Source: Pseudomonadota bacterium (GTDB lineage Bacteria > Pseudomonadota > Alphaproteobacteria > Rhizobiales > MH13). From it: DNA of 64,000 nucleotides. Of this stretch, positions 1 through 64,000 are shown in pieces. Below the pieces are notes generated by a model. It worked only from the letters and a program-made list of their open reading frames with translations. It was not told where the DNA came from and made no database searches. The DNA lies in contig JBCCPK010000008.1 of assembly GCA_039024915.1 (NCBI GenBank), positions 57,587 to 121,586 of the forward strand. Direction: 5' to 3'. The position numbers were made by a program, and so were the translations under genes. The first letter of the stretch is position 1, and each line of letters begins with the position of its first letter.

Positions 1-17
1 GTCGGGCCGTGTTGTTC

Positions 18-432
18 GCTCCGGTCCTTCGGACCGACCGCTTGAAAGCCAGGAGCAAAAGATATGCGGTTGTTCCGAAGGAACAGAGCAAAAGGAACGC
101 GGTTGTTCCGAAGGAACAGAGCAAAAGGAACGCGGTTGTTCCGAAGGGACAGAGCAAAAGAAATACCGGTCAGGCCGCGTTGTTGGCTCCGGTCCTGCGG
201 AACGACCGCTGGACGTTGTTTCTCATTCGCTCCGGTCCTGCGGAACGACCGCTGCACTCATCTGGCTCCGGTCCTCGGACCGACCGCTGGACGTTGTTTC
301 TCATTCGCTCCGTTCCTCCGGAACGACCGCTGGACGTTGTTTCTCATTCGCTCCGTTCCTACGGAACGACCGCTGGATTTTGACATGACACGCTATTCTT
401 ACGCGTCATTCGCTCTGTCCTTTCAGGACAAC
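18..432. repeat. Array of ten REP-like 24-nt hairpin units (consensus GCTCYGKTCC-NNN-GGAMCRACCGC) in both orientations
   Basis: Plus copies at 18, 186, 229, 265, 307, 350 and degenerate 412; minus copies at 66, 99, 132 (33-bp period). Most have a 6-bp stem and 3-nt loop, e.g. CGGTCC-TTC-GGACCG, CGTTCC-TAC-GGAACG, TGTTCC-GAA-GGAACA. The linker GGACGTTGTTTCTCATTC occurs three times. Confidence 0.92.
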
Positions 433-441
433 AACGCATGA
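64..441 (+). other. Possible repeat-encoded leader ORF (125 aa) coupled to dnaE2
   Basis: AGGAG at 51-55, 8 nt before ATG 64. The frame is open across the array and its TGA (439-441) overlaps the dnaE2 ATG (438-440). The product is low-complexity and Arg-rich with no recognisable homology, so it may not be translated. Confidence 0.3.
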
Positions 442-3400
442 CCAGGCCCCGCGAAAATCCGCCGATCCCCTTTCGCAGGCCCGCCGGCAAAAGCTCGGCC
501 GGGCTTGTGGCGCGGCCAGTCGATCCAAAAAAGACCGGCTATGCCGAACTGCAGGCCACCAGCAATTTTTCCTTTTTGCGCGGCGCATCGCACCCCGGCG
601 AGCTGGTCATCGCGGCCAAGGCACTCGGACACAGGGCGATCGCCCTGACCGATCGCAACACGCTGGCAGGCGTGGTGCGCGCGCATGAAGAGGCGAAGAA
701 GGAGGGCATCCGGTTCGTTGTGGGGGCGAGGCTTGATCCGCAAGACGGGCCATCGGTGTTGGTTTATCCCAGCAACCGGAGGGGCTACGCCAATCTCTGC
801 CGGCTGCTATCGCGCGGCAAGATGAACGCGCCGAAGGGCGCGTGCCATTTCTCCTTCGAAGACATGCTGGCGCATCTTGAAGATCAGGCGGTGATCGTGG
901 TCCCGCCGGCGCACTTTTTTGGCTCTGTTCCAGCCCAGAACGGGCTGGAACAACCGCGGGATGACACCTTCACCGATCAGCTCGTGCGAATCCGCGATGC
1001 CGCGCCGGGGCGGACCTGGCTGGCCGCGCATTACCATTTCACCGGCGACGATCGCGCCCGGCTGAACAAGCTGGCTCAGCTTTCCAGGACCACCGGGGTA
1101 CCGCTGGTGGCAACCGGCGACGTGCATTACCACGCGCCCGAACGCCGCCCTTTGCAGGACGTTGTGACCTGTATCCGCGAAAAGCTGCCGCTGGCCAAGG
1201 CAGGCTTCAAGCTCCTTGCCAATGCCGAGCGCCACCTTAAACCCGGCTTTGAAATGGCACGGCTTTTTGCCGATCATCCGGCCGCTTTAGCCGCGATCGG
1301 TGATGTGCTCGCTCTGGCCAATTTTTCGCTTGATGAGCTTGCTTACAACTACCCAAACGAGCCGGTACCCAAGGGCAAGACACCGCAGGGTCACCTCGAG
1401 GCGCTGACCCTGGAGGGTGCCAAATGGCGTTATCCTGGTGGGGTACCTGAACGTGTGCGTGCAGCGATAGACAAAGAGTTGTCCTTGATCGACGATCTTG
1501 GATACGCGCAGTATTTTCTGACCGTCCACGACATCGTCGCCCACGCCCGCAAAAAGGGTATTCTGTGCCAGGGGCGCGGTTCGGCGGCCAACTCGACGGT
1601 GTGTTACTGCCTCGGCGTCACGGCGGTCGATCCTTCCCAGACCAGCCTTCTGTTTGAACGCTTCCTGTCGCGGGCGCGCAAGGAGCCGCCCGATATCGAT
1701 ATCGATTTCGAGCATGAGCGGCGCGAAGAGGTCATCCAGTACATCTACGAGCGCTACGGTCGCCATCGCGCAGCGCTCGCCGCCACCGTCATCACCTATC
1801 GCCCACGCTCAGCGGTGCGCGAAGTGGGCAAGGTGATGGGTCTGTCGGAAGACGTCACCAACGCTCTGGCCTCGACGGTCTGGGGTTCGTGGGGCCGAGA
1901 ATTGCCCGCCGATCAGATACGGCAGGCCGGGCTCGACCTTGATGACCCGACCCTCAAACGGACCATTGAGCTGGCGCACGAACTGTTGGGCTTCCCGCGT
2001 CATCTATCACAGCATGTCGGCGGGTTTGTGCTGACCGAAGACCCGCTTGAAGAGCTGGTGCCGATCGGCAATGCGGCCATGGACGACCGCACCTTCATCG
2101 AATGGGACAAGGACGATATCGACACCTTGAAGATCCTCAAGGTCGATGTGCTGGCGCTCGGAATGCTGACCTGCATCGCCAAGGCGTTCGGGCTGATCAA
2201 GCGCCATTACGGTCTTGATTACGATCTGGCGACGCTGCCGCAGGAAGACCCCGATGTTTACGCGATGCTCCAGCGGGCCGATGCTATCGGCGTGTTTCAG
2301 GTCGAAAGCCGGGCCCAGCTCAACATGCTGCCGCGCATGAAGCCCAAGCGCTTTTACGATCTGGTTATCGAGGTTGCTATCGTGCGGCCGGGGCCGATCC
2401 AGGGCGATATGGTGCACCCCTATTTGCGGCGACGGGACGGCATTGAGACGGTCAACTACCCCTCGCCCGCGCCCGAACATGGGCCCAAGGATGAATTGGA
2501 GCGAGTGCTTGGGCGCACCTTGGGTGTACCGCTGTTTCAGGAGCAGGCGATGCAGATCGCCATCGATGCGGCGAAGTTCACCCCCGATGAAGCCAATCAG
2601 CTGCGCAAGGCGATGGCGACCTTCCGGCGCGTCGGCACGATCCACACGCTGCAGGAAAAGATGGTCGGGCGCATGGTCGCGCGCGGCTATGATCCCGAAT
2701 TTGCGGCGCGCTGCTTCAACCAAATCAAGGGCTTCGGCGAATATGGCTTTCCCGAAAGCCACGCTGCGAGCTTTGCGCTTCTAGTCTACGCCTCAAGCTG
2801 GATCAAATGCCATTTCCCCGATGTGTTTTGCGCAGCCATTCTCAACAGCCAACCCATGGGGTTCTACGCGCCCGCACAGCTGGTGCGCGATGCGCGTGCG
2901 CACGACGTGGAGGTGCGCGAAGTGGATGTGAACCAGTCGCATTGGCACAACACGCTCGAAGAGCATGAAAGCGGCGGCTTTGCCGTGCGGCTGGGGTTCC
3001 GCCAGCTCGATGGGCTGCGCGAGGATGTGATGGAGGCCTTCATGCAACGCCGAGGCAACAGGCGCCTGACCTCTATGGATGATTGCCGCCGGTGCGGCCT
3101 GTCGGTCGCGGTGCTCGAACGCCTCGCTGCCGGTGATGCGTTCCGCTCGCTCGGCCTTGACCGGCGGCAGGCCTTGTGGGCCGTGCGCGGGCTGATGTCG
3201 GACAGCCCTGCCGACCTTTTCGATGCGGCAGAAGCCGATCCCACCGGTGCGGATGTGCCCGTCACCTTACCATCGATGCCGCTGGGCGAGCACGTGGTCG
3301 CCGATTACCAGACCCAGAAATTGTCTCTCAAAGCGCACCCGATGTCGTTCCTGCGCGAGCGCTACACGGCCCAGGGCATGATCACCGCTGAGGGGCTGTT

Positions 3401-4043
3401 CCTGTCCCGGCACGGCCAGCGGGTTCGCTATGCGGGCGTTGTGCTAGTCCGCCAGAAACCGGGTACCGCCAAGGGTGTGGTCTTTATGACATTGGAGGAT
3501 GAGACCGGAACGGCGAACATCGTTGTGTGGGGCAAGATGGTCGAGAAATTCCGCCGGGTGGTGATGCAGGCGCGACTGGTCGAGGTGGTCGGCGAGGTGC
3601 AGCGCAAAGAGGATGTCATTCACATCGTCGCGCACAAGCTGATCGACCGGACCGATGATCTGTCGGTGCTGTCCGATGAGCCGCTGCCAGAAACGGTGGC
3701 CCACGCAGACCATGTCCGCAGCCCCCTGACGGGGCCCGTCAAAGCCAATGGCGACTATCGCAAGCAGCTTCGCGGCCGGGCGCGGCGCAAGAAGGATTTG
3801 CGCGAAGAAGGCGTTCTGGAGCTTCCGCTGGCCCACGCCGACGAGGTCAAAAGACCGGTCGAACAAGACACGCGCATCTCAGGTGGCGGAAAGGCTGGCT
3901 ATTTGCGGGTGCGCCGCCGACCGCTTTCGCAGGCCGGTGAACAAGCCGCGTCCGCAAAACAATCGTCAAAAGGGACGACGCCAGGGCGCGGTACCCATCC
4001 AAGGAATGTTCGGGTCATTCCCAAAAGCCGTGATTTCCATTGA
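438..4043 (+). CDS. dnaE2: Error-prone DNA polymerase DnaE2 (ImuC)
   Basis: N-terminal YAELQATSNFSFLRGASHPGELV, PHP domain, CQGRGSAANS, PDIDIDF catalytic motif, FPESHA, OB-fold TLEDETG, C-terminal SRDFH typical of DnaE2. Confidence 0.97.
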   Translation: MTRPRENPPIPFRRPAGKSSAGLVARPVDPKKTGYAELQATSNFSFLRGASHPGELVIAAKALGHRAIALTDRNTLAGVVRAHEEAKKEGIRFVVGARLDPQDGPSVLVYPSNRRGYANLCRLLSRGKMNAPKGACHFSFEDMLAHLEDQAVIVVPPAHFFGSVPAQNGLEQPRDDTFTDQLVRIRDAAPGRTWLAAHYHFTGDDRARLNKLAQLSRTTGVPLVATGDVHYHAPERRPLQDVVTCIREKLPLAKAGFKLLANAERHLKPGFEMARLFADHPAALAAIGDVLALANFSLDELAYNYPNEPVPKGKTPQGHLEALTLEGAKWRYPGGVPERVRAAIDKELSLIDDLGYAQYFLTVHDIVAHARKKGILCQGRGSAANSTVCYCLGVTAVDPSQTSLLFERFLSRARKEPPDIDIDFEHERREEVIQYIYERYGRHRAALAATVITYRPRSAVREVGKVMGLSEDVTNALASTVWGSWGRELPADQIRQAGLDLDDPTLKRTIELAHELLGFPRHLSQHVGGFVLTEDPLEELVPIGNAAMDDRTFIEWDKDDIDTLKILKVDVLALGMLTCIAKAFGLIKRHYGLDYDLATLPQEDPDVYAMLQRADAIGVFQVESRAQLNMLPRMKPKRFYDLVIEVAIVRPGPIQGDMVHPYLRRRDGIETVNYPSPAPEHGPKDELERVLGRTLGVPLFQEQAMQIAIDAAKFTPDEANQLRKAMATFRRVGTIHTLQEKMVGRMVARGYDPEFAARCFNQIKGFGEYGFPESHAASFALLVYASSWIKCHFPDVFCAAILNSQPMGFYAPAQLVRDARAHDVEVREVDVNQSHWHNTLEEHESGGFAVRLGFRQLDGLREDVMEAFMQRRGNRRLTSMDDCRRCGLSVAVLERLAAGDAFRSLGLDRRQALWAVRGLMSDSPADLFDAAEADPTGADVPVTLPSMPLGEHVVADYQTQKLSLKAHPMSFLRERYTAQGMITAEGLFLSRHGQRVRYAGVVLVRQKPGTAKGVVFMTLEDETGTANIVVWGKMVEKFRRVVMQARLVEVVGEVQRKEDVIHIVAHKLIDRTDDLSVLSDEPLPETVAHADHVRSPLTGPVKANGDYRKQLRGRARRKKDLREEGVLELPLAHADEVKRPVEQDTRISGGGKAGYLRVRRRPLSQAGEQAASAKQSSKGTTPGRGTHPRNVRVIPKSRDFH

Positions 4044-4388
4044 GCACCGAGCATCCGATGGGATCGACCCGCCTTTATACACCTCAGCTCTTGGACCTGA
4101 GCACCTCGCTCCCCCCAGATGGAGAGCGCTCCGGTTCGCGCGCGTCGCGCGCAACGCAACAATCTGGGCGCAGCAACCGCATCAAGCCTGACCGGTTCCA
4201 CCAATCCCGCTTAAGGACTTTCCCCTGTTCGCAGTCGTTGGAGCCGGCCTGCCGGTTTCGGCAAACGATCGGTCAGCCTCACAGAAAGGCTGCATCACCA
4301 CCTGCTTGGTCGCACAACGAGCTTCTTCGCCATCGTTTCCTGCGACCATCAAGCAAAGTTCAACCAAAAGCGGCAACTGCGCAGCCGC

Positions 4389-5135
4389 CTATGCCGCCGG
4401 CTTTCTCGACTGTTCTCCGTGCCAAATCCGCAAGGCGTCAAGCGCGGTGGTGCCGATACCCAAGCCGTCCAGATTGGCCATGCGAGCGCCAGCGGCATCG
4501 CAATGCTGGTCCGTTGTCAGCGCCCCGGGCGTATGAATAACGGGGATGCCCGCTCGAACGGCGGCCATGGCACTGGCCGGTGTGTCCTCAATGGCGACGC
4601 AGCCGGTGGGGTCTGCGTCGAGCCGGGATACTGCCAGCCGGTAGAGTTCAGGGTCCGGTTTGGCATTACGCGCATCCGCACCGCTGACGATGAGCGCAAA
4701 CATATCGGCTTTGAGGCCGACTGCGCCTTCAATGGCGGCATCGATGACCCGTCGGTCGGTGCCTGAGACCAATCCAACAGGGATGCCGACCCGGTTCGCC
4801 TGCTCAATGAGGTTCAGAACCCCCGGGCGAAGCTCGACACCGGCAAGCAATCGATTGATGAAGTTGGACGTCTTGGCTTCATAGATCGCTTCGACCCGCT
4901 GCTCGGAGGCGTCGTCGCCGCTCGCTTCGAGCTCTGCTGCGATCCGGTTGCGACCACCTGGCGCCTGCAGCCGTTGCCGATAGGCGTCCTCGTTCCAGAA
5001 GACGTCAACTTTGAAAGAGCGAAAGGCCATGTTGAAAGCCTCCCGCTGAAAGTGCGACGACTCAATGAGCGTGCCGATTGAGCCGAACATGAGAGCCTGA
5101 AGGGACGAGGACGGAAACGCGGTGCTGGCGGTCAT
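4389..5135 (-). CDS. HAD-IA/CbbY-like protein with Asp-less motif I
   Basis: HAD fold cues QREAFN, KPDPELY, AIEDTPAS; motif I reads FGSIGT instead of FDxDGT. Confidence 0.8.
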   Translation of the reverse strand: MTASTAFPSSSLQALMFGSIGTLIESSHFQREAFNMAFRSFKVDVFWNEDAYRQRLQAPGGRNRIAAELEASGDDASEQRVEAIYEAKTSNFINRLLAGVELRPGVLNLIEQANRVGIPVGLVSGTDRRVIDAAIEGAVGLKADMFALIVSGADARNAKPDPELYRLAVSRLDADPTGCVAIEDTPASAMAAVRAGIPVIHTPGALTTDQHCDAAGARMANLDGLGIGTTALDALRIWHGEQSRKPAA

Positions 5136-5483
5136 GGTGTTACTCCTGGTGCTGGATCACATACGCGCCTGCGCCAAACTGGTTTGGCAAAACCGCACAA
5201 TGACGACTGATCGCCGCACCAACGGCTGGTGAAGGAAGCAGATGTCTTTCGATCAGCAGCCGGCCGAAACCCAGCTCTGGAGGGCTGCGATCGGCCATAT
5301 TGACCGATCTGACGAAGCGGCGTTCAGTATGGCCGCTGCGTTTGCTCGTTTGAACATCGCGCCGCTGCCGTCCGATTTTTCACGAGACAAGCCAGACGCT
5401 TAATCCATGTCCCCGTTTCTTGCACCGCCTCAACCTGTTTTACGTGAGCGGGCCTGTCAGCCCTGGCGTCCTGGTAAAGCGGT

Positions 5484-6890
5484 TTGGCGCTTTGTGACGC
5501 CATGGTAGGGTGGCATGCCCGGCTGTTGCTAGCAGTCTTGTTGCTGGCGGCCCCGGTAATCGCCGCGACCTGTATGCCCAGCTTTGCGCAGGACGGTTCG
5601 ACGGATACGACAACCCCGATCGCCGTCGAAAACAGCAGCACATCAGACACTGATCTGCGCGACCGCCTGAGGGCGATTTTCTCGGAGATCGACGAACTTG
5701 GAAGCGTCCGGCCTTCGGTCAGCGAAGGTGTGGTCGTGCTTCGAGGCGATGCACCCAACGATAATGCCGCGCAGCGGGCCATATCGCTGGCCGAGCGGTT
5801 GGAGGGCGTTGTCGCTGTCGAAGATGACATTGATCGCACCCTCAGCATCGAAGACAATCTCAACCCTCTTCTTGAACGATACCAAGGAGTTCTTGATGCC
5901 TTTGTGCGCGGCTGGCCACTGTATGCGGTTGCGCTTGCTGCCTTTTTGATCGTTGCAACACTAGGCTACGCCTTGTCCTCCTGGACAAGGCTTTGGGACG
6001 CCATCGCGCCAAACCTGTTCATCGCACGACTGCTCTCGCAGACAGTTCTGATTTTGGGTTTTCTGCTGGGCCTGTTGCTCGCGCTCAGTATTCTGGACGC
6101 AATGGCGCTGTTTGGCGCGGCGGCTGGTGGCGCGGGCTTGATTGGCCTTGCGGTCGGGTTCGCCGTTCGCGACACCATCGAAAACTATATCGCCAGCGTC
6201 ATGTTGAGCCTGCGGCAACCCTTTCGCGCCAACGATTTTGTCGCAATCAACGATCTCGAGGGGATCGTGGTCCGGCTGACCTCGCGCGCGACCATTCTCA
6301 GGACCCTCGACGGCAACCATTTGCGCATTCCCAACGCCCAGGTCTTCAAGGGCATCATCCTCAACTACACACGCAATCCGCAGCGTCGCTTTGACTTTGA
6401 GCTGGGGATCGATACGAACAATGATCCGCTGGAAGCCATCGGAAAGGCCGAGGCGACACTCCTGGAGCTGTCGTTCGTTCTCGCCCATCCCGCGCCGCTG
6501 GCTGGCATCCAGAAGGTTGGCGATTCAAGCATTGTCATCTGGTTTGCCGCCTGGATTGACCAGCGTGAAACGGATTTTCTCAAGGCGCGCAGCGGCGCAA
6601 TCAACGCTGTCAAACGGACACTCGAAACTGCGGGCTTCAGCTTCCCTGAACCGATCTACCGCCTTCGCATCGATGGCGCTGGTGATGGCGCCATCATCAT
6701 GCAGCAGGCTGCAGCCCCTGACCCGGAACCGATTGGACGGTCGACGCTGAAAGAGGAGCGCCCGGCAGCCATTATGAACCTCGAGGATCTGGACGTCTCG
6801 CCGGAAACCGATGTTCAAAAACAGGTCGAACAAGAGCGCGCCGAAGGCAATCAGGAAGATCTCCTGAACGATGAGAGGCCGATCGAGTGA
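5484..6890 (+). CDS. MscS-family mechanosensitive channel with periplasmic BON domain
   Basis: Signal-like N-terminus, BON-like VVVLRGDAP..VVAVEDDI, TM helices, GLAVGFAVRDTIENYIAS, FRANDFV, IPNAQV. True start may be a few codons downstream. Confidence 0.9.
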   Translation: MALCDAMVGWHARLLLAVLLLAAPVIAATCMPSFAQDGSTDTTTPIAVENSSTSDTDLRDRLRAIFSEIDELGSVRPSVSEGVVVLRGDAPNDNAAQRAISLAERLEGVVAVEDDIDRTLSIEDNLNPLLERYQGVLDAFVRGWPLYAVALAAFLIVATLGYALSSWTRLWDAIAPNLFIARLLSQTVLILGFLLGLLLALSILDAMALFGAAAGGAGLIGLAVGFAVRDTIENYIASVMLSLRQPFRANDFVAINDLEGIVVRLTSRATILRTLDGNHLRIPNAQVFKGIILNYTRNPQRRFDFELGIDTNNDPLEAIGKAEATLLELSFVLAHPAPLAGIQKVGDSSIVIWFAAWIDQRETDFLKARSGAINAVKRTLETAGFSFPEPIYRLRIDGAGDGAIIMQQAAAPDPEPIGRSTLKEERPAAIMNLEDLDVSPETDVQKQVEQERAEGNQEDLLNDERPIE

Positions 6891-7035
6891 CCTCCAGCCG
6901 CACCCTTTGGAAAGGCGGTTTCTTTGCCCGCCGCTGCACTTTGACAGTTGCTTTACAGCCAAAGCGTTAGCCCTACGGCGCTGGAAGCGAGCGGTGGCCA
7001 TGCCAGGCAGCTAAGCTGACCTCTGACATCCGCAC

Positions 7036-7701
7036 TTATTGATGGTGGAGCCAGAAAGCGTCCGCGATGGTGTGCGACTTGTCCTCGGTATAGTTCTCCC
7101 ACTCAAGAGCCATCAGAACCAGCGGGCGGGCAAGGTTCAGAAAGACGCTCTGGGCGACGAGGTTGACCGCCCGAAGGCGGACCATTTCGCTTTCAGGGTC
7201 TTCGCCGGTCATACGCGCAACCAGTGTTCGCATAAGGGTGAACTGCAAGCTGAAAACATTCTCGTAGAACAGCTCTGTCGGCTTTCCACCTTGGATGAGC
7301 TCACGTTGGATGTAGCGCGACTTGATGTCGGCGTCCGGCCCTCTGGTTGATCGGATGAAAGACGCACGCATGATTTCCCGCACCGTTGCGCGCGCCTCTT
7401 CGGCCGTCATGGTTGCGATCTTTTCCGGTGTCAGATGCTGCAAGACCTCGCCGGGACCCTCGTTCCGGAAGGTACAGGCGAGATGGCCGATCGCAGCATA
7501 GCGCAAGCCTTCCTTGCCACCGAAATGATAGTTGATGGCGGCAAGATTGACACCAGCCTCGTTGATCAGGTCGCGAACTGTTGTGTTGTCATAACCCTTC
7601 TCGCCAAACAGCTTCATGGCTGCCTCCAAAAGGGCCAGCTTGGTCGCCTCGGTACGGCTGTCCTGATTTCGCTCGGTGCCGGTCGTCATAGGCCCGTCCA
7701 T
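7036..7701 (-). CDS. TetR-family regulator (CecR/YbiH-like)
   Basis: LLEAAMKLFGEKGYDNTTVRDLINEAGVNLAAINYHFGGKEGL HTH; divergent from RND genes. Confidence 0.9.
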   Translation of the reverse strand: MDGPMTTGTERNQDSRTEATKLALLEAAMKLFGEKGYDNTTVRDLINEAGVNLAAINYHFGGKEGLRYAAIGHLACTFRNEGPGEVLQHLTPEKIATMTAEEARATVREIMRASFIRSTRGPDADIKSRYIQRELIQGGKPTELFYENVFSLQFTLMRTLVARMTGEDPESEMVRLRAVNLVAQSVFLNLARPLVLMALEWENYTEDKSHTIADAFWLHHQ

Positions 7702-7783
7702 AGGGCTTTGCGGCGCAAATGAGAAGGGTGAGCCGCAGGAATCCCGATCGGATCTTCAATCGATTTGTCAGTCTTGCCAAAAT

Positions 7784-7801
7784 TTAATACATACGTTTGA
7801 A
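7784..7801. promoter_or_regulatory. Candidate TetR operator (imperfect palindrome)
   Basis: TTAATACATACGTTTGAA matches a perfect 18-bp palindrome at 15 of 18 positions; lies in the AT-rich tetR/RND divergent interval. Confidence 0.4.
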
Positions 7802-8003
7802 ACAATTGTGCTATAGCATTTATCCATCGGCCTAGGACTTCCTTCCAGTGCAGGACAGCCGGCTCGTTCGACAAGGCTGAACAGTCTGTTCACCCCCGTT
7901 TCGGGCTGCGCAGTGCTGAGATTGTAGGCACTGCCACAATCTGGCTAATCCAGTGGCGGACTGCGGCGTAAGTGAACAGTTGTTTGAATAAGGGAGACCG
8001 GCT

Positions 8004-9200
8004 TTGGCTTTCATGTGGCGCGCAATCAAGGAAGTGTTCTGGCTAGCTGTGGCTGTTGCTATTGTTGCTGGGGGCTGGTTCGGCTTTCAGTTTCTGGCAG
8101 AAAACCGCACCGTGGTTGAAGCAGCGCCCATCGAGCGCAGCGTCCCAACCGTTGAGGCAGCACCCCTGCAAGCGGCGAACGGTATCCCGATCGCAGCCGA
8201 CGGCTTCATCAGCGCCAGCCGCCTGCTCGACATCGCCGGGGAAACTGGCGGGCGCATCGTCGAGTTGCACCCCGCTATCGATGCGCGGGGCGCTTTCGAG
8301 AAGGGCGACATCCTTTTCCGCCTTGATGACCGCAACGCACGCGCCAACCTGGCGCAAGTCGTGGCAACGATCGAAAGCTCGACCGCCCAACTGAACCTGG
8401 TGATTACCCAGCTCGAGCGTGCCTATGAACTGCGTGACGGCGGTATCATCGCGCAAGATCAACTTGATCAGCTGCTTAGCCGCGAACAGGAATTGGAAGC
8501 GTCGCTTCGTAGCCTCTATGCCAATCGGGAAGCTGCCGAAATCGCGTTGGCAAACACCGTTGTCGAAGCCCCTTTCGATGGCCGTGTACTGTCAAAGCAG
8601 GCCGAGTTGGGTGCGGTGATTGCGCAAGGTGCGCCGGTCGCACAGATTTATTCAGCGGACGCACTTGAAGTCACGGTCGACATCCGTGAGCGCGAAGCTG
8701 CACTGATCGCAAACCTGTTCTCGAACCCAACAGCAAGGGCGTCAGTCGAAACCGAGTTTGCCGGGCAGGACTACCAGTGGAGCGCGCAGATCGCGCGGGT
8801 TGATCGGCAGATCGATGCCCAGACCCGGACGCTTTCGGTCACGCTTGCGCTCGATGACCCCGCCGCAGGCAAGCCTGCAAGTGGCGGTGCAGGGCCCGCC
8901 TTACCGGCTTTGATCAACGCATTTGTCAGCGTTGAAATTCAGGCCGACGTCCCCGATGACACCTTTGTCGTCGATGTAACGGCAGTCCGCAACGATGAGG
9001 CAGTTTGGATACTAGATGGCGGATCGCTTCGGGTTGAGCCGATCACGGTGCTGCATCGTGCTGGCGACAAGGCCTTCATCACCGGCCCCAACCTGGCTGC
9101 TACCGCTATGCTCGTCACCAGCCCGCTGTCGAGCGTCAGTGATGGCATGACGGTCAGTGCAGCTTCGCCGCCGCCTGCCACCGTACAGGTTGGGGGCTGA
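8004..9200 (+). CDS. RND efflux periplasmic adaptor (MFP)
   Basis: N-terminal TM, lipoyl-like GRIVEL..GDILFRLD, coiled coil, VEAPFDGRV, IDAQTRT. Confidence 0.93.
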   Translation: MAFMWRAIKEVFWLAVAVAIVAGGWFGFQFLAENRTVVEAAPIERSVPTVEAAPLQAANGIPIAADGFISASRLLDIAGETGGRIVELHPAIDARGAFEKGDILFRLDDRNARANLAQVVATIESSTAQLNLVITQLERAYELRDGGIIAQDQLDQLLSREQELEASLRSLYANREAAEIALANTVVEAPFDGRVLSKQAELGAVIAQGAPVAQIYSADALEVTVDIREREAALIANLFSNPTARASVETEFAGQDYQWSAQIARVDRQIDAQTRTLSVTLALDDPAAGKPASGGAGPALPALINAFVSVEIQADVPDDTFVVDVTAVRNDEAVWILDGGSLRVEPITVLHRAGDKAFITGPNLAATAMLVTSPLSSVSDGMTVSAASPPPATVQVGG

Positions 9201-9201
9201 C

Positions 9202-12200
9202 ATGAACGGCGCACTCAAATGGATGGCCGAGCATCCCGTTGCGGGCAACATGATCATGATCATCGTCCTGCTGGCTGGGATCGCCTCAGCGCTTTCGATC
9301 CGCCAGACCACCTTCCCGGAATTCGATCTCGATACTGTTTCGATCAGCATGCCCTATCAGGGTGCTGCGCCTGAAGAGGTAACCCAATCCATCATCCGAC
9401 CCATCGAAGAACAGCTGGCCAGCATCGACGGTATTGATGAGATCAACGCGACCGCCAGCGAGGGCCGCGGCTCGCTTTCGGTCAGCTTTCTTGCCGGCGA
9501 AGACGTCATGGAGAAGCTCGACGAGATCAAGACCGAGATCGACCGCATTACCGTCTTCCCAGAAGACGCCGACGAGCCCACGATTGTGCGCTCAACCAAT
9601 ACAACGCGCGTCATGGAGATCGCTGTCCACGGTCAGGCAACTTTGCGGACACTCGTTGAGCAGGCCGAGCGGCTCAAGGATGAGCTAACCTTGCTCGATG
9701 CGATTTCCTTCGTGGAGACGCAAAATATTCCCGATCGCGAAATCGCGATAACCATCGAACGGAACACGCTGGCCGCCTACGGTCTGACGTTGCAAGATGT
9801 TGCGCAGACGATCGGGGCGAACTCGCTTGAACTACCCGGTGGCGACGTCGACTCAGCGAGCTTGTCGGTGCCCATCCGGACGCTGGGACGAAACTTCACC
9901 GCGCAGGAATTTGCCGACATCGTTCTCCGAACCAGCGAGACCGGTGCGCAAGTTCGCGTTGGCGATATTGCCACCGTTACCGATGGCTTTGAAGACGATG
10001 ATCTGGTCCAGCGCTACGCGGGTGATACAGCGGTAACCGTCAACGTTTTCAGGGTCGGCGACGAGCAGGTGCTTGATGTCGCCGAAGCGGTGCGGACCTA
10101 TGTTGACGGCACCTTTCGCGCGTCGCTGCCTGCTGGCGTGAGCATTACGCTCTGGCAGGACGAGAGCGTCGTTTTGCAATCGCGGCTCGATCTTCTGATC
10201 AAGAATGCCTTCACCGGTCTGGTTCTGGTCATCATCTGCCTCGCGCTGTTCCTCGACATTCGCCTGGCGTTCTGGTGCGCGGTCAACATCAGCATCGCCT
10301 TTGCCGGCACCTTTGTGGTGATGAGCGCCTTGGATGTGTCGGTGAACATGATCTCGCTGTTTGGCTTTATCCTTGCCATCGGGATCGTCGTCGACAACGC
10401 GATCGTCATCTCCGAGAACATCTTCAAGAACGGCGAGAAGGGCGAAACACCTCAGGCAGCAGCTGTGGTCGGGGTCCAGCGGGTTGCGGTCCCGGTTGTT
10501 TTTTCTGCGCTGACCACAATCGTGGCCTTCACGCCCTTGTTGCAGATGCCCGCACCGCTTGGCAGCTTTCTCGTCGACATCCCGATCATCGTCATGATCG
10601 TGCTGACCCTTTCCCTTCTTCAATCGCTGTTCGTGTTGCCCAACAATCTGTCGAAGATGCGGGTCGATTCGGACTATCGCGCTCCTCTGGCGTTCAGGCC
10701 GATCGGCTGGGTTAGAGGCGTCATTGATGGGGCGCTGCAATGGTTTATCCGCTATCCGCTGACGGCGATGCTGCGCTTCGTTACCAAGCGTTTCCTGGTC
10801 CCTATTGCCGGTGTGATCGCAGCGATGATCATGACTGTCGGCCTGGTGGCTCATGGCTATGTGAAGTTTGAGTTCTTTCCCGCGATCGACGGTGAGTACG
10901 TCATCGCAAACGTCGACCTCGTCGATGGGACAAGCCTCGAGCGCACAGGTTCGGTCGCCGAGACAATCCGTCTCGCTGCTGAGCGCGCCGCCGCGCGCAT
11001 GGAAGATGAACGCGGCATGGAGCAGCAGATCATTGTTGATGTGAACACGGTTCTGGGGCGCAGTGCTGGGGGTGGCGGGCCCTTCGCATCAGCGGCATCG
11101 GTGAACTCGTCGCTGGCGAACATCACGGTCCAGATTCTGCCACCCGAAGAGCGTGCGTGGCCAACGGCAGCGTTCGAAGCGCAGTGGCTGCAAGAGATCG
11201 GCACCATCGCTGGGCTGACCTCCCTCACCGTTACATCGTCACTGGTGGATGCGGGCAGCGCCATCGCGCTGGAACTGTCGGTGCCCGACGGCGGCGATAT
11301 CACACCTGTGGTGGCGGACGTCCGTGCACAACTCGAAGCGATACCCGGCGTCTTCGGCATTCAGGATGACGCAACGGCGGGCCGGCTCGAATACACGTTG
11401 GCACTTCGCGACGAAGCCCGACTTTACGGGATCACGCGCAATGACTTGGCAACGCAGATTCGCGGCGGCTTCTTCGGCATCGAAGCAACGCGGGTGCAGC
11501 GCGGTAGCGACGATGTGCAGGTATCCGTACGCTATGCGGCTCAAGACCGCCAAAGCGTCGTTGATCTGCTCGACACGGACATTCGGACCCCAGCGGGCGA
11601 CCTTATTCCCCTTTCGGTGGTTGCAGAACTTCGCGAGGGCGTCGCCGCAACCCAGATAAGCCGCCGAAACGGACGTACCATCACGACCATCACCGCGGAC
11701 GTCGATACCACGGTCATCACGGCGCAAGAGGCGAACGAGATCATCCGCACCGATCTGCTGCCCGTGCTAACCGAGACCTATGGCGGGCTGATCGTCGACT
11801 TCGGGGGCGAACAGCGGACGCAAGGCGAAGCGCAAGCCGCTCTCAGCCAGGCATCGATCTTGGCCTTATTGATCATCTTTGCGCTGCTGGCCTTGATCTT
11901 CCGATCCTACATCCAGCCGCTTGTGGTGATGATCGCAATCCCGCTTGGGCTGATTGGAGCAATCGTCGGGCACTATGTCGTTGGTGTGTCGCTCGGCCTG
12001 CTGTCAATCTTCGGTATCATCGGTCTTGCGGGGGTCGTGATCAATAATTCGCTGGTTATGATCGATTTGTACAATGAGTACCTTGATAAAGGGATGGATA
12101 CGCGAACCGCCGTCATTGAAGGCACGAAGGATCGCTTCAGGCCCATTTTGCTGACCTCCATCACCACCTTCCTGGGCATCTATCCACTGATTATGGAAAC

Positions 12201-12465
12201 GAGCCTGCAGGCACAGTTCCTTATTCCGCTGGCCGTTTCGGTAGGATTTGGCGTCCTGTTCGGCACGGTGATCATCGTGCTGGCGGTTCCCGCTGTCTTC
12301 ATCGCTCAATCGCGGTTGTTCTTCACCTACAAGAGCAAGGCGCAGGTTGCCGGGGACGACACAACAAGCAAACCGACGACAGACCTGCCCAAACTGCCAT
12401 TGGCATCGCGGCATTCCGACAATGACGATCGGATCGCAGCGGAGCTGCCGACAGCAGCTGAGTGA
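9202..12465 (+). CDS. RND efflux permease (AcrB/AcrD/AcrF family)
   Basis: About 1087 aa from ATG 9202 (1 nt after MFP stop); GIVVDNAIVISENI, GVVINNSLVMID, RFRPILLTSITT. Confidence 0.95.
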   Translation: MNGALKWMAEHPVAGNMIMIIVLLAGIASALSIRQTTFPEFDLDTVSISMPYQGAAPEEVTQSIIRPIEEQLASIDGIDEINATASEGRGSLSVSFLAGEDVMEKLDEIKTEIDRITVFPEDADEPTIVRSTNTTRVMEIAVHGQATLRTLVEQAERLKDELTLLDAISFVETQNIPDREIAITIERNTLAAYGLTLQDVAQTIGANSLELPGGDVDSASLSVPIRTLGRNFTAQEFADIVLRTSETGAQVRVGDIATVTDGFEDDDLVQRYAGDTAVTVNVFRVGDEQVLDVAEAVRTYVDGTFRASLPAGVSITLWQDESVVLQSRLDLLIKNAFTGLVLVIICLALFLDIRLAFWCAVNISIAFAGTFVVMSALDVSVNMISLFGFILAIGIVVDNAIVISENIFKNGEKGETPQAAAVVGVQRVAVPVVFSALTTIVAFTPLLQMPAPLGSFLVDIPIIVMIVLTLSLLQSLFVLPNNLSKMRVDSDYRAPLAFRPIGWVRGVIDGALQWFIRYPLTAMLRFVTKRFLVPIAGVIAAMIMTVGLVAHGYVKFEFFPAIDGEYVIANVDLVDGTSLERTGSVAETIRLAAERAAARMEDERGMEQQIIVDVNTVLGRSAGGGGPFASAASVNSSLANITVQILPPEERAWPTAAFEAQWLQEIGTIAGLTSLTVTSSLVDAGSAIALELSVPDGGDITPVVADVRAQLEAIPGVFGIQDDATAGRLEYTLALRDEARLYGITRNDLATQIRGGFFGIEATRVQRGSDDVQVSVRYAAQDRQSVVDLLDTDIRTPAGDLIPLSVVAELREGVAATQISRRNGRTITTITADVDTTVITAQEANEIIRTDLLPVLTETYGGLIVDFGGEQRTQGEAQAALSQASILALLIIFALLALIFRSYIQPLVVMIAIPLGLIGAIVGHYVVGVSLGLLSIFGIIGLAGVVINNSLVMIDLYNEYLDKGMDTRTAVIEGTKDRFRPILLTSITTFLGIYPLIMETSLQAQFLIPLAVSVGFGVLFGTVIIVLAVPAVFIAQSRLFFTYKSKAQVAGDDTTSKPTTDLPKLPLASRHSDNDDRIAAELPTAAE

Positions 12466-12490
12466 TTGCACGCCCTTGTGCGCAGGACGA

Positions 12491-13759
12491 TCAGCCGCTC
12501 CCCAAAAGGCACAGTTGGGCAGCGCCGACCGCGGCCTCGCTGTGGCGCGGTTCAACCATCTGCGCATCGACATGCCGAGCGCGGATTGCAGACCAAATCG
12601 CATTTTTGGCGCCGCCACCGGCGGTGAACAACCGTTTGGGGGATGGCGCACCTAAGCGGTGGAGCGCGTCATAGCCCTGCTTTTCGATGCGGGCCATCGC
12701 CTCAAGCATTCCTTTGAGAAACTCGGCATCATCTAGCGGTCTGGGTTCGAGCTTCGGCTCCAGTTGCGGCTCGTTGACGGGGAAGCGTTCACCCGCCTTG
12801 AGCAAGGGATAATAGTGCAGTTGTGACGCCACATCCGGATCGATGCGGGCGCTAAGGTCAGCAAGCTGCTGCCCGGAAAAATGGTGCGCGAGGACGCCTC
12901 CGCCCGTGTTGGATGCGCCGCCAGCGAGCCACTTGCCGTTGACCAGATGACTGTAGACGCCGCTTGCGGGGTCATCGACGCGTGCGTCGCTGAGCAACTT
13001 GATGGCGAGGGTCGTGCCGAGCGAGGTCACGGCGTCACCGATTTCGGTCGCGCCGCTTGCGAGAAACGCCGCAATGCTATCGGTTGTGCCAGCATGCAGC
13101 TTCGTGCCTGCCGCCAGGCCCAAGGCATCTGCGACCGCGTGGCTGAGCTCGCCAATTTCTGCGCCGGGGCGGTGAACGTTTGGGAGCGTTTCGACCGGTA
13201 CGCCCGCCGTCTCGAACCATGATGGCCAGTCACCAACTGCCGGGTCCCAGCCAAGCTTCAGGGCGTTGTTGTCGTCGGAGCCGAGCGACATGCCAGCCAG
13301 CTTCGCGAGCACATAGTCAGCCTGATGCAGCAAATGAACCGCAGATCCGCTTTCATCCATCGCCTGCAGGCGCAGCATGCGCGCAAGGGCCGATGACGGC
13401 CCAAGCGTTATCGATCCGGGTTCGGCGTGGCTCGCAATACGCTCAGCTTCGCGATCAAAGCCGCCCGAGTTGTACATCATGGCGGCAGTGACAGGGTTCA
13501 AAGTGGCATCAACCAGCACCATCGATCCCGACGTCCCATCGATAGCGATGCGCTCGATCTCGTGCGGGTTGTGTTGGGTCTCGTGAAGCGCGCTTACTTG
13601 TGCCTGCACGGCTCGTGCGGCAGCGTCCCACCAGGCATTGGCATCCTCGTTGGAGGTTGGAAGGTGCGCGGCGCGTGCTGTGCTGACAAGCGTTCCGTCT
13701 TGATCGAGGACCGCAGTTCGTACGCCAGAGGTTCCGATATCGATGCCCAGAACAAGCAT
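12491..13759 (-). CDS. FGGY-family sugar kinase (SePSK/AtXK-1 D-ribulose kinase-like)
   Basis: LGIDIGTSG, GTTDSIAAFLA, AVTSLGTTL, GGASNTGG, TAGGGAKN. Start placed at MLVLGID right after the upstream stop. Confidence 0.88.
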   Translation of the reverse strand: MLVLGIDIGTSGVRTAVLDQDGTLVSTARAAHLPTSNEDANAWWDAAARAVQAQVSALHETQHNPHEIERIAIDGTSGSMVLVDATLNPVTAAMMYNSGGFDREAERIASHAEPGSITLGPSSALARMLRLQAMDESGSAVHLLHQADYVLAKLAGMSLGSDDNNALKLGWDPAVGDWPSWFETAGVPVETLPNVHRPGAEIGELSHAVADALGLAAGTKLHAGTTDSIAAFLASGATEIGDAVTSLGTTLAIKLLSDARVDDPASGVYSHLVNGKWLAGGASNTGGGVLAHHFSGQQLADLSARIDPDVASQLHYYPLLKAGERFPVNEPQLEPKLEPRPLDDAEFLKGMLEAMARIEKQGYDALHRLGAPSPKRLFTAGGGAKNAIWSAIRARHVDAQMVEPRHSEAAVGAAQLCLLGSG

Positions 13760-13760
13760 C

Positions 13761-14735
13761 TCAGCTTGCTTCATTATCGCGCGCCGCAAGCGCCTGGCGG
13801 TATTTCTCTGCATCCCAGTTCAGAAGCTCGGCTTCCGCCTCGGCGCCAATCGCTGCGGGGGACCATTCCTCTGGCAACCGCGTCAAAACATCAGAGACGC
13901 ATTGCGCCATGGCCGCTTGAGCGTCGGTGGCATCGGTGCGGACGGCCAAGCCCTGGTTCTCGATGAGACAGACAGGTGCGCCCTCGGTCGGCGCTTTTGG
14001 CAAGCCCGGACCTAGAAAGACCACATGATCAGGATAATACGACCCGCCCGTTGCCAGGGCGAACAGTCGTGCATTTTTTGCCAAAGCGGCATCATCAAGC
14101 CAACGAAATCCTGCCGGTGGTTCCGTCGACGCGGGGGCATGCCTGCCTATGACTGGCATTTCAAGTCGCCGCTCGACCTCGTCCATCAGCTCTGCGACGT
14201 CCTCAACGGAATCTCCGGCGACGATAAGCCCGTGGTTGCCGAGAAGAACAATCTGGGTGCGTGCATCAATCGCTTCGGCGATCACGTTGGTCAGCGGTCG
14301 TCCCGGTTTGCGATAGGGCACCGCGACAAACGGTAACCCTCGGAGCTTCTCATGCGCCGCCTTTTCGCCCTCCGGCCCGATCGTGTGAACGATCGTCGCG
14401 ACGGAATGGGTGTGAACCACAACGCGCCAAGGGATCAACGCGTGGAAGGTCGTCTCGATGGAAGGTCGCAGACCAGCTGTGGGATCGACAATCGCAGCAC
14501 GGCACGTGCCGTCGCCCGAGCCCTTCGCCTCGGCGTGAGCGATGGCGTGGTCGACTTCTACGAAAATCGGCTTGTCCAAGGCATCCGCCAACTCGGTGCC
14601 CGAAGCCTTGATCCAGAGCGACCGATCCACCTTGATGCTTGTGTTCCCGCCAGGCCCCTGCACACGCAGCGGGTCTTTTCCGCATGCGGCAGAGAGCGCC
14701 AGAAACGCATCGGGCAAAGCGGAGATTGGCGACAT
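13761..14735 (-). CDS. Class II aldolase/adducin family protein (RhaD N-terminal-like)
   Basis: QGPGGNTSIK, WIKASG, RPSIET, VVHTH, LGNHGLIVAG. Confidence 0.88.
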   Translation of the reverse strand: MSPISALPDAFLALSAACGKDPLRVQGPGGNTSIKVDRSLWIKASGTELADALDKPIFVEVDHAIAHAEAKGSGDGTCRAAIVDPTAGLRPSIETTFHALIPWRVVVHTHSVATIVHTIGPEGEKAAHEKLRGLPFVAVPYRKPGRPLTNVIAEAIDARTQIVLLGNHGLIVAGDSVEDVAELMDEVERRLEMPVIGRHAPASTEPPAGFRWLDDAALAKNARLFALATGGSYYPDHVVFLGPGLPKAPTEGAPVCLIENQGLAVRTDATDAQAAMAQCVSDVLTRLPEEWSPAAIGAEAEAELLNWDAEKYRQALAARDNEAS

Positions 14736-14738
14736 GGT

Positions 14739-15596
14739 TCAGGCTCCAGGACTGGCCAGATGGCTGATCATATAGTCGGGCAAGGGAGACGCATGCGCAG
14801 CGGCGAGCCGCTCAAGCGCTGCCTGCGCATCGGCGTCAACAAAGGCATCTGCGTGCAGGCCGCCCATCACGAACGCAGTCTGCCAACCAGCACTCGCTCC
14901 ACCTGCGATGTCGTGTTCGAGCGAGTCTCCCACCATCAATATCTTGGCCGGATCGGTCCCAAGGGCGTCCGTCAGAGCGTCAAAGACCGGGAGGTGAGGC
15001 TTTCCATAGAAGGTCACCTCGCCGCCTGCATCCTGGTACGCATGGGCCAAAGCCCCGGGCGACAGCTGGATTGCGCCACCAGCCCTTGGCGACCCCCGGT
15101 CCGGGTTGGTGCAATACAGCGGCAGACCGCAAGAGCGCGCCGTTTTAAGGACGCTCGCTTCGGTTGAGCCGTCGCTCCCCTCGGGCAGGCCCATGAGAAG
15201 TACGCTGTTGGCTTCCAGAACGTCACCAGCTTCACGGATCGGCAATGGGCCGCGCCATGTTTCGAAGTCACCGGGCTTGGCCGTGATCGGAAAAACCCGG
15301 CCCATCACCACCCTTCCCGACTGGCAATCCTGCCAGAACGCTTCGCCAGAGGTCATCACCAAATCGAAAAGCTCAGCCGGCAATCCCATGGCCGCGATAC
15401 GATCCCGGTTTGCATCAGCGCGCTTGCCCGAGTTCGACAAGACGGCCAGCTTTTTGCCTTGCCGGTGCAGCGTGTGGAGGGCGTCGGCAGCACCCGCATA
15501 GGCCGTGCTGCCATTGTGTAGAACACCCCACTGGTCGAAGACCACCGCATCAAGGCGGCCGACAATATCAGCGATCCGATCGGTCAGCTCCGGCAT
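14739..15596 (-). CDS. HAD-IIA hydrolase (TIGR01459-like)
   Basis: FDQWGVLHNG, LSNSGKR, CTNPD, YGKPH, MVGDSLEHDIAG. Confidence 0.9.
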   Translation of the reverse strand: MPELTDRIADIVGRLDAVVFDQWGVLHNGSTAYAGAADALHTLHRQGKKLAVLSNSGKRADANRDRIAAMGLPAELFDLVMTSGEAFWQDCQSGRVVMGRVFPITAKPGDFETWRGPLPIREAGDVLEANSVLLMGLPEGSDGSTEASVLKTARSCGLPLYCTNPDRGSPRAGGAIQLSPGALAHAYQDAGGEVTFYGKPHLPVFDALTDALGTDPAKILMVGDSLEHDIAGGASAGWQTAFVMGGLHADAFVDADAQAALERLAAAHASPLPDYMISHLASPGA

Positions 15597-15628
15597 GCCG
15601 CGCCCCACAGCTCGTGCTGTTGGATCAA

Positions 15629-16561
15629 TCAGTACTCCGCCATGTCCTTGGGGTCTTTGAGGCTCGCGATATAGCCATCCACCTCCTGCGCGGACATGGC
15701 CGGTGCTGCCTTGCCGACGCTGCCCGCAGGCATGTCACCGAAATAGAATTTGTACCCTGGGATGACCTGACGCCGCTTGCGCAGCGGCATGCCCGGATAC
15801 GGGTATACATCGGAGCGCGCATTCGCCGCCTCATCGTGGCAGGGCAGGACGTAATCCGCCCGCTTGTCGATCTCTTCGACCGACTTCCAACCCTCATAGG
15901 AGTTCACGAACCGGGCAGGTACCCAGTAGCGCCATTTTTCCGCTGGGTTTGGTTCGAGATTGCGCTCCACAAAGATGGCATCGCCGACCACGCAGATATC
16001 GCCAACGCTTGTCGCGACAGACACCGCCATATGTCCGACCGAGTGCCCCGGCGTGTGGAACATGGTGATGCCCGGCAGCACTTCGCACTCATCTTCGACA
16101 GCTTCGAACACGCAGCCTGCATACGCCTGCTCCACGCCGATGTTGGCCTCATAGGTCCGGTAGTACAGTGGAAGCGGATTGTAAGCCATTTCGATCTCGG
16201 CCTTGGGCGCAATGTAGCGCGCGTTCTTGAACCGCTTCATGTTCTGCACATGGTCCCAGTGCAGGTGCGTGAAGACGATGGCGTCGATCTCGTCGGGGTG
16301 AACCCCAAGCTTCTGTTCCAGATGCTCATGCACCTGCAGGCAGCCGCGCTTCTCGCACTTGTGGTGGTACTTGGTGGCCCGTTCCTCATCGGGCAAACCG
16401 GTATCGATCAGGATCTTGTACTCACCGGTATCGACGTAATGGCAGTAGACCGGGTTCCAGTATTTCTTTCCCGCTGGCCCCTTCCAGAAGATGTAGGTGC
16501 CGAGATCAGCTTCGAGCCAGCCGGTGTTGATGGGATAGATTTTGGTTTCTACGACGCCCAT
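15629..16561 (-). CDS. Metallo-beta-lactamase-fold lactonase (N-acyl homoserine lactonase family)
   Basis: ILIDTG, THLHWDH, TPGHSVGH, VGDA, LPCHD metal-binding motifs. Confidence 0.88.
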   Translation of the reverse strand: MGVVETKIYPINTGWLEADLGTYIFWKGPAGKKYWNPVYCHYVDTGEYKILIDTGLPDEERATKYHHKCEKRGCLQVHEHLEQKLGVHPDEIDAIVFTHLHWDHVQNMKRFKNARYIAPKAEIEMAYNPLPLYYRTYEANIGVEQAYAGCVFEAVEDECEVLPGITMFHTPGHSVGHMAVSVATSVGDICVVGDAIFVERNLEPNPAEKWRYWVPARFVNSYEGWKSVEEIDKRADYVLPCHDEAANARSDVYPYPGMPLRKRRQVIPGYKFYFGDMPAGSVGKAAPAMSAQEVDGYIASLKDPKDMAEY

Positions 16562-16594
16562 TGTGTTCCCCTAGGTCTTTTTGTTGGGCATTTT

Positions 16595-16602
16595 TGTATA
16601 CA
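16595..16602. promoter_or_regulatory. Putative GntR operator TGTATACA (copy 1)
   Basis: Perfect palindrome in TTTTTGTATACACAAA, about 35 nt upstream of the lactonase start; identical core at 17438. Confidence 0.6.
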
Positions 16603-16671
16603 CAAATGCTGCTCTGTCCACAGCTGTGTGCCATCTTTCTGCAAAAAAGCTGCGATGCCCAACGTAGGAGA

Positions 16672-17346
16672 CTAGTTGGCAGCGAGCACCTGCATGAAGC
16701 TCTCCTCCATATGCTTGCGCATGTAGTCGAAAGCATCGTTGGAGTTCGCTGAGAAGATCTTTTGGAGCAAGACCTCGTGGCTGACAGCTGAAGCGATGAG
16801 GTCTTCCTTGGTTGCGAACTTCTTCGCCCGGAAGGGGCCCGAGCGACTGCGAAATTCGCTGGCTATCTGGCGTATATACGGGTTGCCAGTTGCCTCATAG
16901 ATCTCGAAATGCAGCTCTTCGTTCGCCCGCAGATACCCTACTCTGTCACCTGCTTCGGCAGCGTCGCGGCAACGCGCTTGAGCGGCCTCCAGACGAGATT
17001 TTGCCAATAAAGTCAGACGTTGAGCGACAAGCCTCGCACACAAGGCTTCGATCTCGTGCATCGCCTCGAACATTTGCGCAAGCTCTTCGCGGCTGTACTG
17101 TGCAACGCGCAGACCGCGCCCTTCGCCCTCCTCAACCACGCCTTGTGCACGCAACCGGCCGAGCGCCTCCCGAACCGGCGTGCGCGATGCGCCAAAACGG
17201 GACGCCAACCTTGTCTCGTCAAGCCTTTCGCCGGGTTCGATCTGCCCGGCCGTGATCTCACTTAACAGTGCCTTCTCAATGCGGTCCGCTGTGTTCCGGC
17301 GGCCTTTAATTGCCACTCCATTGAGTTTGGAGGCCGGGCTGACCAT
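16672..17346 (-). CDS. GntR-family regulator (FCD domain)
   Basis: IEPGERLDETRLASRFGASRTPVREAL HTH; NEELHFEIYEATGN FCD motif. Confidence 0.93.
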   Translation of the reverse strand: MVSPASKLNGVAIKGRRNTADRIEKALLSEITAGQIEPGERLDETRLASRFGASRTPVREALGRLRAQGVVEEGEGRGLRVAQYSREELAQMFEAMHEIEALCARLVAQRLTLLAKSRLEAAQARCRDAAEAGDRVGYLRANEELHFEIYEATGNPYIRQIASEFRSRSGPFRAKKFATKEDLIASAVSHEVLLQKIFSANSNDAFDYMRKHMEESFMQVLAAN

Positions 17347-17437
17347 GCAAATTCTCCTGCGGTTCTGGCTGAGGACCGTACCTCAGACGGTGCAAAGAGG
17401 CAATCAGCTCACCAATAGGTACTTTTTTTCTTGCCAA

Positions 17438-17445
17438 TGTATACA
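17438..17445. promoter_or_regulatory. Putative GntR operator TGTATACA (copy 2)
   Basis: AATGTATACAAA in the gntR/ABC divergent interval, about 45 nt before the ATPase ATG. Confidence 0.6.
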
Positions 17446-17488
17446 AACTATGTGTGAATTGACGAGTTGCAAAAATAAGAAGAGCGGC

Positions 17489-18568
17489 ATGCCTGAAATC
17501 CGCCTTGAAAATCTCCGCAAGGACTATGGGTCCGTGACGGTGATCGAAGAACTCAACCTATCCATGGAGGATGGCGAGTTCACGGTCCTGGTCGGCCCGT
17601 CCGGCTGCGGGAAGTCAACTACTCTGCGCATGATTGCGGGACTAGAGGCCGTTTCGGATGGCGCGATCCGCATGGGCGAGACAAACGTCACACGGCTTGA
17701 TCCGAAAGACCGCGACCTTGCGATGGTCTTTCAGGATTACGCGCTTTACCCGCACATGAATGTTCACAAGAACATGTCGTTTGCACTGCGGTTGGCGCGC
17801 TATCCGAAGGCGGACATCGATAAACGCGTGAAGGAGGTGGCCGCGACCTTGGGGCTGACCGACTACCTCGACCGCAAGCCCGGTGCGCTGTCGGGTGGCC
17901 AGCGGCAGCGGGTTGCTATGGGACGGGCCTTGGTGCGCGATGCATCGACCTTCCTGTTCGATGAGCCCCTGTCCAATCTCGACGCGAAATTGCGCGGGCA
18001 GATGCGCGCGGAACTTGGGCTGATGTCCAAGCGTGTTCAGAAGAACATGATCTACGTGACGCATGATCAGATCGAGGCGATGACGCTCGGCGACAAGATC
18101 GTTGTGATGCGCGCAGGCGAGATCATGCAGGCCGGTACACCGGAGGAACTGTACCGCCGTCCGGCAAACCGTTTTGTGGCGGGCTTCATCGGCTCGCCCA
18201 CCATGAATTTCATAGACGTCGAGCTGGTGGATGAGGGTGGCAGTCTGTTCGCCATCGCCCAAGACCTCAAACTGCCGATCGATGAAGCGCGCAGAGGCGC
18301 ACTCAACGCTCAACCGAGCCGCAAGGTGCACCTGGGCGTCAGGCCCTCGTCATTTGTCCAGAGCGACGAAGACGATGCGATTACGCTGCCCATTATTCTG
18401 TCGGAATATGTCGGTGCGCAGTCGGTGCTTATCACCGAGATCGCCGGCCAGACCATCCAACTCGAGATTACGACGCCTGCGCCCGTTCCAGCGGGCGAGA
18501 CGCGATCGTTCCGGATCAAGGCGGATGAAATTCATCTGTTTGATCCGCAAACCGAAGCGGCGCTCTAA
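17489..18568 (+). CDS. Sugar ABC transporter ATP-binding protein (MalK/UgpC-like)
   Basis: GPSGCGKST, VFQDYALYPHM, LSGGQRQR, DEPLSNLD, YVTHDQ; start at MPEIRL. Confidence 0.96.
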   Translation: MPEIRLENLRKDYGSVTVIEELNLSMEDGEFTVLVGPSGCGKSTTLRMIAGLEAVSDGAIRMGETNVTRLDPKDRDLAMVFQDYALYPHMNVHKNMSFALRLARYPKADIDKRVKEVAATLGLTDYLDRKPGALSGGQRQRVAMGRALVRDASTFLFDEPLSNLDAKLRGQMRAELGLMSKRVQKNMIYVTHDQIEAMTLGDKIVVMRAGEIMQAGTPEELYRRPANRFVAGFIGSPTMNFIDVELVDEGGSLFAIAQDLKLPIDEARRGALNAQPSRKVHLGVRPSSFVQSDEDDAITLPIILSEYVGAQSVLITEIAGQTIQLEITTPAPVPAGETRSFRIKADEIHLFDPQTEAAL

Positions 18569-18620
18569 GCCGCCGCGCACGTCGGGCCTTGCCGCCCACA
18601 AATCATCCTGGGAGGGATTT

Positions 18621-19949
18621 ATGAAGGCACTGAAAGTAACGATGACGGCGGCATTTATGTCGACCGCACTTGCTGGCGCGGTAGCGCTCGCCAACCCGTA
18701 TGAGCCGTATGAGGGCGATACGCTGGTGGTCAACTTCCCCGCGCACCCGCACTATGACGCTGTGCTCAACGTCTTGCCACTGTTCACCGAAGAGACCGGC
18801 ATCGAAGTTGAGGTCGATCAGCTGCAATATCTGCGCATGCGCGAGCGGCAAACGCTGGAGCTGACGCAGGACGAGGGCGATTACGATCTCATCGCTTATG
18901 TCGTGTTCTCCAAAGCCGATTATGTGTTCGCCGATCAGCTGCACAATCTGGCGCGTTTCTTCATGGACCCGGCTCTCGCCGACCCAAGCTACAATGCCGA
19001 CGATTTGATCGATGGCTACGTCCAGAACATCGGCGTTGCTGGCGGAACAAAGGGCTATTTGCCGGGGCCGACTGGTTCACTGTTCGGTATTCCTTTCGGC
19101 TCGGAAACCTCCGTCCTCGGCTACCGGACTGATATCTTTGAAAAGCACGGTCTCGAGGTTCCCGAGACCTACGATGAGCTTCTTGAGCTGGCTTGCCTGA
19201 TTCCAGAGCTTGAGCCCGGTATGGGCGGACTTGCCTCTCGCGCAGCATCTGGGCACCAGGCCAGCCACGCATACCTGCTTCACCTCAACCCGCTCGGCGG
19301 CGGCGTTTTCGACGATAACTGGCAGCCGATCGTGAACAACGAGCAAGGCATCGAAGCTGCTGAAGCTCTCAAGACAATCGTCGACTGCGGCATCGAAGGA
19401 TCGACCACATTTGGTCCGTCCGAGGCGGCTGCGGCGTTCGCCCAGGGGCAGTACGCCATGTTCCTCGACTCGATCGCCTTCGCGTCAACGTTCGAGGATC
19501 CGTCCCGTTCGACGGTTGCCGGCAATGTCGGTTGGGCGATGCACCCGATGGGCGTCGAGCGCGCTTCGCAGACCGGCGGGTTCGGCCTCGCCATTCCGCG
19601 CAACGCCAACAACCCCGAAGCAGCATTCCTGCTGATGCAGTGGCTCACCAGCCCGCGCATCGACCGCTTGATCGCTTTGGAAGGCGGAAACCCGTCAAGG
19701 TTCTCGACCTACCAGGACCCTGAGCTTAACGAGCGGTTCCCCTACTCGGCAACGTTCGGTGAGGCACTGCAGTTCGCTGATCCCGACTGGCGCCCGATCA
19801 TCCCGACATGGGGTGAGATCAACGCCGACCTCGGCACGACATTGTCGCAGATCCTGACCGAGGACCTCGACATTCAGGAAGGCCTTGATGGTGTTGCCGA
19901 ACGTGCGCGCGCCATCATGGAAGAGGCCGGGTACTACACCTGGAACTGA
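18621..19949 (+). CDS. Sugar ABC transporter extracellular solute-binding protein
   Basis: SD GGAGG, signal peptide MKALKV..AVALA, CUT1-type SBP features (YRTDIFEKHGL..PETYDEL). Confidence 0.92.
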   Translation: MKALKVTMTAAFMSTALAGAVALANPYEPYEGDTLVVNFPAHPHYDAVLNVLPLFTEETGIEVEVDQLQYLRMRERQTLELTQDEGDYDLIAYVVFSKADYVFADQLHNLARFFMDPALADPSYNADDLIDGYVQNIGVAGGTKGYLPGPTGSLFGIPFGSETSVLGYRTDIFEKHGLEVPETYDELLELACLIPELEPGMGGLASRAASGHQASHAYLLHLNPLGGGVFDDNWQPIVNNEQGIEAAEALKTIVDCGIEGSTTFGPSEAAAAFAQGQYAMFLDSIAFASTFEDPSRSTVAGNVGWAMHPMGVERASQTGGFGLAIPRNANNPEAAFLLMQWLTSPRIDRLIALEGGNPSRFSTYQDPELNERFPYSATFGEALQFADPDWRPIIPTWGEINADLGTTLSQILTEDLDIQEGLDGVAERARAIMEEAGYYTWN

Positions 19950-19961
19950 CGTGACATGAGC

Positions 19962-19988
19962 GGCGGGCCTGTGATCCTCGGGCCCGCC
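19962..19988 (+). terminator. GC-rich hairpin after the SBP gene (stabiliser or partial terminator)
   Basis: GGCGGGCC-N11-GGCCCGCC immediately after the SBP stop; no U-tract. Confidence 0.45.
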
Positions 19989-20026
19989 ACCTCTTCGCTT
20001 CACACACGAGCATCCGCGACAGCATC

Positions 20027-20965
20027 ATGAACATCCAGGCGGCAAATCGGCTGACCCCCTACATGTTCCTCGCCCCGGCAGCGGCGGTGATGGTCATCGC
20101 GCTTTTGTACCCGATCGGGTACATGGTCTACGCCAGCTTCCTCGATTGGAATCCGTCGCAACGGATTGGCGAAGCCGACTTCATCGGCCTTCGAAATTAC
20201 ATCAATCTGTGGAACTCAGACAGTTTCTGGGAAAGCTTCTGGGTCACGATCCGCTTCGCAGCGCTGGTCGTTTCCATAGAAATGGTCATCGGGGTCGGGC
20301 TCGCTCTGTTGCTGGACCGGAAGCTGCGCGGAATGTCCGTCCTGCGCACAATCTTCATTCTGCCCATGATGATCGCGCCGATCGTTGTCGGCCTGATGTG
20401 GCGGTACATGTACCACCCGCAGGTGGGTGTGTTTAATCGCTGGTTGTCCGATCTTGGGCTGCCGACCATCCCCTTCCTGTCGGATTCCACCTGGGCATTC
20501 ACCTCCGTTGTCATCGCGGACATCTGGCAGTGGACGCCCTTCATCTTCATCCTCGCGCTGGCGGCACTGCAATCGCTGCCATCATCGGCGTTGGAGGCGG
20601 CCCGGGTTGATGGTGCCACCGGCTGGCAGCAGATCATTCATATCAAACTGCCGCTGATGATGCCGGTGCTGATCGTCACCTGTCTGCTGCGCCTGATTGA
20701 TGCATTTAAGGTGCTGGAGGTGATCCTGGTGATGACCAATGGCGGACCGGGGCTATCGACGGAAATTCTGGCCCTTCGAATATCGCGAACGGCGTCCGAG
20801 TTCAGGCAGCTCGGTGAAGCGGCGGCGATGTCGAACTACCTGCTGATGCTCCTGATGATCATCACGGCCATCATGTTCATCTACACCAAGCTCAATGACG
20901 CCCGCGTCGCGCGGATCAAGGCTGCCGGAGCCAAGGCGGCACAAGCCGAAGAGGAGGCGGTCTGA
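20027..20965 (+). CDS. Carbohydrate ABC permease
   Basis: Six TM pattern; EAARVDGA (EAA motif). Confidence 0.95.
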   Translation: MNIQAANRLTPYMFLAPAAAVMVIALLYPIGYMVYASFLDWNPSQRIGEADFIGLRNYINLWNSDSFWESFWVTIRFAALVVSIEMVIGVGLALLLDRKLRGMSVLRTIFILPMMIAPIVVGLMWRYMYHPQVGVFNRWLSDLGLPTIPFLSDSTWAFTSVVIADIWQWTPFIFILALAALQSLPSSALEAARVDGATGWQQIIHIKLPLMMPVLIVTCLLRLIDAFKVLEVILVMTNGGPGLSTEILALRISRTASEFRQLGEAAAMSNYLLMLLMIITAIMFIYTKLNDARVARIKAAGAKAAQAEEEAV

Positions 20966-21837
20966 TGGCGGTGCGCGACGACGACAAGGCCCATCCCGGC
21001 TTCTATGTTCTTCTGATTTGCCTGGTCTTCATGTCGGCGGGCCCGATCGCGTTGATGCTGATGAACTCGTTCAAACTGAACGTCGACATCACGTCACCGA
21101 CAGCCAGCCTGTTCTTCATGCCAACGCTGCAGAACTATGAGACGGCACTGTGCGAGTTTCTGCCTTACGAACCCGAGCATTTGCGGCGGTGCGACCCGAC
21201 ATTTGGGCGTGCGCTCGTCAACTCGCTGATCATTTCGCTGGTTTCAACCGGCTTGACGCTCATCCTCGGCTGCATGGCCGCCTATGCGATCGTCCGCTTC
21301 CGCTTCATGGGGCGGGACAGCGCGAGCCTGACCACCTTGATCATGCGCATGGTACCGCCTGCGGTTCTGCTTGTCCCTGTGTTCGGCATCTGGAACGAGC
21401 AGTTCGGCCTTGGCGGAACCCGATCGGGGATCATTCTCGTTTATGTGGCGATGAATTTGCCGTTCGTCATCTGGATCTTGCAAAGCTTCATCGTGCAGGT
21501 GCCGATCCAGCTCGAAGAAGCCGCCCGCATCGATGGCGCAGGGCCGTTCCGGGTGTTTTTCCTTGTTGTTCTGCCGTTGATCCAGCCCGGTCTGGCAGCA
21601 GCTGCGATTTTCACCTTCCGGGTCGCGTGGAACGAATTCCTGCTCGCCAACGCGCTGTCCGACCGCAACTCCCGGACGGTTCCGGTGACGATTGTGAACT
21701 CGATAACGGAGTTCAACATCGACTGGGGGGTCATCATGGCGACGGGTATGCTGCTTGCCATCCCGCCGATCCTCTTCACATTTTTCGCGTCTCGTCAGAT
21801 CATAACCGGGATGACGGCTGGGGCTGTGAAGGGATAA
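20965..21837 (+). CDS. Carbohydrate ABC permease
   Basis: EEAARIDGA, AWNEFLLA; start overlaps the upstream stop. Confidence 0.95.
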   Translation: MAVRDDDKAHPGFYVLLICLVFMSAGPIALMLMNSFKLNVDITSPTASLFFMPTLQNYETALCEFLPYEPEHLRRCDPTFGRALVNSLIISLVSTGLTLILGCMAAYAIVRFRFMGRDSASLTTLIMRMVPPAVLLVPVFGIWNEQFGLGGTRSGIILVYVAMNLPFVIWILQSFIVQVPIQLEEAARIDGAGPFRVFFLVVLPLIQPGLAAAAIFTFRVAWNEFLLANALSDRNSRTVPVTIVNSITEFNIDWGVIMATGMLLAIPPILFTFFASRQIITGMTAGAVKG

Positions 21838-21845
21838 GCGAACCG

Positions 21846-23027
21846 ATGGGCTGCTCAGTCCTTCTGCTTGCAACGATGGAGACCAAGCACGAGGCGATTG
21901 CCTATTTCACCGAGGCAATCGCCCGGCATGACGTGCACTGTCATGTGCTCGATTTGTCGTTGAACGCGCATGGCGAAATCTGGTCGGGGGACCGGAAGCT
22001 CGAAGGCATGGCCCAGGTCGCTCGTGACGCGTCGCTCCTGGCTCGAGAAGCCATCGATTCCGGCGCTGCCGCTGCGGTTTCAATCGGCGGGGGAACGGGC
22101 GGTGAGATCGCGCTTGAGGTGATGCGCTCCATGCCCTTCGCCTTCCCGAAGATGCTGGTGACGACCTTGCCGTTCGACCCGCGTTATGCGTTAGCGGACA
22201 ATGCGATTACCGTCGTCCCAACGCTTGCCGACGTATGCGGGCTGAACCAGGCACTTCGGCAGGTGTTGCAGAACGCGGCGGCCATGCTTGCGGGCCTGTG
22301 CAACAGCGCCACACGCCTTCCGCATGTATCCGACGAGCCATCGGTGGGGATTACAGCCTTGGGGGCAACGGGCGGCTGCGCCGACGCGTTGGTCGCCGCA
22401 CTCAACAAGCAGGGCGAAGAAACCACCGTCTTTCATGCCAATGGCTTCGGCGGCGCTGCTTATGCGCGCTTCGCGCGATGCGGCACGTTCCACACGGTTG
22501 TGGATATGACCGTTCACGAGCTCACACGCCTGCACATCGCAGGCGCCAATGTTGAGATGCCCGACAGATTTACCGCGGCCCGCGACAGCCAGGTGCCGCA
22601 GATCGTGCTGCCCGGTGGGTTGAACTTCATCGGACTGGGCGAGTTGGCGCTCATTCCCGAACACTATCGGGCGCGTCCCCATTACGCACATTCCGGCCTT
22701 TTTACGCATGTTGAGGTCACAGAGGACGAGATGGTGCGGGTCACCGCGAAGCTCGCAGAGGCCCTGAACCCTTCAACTGCGCCGGTTACGGTTCTTGTGC
22801 CCATGGGCGGTTTTTCGCATCAGGACCGACCGGGCGGCGCTATCGAAGCGCCACACCTGCGCGAATTGTGCTTGCGTGTCCTTCAAGACAGTTTGCGCCG
22901 GGGTATCACGCTTAAGACGGTTGATCATCACATCAACGACAAGGGCACGACCGCGGCGATCATGGATGCGCTGCATCCCCATATCACCGCCCGAAACGGA
23001 GAACTTCATGTCTCGGCAAGCGCCTGA
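21846..23027 (+). CDS. Tm-1-like ATP-binding domain protein (UPF0261)
   Basis: LLLATMETK, SIGGGTG, RSMPFAFPKMLVTT, VFHANGFGG, VLPGGLNFI; start at MGCSVLL. Confidence 0.85.
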   Translation: MGCSVLLLATMETKHEAIAYFTEAIARHDVHCHVLDLSLNAHGEIWSGDRKLEGMAQVARDASLLAREAIDSGAAAAVSIGGGTGGEIALEVMRSMPFAFPKMLVTTLPFDPRYALADNAITVVPTLADVCGLNQALRQVLQNAAAMLAGLCNSATRLPHVSDEPSVGITALGATGGCADALVAALNKQGEETTVFHANGFGGAAYARFARCGTFHTVVDMTVHELTRLHIAGANVEMPDRFTAARDSQVPQIVLPGGLNFIGLGELALIPEHYRARPHYAHSGLFTHVEVTEDEMVRVTAKLAEALNPSTAPVTVLVPMGGFSHQDRPGGAIEAPHLRELCLRVLQDSLRRGITLKTVDHHINDKGTTAAIMDALHPHITARNGELHVSASA

Positions 23028-23682
23028 TCCTGCAGAACTGGAAGCCAAGAAGGACGCGCTGATTGCAACCGCGCGGCGCTGCTTCGAACGCGGCCTGCAG
23101 ACCAACGCTGGAGGCAATCTCTCGGTTCGGCTTGCGTCGACTGATGCGATTGTCATCAAGCCCTCGGGCGTCGGATTTGCCGAATGTTCGCGGGACAATC
23201 TGCAAGTTGCGTACCTCGATGGGCACATCGAGCCATCGCCGTTCAAACCCTCCAAAGATCTCGACTTTCATGCCGATCTTTACCGCATTCGGCCCGATAT
23301 CAACGCGATTGTGCATTGCCATTCGCCTTGGGCGACCGGCTACGCATCAGCGGGCATCGAAATCCCCTGCCTAACGGTTCAAACAATCGAGAAGATCGGG
23401 CGGATGCCGTTGATCCCATTGTCGGAAAACGGCGGACCGCAAACCGATGTGGAGATTTCGCCGGTGTTTCGTGATCCGTCCGTGCGAGCGGCTGTGCTTG
23501 CCAACCACGGCACGATTGGCGTGGGCAAGACGCTGATGGCCGCGCAATATCTGGCGGAGATCATCGAGGAGACCGCGCACATCGCCTTCGTTCGGGACAC
23601 ATTGTTGGCCGCACATGGCAAAAGCACCGCCGATCTGCCCGTTTACGGCACCGCGGCCGATGCGCGCTCGGCTGCGGAGTAG
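23008..23682 (+). CDS. Class II aldolase / L-ribulose-5-P 4-epimerase-like protein
   Basis: GGNLSVR, IKPSG, KPSKD..FHADLY, IVHCHSPWAT, LANHG; start MSRQAP with upstream GGAGA. Confidence 0.9.
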   Translation: MSRQAPDPAELEAKKDALIATARRCFERGLQTNAGGNLSVRLASTDAIVIKPSGVGFAECSRDNLQVAYLDGHIEPSPFKPSKDLDFHADLYRIRPDINAIVHCHSPWATGYASAGIEIPCLTVQTIEKIGRMPLIPLSENGGPQTDVEISPVFRDPSVRAAVLANHGTIGVGKTLMAAQYLAEIIEETAHIAFVRDTLLAAHGKSTADLPVYGTAADARSAAE

Positions 23683-23866
23683 CTCGGTAAAGCCCCAAAT
23701 ACCGGTGCCGTTACACAGACGGACAATGCAAACGAACACCAGCATCTCGGTAAACCGCATGCACACATTGCCGAACAACGTCCACAAGCAAACGGTCCCT
23801 CGCCCCTCGCACATTTGTTCGGTTTCGCTCTAGTTTCACGCTTGCGATTTACTGAGGATCCCAAAA

Positions 23867-25057
23867 GTGCTTCGGGCTATCTTTCTTGCGCTGATTGTGG
23901 GTTTTGCAACCTTGCCAGCTCGGGCCGATGTCGGGGAAACGGTTCGCGATCTGGCGCCAAATGGGCTGGTCCATGTTGTCAGCGAAAGCGGCGCGGTTCT
24001 GGTCTCTCATAACAGCAATCAACCCTTCGTACCGGCATCGGTCGCCAAGATCGTAACGGCTTGGCTGGCGATGGAGGTTTTAGGAGGCGACTACCGCTTT
24101 GAGACCCGCTTCTATGTTGATGCCAACCGCGTTTTGTACGTCCGCGGCGGTGGTGATCCGTTTCTTGTATCCGAAGAGCTCGCAGTGCTGGGGCGAGGGC
24201 TGGTGAATGCGGCGGGCGCGGAGCCTTTCAGCGCCATGGTGCTCGATACGAGCCTGTATCCCGAAAGTCTCTCGATCCCCGGTGTGACGAGCGACAGCGA
24301 AGCCTATAACGCTCTGAACTCCGCGCTTGCGGTCAACTTCAACACAATCCACGCGGTCCGAAACGGCGACGAGGTGCGCTCCGCAGAACGTCAGACGCCG
24401 ATCACGCCAATCGCCATACGCCAGTTCCGTCAGCGGGCAGCTCAGGGGCAGTCGCGCATCAGCCTGGCGCAGCAAGACCCGTCCTTGAGCGCTCTATACG
24501 CAGGTGAACTCATTGCAGCATTCATCAGACAAGCAGGCGGCGATGTGCAGGGTGCCATTACGATCGGTCCGGTAAGCGGCGGTTTGGTACCGGTTTACAC
24601 GCACCGCCAGTCCCGCTCGCTGTCGGACATTGTCCGCAGCATGCTGCTGTATTCAAACAATTACATCGCCAACCAGATCTTTCTGCAGGTGGGAGCGCAC
24701 ACAACTGGCGGGCCCGTGAGCCTTCAGAGCTCGCAGGCTGCGCTGAGCGCACTGCTGAACGCGCGTGGGCTGAGCGGCACGGCCACAATGGTCGAGGGTT
24801 CTGGACTAAGCCGACAGAACCGGATCACAGCACAAGGACTTGCGGGTCTGCTCGTTTCGTTTGCGCCCTATGCGGGGCTCATGGAGACCTCCGGCGGGGG
24901 CTCGCGCTACAAGACTGGCACGCTCGACGATGTCAGCACGCTGGCGGGGTATGCCCAGACCCGCACACACGGGATGGTGCGGTTCGTCATCGCGCTTCCC
25001 GGTGGCACTGGACGGTTGAGGTTTCGCATCCTCGAAGCGATCGAAGGACAGTTATGA
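23867..25057 (+). CDS. dacB: D-Ala-D-Ala carboxypeptidase/endopeptidase (peptidase S13, PBP4-like)
   Basis: PASVAK (SxxK), GGGDPFL, SNN, GSGLSRQN, KTGTL. Confidence 0.9.
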   Translation: MLRAIFLALIVGFATLPARADVGETVRDLAPNGLVHVVSESGAVLVSHNSNQPFVPASVAKIVTAWLAMEVLGGDYRFETRFYVDANRVLYVRGGGDPFLVSEELAVLGRGLVNAAGAEPFSAMVLDTSLYPESLSIPGVTSDSEAYNALNSALAVNFNTIHAVRNGDEVRSAERQTPITPIAIRQFRQRAAQGQSRISLAQQDPSLSALYAGELIAAFIRQAGGDVQGAITIGPVSGGLVPVYTHRQSRSLSDIVRSMLLYSNNYIANQIFLQVGAHTTGGPVSLQSSQAALSALLNARGLSGTATMVEGSGLSRQNRITAQGLAGLLVSFAPYAGLMETSGGGSRYKTGTLDDVSTLAGYAQTRTHGMVRFVIALPGGTGRLRFRILEAIEGQL

Positions 25058-25114
25058 TACGGTACGTCAGAGCCTGCGCTCGGGCGCCTTTTGGCGATGG
25101 GTTTGCGGGCGCGG

Positions 25115-26533
25115 CTACATGGCATCCGGCTGGTGTTTTGCCCCGCTGAGAAGCGCGGCAATTGCCGCCGACGCAATGCGGGTTTGGCTATCATCAGAGC
25201 GGCTCGTCAGAATGATCGGCACCTGCGCGCCCAAAACGATGCCTGCCGCTTCCGCGCCTGCCAAGTGCATCAGCTCCTTGGCCAGCATATTCCCAGCCTC
25301 GACGTTCGGGACGACCAAAATGTCAGCTTGCCCGGCGACGGGTGACGCTATGCCTTTACTGGCCACCGCCTTCATGGACACAGCATTATCCAAAGCCAGT
25401 GGCCCATCGAGAACACCGCCTGTAATTTGACCACGATCGGCCATCTTGCACAGCGCTGCGGCCTCAACCGTCGACGGCATGCGGGTTGTGACCGTCTCCA
25501 CAGCTGACAGTAGCGCAACTTTCGGCGCTTCGATCCCGAGCGCGATGCCCAGATCGATAGCGTTCTGGACGATATCGACCTTTGTTTTGAGATCGGGGGA
25601 AATGTTGATCGCCGCGTCGGTAATGATCAGCGGTTTGGCGTAAGCCGGCACGTCCATCACATAGACATGGCTCATGCGGCGGCCCGAACGCAGGCCGGTT
25701 GCAGGATCGACCACCGCCTCCATGATTTCGTCGGTGTGGAGCGCACCCTTCATGAGGGCGTGCGCTTTCCCCTCACGCACGATGCTGACGCCGATCTTTG
25801 CCGAGGCATGGCTGTGCGGCGTATCGATCAACGCCAAGCCGTCAAGCGAGACGTCGAGTTCTTCGGCGACGCTTGCAATACGAGCGCGCGGGCCAATGAG
25901 AATGGGGTCGATCAAATTCAAGTCGCGCGCTTCCAAAGCACCTTCGAGCGCTGTGGCGTCACAGGGGTGAACGATCGCCGTGGGTAGAGGCGGAATACTC
26001 TTTGCCTTGGATAGCAGGTCTTCAAGCACCGCCCCATGGCGGCGCAGCAGGAGCTCCGGCATGACAACACGCGGGCGACGGATCTTCTTGGCAGGCGCAA
26101 GCACGGTGGCCTGGCCGGTAATCACAGTTTTGCCCGCGTCGTTCACGCACGTGCAATCGAGCACAACACGCTGCTTTTCGCTGTTCTTTTCGGCAACCGT
26201 GACCCGGACCGTCACGGTATCGCCAATACCGACAGGCTTGAGGAACTTGAGCGTCTGATCCAGATAGATCGTTCCAGGCCCGGGCAGTTGCATGCCAAGG
26301 ACATTTGAGATCAGCGCTCCGCCCCACATGCCATGTGCGATCACCTTGTGAAAGATGCTCTCCTCGGCGAATTCGGGGTCAACATGGGCGGGATTGATAT
26401 CGCCCGACACAGTTGCAAAGGCGTCGATGTCTTTGGCGGTCAGCGTGCGAACCAGCTCCGCACTGTCACCGATCTCTATTTCATCGATCGTGCGGTTCTC
26501 GATGTAACCGATTGAGGTGTCATGCTCAGACAA
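25115..26533 (-). CDS. Bifunctional MaoC-type enoyl-CoA hydratase / phosphate acetyl(butyryl)transferase
   Basis: SGDINPAHVD..IAHGMW (MaoC); MKGALHT, DAAINI, DGPLALDNA, GNMLAK, LTSRSD (PTA/PTB); TTG start. Confidence 0.92.
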   Translation of the reverse strand: MSEHDTSIGYIENRTIDEIEIGDSAELVRTLTAKDIDAFATVSGDINPAHVDPEFAEESIFHKVIAHGMWGGALISNVLGMQLPGPGTIYLDQTLKFLKPVGIGDTVTVRVTVAEKNSEKQRVVLDCTCVNDAGKTVITGQATVLAPAKKIRRPRVVMPELLLRRHGAVLEDLLSKAKSIPPLPTAIVHPCDATALEGALEARDLNLIDPILIGPRARIASVAEELDVSLDGLALIDTPHSHASAKIGVSIVREGKAHALMKGALHTDEIMEAVVDPATGLRSGRRMSHVYVMDVPAYAKPLIITDAAINISPDLKTKVDIVQNAIDLGIALGIEAPKVALLSAVETVTTRMPSTVEAAALCKMADRGQITGGVLDGPLALDNAVSMKAVASKGIASPVAGQADILVVPNVEAGNMLAKELMHLAGAEAAGIVLGAQVPIILTSRSDDSQTRIASAAIAALLSGAKHQPDAM

Positions 26534-27314
26534 TGTGATGGCCCCCGTCGATGTAAGCGGTGTTCCCGCTCACGGAGCGGGCAAAGTCGGCGACAAGGCA
26601 GCTGGCCATGGCACCGACCTCTTCAACGGTTGTGATCCTGTGAAGCGGTGCCCGGGCCTTGGCGTCTTCGATGAGTTCGTCAAAATGATCGATCCCCGAA
26701 GCGGCACGGGTCGCGAGCGGCCCGGGGGAGATCGAGTTGACGCGGATGTTCCGGTCGCCAAGCTCAACGGACAGATAGCGGACGGTCGATTCCAACGCCG
26801 CCTTCACCGGCCCCATGATATTGTAATGGTCGACGACCTTTTCCGCGCCATGATAGCTCATGGTCAGAATTGTGCCGCCGTCGGTCATGAGCGGTTCCGC
26901 CGCTTTGGCCAGCCGAATGAGAGAATGCACCGAGATATCCATGGCCAGCGCAAAGCCCTCTTTCGAGCAATCCGTCACGCGCCCGTGCAAATCGTCTTTG
27001 GGACAGAAAGCAATCGAATGCAGCAGGAAGTCGAGCCGGCCCCACTGCTCTCCAATCGCCCTGAATACATTATCCATCTGCTCGGGTTGGGTTACATCCA
27101 GCGGTAGAAACAAAGGCGCCTCAATGTCGGCGGCAACCGGCTCGACAAAACGCCTCGCTTTTTCGTTTTGATAGGTCAGCGCGACTTCTGCACCGCCAGC
27201 ATGGAAAGCCCGGGCACAGCCCGCGGCGATGGAGTGTTCATTGGCCACCCCGACCACGAGGCCCCTCTTTCCTTCTAGAAAATTCGATACCAGTCCCGCT
27301 GAAAGCTGTCCCAT
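26526..27314 (-). CDS. fabI: Enoyl-ACP reductase FabI-like
   Basis: GVANEHSIA, HSIAF, YNIMGPVKAALE, ISPGPLAT. Confidence 0.92.
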   Translation of the reverse strand: MGQLSAGLVSNFLEGKRGLVVGVANEHSIAAGCARAFHAGGAEVALTYQNEKARRFVEPVAADIEAPLFLPLDVTQPEQMDNVFRAIGEQWGRLDFLLHSIAFCPKDDLHGRVTDCSKEGFALAMDISVHSLIRLAKAAEPLMTDGGTILTMSYHGAEKVVDHYNIMGPVKAALESTVRYLSVELGDRNIRVNSISPGPLATRAASGIDHFDELIEDAKARAPLHRITTVEEVGAMASCLVADFARSVSGNTAYIDGGHHIV

Positions 27315-27317
27315 CAG

Positions 27318-29060
27318 TCACTCCATCAAAACATAGGTTCCAGGCGCGTCGCACAGACCCTTTGGCAGATCGGGCGGCGCTGTTTTACCGGTTGAGTTTT
27401 TGGCAAGCCATGTTGTCCAAGCCGGCCACCAACTCCCTTCGGACGCCGCGGCTCTGATGAGCCAATCCTCGCTGGACAGTCCGCGATCCTTCTCGCGGAC
27501 GGTGTGCATTCGGTAGTGTCGGCGGCGGTGGCCCGGTTCGGAAATAACCCCGGCATTGTGCCCGCCATTGGTCAACACGAAGGTGATATCTGAGTGGGCC
27601 AGGTTGTGAATTTTAAAGACCGAAGTCCACGGGGCGATGTGATCGGTTTCCGTCCCCACCCCGAAAATCGGTACCCGAATATCGCGCAGCGAAACGGCGT
27701 GGCCATCCACCTTGTACCGACCGGCAGCCAGATCGTTGTTGAGAAACAGCTGACGCAAATACTGGGCGTGCATTTTTGCCGGCATCCGCGTGCCGTCGGC
27801 GTTCCACTGCATCAAATCGTTCATGGGGCGCGGGTCCTCGCCCAAAAGATACGCGCGGATCAGCTTCGACCAGATCAGATCGTTGGAACGAAGAAACTGA
27901 AACGCTCCCATCATCTGTTGGGAATCGAGGTAGCCTTGTGCCGCCATTTTGTCTTCGAGGAAGGAAACCTGGCTTTCGTTGATAAAGAGCATCAACTCGC
28001 CGGCCTCGCTGAAGTCCGTCTGGGCCGCGAGCAGCGTCATGCTGGCCAGCCGGTCATCTCCATCGCGCGCCATCTTTGCGGCGGCGATTGCCAGCAACGT
28101 CCCGCCCAGGCAGTAGCCGACGGTATGGACTTTTGAGACACCCAATGCCTGCTCGATATAGTCGAGGGCCGCTATCGGGCCGGAGGACAGGTATTCGGCC
28201 ATCCCAAGATCAGCGTCTGCGGCGCCTGGGTTGCGCCATGAGATCATAAAGACCGTGAAGCCTTGCTTCGTCAGAAACTGCACCAGCGAGTTCTCGGCGC
28301 TGAGATCAAGAATGTAATATTTCATGATCCAGGCTGGCGTGATCAGGACCGGCTGCGCGTGGACGCTTTTGGAGGCAGCCTCATACTGGATCAGCTCGAT
28401 GAGGTGATTGCGGTAGACGACTTTACCGGGTGTCGCCGCGATGTCTTGGCCCAGTTTCTTGGGTGGCGCGGCCCCCCGCTCCTGCGCCGGCTCTCGGACA
28501 TCCTTGGCGAAGGCCTCGACGCCCCGCAAAAGGTTCATCCCGTATTCGTCGACCGTTCGCTCAATGACTTCGGGGCTGCTGGCAAGAAAGTTGGACGGCG
28601 AAAACGCATCCATGATTTGTCGCGCAAGAAATGTCATCGCCCGATCATGGTCAGCGCTCAATCCTGGAACATCGGACGTCGCATGATCGGCGAAATCTTC
28701 GGCAAGGAGAAAAGCTTGAGACAGCGCCGCATAGGCCGGTTGTTGCCAGCCGGGGTGATTGAAGCGCCGATCACCCCGTTGCGGTTGAATGGCTTGTTGG
28801 TCGGTTGCCGCTGGGCAGCCCTTCGCGACAAAGGACCACCAAGACGACCAGTTGCGCATACCTTTCTCGAACAGTGACACCTGCTTGTCCGGAGAGCACG
28901 CAAGATGCATCGCCCAGTCTGCTATCATGGATACCGTCGATATCGGCGACGTTCCTGCGGTTGACGATGCCCACATCTGGCGCAGAGGGCGGTCATTACG
29001 TTGCGCTTGGGGGGAGAGCATTTGTTTGGAGACGCTGCTGTGATCGACACGAACATTCAT
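27318..29060 (-). CDS. phaC: Class I PHA synthase
   Basis: PSNFL, TPGKVVYRN, PAWIMKYYILDL, GYCLGG lipase box, QWNADGTRMP, DHIAPW, GGHNAG. Confidence 0.95.
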   Translation of the reverse strand: MNVRVDHSSVSKQMLSPQAQRNDRPLRQMWASSTAGTSPISTVSMIADWAMHLACSPDKQVSLFEKGMRNWSSWWSFVAKGCPAATDQQAIQPQRGDRRFNHPGWQQPAYAALSQAFLLAEDFADHATSDVPGLSADHDRAMTFLARQIMDAFSPSNFLASSPEVIERTVDEYGMNLLRGVEAFAKDVREPAQERGAAPPKKLGQDIAATPGKVVYRNHLIELIQYEAASKSVHAQPVLITPAWIMKYYILDLSAENSLVQFLTKQGFTVFMISWRNPGAADADLGMAEYLSSGPIAALDYIEQALGVSKVHTVGYCLGGTLLAIAAAKMARDGDDRLASMTLLAAQTDFSEAGELMLFINESQVSFLEDKMAAQGYLDSQQMMGAFQFLRSNDLIWSKLIRAYLLGEDPRPMNDLMQWNADGTRMPAKMHAQYLRQLFLNNDLAAGRYKVDGHAVSLRDIRVPIFGVGTETDHIAPWTSVFKIHNLAHSDITFVLTNGGHNAGVISEPGHRRRHYRMHTVREKDRGLSSEDWLIRAAASEGSWWPAWTTWLAKNSTGKTAPPDLPKGLCDAPGTYVLME

Positions 29061-29532
29061 CGGGAAGCCTTTCGAATTGGCATGCGATGATCAGACGAGG
29101 TGATTGGAGCCGGCGAACGCGGCCCGAAGATGTGAATTCGGCGCAGACAAATCGTTTACGTCAGGAACACTGACGCGATCTTGGGAAGTCGTTTCGCAAT
29201 GCAAAATCCGCATTTTCACGTGAATTGAGGGGTTTAGCTGTCCATATTTGCGCCGTCATCTGCACAGTTTTGCATCGCAGCAAGACAAAGTGATGACGAT
29301 TCGAGCACTCATCGTTGGACGTCCAATAATTGAACACCGGCCATGTCATGGAACACCTATCCGTAATTTAGCTTACGCAAGAACCCGGTCTCATACCGGT
29401 TTCGCTTGAAGCGTTTGACGAAATGTACGTATATTAGTGTCCACTAATCATGACGGTTCGAACGCGTTCGTCGGCCTTGCCATGTAACGGGCCGGGGGGT
29501 GTTCACACAGGCTTTGCGGGAGCTAGGGAGGC

Positions 29533-30321
29533 ATGGCTGAGCGATATCGCTCGCCTTACACAATCATGTCCGATCCAATTGAGGGTTTAGCAAGAGCTGC
29601 GCTTGAACGTGTCGCCGCCGTCCGGGCGGTCGGAGGGCCGTGGCTTGTGCAGTCGGACGCGGAGACGCAGCTTTCGATCTTCTGCGAGCGCCTTGTGGAC
29701 GGTGATCTCATTGCAGCCGAAGCGACCGTGCGGGAGCTGAGTTCACGCTATGAGAGTTTCGAGGCACTCGCCGAGGAGCTGATTGCCGAGGCGTCGCGCC
29801 GCTTAGGCCGAATGTGGGATCATGACGAAATCTCGTTTACCGAGGTATCAATCGGTGTCTCTACCCTCTTTCATCTTGCCACCCGCATGAGCGTTCACAG
29901 CGCTTTGGCGTCATTTGGTGCGCAAGGGAACGCACTGTTTGTCACCCTGGATGGACAGGCACATACGCTTGGTATCGTTCTGGCTGCTGAGGCGTTCAGG
30001 CAGCACGGTTGGTCGGTTGAGCTTCGCCTTGGTGAAGACATCGACCGCGCACTTCATGTAGTCGCGACCAAGAAGGTGCTGATCGTTGGCTTGACATGCA
30101 GTCAAGCAGACCAGCGGAACGATGTTGCCCGTTTCGTGGCCGAGGCCCGGTCTATCCAGCCCGGTGCAAACATCCTACTGGGCGGGACACTTGTTTCCGC
30201 GGAGCCCGAGCGCGCCGAGGCTCTGGGCGCAGATCGGCTGGTGTCCTCGCTTGCAGGTGCCCTGAACGAAGCGGAACGCGTTCGAACCGCCCAACCGATC
30301 TTGCCACATGGACCCAATTGA
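29533..30321 (+). CDS. Cobalamin-binding domain protein (AerR/PpaA-like)
   Basis: LGRMWDHDEISFTEVSIG (B12-binding_2 cap), GQAHTLG His ligand motif, VGLT, ILLGG; no DNA-binding domain. Confidence 0.82.
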   Translation: MAERYRSPYTIMSDPIEGLARAALERVAAVRAVGGPWLVQSDAETQLSIFCERLVDGDLIAAEATVRELSSRYESFEALAEELIAEASRRLGRMWDHDEISFTEVSIGVSTLFHLATRMSVHSALASFGAQGNALFVTLDGQAHTLGIVLAAEAFRQHGWSVELRLGEDIDRALHVVATKKVLIVGLTCSQADQRNDVARFVAEARSIQPGANILLGGTLVSAEPERAEALGADRLVSSLAGALNEAERVRTAQPILPHGPN

Positions 30322-30340
30322 GCGTCACCGTGCAGCGAAG

Positions 30341-31690
30341 CTAAACGGCAACCGCATGTCTTGTTTGGTTGTGCGTCAGATAGCTGTCGAAAGCTGATGC
30401 GATCACTCTGATGTACTGCTCGCCGCGCTGCGTGACGCGCATGCGCCCGGCATCCATCGTGATCAAACCGTCATCGTCAAACTCGGCCAAGCTCGGCAAA
30501 GCATCGAAATACCAGTGCTTGGGGGCACCATGCCGCTGCGCGGCTAGGTCGAGATCGACATGGTGCTGGCACATGAGCTGCTCGATAACCTCAGCCCGCA
30601 AACGGTCGTCATTCTTGAACGCATATCCCCGACCGACCGGCAAGCGGCCCGCTTCCACGCTGCGCGACCACGCGCCAGTCTCAGCGATGTTCTGGCAAAA
30701 GCCGCCAGCGGTCTTACCGATAGATGTCGCGCCAAGGCCCAATAGGCTATCGGCACGATCGGTTGTGTAACCCTGGAAATTGCGTCGCAAGCTGCCCTTG
30801 GCCGCAGCACGTACCATCTCGTCACCCGGCCGAGCGAAGTGATCGAGACCGATGGCGACATAGCCAGCATCGACCAGGGCCCGAGCCGCCTCCTGAGCTT
30901 GCTCAAGGCGTTCCGATGCTCCCGGCAGCGCCGTTTCATCAATCAGCCTTTGTTTTTTGGCCGCCCATGGCACGTGTGCGTAGCCGAAAAGCGCGATCCG
31001 GTCGGGTCGCATCTCAACGGAAAGACGGACGGTTTCGAGCAGTTTTTCGGTCGTCTGAAACGGTAGCCCATAAATCAGATCGAAGTTTATGGCGTCGACG
31101 CCGACGGCTCTCAGCCCATCGACCGAGCGTGCAACCATGTCGGGCGGTTGAACGCGGTTGATCGCGAGCTGCACCTGCGGGTCAAACTCCTGTACCCCGA
31201 AACTGGCCCGGGTGAAGCCAAGCCGCCCGATCATGTCGGCCATTTCCCTGGTCAGGGTACGCGGGTCGCTTTCGATAGCCAGTTCCGCATCCGTAACAAG
31301 GTCGAAGTGATCGCGCACTGTTTGCATGGTTCGCATTAGGTCGCCTGGCGCCATCGCCGTCGGCGTGCCGCCGCCCCAGTGGATGTGCGAAACCCGCATC
31401 CGTCCGGGCAAGTGTTGTGCGAGAAGAACGATCTCGCGCCGGAGCATGGCTGCGTACTGCGCGATGGGTTCATCGCGCTTGGCAAGCTTCATGTTGCACC
31501 CGCAGTACCAGCAGAGCTCGCGACAGAAGGGCACGTGAAGATACAGCGAGACCGGCTCATCCCGATCAAGCGAGGCGAGCCAGTGCGTGTAGTCGGCAGC
31601 ATCGACAGTGTCGTTGAAGTGGGGGGCTGTGGGGTAGCTGGTATAGCGAGGGACCGCGCGACCGGCATATTTTTCGGCAAGTCTACTCAT
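30341..31690 (-). CDS. hemN: Oxygen-independent coproporphyrinogen III oxidase
   Basis: PRYTSYPT, YLHVPFCRELCWYCGC, HWGGGTPT, IGLDHFA, RRNFQGYTT. Confidence 0.96.
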   Translation of the reverse strand: MSRLAEKYAGRAVPRYTSYPTAPHFNDTVDAADYTHWLASLDRDEPVSLYLHVPFCRELCWYCGCNMKLAKRDEPIAQYAAMLRREIVLLAQHLPGRMRVSHIHWGGGTPTAMAPGDLMRTMQTVRDHFDLVTDAELAIESDPRTLTREMADMIGRLGFTRASFGVQEFDPQVQLAINRVQPPDMVARSVDGLRAVGVDAINFDLIYGLPFQTTEKLLETVRLSVEMRPDRIALFGYAHVPWAAKKQRLIDETALPGASERLEQAQEAARALVDAGYVAIGLDHFARPGDEMVRAAAKGSLRRNFQGYTTDRADSLLGLGATSIGKTAGGFCQNIAETGAWSRSVEAGRLPVGRGYAFKNDDRLRAEVIEQLMCQHHVDLDLAAQRHGAPKHWYFDALPSLAEFDDDGLITMDAGRMRVTQRGEQYIRVIASAFDSYLTHNQTRHAVAV

Positions 31691-32325
31691 GCGCTAGCGC
31701 TTCCCGAGCTCAACCCATGCCGGAGTTCGAAAACGCAGGATTTGGCACCTGCACAGCAGCAGGAGGTGTGCGCAAATCCTATGTCAGAGTTTACCAAGCA
31801 CTGGAACAGTCGGTCAAAGACAGCCACATGCCAGACGCAACCCGGCATCGCCAAAGGATTGTTTTCAATGGAAATCCGGGAAGTTGGCGGACCTTGGATG
31901 GTGCAGGTACCAGAGCCCGCAAACGTCCACGCATTGCGTTGAATGGCTTTGAGGAGCAGCCACGTCGCCAAACGCTCCGGGCTGCCCGCCAATATGGCCT
32001 TAGCGAAACGCGGGATCCGGTTTTCAAGCAGGTAGTCTGCTGTCCGTCGCCCGGCGTCATAGGCAATGAGATGCGCTTGCTCGGCAGGAAGCTCGGACCG
32101 GACCGTGCGCATCAAGGCCAGCGCCGAGCCTTGGTCGATCATTCCTTCGGGAGGCGCAAGAAGCGGGTTGGTGACATGTGCATGCTTGAGCATCCGCCGC
32201 AGGCACCGAGGCCCTAAGCTTTCGTTGACCGCGTGCGCGACCTGAATGATGGCATTCGGTCCAACGAAACCGCCTTGGATGGCAGACGATAGCTGCACGG
32301 CGCCGCTACTCGGCTGGTTCGACAT
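31687..32325 (-). CDS. bchJ: Bacteriochlorophyll biosynthesis protein BchJ (V4R domain)
   Basis: [31 protein letters not shown]-terminal CxWH..CCxxGAxxCxF; directly downstream of bchE. Confidence 0.9.
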
Positions 32326-34021
32326 AGTCTTCCGGCAACTGTTGGTCGCTGCCGCCACAGGCTCTCACGCTGGTATCGATCAAGGTCTTGCGGCCCGATC
32401 CACTGCTTGAAGCTGTCGCACCTGTCTTGACGCGGCGAGCAGCGGACCGCTCCTGCATCTGTTTCTTGACTGCCTCGCGGCGCTCGGCTGCCTGGGCGGC
32501 GCGGTCGGCGGCCGCTTCCCAATCGTCAAGTTGCGCTTCGGCGATCTGGCGTGTCTCATCAAAGTGGAAGTCGACCGTTTTCTTGGTCTGTGGCCCCCAG
32601 TAGCCGGCCTTGCCGAGGTCATAAAACGTGCGCTGGAAGCCAGCACGCAGGAACGCCCAAAGGCAGCCCAACAGGTAGCGCCGACGGAAGCCGGTGCCAC
32701 GCCAGGGATAATGAAACAGCGCCTTCTGCATGTAAAAGCGCCGGTAATTGTTCATCACCCGATCGAGCAGTTCGCCGCGATCCATCGCCTTCGGCTTCAT
32801 GATCGGGGTGACGAAATTGTACTTGGAGAAATCGAAGACCTGCACCTGGTCTTTCAGTTCCTGGTAGAGCGGTGTGAACGGCCAGGGCGTGTACATCGAC
32901 CAGTTCGCCAGATCAGGCTGCCAGTCCCACGCCATCCGATAGGTTTCTTCCAGCGTTTCAGCTGTCTCGTTGTCGAGGCCGACAATAAACTGCGCTTCGA
33001 CGAAGATATCCGCTTCGCGCAGCAAGCGAATGGCCGTCTTGTTTTCCTCGACCTTGGTTTCCTTGTTGAACTGATCGAGCTTCATCTGCGCCGCAGCCTC
33101 TGTCCCGAGGCTGACGTGCACCAACCCGGCCTCGCGATAGAATTTCAGCAGATCACGATCCCGGTAGACATCGGTAACCCGGGTGTTGATGCCCCATTTC
33201 ACGCGCCGAGGAAGATCGCGGTCGATCAGCTCCTGACAAAACTGGACGAATTTCTTCTTGTTGATGCTCGGTTCTTCGTCCGCGAGGATGAAGAACCCCA
33301 CACCATGGTTTTCGACGAGATCCTCAATCTCATCGACAACGTCCTTGGGATCGCGCACGCGATAGTCGCGCCAGAATTTCCACTGCGAACAGAACGAGCA
33401 GGTAAAAGGGCATCCGCGCGCAAGGTTCGGGATCGCAACGCGGGTGTTGAGCGGGATGTAGATGTACTTCTCCCACTCGATGATCGACCAGTCGGGCTTG
33501 ATCTTTGACAGATCCTTGACCGTGCTCGCGGCGGGCGTCGACACGATCTCGTCACCATCAACGAAGGCAATCCCGTGGATCTTATGTCTGTCCTGGGGCC
33601 ACCTGCGATCTCGAATGGCCGTCATCAGTGCGGTGCATATCTCTTCGCCCTCACCGCGAACGACAACGTCGACCCATGGCGCTTCACTGAAGACCTGCTT
33701 GAACATGAAGGTCGCATGCACGCCGCCAAGCACCCGCACGGCGTTCGGCGCAACGTCCTGCGCTATTTTCAGTGTGTTCTCCGCCGCATATATGGACGGT
33801 GTGATGGCTGTGACACCAACCGCATCGGGCTGCAGCTGGCCAATCTGAACAGCCAACTCTTCGTCCGACACATTGTCGGTCATGGCGTCGATAAAGTGGA
33901 TGTCGTCGAAGCCGGCCTGGCGCAAATGTCCGGTCAAGTAAGCGACCCATGCGGGCGACCAGGACCCGGCGATCTCGGCGCCGCCCGAGTGATAGTTTGG
34001 GTGAACGAAAAGAATCCGCAT
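32306..34021 (-). CDS. bchE: Anaerobic Mg-protoporphyrin IX monomethyl ester cyclase (B12-dependent radical SAM)
   Basis: [73 protein letters not shown]. Confidence 0.97.
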
Positions 34022-34063
34022 TGTTACGCCTCAGCAGGTTGTGCAATGCAGTATCCCGACTAC

Positions 34064-34107
34064 TGTCAAATTAAATTGACATAGCGCAATGTAAATTATT
34101 TTTGACA
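34064..34107. promoter_or_regulatory. Tandem PpsR/CrtJ palindromes (TGT-N12-ACA x2) with a nested FNR/FixK-like box
   Basis: TGTCAAATTAAATTGACA (34064-34081) and TGTAAATTATTTTTGACA (34090-34107), 8 bp apart; TTGAC-ATAG-CGCAA at 34076-34089; upstream of bchE. Confidence 0.85.
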
Positions 34108-34223
34108 ATTGTCACCGTTTTCCGGCTGCGAGACGATTGCCCAAATCAACCCCTTCGGCCCACTTGCGAAAACCTTTGTAGCCCGCAGCTTTATCGTTCA
34201 AGGACCGGTTTTGCGGGCTGGTT

Positions 34224-35012
34224 TCAGTCTTCAGCGACTTGGATTGCGCGCCGAATGGCATCCAGACCGTCGGTGAGAGCGGCGGGACCAGGCTGGAGGA
34301 TGAGTGGAGACTTGATCTCGACGATCCGGCCATCGCGCACGGCCGGTAGAGCGTCCCAACGAGGCCTTGAGGCGATCTTCTCGGTCCGCACCTTCTTGCC
34401 GCACCAAGACGCGAGGATGATATCGGGGGCGGCCTCGATTACCTGATCGGACGTCACAATCCTGTCGGGCGCAGCTGGTTCGCCCGCAAGGGCCGGAAAT
34501 GCGTCCGTTCCTCCCGCAACCTCGATGAGTTCGGACACCCATTTAATACCCGAGATCATGGGATCGTCCCATTCCTCGAAGTAGACGGTCGGGCGAGCCT
34601 TGCCCGCAGTCTCTTCCGCAATTCTCGCCAGCCGCGTCTCATGCCCGGCGGCGAGCTCTTCAGCAGCTTCCGCCTTGCCCACGGTCGCGCCCAGATGACG
34701 GATCATCGCAAGAATGCCCGCGACATCGCGCTGGTTGTAGCCCATGACCGTGATGCCAGCCTTGAGAAGTTCCGCCGCGATGCCTGCCTGCAAATCGGAA
34801 AATGTGAGCACGAGATCGGGCTCAAGCTGAACGATCTTGGGAATATCGGCCGAGGTGAAGGCCGATACACGGGGTTTTTCGCGGCGAACGCGAGCAGGCC
34901 GCACCGCGTATCCCGACACACCGACGATCAGATCTTCAGCCCCTAACAGATACAAAGTCTCGACCGTTTCCTCGGTCAAGCACACAATACGCTGCGGCGG
35001 AAACGTCCTCAT
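34224..35012 (-). CDS. Cobalamin-binding ABC substrate-binding protein (BtuF-like)
   Basis: PQRIVCLTEETVETLYLLG, PDLVLTFSDLQ, YFEEWDDP, SWCGKK, ILQPGPAA. Confidence 0.85.
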   Translation of the reverse strand: MRTFPPQRIVCLTEETVETLYLLGAEDLIVGVSGYAVRPARVRREKPRVSAFTSADIPKIVQLEPDLVLTFSDLQAGIAAELLKAGITVMGYNQRDVAGILAMIRHLGATVGKAEAAEELAAGHETRLARIAEETAGKARPTVYFEEWDDPMISGIKWVSELIEVAGGTDAFPALAGEPAAPDRIVTSDQVIEAAPDIILASWCGKKVRTEKIASRPRWDALPAVRDGRIVEIKSPLILQPGPAALTDGLDAIRRAIQVAED

Positions 35013-35371
35013 CTTGGTACCATCGGGTAGTTAAGCTTACTGGAAACGATGGTAAGCACTCTGCCGAGCCGAGCAAATGCTGACTTCACGGCGTATCGCG
35101 ACAAAATCGACACATAGCCGGTCTTTACGCACTGCACCCTGATGGGCATGAATACTCCCCACAAGCGGGTTGGCTTGAGCATGCACCACGTCCGGCACGT
35201 TGCTTGCAAGGCAGCCGCCGTCCGGCACACCCGAAAGCTTCGCTCCCCACGAAGAGAGGATCAGCTTAAGATCGACATGTCCTGAAGTTCCCACGCGAGC
35301 AACGTCCAACAGGCGTTCAGCGTTCTACCCCGCACTCCCCCCAAACTGCGGCACTTGAGACGGATTGGCCT

Positions 35372-37117
35372 ATGCACGGCGCTTATGAAAAGACCAAAGG
35401 CTTCACTGACGAGCAAATTTCTTGCTTGATGTCGGCGCTTGCGAAACTTGAGCTCAATACTTCCGCGAGCGCACAGACCTCGGGCGACGCATCACAGGAA
35501 ACTGTCTACGGCACCCCTATCGAGGATCTATGCAAGGAAGAGCTGAGAAAATACCAGCAACACCCGCTCGATATCTGGGACCGACTGATGCGCTGGACCG
35601 AGCGCAACGAGATTGCGACCGGTCTTGATCAGTTCCTTCTGAGGCATTTGGGCTTTTTCAACGTTGAGCCGACAAGCCCCGGTTACATGGTGCGGCTGCG
35701 TATCCCGGCCTGCCAGTTGCGGGGCGACCAAATGCAGTCGCTGGCAGAGATCGCCGAGACCTATGGCGGCGGTTATGCGCATGTGACGACACGCGGCAAT
35801 ATTCAAATCAGGGAAATTGAACCGAGAAACGTTCTCAACGTGATGGATGCCCTGACCCGCGCAGGCTTGTCGTGTCAGGGGTCGGGCGCAGACTCGGCGC
35901 GCAACATGACGAGCTCTCCGACGGCAGGTTTTGACGCGACCGAGCTTGTCGACCTTTCACCGCACACGATCCGTCTGTCGAATTTGGTTTTGAACACGCG
36001 TGAGCTGAGGGCCTTGCCGCGTAAGTTCAACATCTCCTTCGATAATGGCGGCAGGATTTCGGCTGCCAGCGATACCAACGATATTGCCTTTCAGTCGGTC
36101 AGACTTGAGGACGGCGCGCCGGTCGACCCAGGTATCTATTGCCGCATCGGACTTGGAGGGATTTCCGGGCACAAAGATCTGACGCGCGAGACCGGCATGA
36201 TCTGCACCCCTGAGCAGACGGTGATGGCTGGTTTCGCCATGCTTTGGGTTTTCGTTGAACATGCGGACCGAACCAACCGCAAACGGGCTCGGCTCAAATA
36301 CCTTCTGGATAAGCAGGGTGTTGACTGGTTCATCGACCGAACCCAGGAAAAACTTCAAGACCTCGAAGCGGGATTTCAACTGATCGCCTGCCCAACCGAT
36401 CATGACGCACCAAGACCGCCCGTGGACCGGCACGGTCATATCGGCTTCCATCCCCAGTCTGAACACGGCACCAGCTACGTTGGGGTTTCGCTCGAAATGG
36501 GCCGGCTCATCCCGGACCAGATGCGCACACTGGGCCGGATAGCGATGATGCACGGCCGTAACGATCTTCGCCTGACGGTTTGGCAGAATGTTTTGATACC
36601 GCACCTTCCCGACGCCGTTCGGCAGGACGTCACGAAAGACCTGACCGATCACGGAATGGGGGTTTCAGCGACCGCCTTTTCCGCCGGGGCTGTTGCCTGC
36701 ACGGGCAAGGCGGGTTGCAAGCTTGCGCTTGCCTTTACCAAGGAAAATGGTCTCGATTTGGTGCGCCATCTAGAAGGCCGGTTCACGCTCGATCGGCCGA
36801 TCAATATCCACCTGACAGGCTGCCCCAACTCCTGCGCGCAGCATTATATCGGCGACATTGGCCTCGTCGGTACCACGATGCCGGATGGTGGCGAGGGCTA
36901 TTATGTTGTTGTCGGCGGCGGAAGCGACCATGAAAAAGGCGTCGGCAGGGCCCTGTGCGGTCCTGTCCCCCACGCCAAGGTGAATGCGCTCGTTGAAGAG
37001 GTCGTCGGGAACTACCTTGATCGCCGCGATGGTAGCGAAAGCTTCCTTGAATTTGTCCGCCCGCTTCCGGACGAAGCGCTCGCCTCCCTCTTCGATCCCG
37101 CAACCCTATCCTCCTGA
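35372..37117 (+). CDS. nirA: NirA-family siroheme/[4Fe-4S] nitrite/sulfite reductase
   Basis: MVRLRIP, TTRGNIQIR, DSARNM, LPRKFNI, ACTGKAGC and GCPNSCAQH cluster/siroheme ligands. Nitrite versus sulfite specificity is not established. Confidence 0.82.
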   Translation: MHGAYEKTKGFTDEQISCLMSALAKLELNTSASAQTSGDASQETVYGTPIEDLCKEELRKYQQHPLDIWDRLMRWTERNEIATGLDQFLLRHLGFFNVEPTSPGYMVRLRIPACQLRGDQMQSLAEIAETYGGGYAHVTTRGNIQIREIEPRNVLNVMDALTRAGLSCQGSGADSARNMTSSPTAGFDATELVDLSPHTIRLSNLVLNTRELRALPRKFNISFDNGGRISAASDTNDIAFQSVRLEDGAPVDPGIYCRIGLGGISGHKDLTRETGMICTPEQTVMAGFAMLWVFVEHADRTNRKRARLKYLLDKQGVDWFIDRTQEKLQDLEAGFQLIACPTDHDAPRPPVDRHGHIGFHPQSEHGTSYVGVSLEMGRLIPDQMRTLGRIAMMHGRNDLRLTVWQNVLIPHLPDAVRQDVTKDLTDHGMGVSATAFSAGAVACTGKAGCKLALAFTKENGLDLVRHLEGRFTLDRPINIHLTGCPNSCAQHYIGDIGLVGTTMPDGGEGYYVVVGGGSDHEKGVGRALCGPVPHAKVNALVEEVVGNYLDRRDGSESFLEFVRPLPDEALASLFDPATLSS

Positions 37118-37134
37118 CTTCGGACACCCGCCTT

Positions 37135-38898
37135 ATGACCGAACACACGCCACAATTCACGATCGACCCGGCAAAGATGGCCGAGGCGGCAAACGCGCCG
37201 GGCATGCCGGAGTTCATACCAGCCGACAGTCCCTTCACCGAGGAACAGCGCACCTACCTCAATGGCCTGTTCGCTGGCATCTACACAATGGCTGCGGCGG
37301 CCAAGGCGGGAGCCGCAGACGGCGCGGTGCTGACACCGCTTCTGGTCTATTTTGGATCGCAAACTGGTACGGCAGAATCCTTGTCCAAAGACCTCAAGAA
37401 GTTCGCTGCGACGAAAGGGTTCGATGCAAAGATTGGCGAGTTGAATTCAACCAGCCCGGCAGAGCTGGCCGATGCGCGCCACCTGCTGATCGTTGGGGCT
37501 ACCTACGGAGAGGGAGAACCAGCCGATAACGCGACGGGATTTTACGAAGCTCTCATGGCTGAAGACTGCCCACCATTGCCCGAAACGCTCAACTTCGCAG
37601 TCTGTGGGTTGGGGGACAGCAGCTATCCCAAGTTCAACCAGTTCGCGCGCGACCTTGATGCGCGGTTCGAAGCGTTGGGCGCCACTCGCGCGGCGGAGCT
37701 CGTGACCTGTGATGTCGATTATGATGATGACTATGCAGGCTGGCGAGACCAGGTGTTTGCATCAGCACCGTTTGTTGAAGCCGCAAGTGTCGGCGCGGCA
37801 TCGGCAGCCGTAGAACCGGAGGAGAAACGGCCGGACTTCGACAAGCACCACCCGTTTGTTGCCACACTCATCAAAGCTGATTGCCTGAGTAAGGAGGGTT
37901 CATCCAAGCGGGTCAATCACGTCGAGATATCGCTGTGCGGCGGCGGGCCTGATCTGGATTACCAGGTTGGCGATGCGCTTGGGGTCTGGCCGATGAACTG
38001 CATGGGCGAGGTCGATGCGATCCTTGACGCTGGTGGCTATAGTGGGTCGGAAATTGTCGAACTGAAATCTGGTTCGTCATCCCTGCGGCAGGCGCTCTAC
38101 TCGTCGCTGGACCTGGCGACCATCACACCAAAGACCGCAGAGGCCTGGCAGATCGAACTATCGGACGATATGCAGATCCTCGATGCTCTTCGCGCGCCTG
38201 ATCTGAAGCTGAACGCACAAGACTTTGTGGACGGGCTCAGGCCCATTCAACCAAGGCTGTACTCCATCTCGTCGAGCCCCAAAAAACATCCCGGGGAAGT
38301 CCATCTCACAGTTGGGGAAGTGCGTTACGATCTCAACGCGGTAGCAAGGAAGGGCGTCGCATCGACCTTTCTTCCCGAAAGGCTTAGTCCCGGCGGCGCG
38401 TTTGGCGTCTACGTCCACAAGGCAGCTCATTTTTACCTGCCGGACGACAATGACCTGCCGATCATCATGATCGGCCCGGGCACCGGCATTGCTCCCTTTC
38501 GCGCGTTTCTGGAGGAGCGGGAAATGCGCGGGGCGACGGGCGAGAACTGGCTGTTCTTCGGCGATCAGCACGCGGCCACCGACTATCTGTATTCGGAGAC
38601 TATTGAAGGCTGGAAGGCCGATGGCCTTCTGACCAAACTCAGTCTTGCCTGGTCGCGGGACGGGGCGGAAAAAGTCTATGTCCAGCACCTGATCGAGAAA
38701 GAGGGGCAGACTTTCTTTGAATGGCTCGAACGTGGAGCAGCCATCTACATTTGCGGAGACGCATCACGCATGGCGGCGGATGTTGATCGTGCGATCCACC
38801 GCGTTGTGGAAACCCATGGTGGTTTCGATGAGGCTGCTGCGAAGGCCTATGTCGACAAGCTGAAGGCAGACCACCGCTACCAGCGCGACGTGTATTAG
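37135..38898 (+). CDS. Diflavin reductase, sulfite reductase flavoprotein (CysJ-like)
   Basis: FGSQTGTAE, ATYGEGEP, GLGDSSY (flavodoxin); PRLYSISSS, GVASTFL, GPGTGIAPFR, YICGDA, RYQRDVY. Confidence 0.92.
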   Translation: MTEHTPQFTIDPAKMAEAANAPGMPEFIPADSPFTEEQRTYLNGLFAGIYTMAAAAKAGAADGAVLTPLLVYFGSQTGTAESLSKDLKKFAATKGFDAKIGELNSTSPAELADARHLLIVGATYGEGEPADNATGFYEALMAEDCPPLPETLNFAVCGLGDSSYPKFNQFARDLDARFEALGATRAAELVTCDVDYDDDYAGWRDQVFASAPFVEAASVGAASAAVEPEEKRPDFDKHHPFVATLIKADCLSKEGSSKRVNHVEISLCGGGPDLDYQVGDALGVWPMNCMGEVDAILDAGGYSGSEIVELKSGSSSLRQALYSSLDLATITPKTAEAWQIELSDDMQILDALRAPDLKLNAQDFVDGLRPIQPRLYSISSSPKKHPGEVHLTVGEVRYDLNAVARKGVASTFLPERLSPGGAFGVYVHKAAHFYLPDDNDLPIIMIGPGTGIAPFRAFLEEREMRGATGENWLFFGDQHAATDYLYSETIEGWKADGLLTKLSLAWSRDGAEKVYVQHLIEKEGQTFFEWLERGAAIYICGDASRMAADVDRAIHRVVETHGGFDEAAAKAYVDKLKADHRYQRDVY

Positions 38899-39126
38899 AC
38901 CCCATAAGCGGGTCGTTCAGGTCAGGAGACGCTTGGGCCTCGATGATGGATTACCACAAGCGTTCTCAGACAATGGCGCAGAGGGCCGTGCCAGTCTCGA
39001 CCCGCCTGACCTTGCCAAACCTGACCTCTGGACCGGCGAAAGAGACCCGCACCAAGAAGCGAGTGACCGTCAACGACCGGCGCTGTGTGCCTTTTTCACG
39101 GTCAACACCGCTGGTAGAACACCGGC

Positions 39127-40131
39127 ATGGGTTCCGTAACTTCCCTGTTCGTTCGCAAGATGGTGGCCGGCGCAGAGCCGGGCGTCGATGGGCGATCCTA
39201 TCTGCGGTCCGTCGGTATCGATCCTGACGGTGATTGGGATCCCAAACAGATGATCACGGACGACGCCTATTATGGCTTGCTAGAGGCGATTGCCGACGAA
39301 ATCGATGTAACTGGGCTGCCGGTGAAGGTTGGTCATTCCATGTGCTGCGACGAGTATGGGGCGCTCGGCCTGGCGTGGAAGGCGGCGCCTACGCTTCGGG
39401 GTTCGTACATGCGGGTTGAGCGCTTCGCTCGGATCTGGACGAGTATCGTCGCCTACGAGATTCAACCGTTGGACGATGGAATTGTCTGGATCGAACACCG
39501 TGCCGGGGAACGTCGCCTGGGCATGCGGCTATCGGTCGAAGCGGACATGGCAAGCGCAGTTTCCATTAGCCGCCAGGTATCGCCAGTCCCGTTCCGGCCA
39601 GACGCCGTCTATTTCAAACATGCTGCGCCCAGAACGCTTAAGCATCATGAAGCCTACTTCGAGTGCCCGGTGCATTTTGAAGCGCAGTATGACGGCCTGG
39701 CAATCTCCAATCAGGCGCTCGATCAGCCGAACAAGCTTGGCGATGAAGGCATAACCCGGTTTCTGTTGCCACACCTTGAGGGGGAGCTCTCCGACGTAAA
39801 GGACGAACCAACGCTCGGAGAGATCACCAAGGACGCAATCGCCCGCGCACTGAGCGAGGGTCCGCCCAAGATGGAAGAGATTGCGCGTGGTTTGGGGTTC
39901 AGCGCACGGTCTTTCCACCGTCGCCTCGCCGATCATGGGCTGACCTTCCAAATGCTCGCTGAGGAGACCCGTCGCGAACTGGCTGAAGGGCTGCTGCGCG
40001 ATGAACAATACACTCTGGCGGACGTGGCATTCCTGACAGGGTTCTCCGAGCAGAGCTCCTTCACCCGGGCATTCAAAAAGTGGGTTGGGCACACACCCGC
40101 AAGCTACCGCAAGGCGCAGGCCGGCCTCTGA
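39127..40131 (+). CDS. AraC-family regulator (OruR-like ligand-binding domain)
   Basis: GALGLAWKAAPTL, SARSFHRRL, VAFLTGFSEQSSFTRAFKKWVGHTP. Confidence 0.93.
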   Translation: MGSVTSLFVRKMVAGAEPGVDGRSYLRSVGIDPDGDWDPKQMITDDAYYGLLEAIADEIDVTGLPVKVGHSMCCDEYGALGLAWKAAPTLRGSYMRVERFARIWTSIVAYEIQPLDDGIVWIEHRAGERRLGMRLSVEADMASAVSISRQVSPVPFRPDAVYFKHAAPRTLKHHEAYFECPVHFEAQYDGLAISNQALDQPNKLGDEGITRFLLPHLEGELSDVKDEPTLGEITKDAIARALSEGPPKMEEIARGLGFSARSFHRRLADHGLTFQMLAEETRRELAEGLLRDEQYTLADVAFLTGFSEQSSFTRAFKKWVGHTPASYRKAQAGL

Positions 40132-40140
40132 CATCGCCGT

Positions 40141-40179
40141 TTGGCGATATATGTCAAAACGCTGGCAACACCGGTCAAG
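40141..40179 (+). promoter_or_regulatory. 39-bp element with tandem TGGC-N6-KGTCAA repeats, copy 1 (putative AraC site)
   Basis: TTGGCGATATATGTCAAAACGCTGGCAACACCGGTCAAG; 21-bp internal period; 33/39 identical to 40628-40666. Confidence 0.7.
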
Positions 40180-40246
40180 CCAACGGGCGGGCGCCGATGC
40201 CACCTTTCCCTCGTACTTGAAATCCAAGCCAACGAGGAGAACCTCA

Positions 40247-40534
40247 ATGTCTGCCTACCTAGTTGCGAACATCACTGTAAAGGACGCCAAAAAGATGGAG
40301 GCTTACGCTGCCGCTGCCGGCCCAACCTTGGAAGCCCACGGCGCAGAATTCATCATGAGCGGCAATCTCGCCGATAACCTGTCGGGCAAGTGGCCTGTCG
40401 AAGGTGTCGCCCTTGTCCGGTTTGAAAGCATCGATGCCGCGCGCACCTGGTACAACTCGCCAGAATACACAGCGCTGCGGGACCTGCGTGCATCCGCGGC
40501 TGATATGGATATTGCGCTGTTCAACGCGGCCTAA
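40247..40534 (+). CDS. DUF1330 domain protein
   Basis: SD GAGGAG; MSAYLVANITV, FESIDAARTWYNSPEY. Confidence 0.88.
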   Translation: MSAYLVANITVKDAKKMEAYAAAAGPTLEAHGAEFIMSGNLADNLSGKWPVEGVALVRFESIDAARTWYNSPEYTALRDLRASAADMDIALFNAA

Positions 40535-40573
40535 CACACTGTAATCCTGACAAGTCCCCGAGACGTCTTCAAG

Positions 40574-40602
40574 GGCGGCGCTGATTTCCAGCGCCGCCTT
40601 TT
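40574..40602 (+). terminator. Rho-independent terminator
   Basis: GGCGGCGCTG-ATTTC-CAGCGCCGCC followed by TTTT. Confidence 0.7.
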
Positions 40603-40627
40603 CCTTGTCTGGAATGCTCCGCCGATA

Positions 40628-40666
40628 TTGGCGACGGATGTCAAAACGCTGGCGAAGCCGGTCAAG
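40628..40666 (+). promoter_or_regulatory. 39-bp element, copy 2 (putative AraC site)
   Basis: TTGGCGACGGATGTCAAAACGCTGGCGAAGCCGGTCAAG upstream of the NmrA-like gene. Confidence 0.7.
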
Positions 40667-40735
40667 ATCGTAAAGCGTACCTCCGGCTAACCCTTGGTTG
40701 TCTTTGAAACAACGCAGCAACCAAGGAACACAACC

Positions 40736-41575
40736 ATGATCACTGTCACCGACACCCAACCCATCCTCGTCATCGGCGCCAAGGGCAAAACTGGCTCGCG
40801 CGTCGCCGATCAACTCGAAGCGCGAGGCCTGCCGGTCCGCCGTGGCTCGCGCAGCGCCGACATCTCGTTCGACTGGGACAATGAAGAGACCTGGGCGCCC
40901 GCCCTCGAAGGCATTCAGTCCGCTTATGTGACCTACTTCCCCGACCTTGCCTTCCCCGGCGCTGTCGAAAAGCTCGAAGCGTTCACCGCAACCGCTAAGC
41001 AGATGGGCCTCAAGAAGATCGTTCTGCTCTCGGGGCGCGGCGAGTACCACGCTGGACGCGGCGAAGACGTCATCAAAGCTTCGGGTATCCCCTTCACAGT
41101 GGTCCGCGCCGCTTGGTTCGCGCAGAACTTCTCGGAAGGTTATCTCCGTGACCCAATCCTCGCAGGCATGCTGCCGATGCCGGGCGGCAATATGGTCGAG
41201 CCGATCATCGACGTTGATGACATCGCCGATGTGGTGGTCGCAGCCCTCACCGATGACCGTCATCTGGGCGAGGTCTATGAGCTCACGGGCCCCGAGCTTC
41301 TGACGTTCAACGACATGGCCACGATCCTGACCGAGACGCTCCGTCGGCCCGTTCAGCATCTGCCGATCAGCTTTGAGGACTTCCACGCCAACGTGGCTGA
41401 ATCAGGCGGCGAGTTCGTCGCTGAGGTGTTCACCACCATCGCACGCGAGACCCTGGATGGTCGCAATGCCCACCTCGCAGACGGCGTGCAGCGGGCACTG
41501 GGCCGTGAGCCTCGTAGCTTCGCGCAGTATGCCGCCAAAGCTGCCGCAACGGGCACGTGGACCATCGCTGCCTAG
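40736..41575 (+). CDS. NmrA-like NAD(P)H-binding atypical SDR
   Basis: LVIGAKGKTGSRV, FDWDN, LLSGRGE, RAAWFAQNFSEG, YELTGP. Confidence 0.9.
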   Translation: MITVTDTQPILVIGAKGKTGSRVADQLEARGLPVRRGSRSADISFDWDNEETWAPALEGIQSAYVTYFPDLAFPGAVEKLEAFTATAKQMGLKKIVLLSGRGEYHAGRGEDVIKASGIPFTVVRAAWFAQNFSEGYLRDPILAGMLPMPGGNMVEPIIDVDDIADVVVAALTDDRHLGEVYELTGPELLTFNDMATILTETLRRPVQHLPISFEDFHANVAESGGEFVAEVFTTIARETLDGRNAHLADGVQRALGREPRSFAQYAAKAAATGTWTIAA

Positions 41576-41645
41576 TCGCCTCAATCGTCACGGGGAGGCA
41601 CCAGTCTCCCCGACCCTCTCCCTCAGATCACAAGGACCCATAGCC

Positions 41646-42134
41646 ATGTCTGGACTCTTCCTCTTCATCGCTCAGTTTTCTGTAATCGCCTACGCCATCG
41701 TTGGAGGCATCTTCATCGCCTTCTCAGACTTCATCATGCGCTCGCTCGCCCGGACCTCCGGCACCGGTGGTGTCGAGGCCATGCAGGTCATCAACCGCGA
41801 AGTCTTCCGCTGGGTGTTTATGGTGCTGTTTTTAGGACTTGCGCCAGTCTCGCTCGGCATTGCGCTGTACGGGGTTGTCGCCGTTGGTGGCACCACTGGC
41901 ACCCTACTTGCGGGCGCCGGCCTCACCTACTTCATCGGGTGCTTTGGCGTGACCGTCGCCTTCAACGTGCCGCTTAATGAACGGCTCGCAAAGATGAGCC
42001 TCGCCGATGCCTCAACCAGCATCTTCTGGCAGCAGACCTACGTTCCCCGTTGGACCTGGTGGAACACGGTTCGCGGCATCGCTTGCGTTGTCTCAGCAGC
42101 GCTGATGCTCATGGCGTTGCCCGAGCTTTTCTAA
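41646..42134 (+). CDS. DUF1772 / anthrone oxygenase family membrane protein
   Basis: GGIFIAFSDFIMRSL, AMQVIN, FNVPLN, WTWWNTVR. Confidence 0.88.
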   Translation: MSGLFLFIAQFSVIAYAIVGGIFIAFSDFIMRSLARTSGTGGVEAMQVINREVFRWVFMVLFLGLAPVSLGIALYGVVAVGGTTGTLLAGAGLTYFIGCFGVTVAFNVPLNERLAKMSLADASTSIFWQQTYVPRWTWWNTVRGIACVVSAALMLMALPELF

Positions 42135-42397
42135 CGTGCGCCAAGGCGTCTCGTGGGAGCAAATGGAGCTGCCTCAGGTCCACATCCATATCATGTCCTG
42201 AGGTCACCGGATGCCTGGGCTCAACTGGAACCGGGCCGATTGGAGTTCGCACCAAGTGTGTTGAGCATCACCTCGTCCACCGCTGTTTCAACTCTACAGT
42301 CTCCCACACACAAGGTGACCGATCGCCCAATGCTGATGGCGTCGTTACCCCATTGTGAGCGCATCAGACGTGTTTGAAGGCCTTGAGGGGATGGAAA

Positions 42398-44266
42398 ATG
42401 AACAGCGCCGCGGAGCTTGTTGCGTATACAGACGCTGAGCCTATCTCACCGGCTGAAGCGGCGAAGATGATCCAGCCGGGGCAAACCGTCTTCCTTGGTT
42501 CCGCTTCGGGGACACCGCGGACCGTGCTGACAGCGCTGGAAGCGCGGATGCCGCCGCCGCCAGACGTCACGCTCCTGCACTTCTTGACAAGCGGGGCTTA
42601 TCAAGCTGCCGCTGATCATGCGCAGGAACAGGGTGCGAAGACAGCTTTTCGACATCGCGTTTTCTTTGTCGGATCTGACATCGCCCCGTTCACGTCGACA
42701 GGCAAGGTCGACTACGTCCCCATGCGTTTGTCGGAGGTCCCGCGCCTTCTCGAAAACGGGCGGATTTCGGTTGATGTCGCGATCATTCAGGTCTCGCCGC
42801 CTAATGAAAATGGCTATGTCAGCCTCGGCGTTTCGGTCGACATCACCCGGTCGGTCGTTCGCAACGCGCGAACGGTCATTGCCGAGGTAAACCCGCAAAT
42901 GCCGTTCACTTACGGGGATACGTTCCTTCACATCTCCAATATCGACGCGATGGTTGAGGTCGACCATCCGCTGCCGACGTTCGACCACACCATGGCAGAC
43001 GACGTAGGCAAACGGATCGCCGCCTATGTCGCCGGTGTGATCGAGGATGGTTCGACGATCCAGTTCGGGCTTGGCCGTGTTCCTAATGAGGTGATGCGGC
43101 ACCTTTCCGATCGTCGCGATCTTGGCATCCATACCGACGCCGTCACCGAAGGCATTCTGGACCTGATCGCATCGGGGGCCATTTCCAGCAACGCAAACGC
43201 AACGCACGGCGGTAAGATCGTTGCGAGCTACTGCGTGGGAAGCGAAGCGCTCTACCGCTATGTCGATCGAAATCCACTGTTCCAGTTTTATCCGATCGAA
43301 GAGGTTTGCGATCCTGTCGCTATCGCGGCTCACCCGCGTATGGTTTCAATCACGCAGGCTTTTGCCATCGACCTCACAGGTCAAGCCTGTATCGATCAGC
43401 TTGATGGCGAACTGTATGGAGGGGTCTCAACCCAGCCCGACTTCATGCGCGGAGCGAGCCGCTCACCGGGTGGCAAACCCATCATATGCTTGAGCGCGCT
43501 TGCAGAAGATGGCGTGTCGTCTCGGATCAGACCGCATCTGCAGGCGAACGATGCGGTCGGCATTCCAAGATCCGACGCGCACTATGTGATCACCGAGTAC
43601 GGTATCGCCTACCTGTTCGGTAAGTCGCTTGGCGAACGGGCGCTTGCGTTGATTGAAATCGCCCATCCAGACCACCGGGCCACTCTCCTGGACTATGCAA
43701 AGGAGGCTGGCCTAGTGAGCAAACGGCAGCCCAGCATCCACGCGCGATCATACCCGATTGAAGCGGAGGCCGGGATTACCTTGCGGGATGGCCGTTCGGT
43801 GATGGTTCGTCCGGCCCGTGCGTCAGATGCTGTGGGTTTGCAGACGTTGTTTCATAAATTGCCGGCGGAAGACGTTTACGCTCGCTTCTTTCAGAGACTG
43901 AAAAGCCTCCCCTTGGAGGCCGCCCAGAACCTCTGCAATGTCGACCACACGCGCGATGTTGCTTTTGTCGCGGTAACCGGTCCGCGTGAAGACGAGAGAA
44001 TCGTCGGAAGCGCATGCTACTTTCTGAATGAGACCAGCAACCTCGCTGAAACGGCATTCATTGTCGATCCAAACTGGCAAAGCACCGGCTTGGGGAGGCA
44101 TATGCAAAACAAGCTGCGCTCCCACGCGGAAGCACGCGGCATCAGAGGCTTCATTGCAGAGGTGCTGACCACCAATGAGCGCATGCTTCGCTTGGCGCGA
44201 GCCGCGACACAGGACGTATCGGTGTCGCGGGAAGAGGACTGCTACCACATCACAATGCTGTTTTAG
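42398..44266 (+). CDS. Acetyl-CoA hydrolase/transferase - GNAT fusion
   Basis: DVAIIQVSPP..GYVSLG, GSTIQFGLG, GVSTQPDF, YVITEYGIA, IAHPDHR, then a GNAT domain (VMVRPARASD, YARFF, AETAFIV, STGLG). Confidence 0.88.
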   Translation: MNSAAELVAYTDAEPISPAEAAKMIQPGQTVFLGSASGTPRTVLTALEARMPPPPDVTLLHFLTSGAYQAAADHAQEQGAKTAFRHRVFFVGSDIAPFTSTGKVDYVPMRLSEVPRLLENGRISVDVAIIQVSPPNENGYVSLGVSVDITRSVVRNARTVIAEVNPQMPFTYGDTFLHISNIDAMVEVDHPLPTFDHTMADDVGKRIAAYVAGVIEDGSTIQFGLGRVPNEVMRHLSDRRDLGIHTDAVTEGILDLIASGAISSNANATHGGKIVASYCVGSEALYRYVDRNPLFQFYPIEEVCDPVAIAAHPRMVSITQAFAIDLTGQACIDQLDGELYGGVSTQPDFMRGASRSPGGKPIICLSALAEDGVSSRIRPHLQANDAVGIPRSDAHYVITEYGIAYLFGKSLGERALALIEIAHPDHRATLLDYAKEAGLVSKRQPSIHARSYPIEAEAGITLRDGRSVMVRPARASDAVGLQTLFHKLPAEDVYARFFQRLKSLPLEAAQNLCNVDHTRDVAFVAVTGPREDERIVGSACYFLNETSNLAETAFIVDPNWQSTGLGRHMQNKLRSHAEARGIRGFIAEVLTTNERMLRLARAATQDVSVSREEDCYHITMLF

Positions 44267-44277
44267 CGGAGCGTCCC

Positions 44278-45432
44278 GTGTCCGATCGTCATATGTACAC
44301 ACAGGGCGAAACCATCTTCAGAAAAGGTGACCCCGGAGAAGAGCTTTTCGTGGTTCTGTCGGGGCGAGTCGGCGTGACCGATGTGGATGGAGCTGGACCG
44401 GGTGTCGTCGCCGAGTTCCCTTCGGGTGGCGTTTTTGGCGAAATGGCCGTCATTGACCGACAGCCGCGCTCAGCCACTGCCGTGGCACTAGAGGACAACA
44501 CAAGCCTCATGGTTCTGGATGCTGCACGCTTTGTGTACCTGGTGTCACAACAACCGGGTTTCGCCCTGTTCATCATGGAGACGCTCAGTTCCAGGCAACG
44601 CGGCCAGAAACGCGAGGCGGCCGAGCCTGTTTCGCAGAGCAACGCACCACCAGAAAAGGCCTACGATATCATCCAAGTCGGCAACGCGATTTATCAGTTT
44701 CGCGCACGAGGCCGATCCTGCAACGCATACCTGCTTGATGGTCCCAAGCGATGCGTCCTTGTCGATACGGGCCTGCCACTTTGGGCACCAGCGCTGCACG
44801 AAGCTCTTTCCTCGATAGGCAAGACTGCCTCGGACATCGATCAAATCGTGTGCACCCACGAACATTTCGATCATATCGCGGCGGTCCCATCTTTCGGCGG
44901 AAGGCCCATCGTGTCGGCAAGCAACCTGGCGGCAAACAAAATTCGGCTCAAGGATGAATTTGCAACGATGCAGCGCGCGTTCGCCCAATCTGTCGAGCCG
45001 TTTGCGATCGACGTTGAGTTGACCCCCGGAAGCCGGATTGAAACCGGCCAGCACCGTTTGGCGGTCTATGCCACGCCGGGCCATACATCCGGAGGGATTA
45101 GCCTGTTTGAAGAGGACAGCGGTATCGCGATTGTCGGCGACACCGTGCTGAAGGGTGGCGCTGTAGGCGGGGTTTTTGGCTCAGGTAACACTAGCGATCT
45201 TGTCTTCTCGCTCGATATGCTCGCCGGCCTTCGGCCGCGCTTGCTGCTACCGGGGCATGGGCCCATATCAGACGAGCCCATGAGCGATATCGCTTTGACG
45301 CGAGCGCGGTGTACCGAGCTGCTGGGCGGAAGCCAGAACGTGTTTGAGAAATTGCAAGCGGATGCGACGATCAACCGGGTGATTGGATCGTTCCGCGACA
45401 TGAACCGGCAATGGCTGGGGTTATCGGGCTAG
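44278..45432 (+). CDS. Cyclic-nucleotide-binding domain - MBL-fold hydrolase fusion
   Basis: TIFRKGDPG, FGEMAVIDRQPRSATAVA (phosphate-binding cassette); LVDTG, THEHFDH, TPGHT, VGD, LPGHG. Confidence 0.85.
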   Translation: MSDRHMYTQGETIFRKGDPGEELFVVLSGRVGVTDVDGAGPGVVAEFPSGGVFGEMAVIDRQPRSATAVALEDNTSLMVLDAARFVYLVSQQPGFALFIMETLSSRQRGQKREAAEPVSQSNAPPEKAYDIIQVGNAIYQFRARGRSCNAYLLDGPKRCVLVDTGLPLWAPALHEALSSIGKTASDIDQIVCTHEHFDHIAAVPSFGGRPIVSASNLAANKIRLKDEFATMQRAFAQSVEPFAIDVELTPGSRIETGQHRLAVYATPGHTSGGISLFEEDSGIAIVGDTVLKGGAVGGVFGSGNTSDLVFSLDMLAGLRPRLLLPGHGPISDEPMSDIALTRARCTELLGGSQNVFEKLQADATINRVIGSFRDMNRQWLGLSG

Positions 45433-45481
45433 ACCATTTGTTGACCGAACACCTGGGCTGCCCTCGCTCACCGGGCTAACT

Positions 45482-46135
45482 CTAATTTCCCCCAGACCGG
45501 GCATTTGCTGCAATGCCCGCCGAGAACGTGCCGACCACCGCGCCAACCAGCACGGCGATGTAGATCAGCCCGATCGTCGCTTCGAAGACCGTCAACATCT
45601 TGGTGGCGTCGGATGCCGGCACGATGTCCGCCGCGCCAAGTGTCGTAAGGGTGGCGAAGCTGTAATAAAGGAGATCATAGCGCCCGGAGACACGATCGTG
45701 GGGCGCGAACGCCTGCGGATCAGCCTCGAGAACAAGCCCGAACACCGCTGCAAAAAACATCCCGATGAGGATATAGGTGCACGCTGCAGCGAACACGGTA
45801 TCGAACGTGACGTCCGATAGGCTCCGAACCATGATGTGGAAGTAAAGCGCTGTAGCCGCGGCGAAGCACGCGGCGAACGTTGCGTTTTCGATGAACGCGG
45901 CACCAGGCAGCAACTCCTCCACCGCGATAGCGGCGAGAATGCACACTCCCGCAGCGACAGCCCAAAGCCGAAAGCGCTTTTCGATCAGACCTTGCAACGT
46001 TACCGCGGCGAGCAACGTCAGCGCCAGCAAACCGTCCGTGACCAGATCGCCCACCGTTTCATAAGGCAGGATCGGGACGAGCCAGAAATTAAGGCTGAGG
46101 ATCACGAAGAACCAGACGTTGCTTGATCGGAGCAT
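45482..46135 (-). CDS. Potassium-channel-family (2TM pore) membrane protein with altered filter
   Basis: LLYYSFATLTTLGAADIVP..KMLTVFEATIGLIY; start likely MLRSSNV. Confidence 0.78.
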   Translation of the reverse strand: MLRSSNVWFFVILSLNFWLVPILPYETVGDLVTDGLLALTLLAAVTLQGLIEKRFRLWAVAAGVCILAAIAVEELLPGAAFIENATFAACFAAATALYFHIMVRSLSDVTFDTVFAAACTYILIGMFFAAVFGLVLEADPQAFAPHDRVSGRYDLLYYSFATLTTLGAADIVPASDATKMLTVFEATIGLIYIAVLVGAVVGTFSAGIAANARSGGN

Positions 46136-46259
46136 GTGGCTTTTATCGCTGCTGACACGAGAGCAATGCATCACGCCGCTATCGTGTGATGTCCACAGGG
46201 CAATGGTAACTGGGAAGATCACCAAAGGTGCGTCGTGCGGACACAGAAAACGGCCAAGT

Positions 46260-47723
46260 TCAAGTGACCGTAAACTGGCCCATCATGCCGCAGTCCTCAT
46301 GCTCGAGGATATGACAGTGGTACATGTAGGGCGTATCGACGGTAGCCTCGTGATTGAATGTCACAAGAACCTCAGACCACCCCTCCTCAACGTGGACCAT
46401 ATCTTTCCAACCTTGGGCGTAAGAGGGCGGCTCGGCACCGTGTTGGCTTAAGATCCGGAACGAGCACCCATGGATGTGGAAGGGGTGGAGCTGATCATCG
46501 ACCGAGATGCGCCAAACCTCAGTCTCGCCTTTGCGGACTTCCTCATCGATCCGATCCATGTTCATCGGACGCCCGTTAATAGCCATCGCGCCATTGCCGC
46601 AGATGTTACCCCAAGCCAGCGCGAGGGCCGCAAGGTCGGCGCCGGTATCCATCTGCAGCTCAAATGAGCGCGTGACTGTCGCTTCAGTTGGATCAGGCGG
46701 ACTGAGGTTTGCCAACCGGTTTGGTATTGATCCCTGAAAGCCGGTTTCGCCATTCTGGGTGAGCGTTATCGCGGTCGTCTGGTTCCGGCCACCCAGTAGG
46801 CTTGCGAGAAAACCACCATTACCACCGTCCAGATCAACGACCAGCGCGTTACTTTGGGCCGCCCCCATGTCGACAAGAATTTCATACCGCTCCCCCGGTG
46901 ACATCACAATGCTCGCCGTTTCAACAGTGGAAGCTAGGAAGCCGCCATCTGACGCGATGACGAACAGTGGGCCGCTTTCCATGGACAGCTGGAGAAAACG
47001 CGCGTTACAGGCGTTAAGTATGCGCAGGCGAACGAGACCGTCCGGTACGGCCTGCATAACGGGCGCGATGGCTCCATTGACCACAAGCGTTTCGCCCTGG
47101 AATCCATCTTCAAAAATTTCGCCGGTCAATTGGTAGGCCATTTCCCCAGCACCATTGAAGGCCTTGTCCTGCAGGATGATGGTGAAGTCGTCAGTGCCAT
47201 AGGTTTTCGGCAGGTCGGCAGAAAGGCTCGCCTCGTCTTCGACCAACAAGACCCCGGCAAGCCCATTGTAGGTTTGCCGCGCGGTTTTCCCGTGGGTATG
47301 CGAGTGAAACCAATTCATGGAGGCGCGCTGATCAATAAACACATCAGGTGACCATGTCCCGCCATCTTCAATTTCCTGATGCGGACCACCATCAACGCTG
47401 CCGGGCACGTGCAATCCGTGCCAATGCAAAGCCACGACATCACCAATGGTGTTCGTAACGTCAAGCGGCAGGGTTTGACCCTGCTGGGCGCGGATCACCG
47501 GCCCAAGATAGCTGCTGTTGATCCCGAAGGTCTGGCTGATAGCGCCGTTTCCAAAGTCATGGGTGGAAGGCGCCAACAGAAGGGGGACACGGTTTCCAAT
47601 CCCGTCGACGAGATCGGTCAGTGGCGGCAGCGGAAGCGCACGAGTTGCACCTTGCGCTTGGATTGGACTGGCCACACTCACGCCCAAAGCGGTGCTTCCG
47701 ATCAAGAACTCACGTCGGTTCAT
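46260..47723 (-). CDS. Tat-exported multicopper oxidase (CueO/FtsP family)
   Basis: MNRREFL Tat motif; HWHG, WFHSH, HPFHIHG, HCHILEHEDCGMM copper ligands. Confidence 0.94.
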   Translation of the reverse strand: MNRREFLIGSTALGVSVASPIQAQGATRALPLPPLTDLVDGIGNRVPLLLAPSTHDFGNGAISQTFGINSSYLGPVIRAQQGQTLPLDVTNTIGDVVALHWHGLHVPGSVDGGPHQEIEDGGTWSPDVFIDQRASMNWFHSHTHGKTARQTYNGLAGVLLVEDEASLSADLPKTYGTDDFTIILQDKAFNGAGEMAYQLTGEIFEDGFQGETLVVNGAIAPVMQAVPDGLVRLRILNACNARFLQLSMESGPLFVIASDGGFLASTVETASIVMSPGERYEILVDMGAAQSNALVVDLDGGNGGFLASLLGGRNQTTAITLTQNGETGFQGSIPNRLANLSPPDPTEATVTRSFELQMDTGADLAALALAWGNICGNGAMAINGRPMNMDRIDEEVRKGETEVWRISVDDQLHPFHIHGCSFRILSQHGAEPPSYAQGWKDMVHVEEGWSEVLVTFNHEATVDTPYMYHCHILEHEDCGMMGQFTVT

Positions 47724-47747
47724 GCCATCATCCAGGTTTGCGTTTCA

Positions 47748-47933
47748 TCAAACGTCGATGGTGGTTTGCTTGGCCGCCGACGCGGTCGCGATAAAAGCTG
47801 CAAGGCCGCCTAGCAGAGCGACAAAGGCCAACACTCCAACGACAGCCAGACCAACGCTCGCAAAGAATGCGAAAGCGGCCGCAGCGAGGACCAAACTAGC
47901 GACGGTTAAGGCAGCATGCTTCAAACGGTTCAT
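47748..47933 (-). CDS. Small membrane protein
   Basis: 61 aa hydrophobic ORF with SD-like GGA, tightly packed between the PepSY and MCO genes. Confidence 0.65.
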   Translation of the reverse strand: MNRLKHAALTVASLVLAAAAFAFFASVGLAVVGVLAFVALLGGLAAFIATASAAKQTTIDV

Positions 47934-47973
47934 GAGATTTCATTCCAGAAAGTTTTGTTTCTAAGGGCGCGGC

Positions 47974-48312
47974 TCAACCGTCTGTGTCAGAGCCAGCGAC
48001 AGGGTCATCGGACGGATCGTCGTCTGTCCACTGGTTCAAAATTTCACCGGTCTCGGCATCGACCTTGAATTCGATCTCTTCACCGGCTGCATTGACCACC
48101 TCAATGTCGTAGGCCGCTCGACCCTCAAACTGGTCAAGCTCAGCCTCACCAATTGTCCCCGTTTGCGCTTCCAGGGCGATGGCAATGGCCTCTTCAACGG
48201 AAATGGTGGGCGCTTGCGGTGATGTTTGGGCCAACGCCAGAGGCGCCGACAAAGGCGCTGCAAGCATGCCGAGGGCAAGAGCAAAGGCGAATGGCTTTGA
48301 CGTGGTGATCAT
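47974..48312 (-). CDS. PepSY domain protein
   Basis: Signal peptide; ISVEEAIAIAL..AYDIEV..FKVDAETGEIL; SD GGAG. Confidence 0.9.
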   Translation of the reverse strand: MITTSKPFAFALALGMLAAPLSAPLALAQTSPQAPTISVEEAIAIALEAQTGTIGEAELDQFEGRAAYDIEVVNAAGEEIEFKVDAETGEILNQWTDDDPSDDPVAGSDTDG

Positions 48313-48399
48313 ATCAGGCTCCAGGCTAAGGGGCAGAACACATGCTCCGCCGATAGCGTGAAGCTAATCACCCAACTTTGCCGGTGCCTCGCACCAGCT

Positions 48400-48413
48400 T
48401 TACAGTTTTGTAA
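48400..48413. promoter_or_regulatory. cop-box-like palindrome TTACA-N4-TGTAA overlapping the HK stop codon
   Basis: TTACAGTTTTGTAA is formed by the last HK codons (LTKL*), about 90 nt upstream of pepSY; a related site is at 51738. Confidence 0.6.
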
Positions 48414-49692
48414 GTTCGGGAAATCGCAGCGAAACCGTCAGCCCTTGCCCGTTAGGACCATCGGCAAGCGACAGAGTTGCCCCGTGAAGATCGGCGACAG
48501 CGCGAACAAGCGACAGGCCGAGGCCGAAGCCCTCGCCCTGACGGGTTGTCTCTCGTTGGTAAAGCGGCTGCAGGACTTTTTCGCGCTCAGCAAAGGGGAT
48601 GCCCGGCCCATCATCGCTTACCGAAATATGCGTGCCAAAAACACGTATCCGCACCGTCTTACCACCAACGCCGTGGCGAAGGGCGTTCTGCAGAAGGTTG
48701 GCAAAAAGCTGGACCAACATGTCATCATCCCCGCTGATCGCTGCAGCGTCTGCCGCTTCGACCTGAAGAACCCTACCGTTTGCCTCAACGACCGGTCGGA
48801 AGGTCTCCTCAAGACGGCGTATCAAGTCCATGAGATTAACTTCGGCGAACGCCTCGCGCCCCGCCCCACTCTCAATGCGCGCCAAGCGCAGCAGGGCTTC
48901 AAACGTCGCCGTGATCTGATCGATTTGCTCAAGCGCCTGTCCCAGTTCATCCTCGCTTACCGCCCTTCTTTCTTCGGCGAGGCGGACGAGGCTCGTCTCC
49001 AGCTTTGCGCGCAAGCGTGCCAGCGGCGTACGGAGATCGTGGGCGATGTTCGATGATTGCACACGCATCTGGGTCATCGCGTCTTCGAGCCGTTCGGCGG
49101 TCATGTCGATCCGTTTGGCGAGCAGAGACAGGTCATCCTTCGGCCCGGAAAGATTGATGCGTGTGTTGAGCTGGCCTTGTGCAATTCGTGCCAAACCCAG
49201 GTTGATCGCACCAAGCCGCGCCTGACTGCGACGCGCGAGCCACAGCCCAGCAAAGGCACTGGCAATCAGCGTGGCGAAAAACGTCAACTGCATCCCACCG
49301 GCTAGGATGTCGCGAAGCTCTTCCTGCCTTTCGGTGTTCTCACCCAATCGGATTTGGCCCTGTGGGCTCATGCGAACCAAGTAGCGGAATTCGATGCTAC
49401 GCGGCGCGGCGCTGTCGATCGTCTTAAAGCCCTCAGCAAACGATCCGTTGGTCATTTCGGCGGTCTGCCCAACCCCTGGGTCCGGCAGAGCTTCCCCTCG
49501 CGCCAGGGCCTGCTGCGCAACCTGCATGCGCATGATCAGCCGCTCATCAACCGCACGCAGCATCTCGCGCTGAACAAGCCAGTAAGTCCCACCCCAGGCG
49601 ACGAGGGTTATCAATGAAAACAGGCACAGCAGCCAGAGCGTGTGCCGAACCGCGGAAAGGCTTAGCGTCGCTCTAGCGCGGTCGAAAAACAT
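48400..49692 (-). CDS. Sensor histidine kinase (HAMP, CusS/CopS-like)
   Basis: Two TM segments, AHDLRTPL, NLLQNALRH, DDGPGI, GFGLGLSLV. Confidence 0.94.
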   Translation of the reverse strand: MFFDRARATLSLSAVRHTLWLLCLFSLITLVAWGGTYWLVQREMLRAVDERLIMRMQVAQQALARGEALPDPGVGQTAEMTNGSFAEGFKTIDSAAPRSIEFRYLVRMSPQGQIRLGENTERQEELRDILAGGMQLTFFATLIASAFAGLWLARRSQARLGAINLGLARIAQGQLNTRINLSGPKDDLSLLAKRIDMTAERLEDAMTQMRVQSSNIAHDLRTPLARLRAKLETSLVRLAEERRAVSEDELGQALEQIDQITATFEALLRLARIESGAGREAFAEVNLMDLIRRLEETFRPVVEANGRVLQVEAADAAAISGDDDMLVQLFANLLQNALRHGVGGKTVRIRVFGTHISVSDDGPGIPFAEREKVLQPLYQRETTRQGEGFGLGLSLVRAVADLHGATLSLADGPNGQGLTVSLRFPELTKL

Positions 49693-50350
49693 ACCCCGCC
49701 CCGCGAATGGTTCGGATCAATGTATCGCCAAATGGCTTCTCAATTTTGCCACGCAGCCTGCTGATGTGCGTTTCCACCACGCTCGTGGTGGGGTCGAAAT
49801 GCATGTCCCAAACCTTTTCAAGCAGCATGGTCCGTGTCTGAACGCGGCCGTTCGACCGCATGAATACTTCCAGCAATTGAAACTCTTTTGGATTGAGGTC
49901 GATGGCCTGGCCCTGCCGGATACAAGTCCGCTTGTGCAGATCAATCGACATGTCACCTTTGGTAAGCTCTGAGGACCGCTCTTGGTTTCCAGTCTGCCTG
50001 CGCGTGATGACCTCTATACGTGCAAGCAATTCGCTGAAGGCGAAGGGCTTCGTCAGATAGTCATCGCCGCCCGCAAGGAGACCTTCAACGCGATCATCAA
50101 CGTCCCCTTGGGCGGTGACGAAGATTGCCGGCGCAGCGATTTTCGCTTGGCGTAGTGACTTCAGAACAGACAACCCATCAAGGCCAGGAACCATCCGGTC
50201 GAGAACGAACACGTCGTAGTCGTGCCGCATGGCCGCCGCCAGCGCCTGCTTCCCATCAGCGAACAGATCGACGACGTGCCCCGCTTCGGTCAGCCCCTTT
50301 TCCATCCACGGCCCAAGGGTCCCGTCATCTTCAAGAACCAGCAACCGCAT
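49673..50350 (-). CDS. OmpR-family response regulator (CusR/CopR-like)
   Basis: MRLLVLEDD, LDRMVPGLDG, DDYLTKPF, VVETHISRLR, TIRGAGY. Confidence 0.95.
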   Translation of the reverse strand: MRLLVLEDDGTLGPWMEKGLTEAGHVVDLFADGKQALAAAMRHDYDVFVLDRMVPGLDGLSVLKSLRQAKIAAPAIFVTAQGDVDDRVEGLLAGGDDYLTKPFAFSELLARIEVITRRQTGNQERSSELTKGDMSIDLHKRTCIRQGQAIDLNPKEFQLLEVFMRSNGRVQTRTMLLEKVWDMHFDPTTSVVETHISRLRGKIEKPFGDTLIRTIRGAGYVFRPR

Positions 50351-51671
50351 GGGTGAGACCTTTTCTCCCGGCAATCCATTGTTGAGCCACATTCAACACT
50401 GGCTGCCCGATATAGATCAGATCGTTGATGCCGTATGCACCACGGAAGTCAAAGCGTTCGGTGTGGACGCGCCCGTTCATACCAGCAGCTATCCAGACTG
50501 TTTTCACCAGCGTTTTCAGGCCTTCGGGTCCACACAAGTAGACCTGCGTGTCTCTCGCCATCGCCCGGACGATGCTCGCCAAGCGGCCTTCGGTCAAACG
50601 CTCGCCGCCACTATCAAACAGCACGACAAGATCCACTTGCGGCAAACGAGCTGCGTGCCGCTCCACATCATTGATTGCTCCGGCACTCTCGCGCGAGCGA
50701 ATGCAGTAGATCAGCGTGACGCGTGGGCCGCTATCGGGCTGCATATGCTCGAGGGACGCTAGGAACGGCGTAATACCAACGCCACCAGCTACCCAAAGCT
50801 GCTCGCTCCGCTTTACACCGATCTGGGGCAGGAACCGTCCGGCACCTCCGCCGAGCCGCAACTCGTCGCCGATTGAAACGTTGCGAACGAAATCGCTGGT
50901 CCAATCGCCTGCAGCGCGAATGATAAAGCGGCGAGACGACCCATCTCCTCCCGCGATCGTGAACGGGTGCGGTTCGGCTCGAGCATGATTATTCGCCAGC
51001 GTTGCGAACTGGCCTGGTCGAAAAGCCAGCAATGGCGCAGGCGCAACTGCTCGAAGCGTCACATCCATACCGCCGTCGAAGGGTTCGGCGCGTTCAACAG
51101 TCACCAGCCGCGTGGGCGTCCGCTTGCGCAACAACGTCTGGGCCCAGGCCGCCAATCCGATGGCCGAAACGATCGCCATAAGCGTCCACGGAGCAGCACC
51201 CACAGCAAGCGGGCTTGCAACAAAAAAGGTATGGTAGGCCGCGAGCAGGAAGATGGGACCCATCAACATGTGGCTCGCCTTCCACACGTGATAGGGGATC
51301 GCGCGCACCAAGGCGGCCGCTGTCATGATGATCAGCCCAAAGGCCGCGACGGTACCGACGCCCTCCCCACTTTCGGCCAGCATCGGTAAAACCCCAGCGC
51401 CAACCGATGACGCCAGTGCCCAGTGGCCCAACGCGCCGCCAAGGGCCAAGAAACCAAGCCAGCGGTGGGCCACGTAAGACTTGTCAGGTCCACCCATCAG
51501 CCAGTCGACGATCCGCCATCGCGCCGCGAGGATCAGTGTCAGCGCCATGGATGACATGGACAGGGCGCCGAGGCCTGCTGGGAGAATGTTTACGAGGGGA
51601 ACAAATGGCGCGACAAAAGCGATATGGGCCAAGACGAACGTGACCGCGATCACGATGGGTCTTTTCGACAT
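50331..51671 (-). CDS. Ferric reductase-like transmembrane oxidoreductase (heme, FAD/NAD-binding)
   Basis: TM His pairs (HRWLG..GHW, SHML..YHT), FRPGQF, HPFTIA, AGGVGITPF, YLCGP, HTERFDFR. Confidence 0.9.
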   Translation of the reverse strand: MSKRPIVIAVTFVLAHIAFVAPFVPLVNILPAGLGALSMSSMALTLILAARWRIVDWLMGGPDKSYVAHRWLGFLALGGALGHWALASSVGAGVLPMLAESGEGVGTVAAFGLIIMTAAALVRAIPYHVWKASHMLMGPIFLLAAYHTFFVASPLAVGAAPWTLMAIVSAIGLAAWAQTLLRKRTPTRLVTVERAEPFDGGMDVTLRAVAPAPLLAFRPGQFATLANNHARAEPHPFTIAGGDGSSRRFIIRAAGDWTSDFVRNVSIGDELRLGGGAGRFLPQIGVKRSEQLWVAGGVGITPFLASLEHMQPDSGPRVTLIYCIRSRESAGAINDVERHAARLPQVDLVVLFDSGGERLTEGRLASIVRAMARDTQVYLCGPEGLKTLVKTVWIAAGMNGRVHTERFDFRGAYGINDLIYIGQPVLNVAQQWIAGRKGLTHAVAGS

Positions 51672-51737
51672 TGGGGGCTCCAGCTTTAAACTGAAGCAAA
51701 ACTAGGCGCTCAATCTCAAGCCAGCCTTTTCGCAACT

Positions 51738-51751
51738 ATACAATTCTGTAA
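51738..51751. promoter_or_regulatory. cop-box-like site upstream of the reductase-RR-HK operon
   Basis: Minus strand TTACAGAATTGTAT, about 70 nt upstream of the ATG at 51671. Confidence 0.55.
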
Positions 51752-52218
51752 ACTCAATGGTGGAGAAATTGGAAGCCGCCACCTTGGTTACCCTCGTCAC
51801 CGCCAGCAAGTGGCAGGAGGTTAGCGGCGACTTTGATTTTCGCACGCAAAACGTGCGCAAGGGGACCGTTAAGGGGCCTTCTACGGGTGCCTTCCAAAAA
51901 ACTGGTTCTTGGAAGATTCGCTGTTGCGCAGGTGCCTGACACAGCCACGCGCCGTTCAAGTCGAACGCCGAACAGCGTATGACCTGCAGGATTCTAGGAC
52001 GATTTGGGCGGCAACCTAAAGCTTCGCGAATTGAGGCAGTTTCTGGCAGCATGGCACAACCGGTTTTCAGAATAACCAGCCTTGGTCAGCCCGAGCAACC
52101 GTGTCGCGTCCGCATTCCCCAGGCAGCTCGCAAACGTCTCTGCTGAGTATCTAAAGACCGCAACCGGGCATCGGAATTTTGGCGCGAGCGTCCGCTCTTG
52201 ACCGCACCTTCTTTCTAG

Positions 52219-52236
52219 CCTCAAGTATAGTTGAGG
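52219..52236. promoter_or_regulatory. SoxR box
   Basis: CCTCAAGTATAGTTGAGG versus E. coli CCTCAAGTTAACTTGAGG, immediately upstream of soxR. Confidence 0.85.
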
Positions 52237-52252
52237 TTAGGGAGGATTTTAT

Positions 52253-52684
52253 ATGCCGGTCAGAGCGTTATCCGTTGGCCAAGTAGCCGCGAGAAGTGGG
52301 TTGCCCGTTTCCACCCTGCATTTCTACGAAGAGAAAGGGCTGATCAGTTCTGAACGCAATGCAGCAAACCACCGGATCTACCAACGTGAGGTTTTGCGCA
52401 GGATTGCGATCATCAAGGTGGCGCAAACGGCAGGCATCTCGCTTGCGGACATCAAGCAGAGCCTTTCAGTGCTTCCGGCAGAGAAGTCGCCCAGTATCGA
52501 AGAGTGGGGCGAGCTTTCAGCGGCCTGGCGCGATGACCTGACACGGCGGATCGATCAACTGACATCGCTCCGCGATAAAATGACCGACTGCATCGGATGC
52601 GGTTGCCTCAGCATCTCAAAATGCGCGCTCTTCAATGACGACGACCATCTGGCCGGTCGCGGGGCCGGTGCTCACTTGCTTTAG
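52253..52684 (+). CDS. soxR: Redox-sensitive transcriptional activator SoxR
   Basis: MerR HTH (STLHFYEEKGLI); [2Fe-2S] motif CIGCGCLSISKC. Confidence 0.96.
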   Translation: MPVRALSVGQVAARSGLPVSTLHFYEEKGLISSERNAANHRIYQREVLRRIAIIKVAQTAGISLADIKQSLSVLPAEKSPSIEEWGELSAAWRDDLTRRIDQLTSLRDKMTDCIGCGCLSISKCALFNDDDHLAGRGAGAHLL

Positions 52685-52718
52685 CGCCTCACCTTTGGAG
52701 CGATGGAGCTTGACGCAA

Positions 52719-53637
52719 CTAAATGCGCATCTCGCCCACGCATACCTCAACGCAGAACCCGCGAATGCGTACCGGGCCACAAGGCGCCAAGACCCTTACG
52801 CCTATCTCGCTGCGGCGTCCCATCTCAAGGCCCTGAACAATTTCAAGCTCGGCACGAGCGATGCCCATCGCATCGGCCAACAACGCGCCCAGCGCCGCTG
52901 ATGCACTACCCGTCGCTGGATCCTCGGGCAGATGGCCCAGAGGGGGAGAGAACACGAGACTGAACGGCGATCTCCGCTCCCTTGCTTTCGACGACTACGA
53001 AAGCGCAAATGGCAAAGTCATCGACTGTTTGGGGACCCTTTGCTGCCGCTTCCTTGAAAGCCTGAACATCGCAGGTAACGGATGCGAGCGCATCAGCACT
53101 GTCGAGTTCCACGAAGGCGAAGGGCAACCCAACGGACGCCACGATAGGTGGGAGGCGGGTGTTCCCAATCTGCCCCTTGGATAGGCCAAGGCACCTCGCC
53201 ACCATTTGAGGGTCAACGGGACCCAGTCTTTCCAACGCTTGCGGTGCCTCGATCTCGGCCCCAACGACCGTTCCATCCTCCCAAGTCGGCCAAACCGATA
53301 CGTCGCCGCCCATTTCATCGAACACAGCCTCTCTTGGAAGAGGTTGCACCGCGGCTGTCACCTCACGGCCCATCACAAAGGCGGTGCCAATGTTTGGATG
53401 GCCTGCAAAAGGGATCTCCGTAGATGGGGTGAAAATCCGGACCTGTGCGGCGTGTGCGTCCGACGCAGGCGGCAAGATAAAGGTTGTCTCGGAGAAACCG
53501 AACTCGCACGCTACGTTCTGCATCTCTTCGGGGCTCAGAACACGTGCGTCATGAATGACGGCAACAGGGTTCCCCGCGAAACGCTTTCGCGTGAACACAT
53601 CGACGATGCTGTACGTCACCTTCTTTTCGTTCATCAT
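52719..53637 (-). pseudogene. phzF: PhzF-family epimerase, frameshifted near 52955
   Basis: VDVFT..FAGNPVAV and EIPFAGHP lie in one frame; the C-terminal EDPATGSASAALG..QGLEMGRRS lies in another frame (ORF 52719..52955). Confidence 0.82.
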
Positions 53638-53808
53638 TGATAATGAGGTTTTCAGGCGGGGTTGGTGGCAAGCCACATGGACCGCTTCATTGGCTCGCCC
53701 TTTCTTTTCTGCCAAGCCTGGGTGCAAGCAAATCATCTAACTTGAGCCCTGCCATCAGCACGATGGTATAGGCGAACAACAGTTGGTCGATCGAGAAAGG
53801 CGAACCAG

Positions 53809-54420
53809 TTGTCAAAATGCGTCATGCTCGATGTTGACGGCGTTCTTGTTGATGGCCGGCCCAGCGATGGACGCCGATGGGACCATTCGCTGTTTGAGGA
53901 TCTGGGCGTTTCATCTCAAGCTCTTGTGAGTGAGTTCTTTGCCGCAGACTGGTCCTCGATTGTCGTGGGCGAAAAGGAGCTCTTGCCCGCACTTGAAAGA
54001 ACCATGGCCAAGATCGCGCCCAGCGTTAAAGCGACGGACTTGGTAGACTACTGGTTCAGGATGGATTCTCGCATTGTCGAGGCCGTTCTTGCAGACTGCC
54101 GACGACTAAGGCGAATGGGCGTCCCGATCTATCTTGCAACAAACCAGGAGCGCATGAGGGCGCGATACCTGATGGAAGACATGCAGCTTTCGCAGGAAGT
54201 GAATGGGATTGTGTTTTCCGGCCAGCTGGGTTTTCGCAAACCGCAGGCTGAATTCTTCCGCCGGGCCGCAAAGGCCATTGGCCATGACCCTGATCAGCTT
54301 TTGCTGATCGATGATACCATCGCAAATGTTGACCGTGCGCGCGCAGCGGGCTGGCAAGCCGTCCATTGGGATGGCTCATCAACCTTGTTGGAGATAGTTG
54401 AGGGTTTCATCAGACTGTAA
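53809..54420 (+). CDS. HAD-IA family hydrolase
   Basis: MLDVDGVL, LATNQ, KPQAEFF, IDDTIANV. Confidence 0.9.
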   Translation: MSKCVMLDVDGVLVDGRPSDGRRWDHSLFEDLGVSSQALVSEFFAADWSSIVVGEKELLPALERTMAKIAPSVKATDLVDYWFRMDSRIVEAVLADCRRLRRMGVPIYLATNQERMRARYLMEDMQLSQEVNGIVFSGQLGFRKPQAEFFRRAAKAIGHDPDQLLLIDDTIANVDRARAAGWQAVHWDGSSTLLEIVEGFIRL

Positions 54421-54516
54421 ACACTCAGGTGCGGGGAAAGTCGGCCGCGTTACGCTGCCCGACGAACGCAAGGGACTGGCATCGACGTTACTGGGCACAA
54501 CGCTCTTCTCCGGCAG

Positions 54517-55788
54517 CTAGCCATCTCCGAAACCTTTGCGCAGATCCTTCCATATCACCGCGGTGAGAACCAAGACCGCCACGCCGCCCGCCAAGAAGGG
54601 AGCCAGCAGAGCGGTCTCGCGCGCCGCGAACCCTTCGACCATCCGGACAAGCAGGCCTGAACCGAGGAGACCAAGAGACATCATTCCCCAGGAAAGCAGC
54701 CGATAGATGCCGTTCACTCGACCGAGCAGGTGGTCGGGGATGGTCCGCTGCTTGTATGAGATCGAAACTACATTCCAAAAGACGCTGCTGAACTCGAAGA
54801 ACATGAGGACGAAAGCAAGAGTGAGCCCATCGGGCGCAAAGCAGATGCCCGCAAACGCGATGGCGGAAGCCAGCGACGACCATTGCGCCGTCCGGCCTGG
54901 GCCGAGATTTCTGATCACCCGCTCGGCAATGAAGCCAGCAGCGACGCCAGCGCCAGCGCCCGCCGCAAGAACGAGGCCGTAGAACCGAGCGTCGAGCCCA
55001 AGGTTCTCCTGCACATGCAGAATGAGGGCGATGATAACCATCTGATGGAAGAAGTTCCAAACGGCCGTCGCCCAAGCCAGAACCCGCAAGAAGTGGCTCT
55101 GGCGAAGAACGTCGAAACCTTCGCCAAGCTCCTCTTTCCAATTCCGCTCAGCCCGCTGAGCGGGCGTAAATTGACCCTTTAGGGTGTGAAGCACCCCTAG
55201 GGCGGCCAGGACCAAAAGCGCGTTCGCCGCGAACGGAACCCATACGATCCATGCAATCAAGAACGCGCCAACGGCTGGACCGAGCATGGCGTTGCCAACC
55301 AACTCTGCGGAATAGAGCCGCGCGTTGGCACGCTCCAGATCGGCTTCGGGCACGATCGCGGGGAGTATCGATTGCGTCGCGGTGTCGCGAAACACCTCCG
55401 CAGCTCCAATGGGGACGGCGCAGGCAACCAGAATTGCAAATAGGGTGGGTTCGCTTGTTCCGCTGTTTGTTGGTGGTTGAAACGGCTGCGCCATCCAAAC
55501 CGAAACTGCAGCCAGACCGAAGCCGACGGTGCGTAGCGCATCCATGGCGAGGATCAGCCGCCTGCGGTCTGTGCGATCGACGATGAGGCCGGCAGGGATC
55601 GAAAGCAGTAGCCACGGAATACGAAGCGCCACCGGTAAGATCGCCACTAGGATGGGGTCTCGCGTCAGCAGAGAGGCGAGCCAAGCCCAAACGACCAGCG
55701 CAATCCCGTCCGCAACATTGCTTAAGCCAGTTGCACTGATCAGTTTGGCAAGGGCGGTTCGTGAAGAGGTCGGCTGGTTTGGAGGCAT
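54517..55788 (-). CDS. MFS transporter (DHA3-like exporter)
   Basis: About 12 TM; GLIVDRTDRRRL, LERANARL, LLGRVNG. Confidence 0.92.
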   Translation of the reverse strand: MPPNQPTSSRTALAKLISATGLSNVADGIALVVWAWLASLLTRDPILVAILPVALRIPWLLLSIPAGLIVDRTDRRRLILAMDALRTVGFGLAAVSVWMAQPFQPPTNSGTSEPTLFAILVACAVPIGAAEVFRDTATQSILPAIVPEADLERANARLYSAELVGNAMLGPAVGAFLIAWIVWVPFAANALLVLAALGVLHTLKGQFTPAQRAERNWKEELGEGFDVLRQSHFLRVLAWATAVWNFFHQMVIIALILHVQENLGLDARFYGLVLAAGAGAGVAAGFIAERVIRNLGPGRTAQWSSLASAIAFAGICFAPDGLTLAFVLMFFEFSSVFWNVVSISYKQRTIPDHLLGRVNGIYRLLSWGMMSLGLLGSGLLVRMVEGFAARETALLAPFLAGGVAVLVLTAVIWKDLRKGFGDG

Positions 55789-55828
55789 CGCGCTGCTCGA
55801 AAATAGGGACGAGCTGGCCTCCGTAAGG

Positions 55829-55846
55829 GCTCAAGTGCACTTGAGG
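55829..55846. promoter_or_regulatory. Second SoxR/MerR-type box upstream of the MFS gene
   Basis: Perfect core CTCAAGTGCACTTGAG; on the minus strand TTGCCC-19 nt-TACGGA gives MerR-type spacing. Confidence 0.7.
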
Positions 55847-56026
55847 GCAAGAGCAAAAATTGGAGGGATCACCTGCAGCGGCGATCTTGGGTGTCGCTGC
55901 CGGGTACCAGTGGCGTTCCGGCTACATTCATCGAGGCGGACCGAAACATCGGTATGCTAATCACCGGGCGATAGGCGGGCGGGCCACGCGTTCAAGGCGA
56001 TGGCCTGAAATCGGGGGACGCCGACG

Positions 56027-56260
56027 GTGGACGCAATGCACTTCCGCTGCACGGGACGACGCCTGGTCGATTACCCGAATCTATGGCGTTTCACGCGGTC
56101 ACTGTACCAGATGCCAAAGTTCAAAGAGACAGTCGAGTTCGATGAGGGTCGCTTCGGCCACTGCATCAACGACGGCGATGACAATCCCCACAGCGTTATC
56201 GGACAGCAACCCGATATCGAATGGCAAAGCGTAGAAGGGCTAGACGATTTCCACCCTTAG
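56027..56260 (+). pseudogene. C-terminal remnant of glutathionyl-hydroquinone reductase (YqjG/ECM4-like GST)
   Basis: HFRCTGRRLVDYPNLWRFTRSLYQMP..ETVEFD..NPHSVI resembles the recalled YqjG C-terminus; no N-terminal part in any upstream frame. Confidence 0.6.
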
Positions 56261-56311
56261 TCGTCGAGGGCTCACGCCAATCACCGCCGGATACCTTTTC
56301 GGTGCTTTCTT

Positions 56312-56695
56312 TCAAACAGCCTGGTCGACCACCGCCTCGAGATGCCAGATCTTGGACACAATCTTCCAGCCGTCCAGGCCTTTCAAAAACCCCAAGTGAT
56401 CGACGAATACGTTTTGATGCGCGCGGATGCGGATTTTGACCGTCGCGCTGATCGGGGACAAATAGTCGATCATGAGGATTTCGGCTTCTCGGCTTTGCCC
56501 GACGCTTGCCGGCGAGGTACGGGACCCAATGTCCCGACTGAAACTCTCGATCGGTTCGACAAAAATCTCACCCTTATCTGCATCAAACAGGTTGGAGCTT
56601 TCGTGAAAGACCGCATCAAGCTTAGCAGTATCGCAGTCGTGGATCGCATCGAAATAGGTGTCGATAGCTGTAAGAAGATCCATCTCAGTGGCCAT
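56312..56695 (-). CDS. NTF2-like / lumazine-binding-like protein
   Basis: SD GGAG; YFDAIHDCD..VFH, FVDHLGFLK..GWKIVSK; 127 aa. Confidence 0.85.
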   Translation of the reverse strand: MATEMDLLTAIDTYFDAIHDCDTAKLDAVFHESSNLFDADKGEIFVEPIESFSRDIGSRTSPASVGQSREAEILMIDYLSPISATVKIRIRAHQNVFVDHLGFLKGLDGWKIVSKIWHLEAVVDQAV

Positions 56696-56789
56696 GTGTT
56701 CATCTCCAATTTTGTTGATGCCCATGGCTTGCCACACGGATCGGGGAACAAGTACTGGCAGAAATGACATTGTCAGGTCGTTTTCTGCC

Positions 56790-57770
56790 ATGATCCCTGT
56801 TGCACCCAACACACCGTCCTCCGAACCGCTTGTTTGCGTTCTTCTGTATGATGGATTGTGCACCTTCGAATTTGGCATCGCCGTTGAGCTTTTCGCTCTC
56901 CCGCGACCGGAATTTGATGCTTGGTACCGGTTCACGACTGTCAGCGCCGAACCTGGATCTGCGCGCGCTATGGGAGGGATCACCTTTGAAGCAGAGAGCG
57001 GTTTAGAGCGCCTTGCCGAAGCGGACTTGATCCTCGTCCCCGGGTGGCGTGGCGCTGACGAAGATGTGCCCGAACAGCTGTGCACAGCACTGCAGGACGC
57101 CCACCGAAGGGGTGCTCGGATAGCATCGATCTGCTCCGGAGCCTTTGTCCTGGCCGCGTCGGGCTTGTTGGACGGCAAACGCGCGACAACCCATTGGCGC
57201 TACGCCGAAAAACTCGCCGCCAAACATCCGCAGATCACGGTCGACAGTGATGTCTTGTATGTCGAGGATGACCGCATCTACACATCTGCCGGCTCAGCCG
57301 CTGGCCTCGATTTGGGCTTGCACATTATCAGGCAAGACTATGGCGCGCGCGTCGCCGCCAGTGTTGCAAGACGCTTGGTTTTACCCGCGCAAAGAGACGG
57401 CGGACAGCGCCAGTTCATACCGCGTCCCGTGCCCGCACTGCGGGTCGGCTCGAACTTGGGGATGCTCCAGGACCGGGTGAGAAGCACTCTCGACGAGAGC
57501 TGGTCCGTCCAGCGGATGGCAAAAAGCGCCGCGATGAGCGAGCGAACGTTGGCGCGCCGCTTCGACCAGGAGGTCGGCCAGACCCCTCTCAACTGGCTCC
57601 GCTCGGAACGCGTTATCCGCGCGACCGAGCTGCTAGAAGAGGGTACGATACCCTTATCCGACATCTGGGAAGCTTGCGGCTTTGGGTCCGCGGAAAGCTT
57701 CCGACGCACCTTTCGAGAGAGGATGGGTGTTTCACCAAAGCGCTACCAAGAGCGTTTCGGCTCAGCCTGA
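56790..57770 (+). CDS. ftrA: GlxA/FtrA-family AraC regulator (DJ-1-like amidase domain)
   Basis: YDGLCTFEFGI, SICSGAF, ATTHW, TSAGSAAG, RDGGQRQF, MSERTLARRF. Confidence 0.88.
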   Translation: MIPVAPNTPSSEPLVCVLLYDGLCTFEFGIAVELFALPRPEFDAWYRFTTVSAEPGSARAMGGITFEAESGLERLAEADLILVPGWRGADEDVPEQLCTALQDAHRRGARIASICSGAFVLAASGLLDGKRATTHWRYAEKLAAKHPQITVDSDVLYVEDDRIYTSAGSAAGLDLGLHIIRQDYGARVAASVARRLVLPAQRDGGQRQFIPRPVPALRVGSNLGMLQDRVRSTLDESWSVQRMAKSAAMSERTLARRFDQEVGQTPLNWLRSERVIRATELLEEGTIPLSDIWEACGFGSAESFRRTFRERMGVSPKRYQERFGSA

Positions 57771-57803
57771 CTGCTTGAAGCGCTAAGGCCTTTGTGTCTG
57801 CCT

Positions 57804-58814
57804 TTAAAGGCCAAGTTGCTCCAGCATCAATTTCGCGATCCTATCGTGGATCTCAGCGCGGTCCGATCCATCCGGGTCCGTGCAGACCGGATCGTCGTCC
57901 TCCACCGCCAGGATAGCTTCGGCAGCAGCGGTACATATCGGCATCGCGCTGAAGTGGTAGGCGGGCTCGAACTGCTCGATCCGCGCATCCTCCAGGAAAC
58001 CAGATAAGCCGCTCAAGCCAAAGTCAGTAGCCAGCATCCGATCACCCTCACCGCCGAAGCCGATCAGGAGCACTGAGGGCACGAGACCTGCAACATCTGA
58101 TGGCTCGAGCCCCCAGACAAAGCCCGGATCAATGGCGGTAACGTGCGTGACCCGGGCATCGACGTAGCTTGCATTCCACAAGGACGGATCGATGGCTTGC
58201 ATGGCGACGCCCTCGGACAAAAGCAGGCCGCAGGCTTCCATTTTCGGCAAAGCCCGACAGGCCTCGACGAACCCAGCATGATTGCCTCGTGCGCCACCAA
58301 GGGAAAGTGCTGTCCACCCACCGAAGGAAAAGCCAGCCGCCATGACCCGCGACATGTCGAGCCCGCCCGCGAAGCGTGGATGCTCGACAATCGCATCAAG
58401 GGCCGCACTCATATCTTGAGCGCGCGTCCAGTGCGCCACCCCTTCCGACATGTCGAAATCGCCCCAGGTCGAATTGGGGTGGTTGACCAAAACGGTAATG
58501 ACGCCGCCTTCCGCTAGTGAGGCACCCAACCAAGCCTGCGAGCGATCCGTTCCACCCATGCCATGGCTGAACAGAACGATCGGATGTTTCCCGGCCGTTA
58601 AAGGAGCATCGAAGTAGGCAGGGAGGCCTTCGAACACGGGATTGCTCGCGTACATGGATGGCTGCTCGGTCGGCGCACTTGGATACCAGATCGCGACGCG
58701 CGCAGCGTCTTCGTGGTGAGGCAAGTACACTTCGGTGATGTGTAAGCCTGGTTCATTGGCTTGGGCGCTCAAAGCGCAAACGGTTAGCGCAGCTGCGGCG
58801 AGGATCAGTCTCAT
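57804..58814 (-). CDS. Secreted alpha/beta hydrolase (dienelactone hydrolase-like)
   Basis: Signal peptide, FSHGMGG, GFSFGG nucleophile elbow, AYHFS. Confidence 0.85.
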   Translation of the reverse strand: MRLILAAAALTVCALSAQANEPGLHITEVYLPHHEDAARVAIWYPSAPTEQPSMYASNPVFEGLPAYFDAPLTAGKHPIVLFSHGMGGTDRSQAWLGASLAEGGVITVLVNHPNSTWGDFDMSEGVAHWTRAQDMSAALDAIVEHPRFAGGLDMSRVMAAGFSFGGWTALSLGGARGNHAGFVEACRALPKMEACGLLLSEGVAMQAIDPSLWNASYVDARVTHVTAIDPGFVWGLEPSDVAGLVPSVLLIGFGGEGDRMLATDFGLSGLSGFLEDARIEQFEPAYHFSAMPICTAAAEAILAVEDDDPVCTDPDGSDRAEIHDRIAKLMLEQLGL

Positions 58815-58950
58815 CGTGCTCTCCCATGAGAAAGGGGCTTGAGCCTGTTTCAACACCAACAAGGAGGCCACCGGCGTCCTAGATCCGGTTTTAGGTCGCC
58901 ACGATCCGGATCTGGGACTATTCCCTGCCGCACCCTAGTCACGGAAAACG

Positions 58951-59937
58951 ATGCCGACCTTTCCAATACCGATTTTCGTCGCCCTGGTGCTGGCCTTCGC
59001 AAGCCTGCGTCTATGGCAGCAGCGGGGACGGGCAGATGCCATGGTGCTGCTGCTGATCCTGTGTGCCGCGCAGTCGCTTATCATCGCGCTGAACCAACAC
59101 TACGGCTTTCCGGGTTTGAGTTTGGTGCAGCCCATCACAGCATCGTTGGTCCCGGCGGCGGCGTGGATCGCGTATCGCGATACGAACTGGCGAACGGGCA
59201 CCCCGCAAGTGCTCGGTCCGATAGCCGTTCTAGCGGCGCTCTTCATCCTGCCGCACGCCATCGATCTGCTTCTGCCCGGGCTGTTTGTGTTTTATGGAGT
59301 CCTCATCCTGCACTCCGCGAAAGCCGGGGCGGATACTCAGCCGAATGCGCTTTTGGCCAGCGGTGATCTGACCGCGCGTATCTGGCGCGCGATCGGCGCG
59401 CTTTTGATCGCGTCCGCCTTCAGTGACGTCTTGATCATCGCGACACAGTTTGCCGGGTACGGCGAGCTCAAGCCGTGGATCATAAGTGTCTTCTCAGTCG
59501 GCAACTTGCTCATCATCGGCTTGTTGAGCCTTTCATATCATCTGCAGACGATCGCTGATGATGGCCCTGCACCGCAGCATGCGCGGCAAGTCGCTGACCC
59601 CGACCTTTGGGATCGCATCCAGACCTACATGAGGGAGCGCAAACCCTATCTCGACGCCGATCTCACACTGACCCGGCTTTCACGGCAGATCGGCATACCC
59701 GCCAAATCGCTATCAGCGACGATCAATCGCGCAACCGGCGGCAATGTCTCCAAATATATCAATCAGGCGCGAGTAAGCGAAGCGCAGCGGGCCATGCTGA
59801 GCGGGGATTCCATAACAACGGCGATGTTGGCGTCTGGCTTCAACACTAAATCAAATTTCAACCGCGAGTTCCTGCGGGTAACGGGTGTCAGCCCGAGCGC
59901 ATGGCTCAACGAGGCGCAGAGATCGCATTCTATTTGA
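58951..59937 (+). CDS. Membrane-anchored AraC-family regulator
   Basis: Multiple N-terminal TM helices; YLDADLTL..LSATIN, SGFNTKSNFNREF; divergent from the hydrolase. Confidence 0.9.
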   Translation: MPTFPIPIFVALVLAFASLRLWQQRGRADAMVLLLILCAAQSLIIALNQHYGFPGLSLVQPITASLVPAAAWIAYRDTNWRTGTPQVLGPIAVLAALFILPHAIDLLLPGLFVFYGVLILHSAKAGADTQPNALLASGDLTARIWRAIGALLIASAFSDVLIIATQFAGYGELKPWIISVFSVGNLLIIGLLSLSYHLQTIADDGPAPQHARQVADPDLWDRIQTYMRERKPYLDADLTLTRLSRQIGIPAKSLSATINRATGGNVSKYINQARVSEAQRAMLSGDSITTAMLASGFNTKSNFNREFLRVTGVSPSAWLNEAQRSHSI

Positions 59938-60654
59938 GCAACCGGTCTCGATAGCCTTGGAAACGAGGGTCTGGCGCCAACTGGGTCCCTTGAAGAGCAT
60001 TGTGCTCACGTGAGAAAGGCGAGCGCCACCTCCGACACGGAACTGCGTTTTCAGGCTGCGGCAGGTGGCCTGCACCAGCGATCGTTGCGTTTGGTCTAGC
60101 TTCCAAGTGGTCATTTGATCATCTGTTGAAGCCGAGAAACCTGTCACAAAGACCCAATACCCAAGCCACGGCCATTCATTATCTGGTGTTGGGTGGCGGG
60201 TTGGCTTGGGCTGAAATCAGCAGCGCACGGATTCTGGGTACGGATTGCCGTTCCGGCTGCACCAATGCTGTTATTGGCTGCTGCCTGCGAGTTCGCCTAC
60301 GCGGATGGTGATATCGGCCTGTTCTGAAACAGGGCCGACGCAGACATGACGGCCACTCCGGCGCAGTTCTTCACCTGTTTGGATGTCTCGCCTTTGTCTG
60401 TCTGTTGGTCAGGCGGGTCCAGTGTTTACGTCGCAAGCCGGTTACATCGTGACCGTATCAGACGTTCTGTTCGGCCCGTCTTCTATCGGGAGACCTAACA
60501 GATCACCATTTGGCTGGCCCTCATCGTACTGATCGCGGGCTTGGCCTTCGTGCGGTTGAGCGCTGGGCTCAGCGGCCAAAATGATCCAACTGGGCGAGGC
60601 CGTTGACACACGATGTGGCTATAGTCCGGAAAACGTTCCAGCACTGTCTTCGCT

Positions 60655-61551
60655 TCACGTCTGGCCCCTGAATTGCTCCTGTAGCCAGCGTTGAACAGCT
60701 TCCACCGCCTGTGTTGTCGGGATGCCCGTTGGTCGAACGAACCAGTACGCGTAACTGGCATCCAGGGAAACGTTGAAGGGCGCAATCAGTCGCCCGGCGG
60801 CGATGTCGTCCTGCACGAGCTTCGACCGCCCAAGTGCGACCCCCTGGCTTTCCACGGCCGCCTGAAGGATCGCGGCATCGTCTCCTAATCGCGGGCCGGG
60901 TGGCGGCGGTTCTTCACACCGTGCCGCACGGAACCAAGCCTGCCAATCCTCTGGGATGTCGCCACACAGTAGCGTCGCGCGATAGAGATCGCTTGGTGCG
61001 TTCAAATGCAACGTGCGCCGATAATCCGGAGAGCAAACGGGCGTGACCGTTTCGGCCCCCAGCTTCACCGCTTCCAGTTGGCCGGATGGGGAAGGGCTGT
61101 AGCGAATGGCGGCATCCACCCCCTCGGCGGCAAAATCCACCAGATGCCGGGAGGCAGCGATGCGCAAGTCGATCCCAGGATTGCTTTGCAAAAACGCACC
61201 AAGTCGTGGCGCGAACCATCGCGCTGCCACTGAGGGCAGCATGGACAGGGTGACGACTTGCTCAGAACGGCGCGCGTCGGCCACAGCGGACCAGGTTCGA
61301 GACAAGACATCGGACAATTGACCCGCCAAACGCGCTCCCGCTGGAGTTACGGTCAGCCGCGCGCCATTCCGGGTGAACAGAGAAACGCCAAGGGTGGCCT
61401 CAAGATCGGACACTTGCCGCGAAACACCACTTTGCGTGATGCCAAGTTCTGAACCAGCGGCCGTGAAACTGCCCAAGCGCGCAGCAGCTTCAAAGACCTG
61501 CAAGGATCGCAAGGGCGGTTTGGCATGAGTCAGATGCATGCTGGCACTCAA
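60655..61551 (-). CDS. LysR-family regulator (GcvA-like)
   Basis: PPLRSLQVFEAAARLGSFTAAG..TQSGVSRQV, LPSVAARWFAPRL, GVDAAIRY. Confidence 0.94.
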   Translation of the reverse strand: MSASMHLTHAKPPLRSLQVFEAAARLGSFTAAGSELGITQSGVSRQVSDLEATLGVSLFTRNGARLTVTPAGARLAGQLSDVLSRTWSAVADARRSEQVVTLSMLPSVAARWFAPRLGAFLQSNPGIDLRIAASRHLVDFAAEGVDAAIRYSPSPSGQLEAVKLGAETVTPVCSPDYRRTLHLNAPSDLYRATLLCGDIPEDWQAWFRAARCEEPPPPGPRLGDDAAILQAAVESQGVALGRSKLVQDDIAAGRLIAPFNVSLDASYAYWFVRPTGIPTTQAVEAVQRWLQEQFRGQT

Positions 61552-61604
61552 CTTTTCTCATTATGGCTTGGCTTCCTATCAGAGTAGCATGATTTGAACT
61601 CAAG

Positions 61605-62834
61605 ATGTGGAAGGCAACGCATTTGACCGATACCTCGTCGATAGGCGCAATGGCTGTTCGCCCGAAACGGCTCATACCGGATCTGCCACTGGTGGTCTGG
61701 ATGGTGCTTCTTACGCTAGCGCTTGGCCTGGGTGGCGGCTTAGGCGCCAATGATGTTGTCGCAGGCTTCAACACCGGCTTCGGGCGTGCACTCGGTGAGT
61801 TCGCACTGATCCTTCTGCCATCCTTCACCTTGGCGGCTGCGCTCACAAAAAGAAACGTTGGGTCTGTTGCCGCAGGGCGGACGGCTGCAATCGTTTCGCC
61901 GGTTGCAGGTGCTGGAATGATCTGTCCTGATACGGCCTATGCCGCCTTGGCTCCGGCGGCAGGTCGAAAGAAGCTGGACGTCGCGTTCGGGTCCTATGCT
62001 GGGTTCAAGCTCCTTTATCCTGCGGGGCCGCTGATTGTTGCCTTGGGTCTCGGCGTGCCCGGCGCGGTCGGTAGCGAACCGATCCTGCTGTTTGTCTATG
62101 GCTTGCTGCTCGCGCTTCCGGTCTGGATCATGGGCGTCATTTGGGGACGCGTGACGTTTAGGCTTCCAGATGCAGAGCCTGGTGAACGGGCGCTGCCAAG
62201 CGACCAAAACCTTCTCATCACCTTCGCTCCGTTCGTATTGATGTCGGTGCTGCTGCTTGCGGGCGGGGTCATCGACAGCACGGGATCGGGTCTGGTCGAC
62301 TTCCTTCTTTTGCCGAAGGGCGCGCTGATGTGTGCTGCGGTTCTAGCATTGCTGCAGATGCCCCCAGGCATACGGCGCGATTGTCTCGATAGCGCCGTCC
62401 GGCGGACCGCATCGTTGTTGTTGGTTATCGGTGCAGCCAGCGCATTCGGCGCAATCCTCACAGGGATGGTGCCGCTCGACAGGCTGGTACCGACTGGGAG
62501 TGGCATGCTGACACTGGTCGCGCTCTTTACGTTATCGGTCTTATTCAAGCTGGCTCAGGGCTCGTCCATGGCCACCTTCGCTGCGGTTGCTCCCGTTGCC
62601 GGTCCGATCGTGGTCGCCAGTGGCATGAGCAGTACCGCCGCCGTCTTCGCGATATGTCTTGGATCGTTTATCGCAATCCTTCCCAATGACAGTTTCTATT
62701 GGCTCGTTCGCCGTGACGCGCTGGCGACGGAAGACAATGAATGGCGCGCGATCTTCATCCTGACAGGTGGCGCGGTTCTGCAGGCTGTCGTCGGCATGGC
62801 AGTGCTGCTCTTGGCCGTCGCGCTGTGGGCATGA
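61605..62834 (+). CDS. GntP-like permease (possibly ArsQ-like)
   Basis: About 11-12 TM; FKLAQGSSMAT, LPNDSFYWLV resembles the GntP signature (NDSgFW). Confidence 0.75.
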   Translation: MWKATHLTDTSSIGAMAVRPKRLIPDLPLVVWMVLLTLALGLGGGLGANDVVAGFNTGFGRALGEFALILLPSFTLAAALTKRNVGSVAAGRTAAIVSPVAGAGMICPDTAYAALAPAAGRKKLDVAFGSYAGFKLLYPAGPLIVALGLGVPGAVGSEPILLFVYGLLLALPVWIMGVIWGRVTFRLPDAEPGERALPSDQNLLITFAPFVLMSVLLLAGGVIDSTGSGLVDFLLLPKGALMCAAVLALLQMPPGIRRDCLDSAVRRTASLLLVIGAASAFGAILTGMVPLDRLVPTGSGMLTLVALFTLSVLFKLAQGSSMATFAAVAPVAGPIVVASGMSSTAAVFAICLGSFIAILPNDSFYWLVRRDALATEDNEWRAIFILTGGAVLQAVVGMAVLLLAVALWA

Positions 62835-63346
62835 CGGCGCTCACGATCCGGGCGCCCTTCGAAAGCGATGCTGCTGCCATCGCGACGATCGATGCTCAGG
62901 GTCTCGCAACCGGGCATGCGTCCTTTCGCGAAACCCCGCATGACTGGGAGAGCTTTGTGGCCAGCTTTATGGTTGGGCGCGGATTGGCTCTGGTCGCGCA
63001 AAATGGCGATGACATCGCCGGGTGGTGCGGCGTCGCCCCGACTAGCGTTCGTGCGGTCTACCAAGGCGTCGGAGAGATCTCCGTGTACGTTGCGCCCGCC
63101 AGACAAAGGCAGGGCATCGCACGACACCTTATGGCAAAGATGATCGTCGCTTCAGAGCGGGCGGGTTACTGGACGCTGGTGGCCCAGATTTTCCCGGAGA
63201 ACAGAGCCAGTTTGCTGCTCCACAAAGGCTTGGGCTTTCAAGTCGTCGGCACTAGGCGCAAGCTTGGACAAATGGGCTATGGTCTGCTTGCGGGCCGCTG
63301 GCGTGACGTCACGATGTTGGAGCGGCGCAGTCCGCTGATCGGCTGA
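62831..63346 (+). CDS. Phosphinothricin-acetyltransferase-like GNAT
   Basis: RAVYQGVGEISVYV, QRQGIA, IFPENRASLLLH..GF, RWRDVTMLERRS; ATGA overlap with the permease. Confidence 0.88.
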   Translation: MTALTIRAPFESDAAAIATIDAQGLATGHASFRETPHDWESFVASFMVGRGLALVAQNGDDIAGWCGVAPTSVRAVYQGVGEISVYVAPARQRQGIARHLMAKMIVASERAGYWTLVAQIFPENRASLLLHKGLGFQVVGTRRKLGQMGYGLLAGRWRDVTMLERRSPLIG

Positions 63347-63436
63347 GAGGCTCCTTCAGGGCACCGAAAGCTCTGTGCAGGTTGGCGCACGCCCTCCAGA
63401 TAGAAGCGGGAAGCCCGCGAATACGGCCAAACCCCA

Positions 63437-63793
63437 TCAAATGCGCGGTTTTGGCGCAGCCTCGCGATCAGCGTCACCGGAATTGGGCTCCCCTTTTGGC
63501 TCGATCAGCAGCACTTTCACTTCATTTTCTGCTCGCGGCCGATGGACAACGCCCTTGGGTACAACGAACAGCTCACCGGCTTTGACGGTGTGAGAGGGCT
63601 GTCCTTCAATATCCATCTGCATCTCGCCTTCCAAGACATAGAAAAAGTCGTCGGTGGTGTCGTGCTTATGGAATGGAAACTCTCCTATGAACTTCACCAC
63701 CATCACATCGTTCTCATTGTAGTCAGCCACGACATGCGGATCCCAATGCGTCGAGAACTGTCCCAGCTTCTCCGCAAGGCTTACTGATTTCAT
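63437..63793 (-). CDS. Cupin domain protein
   Basis: FPFHKHDTTDDFFYVLEG, FVVPKGVVHRP. Confidence 0.92.
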   Translation of the reverse strand: MKSVSLAEKLGQFSTHWDPHVVADYNENDVMVVKFIGEFPFHKHDTTDDFFYVLEGEMQMDIEGQPSHTVKAGELFVVPKGVVHRPRAENEVKVLLIEPKGEPNSGDADREAAPKPRI

Positions 63794-64000
63794 GGGTGAC
63801 TTCCTTCTAGATCGTATTGCGGGAGGGTTCTCGACATGAAACCGGCATGCCCGTTCCCGGCTGATCGATGATCCGGTGACAGCAAAAGGCAGAAGATGGC
63901 GTCAGAAGACGTTGCTTGAGGTGCAAACCGCTTCCGAAGGCGAGCCGCCAACGATCAACCGTCACCGCGAACATGATCAGAACTGAAAAATTCGATTAGA

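Follow-up and report, generated by a model that had tools for sequence, protein, structure and literature searches.

What is the repetitive DNA that separates imuB from the error-prone polymerase gene dnaE2 in this genome, and what does it do there? The window, which is the whole 64,000-nt stretch of DNA that was analysed, opens inside the imuB–dnaE2 spacer, and an array of ten copies of a 24-nt unit occupies positions 18–435, ahead of dnaE2. The original prediction had described ten covarying hairpins built from one 24-nt element in both orientations, and had offered two readings, a REP/BIME-like cluster or a structured control element for the mutator polymerase. The description was upheld by the analysis. 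Between the two readings, the array is probably a cluster of genus-restricted, REP-like small DNA hairpins that has grown locally in an operon colonised three times.

The anatomy of the array was determined by sequence reading and a structure-aware scan. Tandem Repeats Finder gave a period of 33 (3.3 copies, 53–160) and a period of 43 (4.7 copies, 186–377), in agreement with the predicted 33-bp and about 43-bp repeats, and both periods reduced to ten copies of one 24-nt unit with the array consensus GCTC-YGNNCC-NNN-GGNNCR-ACCGC. The order is one forward, three inverted and six forward units, and the inverted units are the reverse complement of the forward ones. Unit 1 (18–41, + strand; GCTC-CGGTCC-TTC-GGACCG-ACCGC) starts 22 nt past the imuB stop codon. 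Units 2–4 (66–89, 99–122 and 132–155; span 66–155, − strand) follow one another with a period of 33, and on the + strand they read GCGGT-TGTTCC-GAA-GGAACA-GAGC and then AAAAGGAAC. Units 5–9 (186–209, 229–252, 265–287, 307–330 and 350–373; span 186–373, + strand) are joined by the linker TGGACGTTGTTTCTCATTC three times and by TGCACTCATCTG once; outside this array, units followed by the second linker type are confined to the imuA and imuB blocks of the operon. Hybrid arms (CGGTCC/GGAACG) are seen in units 5 and 6. Unit 10 (412–435, + strand) is degenerate (GCTC-TGTCCT-TTC-AGGACA-ACAAC) and leaves 2 nt between its end and the dnaE2 ATG. Nine of the ten units have a loop of 3 nt and one (265–287) a loop of 2 nt. 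As had been claimed, TCTCATTC stands directly before three of the units and CGTCATTC directly before the last. CRISPR and integron attC arrays were ruled out as candidates by this anatomy, with 9–19 nt between units and no unique spacer content.

The imuB stop codon lies 5–7 nt ahead of the window start (genome C8:57,579–57,581), and the imuB–dnaE2 spacer (1–437, + strand) is 442 nt long in the genome, 437 nt of it within the window. Comparison with relatives placed the array where imuB usually adjoins dnaE2, as had been predicted: the two genes are 2–20 nt apart in 15 of the 17 cassettes of the genus. The gap of 442 nt here compares with 8 nt in the closest species (G008, whose DnaE2 N-terminus is 76% identical) and 2 nt in G015, and at most about 20 nt separate the aligned ends of imuB and dnaE2 in 13 other cassettes. 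A distant congener, G013, has a gap of 288 nt with a different, independent array of about seven units; imuB of this congener contains a single in-frame unit, and three more begin on its dnaE2 stop codon. Furthermore, a related metagenome-assembled genome (MAG) has four inverted 51-nt units in the ImuB loop that is occupied in our genome too, and more in the mid-linker, with an imuB–dnaE2 gap of 9 nt. Read against these relatives, the window array is a lineage-specific insertion into a junction whose ancestral imuB–dnaE2 distance was only 2–9 nt.

The genes around the array were identified from open reading frames and domain matches. The product of dnaE2 (438–4043, + strand, 1201 aa) matched NF004225 ('error-prone DNA polymerase') with 1470.8 bits against a cut-off of 939, and contains PHP, pol3-alpha, finger, HHH and OB domains. 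The closest species has kept both the start codon and the N-terminus (MTRPRENPPIPF), and an exact-protein look-up of DnaE2 for other strains returned none on record. For imuA and imuB, which were defined by open reading frames plus Pfam, ImuB matches IMS and IMS_C, with the IMS match starting only at residue 164, and the identification of ImuA is weak (19 bits against a cut-off of 150, plus gene position). A DnaE2-type polymerase, a Y-family ImuB, an ImuA-like gene and a LexA box together characterise the operon as an imuA–imuB–dnaE2 SOS mutagenesis cassette. The box, GAACAAAAGTGGAAC, is the single perfect LexA-type box, about 165 nt before imuA, and has the form GAAC-N7-GAAC, which we take to be the alphaproteobacterial LexA box. 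Within the array, the candidate LexA boxes were rejected as one-mismatch GAAC-N7-GGAC sites that are made by the hairpin arm. Scans of the array for sigma-70 promoters and intrinsic terminators found nothing above shuffled sequences. Given the perfect LexA box before imuA and the lack of a promoter-like site in the array, dnaE2 probably continues to be transcribed as part of the operon.

The spacer was then considered as RNA and as coding sequence. Its predicted fold has a free energy of −209 kcal/mol (z = −7.8), and forward units further downstream are the pairing partners of the three inverted ones. This minimum-free-energy structure consists of long-range pairing and not of ten local hairpins, which leaves the RNA structure in vivo uncertain. 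The motif AGGA at 425–428, in the 3′ arm of unit 10, is the sole Shine-Dalgarno-like motif and lies 9 nt upstream of the dnaE2 ATG. In addition, a frame of 125 codons runs through the array (64–441, + strand), with AGGAG 8 nt before its ATG and a stop codon that overlaps the dnaE2 start (ATGA), and it is a possible bridging frame for translational coupling. In G013, a frame of 99 codons likewise starts on the imuB stop codon (ATGA) and ends 5 nt inside dnaE2. All three + strand frames are largely open across the window array, the repeats being free of stop codons; therefore, frame 64–441 on its own is weak evidence.

The original prediction missed the continuation of the array upstream of the window, where the same units are found in frame inside imuB and imuA. 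Two units are present in imuA and eight in imuB, with a 36-nt period. The two in imuA (72 nt) are extra, in-frame sequence near the 3′ end of the gene and are not found in the closest species. In imuB, about 290 nt are extra relative to that species, between the sequences encoding WFPRFAMDR and RVLVEL; this block contains one inverted and seven forward units, each exactly 36 nt, and falls in an N-terminal loop of ImuB, where its units read SPGSGPSARPLH or SPGSVPAEQPLM. All seven unit spacings within genes are 36 nt, and of the 33 intergenic spacings only 7 are divisible by 3 (Fisher p = 1.8e-4). This result supports selection on the reading frame, and hence on functional ImuA and ImuB. The peptide differs wherever stem changes are compensatory; selection therefore acts on nucleic-acid structure and frame and not on the peptide. 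Moreover, the linkers ACCGC-TGCACTCAYCYG and ACCGC-TCATGTCACCYG are confined to the three blocks of this operon, which indicates that the blocks derive from one another as 36-nt copies of unit plus linker.

Across the family, the unit consists of an unpaired head GCTC, a 6-bp stem, a 3-nt loop, the tail ACCGC and a short pyrimidine-rich linker. Each position of the head is kept in 76–79 of 79 copies, and the stem opens with Y-R followed by G-C. The loop reads T-N-C in 75% of copies, and the other strand then reads C-GNA-G. Stable d(GNA) triloops closed by C-G are known as unusually stable DNA mini-hairpins (PMC3201870, PMC13037366), and this match hints that the single-stranded DNA form may matter. 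The predicted compensatory stem changes were assessed with a search pattern in which pairs 2, 5 and 6 were fixed and complementarity at pairs 1, 3 and 4 was left free. Among the 40 copies of this genome, Watson-Crick pairing was found at pair 1 in 40 (13 C-G and 27 T-A), at pair 3 in 37 and at pair 4 in 35, against shuffle means of 22.5, 23.7 and 18.0, respectively (p <= 1e-4). The same was seen in 97 copies from four complete congener genomes (95, 83 and 93 copies paired, against shuffle means of 52, 42 and 43). Pair 1 alternates between C-G and T-A, and pairs 3 and 4 alternate among T-A, G-C and A-T. The claim of compensatory change was thus borne out far above shuffled expectation in this genome and four others.

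A first, permissive scan of the genome, with one mismatch tolerated in the flanks and no limit on loop length, could not be told apart from its control (828 vs. 821 matches), and scored scans of nine flank positions and six pairs were used instead. With a 3-nt loop, the scored scan found 36 perfect copies in the genome and 1 in the reversed-genome control. The genome holds 40 strict copies and about 75–100 in total, at about 20 loci; the structure-aware scan put the figure at about 75–85 copies and about 21 loci. About 27% of the copies lie within the imuA–imuB–dnaE2 operon; about a quarter of all copies are inside open reading frames, and the rest are mostly intergenic. The loci are strongly clustered, with 20 pairs of loci within 5 kb against 0.54 expected (maximum 5 in 5000 simulations). 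The original prediction had held that hundreds of copies without positional bias would reduce the array to an ordinary REP; dispersed copies were indeed found, in tens and not hundreds, and their regional bias is strong.

Head-to-tail arrays of 2–12 units predominate, each array with its own linker and with spacers of 9–19 nt between units, and most arrays are purely head-to-tail. A BIME is a mosaic of REPs in alternating orientation with defined linker motifs between them; the window array has both orientations and defined linkers, in contrast to the single orientation of most arrays of the family. Units lie within 0–40 nt of the stop codon of uvrB, sdhB, ftsA, imuB and an ABC-transporter gene; seven follow straight after the uvrB stop, six occupy the rpsO–pnp spacer, 12 stand ahead of a dodecin gene, and the asd–leuB spacer also carries units. 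A phage-like island (C1 75–90 kb) contains eight loci, several of which keep a reading frame (the linker of a GcrA-like protein is one such site), and a phage database search with this island returned just one short methyltransferase match, to a Caulobacter phage. Orientation relative to flanking genes is mixed, which gives no sign of an orientation-specific RNA function, and the replication-strand bias of the units in this genome is mixed as well. Dispersed, mostly intergenic small palindromes, often just past stop codons, with covarying stems and a copy number that varies among species, agree with the predicted REP/BIME-like cluster.

The unit was detected in all 16 genomes of the genus, with 40 strict copies here and 1–37 in each of the 15 congeners, and the strict pattern gave no copies in 25 other genera of the order. 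As a control, the reversed pattern gave no matches across the 41 genomes save one match in one genome. Two sites recur between species: the sequence immediately past uvrB has a unit in this genome and in 6 of 14 congeners, and 9 of 15 congeners have units ahead of rpsO. At rpsO, their placement relative to a conserved leader motif varies, which points to repeated insertion or rearrangement and not to one conserved functional site. The original prediction had also proposed a search for a RAYT or IS200/IS605 TnpA. PF01797, the Y1/RAYT (IS200/IS605-type) transposase domain, was absent from all 16 genus genomes in a search that was positive in six control genomes. In this genome, the unit-flanked regions C2 46–51 kb and C10 6.5–9.1 kb encode SnoaL-like, RlpA-like and HD-domain proteins and an Ala-rich open reading frame, with no mobilising gene found in them.

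How, then, could the family spread? With no transposase found, the best reading is slippage duplication combined with short-range template switching or gene conversion. Local growth of the family would come from tandem duplication of a unit together with its linker and from copying over short distances, and the observed patterns suggest slippage or template switching at single-stranded DNA hairpins; gene conversion at the hairpins would be another short-range route. Several units combine the left arm of one subtype with the right arm of another (e.g., CGGTCC/GGAACG), which suggests exchange at the loop. By this route, the operon would have been colonised three times in this lineage, in imuA (2 units), in the ImuB N-terminal loop (8 units) and in the imuB–dnaE2 spacer (10 units), and the insertions may persist where they are tolerated, in flexible protein loops and in the spacers of a rarely expressed SOS operon. 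Underlying this reading are results demonstrated here at the level of sequence: the anatomy of the units, the existence of the family and where it occurs, the polarity of the insertions as judged against relatives, the periodicity that keeps the frame and the local kinship of the three blocks. A chromosome-wide strand bias of units is present in four complete congeners, and the local-growth model gives no account of it. The concentration of units in the cassette may also mean more than tolerance, with three separate loci in this genome, another three in G013 and two sites in ImuB of the related MAG.

Such a locally grown repeat cluster could still affect the operon. The array would break translational coupling between imuB and dnaE2, if the ancestral stop–start proximity gave any, and it would bury the dnaE2 Shine-Dalgarno motif in the last hairpin. 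Stable RNA structure could shield the upstream imuAB message, attract RNase III or block exonuclease. Frame 64–441 may in turn partly restore ribosome flow to dnaE2, and the G013 frame may do likewise. The locus is a clean and datable example of a small repeat remodelling an operon: relative to the closest species, ImuA is about 24 residues longer and ImuB about 90 residues longer through the hairpin family, dnaE2 is preceded by 430 nt of structured spacer, and imuA and imuB keep their reading frames, with only in-frame 36-nt units inside them. It also offers a testable system, both for the effect of the array on DnaE2 output and SOS mutagenesis and for how hairpins spread in the absence of a transposase. 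Even an array that had no effect would be a useful strain marker and a caution for the annotated lengths of ImuB and ImuA.

Under the second of the two readings offered initially, the array would be a cis-regulatory RNA or DNA element, kept by selection, that gates translation of the mutator polymerase through Shine-Dalgarno sequestering, a leader frame or RNase III cleavage. The AGGA motif in the last unit, frame 64–441 with its AGGAG and its ATGA overlap on the dnaE2 start, the independent G013 array with a 99-codon frame at the same junction, and the low z-score of the spacer fold are all consistent with this reading. However, identical units occur at about 20 unrelated loci, and 15 of the 17 junctions in the genus, the closest species among them, are without an array. 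With all three + strand frames open, a bridging frame comes cheaply, and its ATGA stop is ancestral. An Rfam search of the operon (E <= 1) found no family, only a chance mir-24 match, and promoter and terminator signals do not exceed chance. A control element specific to the mutator polymerase is thus unlikely, and this part of the original prediction did not hold. Equally doubtful in our assessment is the reading that the cassette is a functional hotspot, created by in-cis error-prone synthesis or template switching, or by selection for altered mutasome stoichiometry. The share of the genome's copies that lies in the cassette would fit it, as would the 7 of 19 strict copies of G013 that lie in or beside its cassette, the in-frame ImuB units at two recurrent sites in three lineages, and, as a rough estimate, about six independent cassette loci in 16 genomes against about 0.6 expected. 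Moreover, Di Nocera et al. doubt that REPs in repair genes, DnaE2 included, are fortuitous (PMC3733652). Against this, the cassette is free of units in 13 of 16 congeners, the operon-specific linkers common to the three blocks imply one seeding and local copying and not three independent hits, units recur more regularly at other loci (the uvrB 3′ flank and the rpsO upstream region), and the phage-like island has as many loci. In its strongest form, this reading holds that the mutasome operon is a true function-tied hotspot, at which C-GNA-G mini-hairpins multiply without a transposase, through template switching while gaps are filled or error-prone synthesis proceeds at the SOS-induced locus itself, with arrays kept for retuning the mutasome; we give this form a similarly small chance. 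If it were true, the retuning would consist of in-frame lengthening of ImuA and ImuB loops and the uncoupling of DnaE2 translation from ImuB, with the bridging frame restoring ribosome flow, and repeats in repair genes across phyla would be tied to one mechanism.

Two further explanations are far less probable than these. An assembly artefact, that is, collapse, expansion or chimerism of short-read repeats, is the least credible of all: the genome is a 35-contig draft and the array, at about 420 bp, is probably longer than short reads, but the units differ in stems, loops and linkers and so define a unique path, no contig ends in a unit or array, and the arrays in imuA and imuB hold the reading frame. 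Comparable arrays are also present in single-contig complete genomes of the genus, and G013 has its own at the same junction. Only slightly better placed, and still very improbable, is a classical REP/BIME moved by a RAYT, or membership of the CGTC REP superfamily. The GTAG and CGTC superfamilies were defined by Di Nocera, De Gregorio and Rocco (2013), who described alphaproteobacterial CGTC REPs without a dedicated transposase (PMC3733652). In their definition, the tag is CGTC, TGTC or CCTC, the stem has 8–9 bp with A-T at the first two pairs, the loop has 4–5 nt and the 3-nt tail is CCA; head-to-head dimers predominate, clusters are rare and head-to-tail arrays negligible. The link to CGTC-tagged REPs drawn in the original prediction stood as a resemblance: our units share the small palindrome, the alphaproteobacterial host, the lack of a dedicated transposase, the unpaired 4-nt head ending in TC, the short C-rich tail containing CC, and intragenic copies that are often in repair genes, with CGTCATTC before the last unit. 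By definition, the link failed, since the head is GCTC, the stem 6 bp, the loop 3 nt and the tail ACC(GC), and head-to-tail arrays dominate. The genome also separately holds about 16 classical CGTC-type REPs with a different consensus, and the absence of PF01797 from 16 genomes largely refutes the RAYT part. The preferred reading of a locally grown, genus-restricted hairpin cluster accordingly places the family as a new REP-like variant outside the GTAG and CGTC superfamilies. That it falls outside the formal definitions of both described superfamilies is also a point that counts against the REP-like model.

Where REPs of the described superfamilies lie inside genes, these are notably genes of replication and repair, among them DnaE2 and uvr genes, a pattern that the authors found hard to see as fortuitous (PMC3733652). 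A new alphaproteobacterial family whose transposase was not found now adds to this attraction of REPs to repair genes. Rickettsia palindromic elements (RPEs, cited in PMC3733652) are comparable in that palindromes lie in frame in coding genes, at permissive loops, and are translated as extra peptide. Compared with RPEs, the units described here are 24 nt plus linker, form tandem arrays with 36-nt or 51-nt periods, and belong to a host that is not an obligate intracellular bacterium. RPEs are roughly 100–150 bp long. Mycobacterial interspersed repetitive units (MIRUs), reportedly described by Supply et al. in 1997, are said to be tandem repeats of 40–100 bp in operon spacers, with small frames whose ends overlap the flanking stop and start codons. 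The window array is like them in having tandem units in an operon spacer with a frame that overlaps flanking codons, the coupling by frame 64–441 being putative; MIRUs are not hairpins with covarying stems and come from a different phylum. In comparison with the REP/BIME elements of E. coli and Pseudomonas, our family differs in its lack of a RAYT in 16 genus genomes, its low copy number, its 6-bp stem with a triloop, its mainly head-to-tail arrays with fixed linkers of 9–19 nt, and the quarter or so of copies in open reading frames. It nevertheless shares with REP/BIME elements an imperfect palindrome of 20–40 nt with unpaired ends, tens to hundreds of copies that are mostly intergenic and near gene 3′ ends, clusters in both orientations, a copy number that varies among relatives, and hairpins that are expected to form in mRNA and in single-stranded DNA.

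The GCTC hairpin family was found within two coding sequences of the imuA-imuB-dnaE2 operon, imuA and imuB, as well as in its imuB-dnaE2 spacer. Upstream of the window, at positions 55,317-55,842 of contig C8 (1818-2343 of locus L036), hairpin units lie in frame inside imuA and imuB. Relative to the closest species, imuA carries two such units (+24 aa), and imuB carries one inverted and seven forward units of 36 nt, making its product about 90 aa longer. A perfect GAAC-N7-GAAC box, GAACAAAAGTGGAAC, was located about 165 nt before imuA (C8:54,410-54,424), preceded by a TTGACT hexamer; we presume this box to be the LexA operator of the operon. Within the spacer, the sole non-repeat part is TTTTGACATGACACGCTATTCTTACGCGTCATTC (window 380-411), between units 9 and 10, and a promoter scan of this segment returned no candidate. 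Unusual length was also observed for two ImuB homologues of other genera, from Oceanicella (P0037, 880 aa) and Paroceanicella (P0039, 713 aa), which may contain repeat-derived insertions of their own.

Translated units were not confined to imuA and imuB. A phage-like or mobile island at C1:75,000-90,000 (locus L150) contains eight hairpin loci, several of which are read through in frame as protein sequence or make up C-terminal tails, together with an HTH_36/DnaD-like replication protein, a clamp-like protein, a GcrA-like protein and a cytosine methyltransferase fragment. Across the genus, every genome inspected (loci L117-L131) has the conserved motif GCTGGACGACATCCCGG 40-70 nt upstream of rpsO. 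This candidate S15 autoregulatory leader has one to three hairpin units on either side of it in 9 of 15 congeners.

Across whole chromosomes of the four complete congeners (G001, G002, G003 and G007), the hairpin family showed a single-strand bias that did not flip between replichores. Strict copies, matching the strict unit pattern, were distributed forward/reverse as 20/2, 25/6, 12/7 (one array accounting for all seven reverse copies) and 7/18 (from an inverted assembly). With dnaA as the origin proxy, the strand ratio of hairpin loci was 42:7 for one replichore, and the other kept a skew in the same direction, 18:6. Approximately half of the loci fell in a stretch of some 0.5 Mb downstream of dnaA. 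This chromosome-wide pattern is explained neither by insertion linked to replication nor by insertion linked to transcription.

The studied genome harbors other repeats. A variant unit, GCTCTGGCCAGCGGGCTAACCCGC, with a linker forms 6-7 tandem copies of 42-nt period at C3:389,372-389,623, flanked by genes for a LacI-type regulator and a short-chain dehydrogenase. Moreover, about 16 classical CGTC-type REPs occur genome-wide (e.g. C1:133,745, C2:47,042 and C10:6,685), two of which adjoin GCTC hairpin arrays. They open with (C/T)GTCA, continue through a stem of 7-8 bp, a loop of 4-5 nt and the return stem, and close with T and (C/T)CA; the majority match CGTCAYCCTCGSSC-TTGT-SSCGAGGRTCCA.

Follow-up and report, generated by a model that had tools for sequence, protein, structure and literature searches.

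Comparison with related genomes identified positions 9-437 of the analysed window as an insertion, confined to this lineage and expanded in tandem, of a REP/BIME-like hairpin repeat that is specific to the genus, placed exactly at the start codon of dnaE2. Judged by its flanks, the array is a recent insertion that split an ancestrally tight, translationally coupled imuB/dnaE2 junction, and the 125-codon open reading frame (ORF) that crosses it arises from the repeats and is no conserved peptide gene. The best overall explanation, which we consider probable, combines a REP insertion at a coupled junction, a by-product ORF and a relay of ribosomes passing through the array. The window is the whole stretch of DNA that was analysed (64,000 nt, positions 57587-121586 of contig C8 in the source genome, G000). 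The assembly is a 35-contig draft, and unit numbers in the 440-nt repeat array may be mis-assembled.

The operon to which the array belongs begins upstream of the window, and its three genes were located as follows.

C8:54527-55582, upstream of the window on the same contig: imuA
about C8:55425-57581, upstream of the window: imuB, with its TAA at window positions -7 to -5
438-4043, + strand: dnaE2 (imuC), 1201 aa, start at ATG438 fixed by conservation

The gene order imuA-imuB-dnaE2, the Pfam domains and a LexA operator upstream characterized the locus as an SOS mutasome cassette. DnaE2 carried the PHP, Pol III alpha (DNA_pol3_alpha), finger, HHH_6 and OB domains, ImuB carried IMS and IMS_C, and ImuA could be aligned with the ImuA of relatives. 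All three ORFs were intact (330, 718 and 1201 aa for imuA, imuB and dnaE2) and had retained their Pfam domains. An alphaproteobacterial LexA box, GAACAAAAGTGGAAC (GAAC-N7-GAAC), was found ~115 nt upstream of imuA. Simple scans of the array showed no sigma-70-type promoter and no GAAC-N7-GAAC LexA box, and the terminator scan of the array gave one weak terminator-like site on the + strand and none that was convincing. Since the LexA box lies only upstream of imuA and the spacer offers neither a promoter nor a convincing terminator, the simplest reading is that dnaE2 comes third on a single transcript under SOS control. An exact-protein look-up of DnaE2 for published gene calls returned no record, and the Rfam scan of positions 1-1200 gave only a sub-threshold miRNA match, which was taken as chance.

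The spacer between imuB and dnaE2 is 442 nt long and is entirely covered by the feature under study. Its layout in window coordinates was as follows.

9-11, + strand: GTG at the ancestral dnaE2 start position, opening an ORF of 9-383 in the dnaE2 frame (frame 0)
18-40, + strand: REP copy 1, GCTC-CGGTCC-TTC-GGACCG-ACCG, a strict pattern match (C8:57604-57626)
51-66, + strand: AGGAG (51-55), 8 nt and ATG64, the strongest ribosome-binding site in the spacer
64-441, + strand: 125-codon ORF in frame 1, its stop TGA 439-441 overlapping the dnaE2 ATG 438-440 (ATGA)
67-155, - strand: three inverted REP copies in 33-bp units, cores at 67-89, 100-122 and 133-155
186-372, + strand: five forward REP copies, cores at 186-208, 229-251, 265-286, 307-329 and 350-372
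381-388, + strand: TGAcATGA, with the frame 0 stop at 381-383, ATG385 in frame 1 and the frame 2 stop at 386-388
385-441, + strand: 18-codon mini-ORF MTRYSYASFALSFQDNNA, which starts MTR like DnaE2, runs through hairpin 10 and closes with the ATGA of dnaE2
412-432, + strand: REP copy 10, GCTC-TGTCCT-TTC-AGGACA-AC, with its hairpin at 416-430 and the dnaE2 Shine-Dalgarno sequence (SD) AGGA 425-428 in the 3' arm

The elements that the earlier note had described were recovered in this layout: AGGAG at 51-55, 8 nt before ATG64; a frame open from ATG64 through the array to the ATGA at the dnaE2 start; the two other frames stopping at TGA 381-383 and TGA 386-388; ATG385 in frame with ATG64; and the dnaE2 SD in the 3' arm of TGTCCT (416-421)-TTC-AGGACA (425-430). 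The 33-bp and 43-bp units that it reported were also confirmed by TRF, with 3.3 copies at 94% matches for the former and 4.7 copies at 82% matches and 10% indels for the latter. Both repeat orientations occurred within the array; the inverted copies had C-GAA-G loops as read on the + strand, and the forward copies were spaced 43/36/42/43 bp. A 78-bp period at 94% identity in this array, together with a 72-bp dimer in the array inside imuB, argues that the arrays clearly grew by tandem duplication over evolutionary time. Paralogues of REP copy 1 adjoined tRNA-Ser genes on contigs C4 and C13. In paralogous copies beside tRNA-Ser genes the CCAGGAGC of the 51-66 site read CACAGAGC, which places AGGAG two substitutions away, and ATG64 lay within an ATATG stretch similar to one beside family copies elsewhere, including the array of a second genus genome, G013. 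The start of the 18-codon ORF at ATG385 looks like a duplicated dnaE2 start region, since it begins MTR as DnaE2 does and the CATGAC at 384-389 recurs as CATGAC at 437-442.

The family element was a hairpin with a 6-bp stem and a 3-nt loop, bordered by GCTC on one side and ACCG on the other, the 33-bp units being its inverted orientation. The strict pattern matched 46 copies in the source genome and none in a reversed-pattern control; GCTC-N15-ACCG with at least 5/6 Watson-Crick stem pairs gave 58 genomic copies compared with 1 in a reversed-genome control, and a profile search found about 70 copies at 21 loci in the same genome. The stems showed compensatory changes at three positions, where pairs 1, 3 and 4 switched TA/CG, TA/GC and GC/TA, and the variants included TGTGCC/GGCACA, TGTTCC/GGAACA, TGGGCC/GGCCCA and CGGTCC/GGACCG. 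Loops were TNC (GNA triloops on the opposite strand) in 45 of the 58 copies. Every one of the 16 genus genomes carried the family, and 25 other genera of the order all lacked it. It was thus a covarying short palindrome with conserved flanks, dispersed within one taxon in both orientations, as REP and BIME elements are. A RAYT/Y1 transposase (PF01797) was detected neither in the source genome nor in any of the 16 genus genomes, although positive controls matched, so that the family has no cognate RAYT of the REPIN-RAYT kind. As for MITE traits, there were no terminal inverted repeats (TIRs) beyond the hairpin, and at dnaE2 only C(A/G)TG and CATGAC were duplicated. The repeats make up a new REP/BIME-like family, without a RAYT, which has invaded the SOS mutasome operon of this lineage.

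Outside the imu operon the family was mostly intergenic, with sites at the uvrB 3' end, rpsO-pnp, ftsA-ftsZ, leuB-asd, an ABC-transporter operon, tRNA-Ser 3' flanks and a prophage-like region. A preference of the repeats for SOS genes, considered in view of the array at uvrB, was rejected, since rpsO-pnp, ftsA-ftsZ, leuB-asd, ABC transporters and tRNA-Ser genes had also been hit.

We compared the junction with that of the closest relative, G008, a Devosiaceae MAG whose DnaE2 is 79% identical over the first 400 residues. The G008 junction has no array: imuB ends in TAG and is followed by 8 nt and ATG ACC AGA..., with the same MTRPRENPPIPF start. The DnaE2 N-terminus MTRPRENPPIPFRRP was common to G000, G008 and a third genome, G015, in which the junction reads TAA-CC-ATG and then MSRPPENPPIPF, and similarity ended at the ATG. 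Because the same N-terminus occurs in G008 and G015 and similarity ends there, ATG438 was taken as the true dnaE2 start. When the two G000 flanks were joined they aligned colinearly to G008, on the left as GGGCC-GTG (window 4-11) against GGGCC-ATG and on the right from C-ATGACC onward. This colinear alignment places the insertion exactly at the start codon, the old start surviving as GTG9, which lies 13 nt after the imuB TAA and 429 nt (143 codons) before ATG438.

The earlier note had proposed checking whether relatives keep the open frame and the overlap, and the two parts fared differently. An imuB/dnaE2 overlap was present in at least 12 of the 16 genus genomes (ATGA in eight, TGATG in four), and two further genomes had 2- and 8-nt spacers; the array and its ORF, in contrast, were absent from G008 and 13 other genus genomes. 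Repeats at this junction were found only in G000 and G013. The empty site in G008 and the ATGA/TGATG overlaps in most members of the genus together indicate that the array split an ancestrally coupled junction. The relatives were without an independent dnaE2 SD and relied on the overlap. A wider survey of imuB-dnaE2 spacing at 142 loci was confounded by variable N-terminal extensions and was used only qualitatively.

Repeat copies were also found inside all three genes of the operon. ImuA was 24 aa longer than in G008, which corresponds to two 36-bp repeat units in frame. In imuB, eight in-frame units with a 36-bp period, including the 72-bp dimer, occupied the loop after WLSIWFPRFAMDR, a site that is empty in G008; ImuB reached 718 aa compared with 522-569 aa in relatives, and its IMS match resumed at residue 164. 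The repeat-encoded ImuB segment had no homologues in proteins of similar length. The copy in dnaE2 was as follows.

921-957, + strand: REP copy whose loop contains a nested hairpin, lying within dnaE2 in frame, GSVPAQNGLEQP

This insertion (~12-14 aa) was absent from G008, G015 and G018. The in-gene copies all read in one repeat frame, GSVPxEQP, as did the single copy in the imuB of G013. Insertion in frame, in a preferred frame and into host genes that stay intact is the pattern of RPE-type elements, and it held for the in-gene copies and not for the intergenic array. Altogether ~21 of roughly 70-75 family copies lay in one 7.1-kb operon, 11 units being in frame within three genes. Since the insertions in imuA, imuB and dnaE2 are always in frame, the imuA-imuB-dnaE2 operon is evidently still under selection, and dnaE2 must then still be translated from ATG438.

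The 125-codon ORF showed no Pfam match and no homologue among 5.8 billion proteins. Its codon-usage log-likelihood ratio (LLR) was -0.18 per codon compared with +0.17 ± 0.06 for genes, which made it the worst of the three frames. All three forward frames were nearly stop-free over positions 1-380: frame 0 had one stop (381), frame 1 had stops at 43 and 439, and frame 2 had none between the imuB TAA and 386. In multi-copy arrays of the family, open frames occurred in 16 of 24 cases in the repeat-forward orientation and in 5 of 24 in reverse, and the repeat spacers were pyrimidine-rich on the forward strand. The ORF therefore owes its existence to the repeat units and their pyrimidine-rich spacers, which are free of stop triplets whichever forward frame is read. 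An open frame here is no more than chance would give, and openness is a property of the repeat family. The ATGA at dnaE2 is likewise accounted for by the conserved Met-Thr (ATG ACC) with which DnaE2 begins, in the array-free G008 too. Accounted for in this way, the frame may at most help ribosomes across the insertion.

The dnaE2 SD was AGGA only, 4 nt long and 9 nt before ATG438. Hairpin 10 had a predicted dG of -6.7 kcal/mol, and the predicted unpaired probability of the SD at 425-428 was 0.05-0.07 (~93-95% paired) in three sequence contexts. In silico the ribosome-binding site is thus sequestered, and the ORFs 64-441 and 385-441 both run through the SD hairpin. The minimum free energy (MFE) fold of the spacer was -212 kcal/mol (z = -7.8), with the inverted units pairing with the forward copies at 186-372; such a duplex could instead block ribosomes or invite RNase cleavage.

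Tracing the frames showed that each of them leads to a start linked to dnaE2. Frame 0, entered at GTG9, closes with TGA381, a single base short of ATG385; the stop of frame 2, TGA386, overlaps ATG385; and frame 1, whether begun at ATG64 or at ATG385, closes with TGA439, which overlaps ATG438. The distance from ATG385 to ATG438 is 53 nt (2 mod 3), the same phase as that of the relay ORFs at an ABC-permease junction described below. The dnaE2 SD is weak and, by prediction, buried in hairpin 10, and the ancestral mode of expression was coupling to imuB. In the mechanism that we propose, ribosomes would enter at GTG9 or at AGGAG-ATG64, melting hairpins en route, and in any frame would end at TGAcATGA (381-388) or at ATGA (438-441), re-initiating at ATG385 and then at ATG438. 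The route from ATG64 would not be strict coupling, because ATG64 is 66 nt from the imuB stop. Because TGAcATGA hands any frame to ATG385 and then ATG438, the net effect would be a relay robust to repeat number, not a switch. From the weak, buried SD and the ancestral coupling, we infer that pass-through translation is the most likely working mode for dnaE2, although we hold this with rather less than even confidence.

Other junctions carrying the same repeat were examined for bridging ORFs. In G013 an independently placed array stood directly after the ancestral ATGACC of the imuB/dnaE2 junction, and a 99-codon ORF ran from the ancestral ATGA, whose ATG overlaps the imuB TGA, to ATGCCTGA on its dnaE2 start. 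This bridging ORF was the only open frame through the G013 array, and that dnaE2 start was the only plausible one. At an ATGA junction between an ABC permease and a small ORF, six species had an insertion with the same repeat and seven had the empty site; the insertion was flanked by an 18-nt direct duplication including ATGA. All six occupied junctions had a 30-46-codon ORF running from the old ATGA/TGATG start to a TGA overlapping the displaced start. Their old-to-new start spacings were 95, 101, 89, 98, 134 and 134 nt, all 2 mod 3; that four different insertion lengths share this phase is difficult to explain unless the frame is under selection.

A genome-wide bridging test, based on crude in-house gene calls, covered co-directional spacers of 100-500 nt and counted ORFs that spanned at least 70% of the spacer and ended between -20 and +8 of the next start. 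By these loose criteria bridging ORFs occurred in 17-24% of repeat-free spacers compared with 3/5 repeat-bearing ones, a difference that was not significant. A frame kept open by pyrimidine-rich repeats will in any case tend to close where the sequence turns purine-rich, at the ribosome-binding site, and a relay at imuB-dnaE2 with this array was seen in one genome only. A genus-wide rule, by which insertions at stop/start overlaps persist only with an ORF carrying ribosomes from the old to the displaced start, in frame-proof form at dnaE2, is a possibility that we would sooner doubt than accept.

Four other readings of the array were weighed against a pass-through relay. It is quite possible, without being our expectation, that no ribosome crosses the array and that the spacer is translationally inert. 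In that case dnaE2 would be initiated de novo at AGGA-N9-ATG when hairpin 10 breathes, and the array would be a REP-type RNA or DNA structure lowering DnaE2 relative to ImuB, whether it protects the 3' end of the imuAB mRNA, presents an RNase III-type target within its long inverted duplex or causes Rho-dependent polarity. The long inverted/forward duplex in the MFE fold would fit such a role, the family is mostly found in intergenic and operon spacers like classical REPs, and the non-coding codon usage of the ORF, its lack of homologues and the non-significant bridging statistic all agree with an untranslated spacer. However, de novo initiation would have to proceed from a 4-nt SD that is predicted to be almost always paired, at a gene whose relatives depend on the overlap in place of an SD of their own. 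The other REP insertions of the operon were kept in frame by selection, so DnaE2 output evidently matters, and the relay ORFs are conserved at the ABC junction.

The leader and switch proposed in the earlier note hold up less well. In that model a dedicated leader starting at ATG64 opens the hairpin that holds the SD, and changes in the number of 43-bp units shift the frame and so serve as a contingency switch for mutagenesis. Its AGGAG-8 nt-ATG64, its ATGA overlap and its SD in hairpin 10 are all real, and the arrays have clearly expanded by tandem duplication over evolutionary time. What survives of the gating idea is an SD placed in a predicted hairpin and a coupling that is ancestral, but no conserved leader peptide goes with them, the ORF having no homologue and non-coding codon usage, and the array and ORF are missing from the closest relative. 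The switch is not supported: the TGACATGA in the earlier note itself weakens the idea, since frames 0 and 2 end on ATG385 and so feed the same ATGA, and a 43-bp gain or loss would still deliver ribosomes to dnaE2 instead of uncoupling it. The units, at 33-43 bp and 82-94% alike, are also too long and diverged to resemble phase-variable tracts. A metagenome scan for near-identical strains, which might have shown unit-number variants, gave a best match only 57% identical. We regard the model as a whole as very unlikely.

That the array is, or was until recently, an in-frame N-terminal extension of DnaE2 from GTG9, with TGA381 either newly mutated or an error of sequencing or assembly, is unlikely. 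The alignment of GTG9 with the G008 ATG, the single stop in a frame of 429 nt (143 codons), the in-frame REP arrays tolerated in imuA, imuB and dnaE2, and the G013 array that likewise starts directly after the ancestral ATGACC would all suit such an extension. The other two frames are equally open, though, which makes a single stop over 143 codons unremarkable; one length in three would be divisible by 3 by chance, and the conserved DnaE2 N-terminus starts at ATG438. The density of family copies within the 7.1-kb operon might alternatively mean that repeats are piling up in a dying locus under relaxed selection. This seems highly improbable, because the three ORFs are intact with their domains retained, and the coding-sequence insertions in all three genes are in frame, stop-free and of 36-bp (12-codon) period.

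REP-type repeats are usually regarded as extragenic and untranslated. Here one repeat family splits a coupled junction, enters all three SOS genes in frame and is crossed by ORFs that end on starts, and the finding bears on the amount of DnaE2 that the organism can make after DNA damage. If the pass-through relay is true, operons can absorb selfish hairpin DNA without losing stoichiometric expression, under the simple rule that an insertion at an ATGA junction has to preserve an open frame in phase 2. Should the genus-wide rule hold as well, the SOS mutasome operon would offer a natural case in which genes and a repeat family have adapted to each other through translation. Without a real relay, this is an ordinary though unusually dense repeat insertion.

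Among known systems, REPs can make upstream mRNA more stable, attenuate transcription and influence how neighbouring genes are translated. The family resembles the REP/BIME elements of enterobacteria and pseudomonads in being built of short, imperfect palindromes whose flanks are conserved and whose stems covary, in its tens of copies within one taxon, in its location mostly in operon spacers and at 3' ends, and in its clusters in both orientations. It differs in having no RAYT and only ~70 copies, in also lying in frame inside genes and in its mostly TNC loops.

Translational coupling by termination-reinitiation at ATGA/TGATG, and unmasking of a sequestered ribosome-binding site by a leader ORF, as in the ermC leader and secM-secA, are established mechanisms. 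The array shares with them the stop/start overlaps at 381-388 and 438-441 and a distal SD in a hairpin that a translating ribosome would open. In contrast to those systems, there is here no conserved leader peptide or stalling motif, and the 'leader' consists of repeat DNA that the nearest relative lacks.

Rickettsia palindromic elements (RPEs) are described in PMC10969869, which summarises Ogata et al. (2000), as selfish DNA that has entered protein-coding genes in frame. The family is similar to them as an alphaproteobacterial palindromic family with in-frame coding insertions, one preferred frame (GSVPxEQP here) and intact host genes. RPEs, however, are single elements of ~100-150 bp, whereas here 36-bp units form tandem arrays, the in-frame copies are concentrated in one operon and the studied array is intergenic. 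Chunjie, a 235-bp MITE with TIRs in the description given by PMC10969869, and compared here by that description only, is likewise a small non-autonomous repeat within an operon between intact genes; the family described here has no TIRs. The locus matches the known imuA-imuB-dnaE2 SOS mutagenesis cassette (PMC10421592, PMC3901139, PMC6511836) in gene order, in a Y-family-like ImuB and a Pol III alpha-like DnaE2, and in its LexA box, but differs from it in that all three genes carry in-frame hairpin repeats and that the imuB-dnaE2 junction, instead of overlapping, spans 442 nt.

Roughly 21 of the 70-75 or so copies of the REP family (genus-specific hairpin repeats) in the source genome, G000, fall within a single 7.1-kb operon, imuA-imuB-dnaE2. 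Copies within its coding sequences and the candidate regulatory box are as follows.

G000 C8:54410-54424, LexA-type box GAAC-N7-GAAC, ~115 nt upstream of imuA
G000 C8:55317-55388 (window about -2269 to -2198), two REP units of 36 bp each, in frame, near the imuA 3' end
G000 C8:55520-55860 (window about -2066 to -1726), eight REP units, in frame in imuB, in a loop after WLSIWFPRFAMDR
window 921-957, REP copy in dnaE2, in frame, with a second small hairpin within its loop (GCTCTGTTCC-AGCCCAGAACGGGCT-GGAACAACCGC)

The imuA insert reads GSVPAEQPLHSPGSVPAEQPLMSP, after which the conserved ImuA C-terminus resumes; the site was empty in the closest relative, G008. The imuB units comprised one inverted and seven forward copies in a strict 36-bp period, and ImuB was 718 aa long in G000 versus 522-569 aa in the relatives. 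The same imuB loop of G008 held only a degenerate half-copy (GTGCCGACCGCTCATCTGCC), and imuB of comparison genome G013 carried one in-frame copy (SSVPTEQP) at a site different from that in G000. The dnaE2 copy was missing from G008 and from two further comparison genomes (G015 and G018). GAAC-N7-GAAC occurred 167 times across the G000 genome, so the motif upstream of imuA is not proof on its own.

At the dnaE2 start (window 384-442), GTCAT at 405-409 was predicted to have two possible partners, ATGAC at 385-389 or ATGAC at 438-442, the latter containing the start codon. These predicted pairings cannot form together, and the dnaE2 AUG would be hidden in just one.

REP copies and related sequences were also located elsewhere in G000.

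C13:29172-29410 and C4:4356-4587, paralogues of window 18-60, directly 3' of the tRNA-Ser(TGA) and tRNA-Ser(CGA) genes
C1:75000-91000, prophage-like region with ~11 REP copies
C2:46195-46435, array of seven REP copies, beginning at the uvrB stop codon
C5:253040-253246, array of six REP copies in the rpsO-pnp spacer, 94 nt upstream of pnp
C7:226885-226967, two REP copies between ftsA and ftsZ
C3:409420-409800, REP-bearing insertion at the ATGA overlap of an ABC permease gene and a 62-63-aa membrane-protein ORF

Beside the tRNA-Ser paralogues lie partially duplicated tRNA 3' ends, an arrangement that may hint at the origin or integration sites of the family. The prophage-like region, from our reading of its sequence, contains putative DNA methyltransferases, a clamp-like gene and a CI/S24-type repressor, and several of its ORF calls enter REP copies or stop just beyond them (AVVPKAQSK-type peptides). 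A 69-codon ORF spans the ftsA-ftsZ copies, starting within the end of ftsA and stopping 12 nt upstream of the likely ftsZ ATG.

The ABC-permease junction was occupied at five loci in relatives (L199-L203) and empty at two (L204-L205). An 18-nt direct duplication (GGGGCCGTCCGGAAATGA) borders the insertion, and six species have kept an ORF of 30-46 codons that begins at the old start and closes with a TGA lying on the new one. In each of four of these species the paired 18-mers were identical or nearly identical, with between-species differences at synonymous sites, a pattern of concerted evolution. At two occupied junctions (L202 in G002 and L203 in G006) one REP copy lies within the loop of another (GCTCCGGGCTG[...GCTCTGGGC-TTA-CGCCCAACCGC...]CAGCCCGACCGC). 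These nested copies, together with that at window 921-957, suggest that REP hairpin loops are themselves insertion targets.
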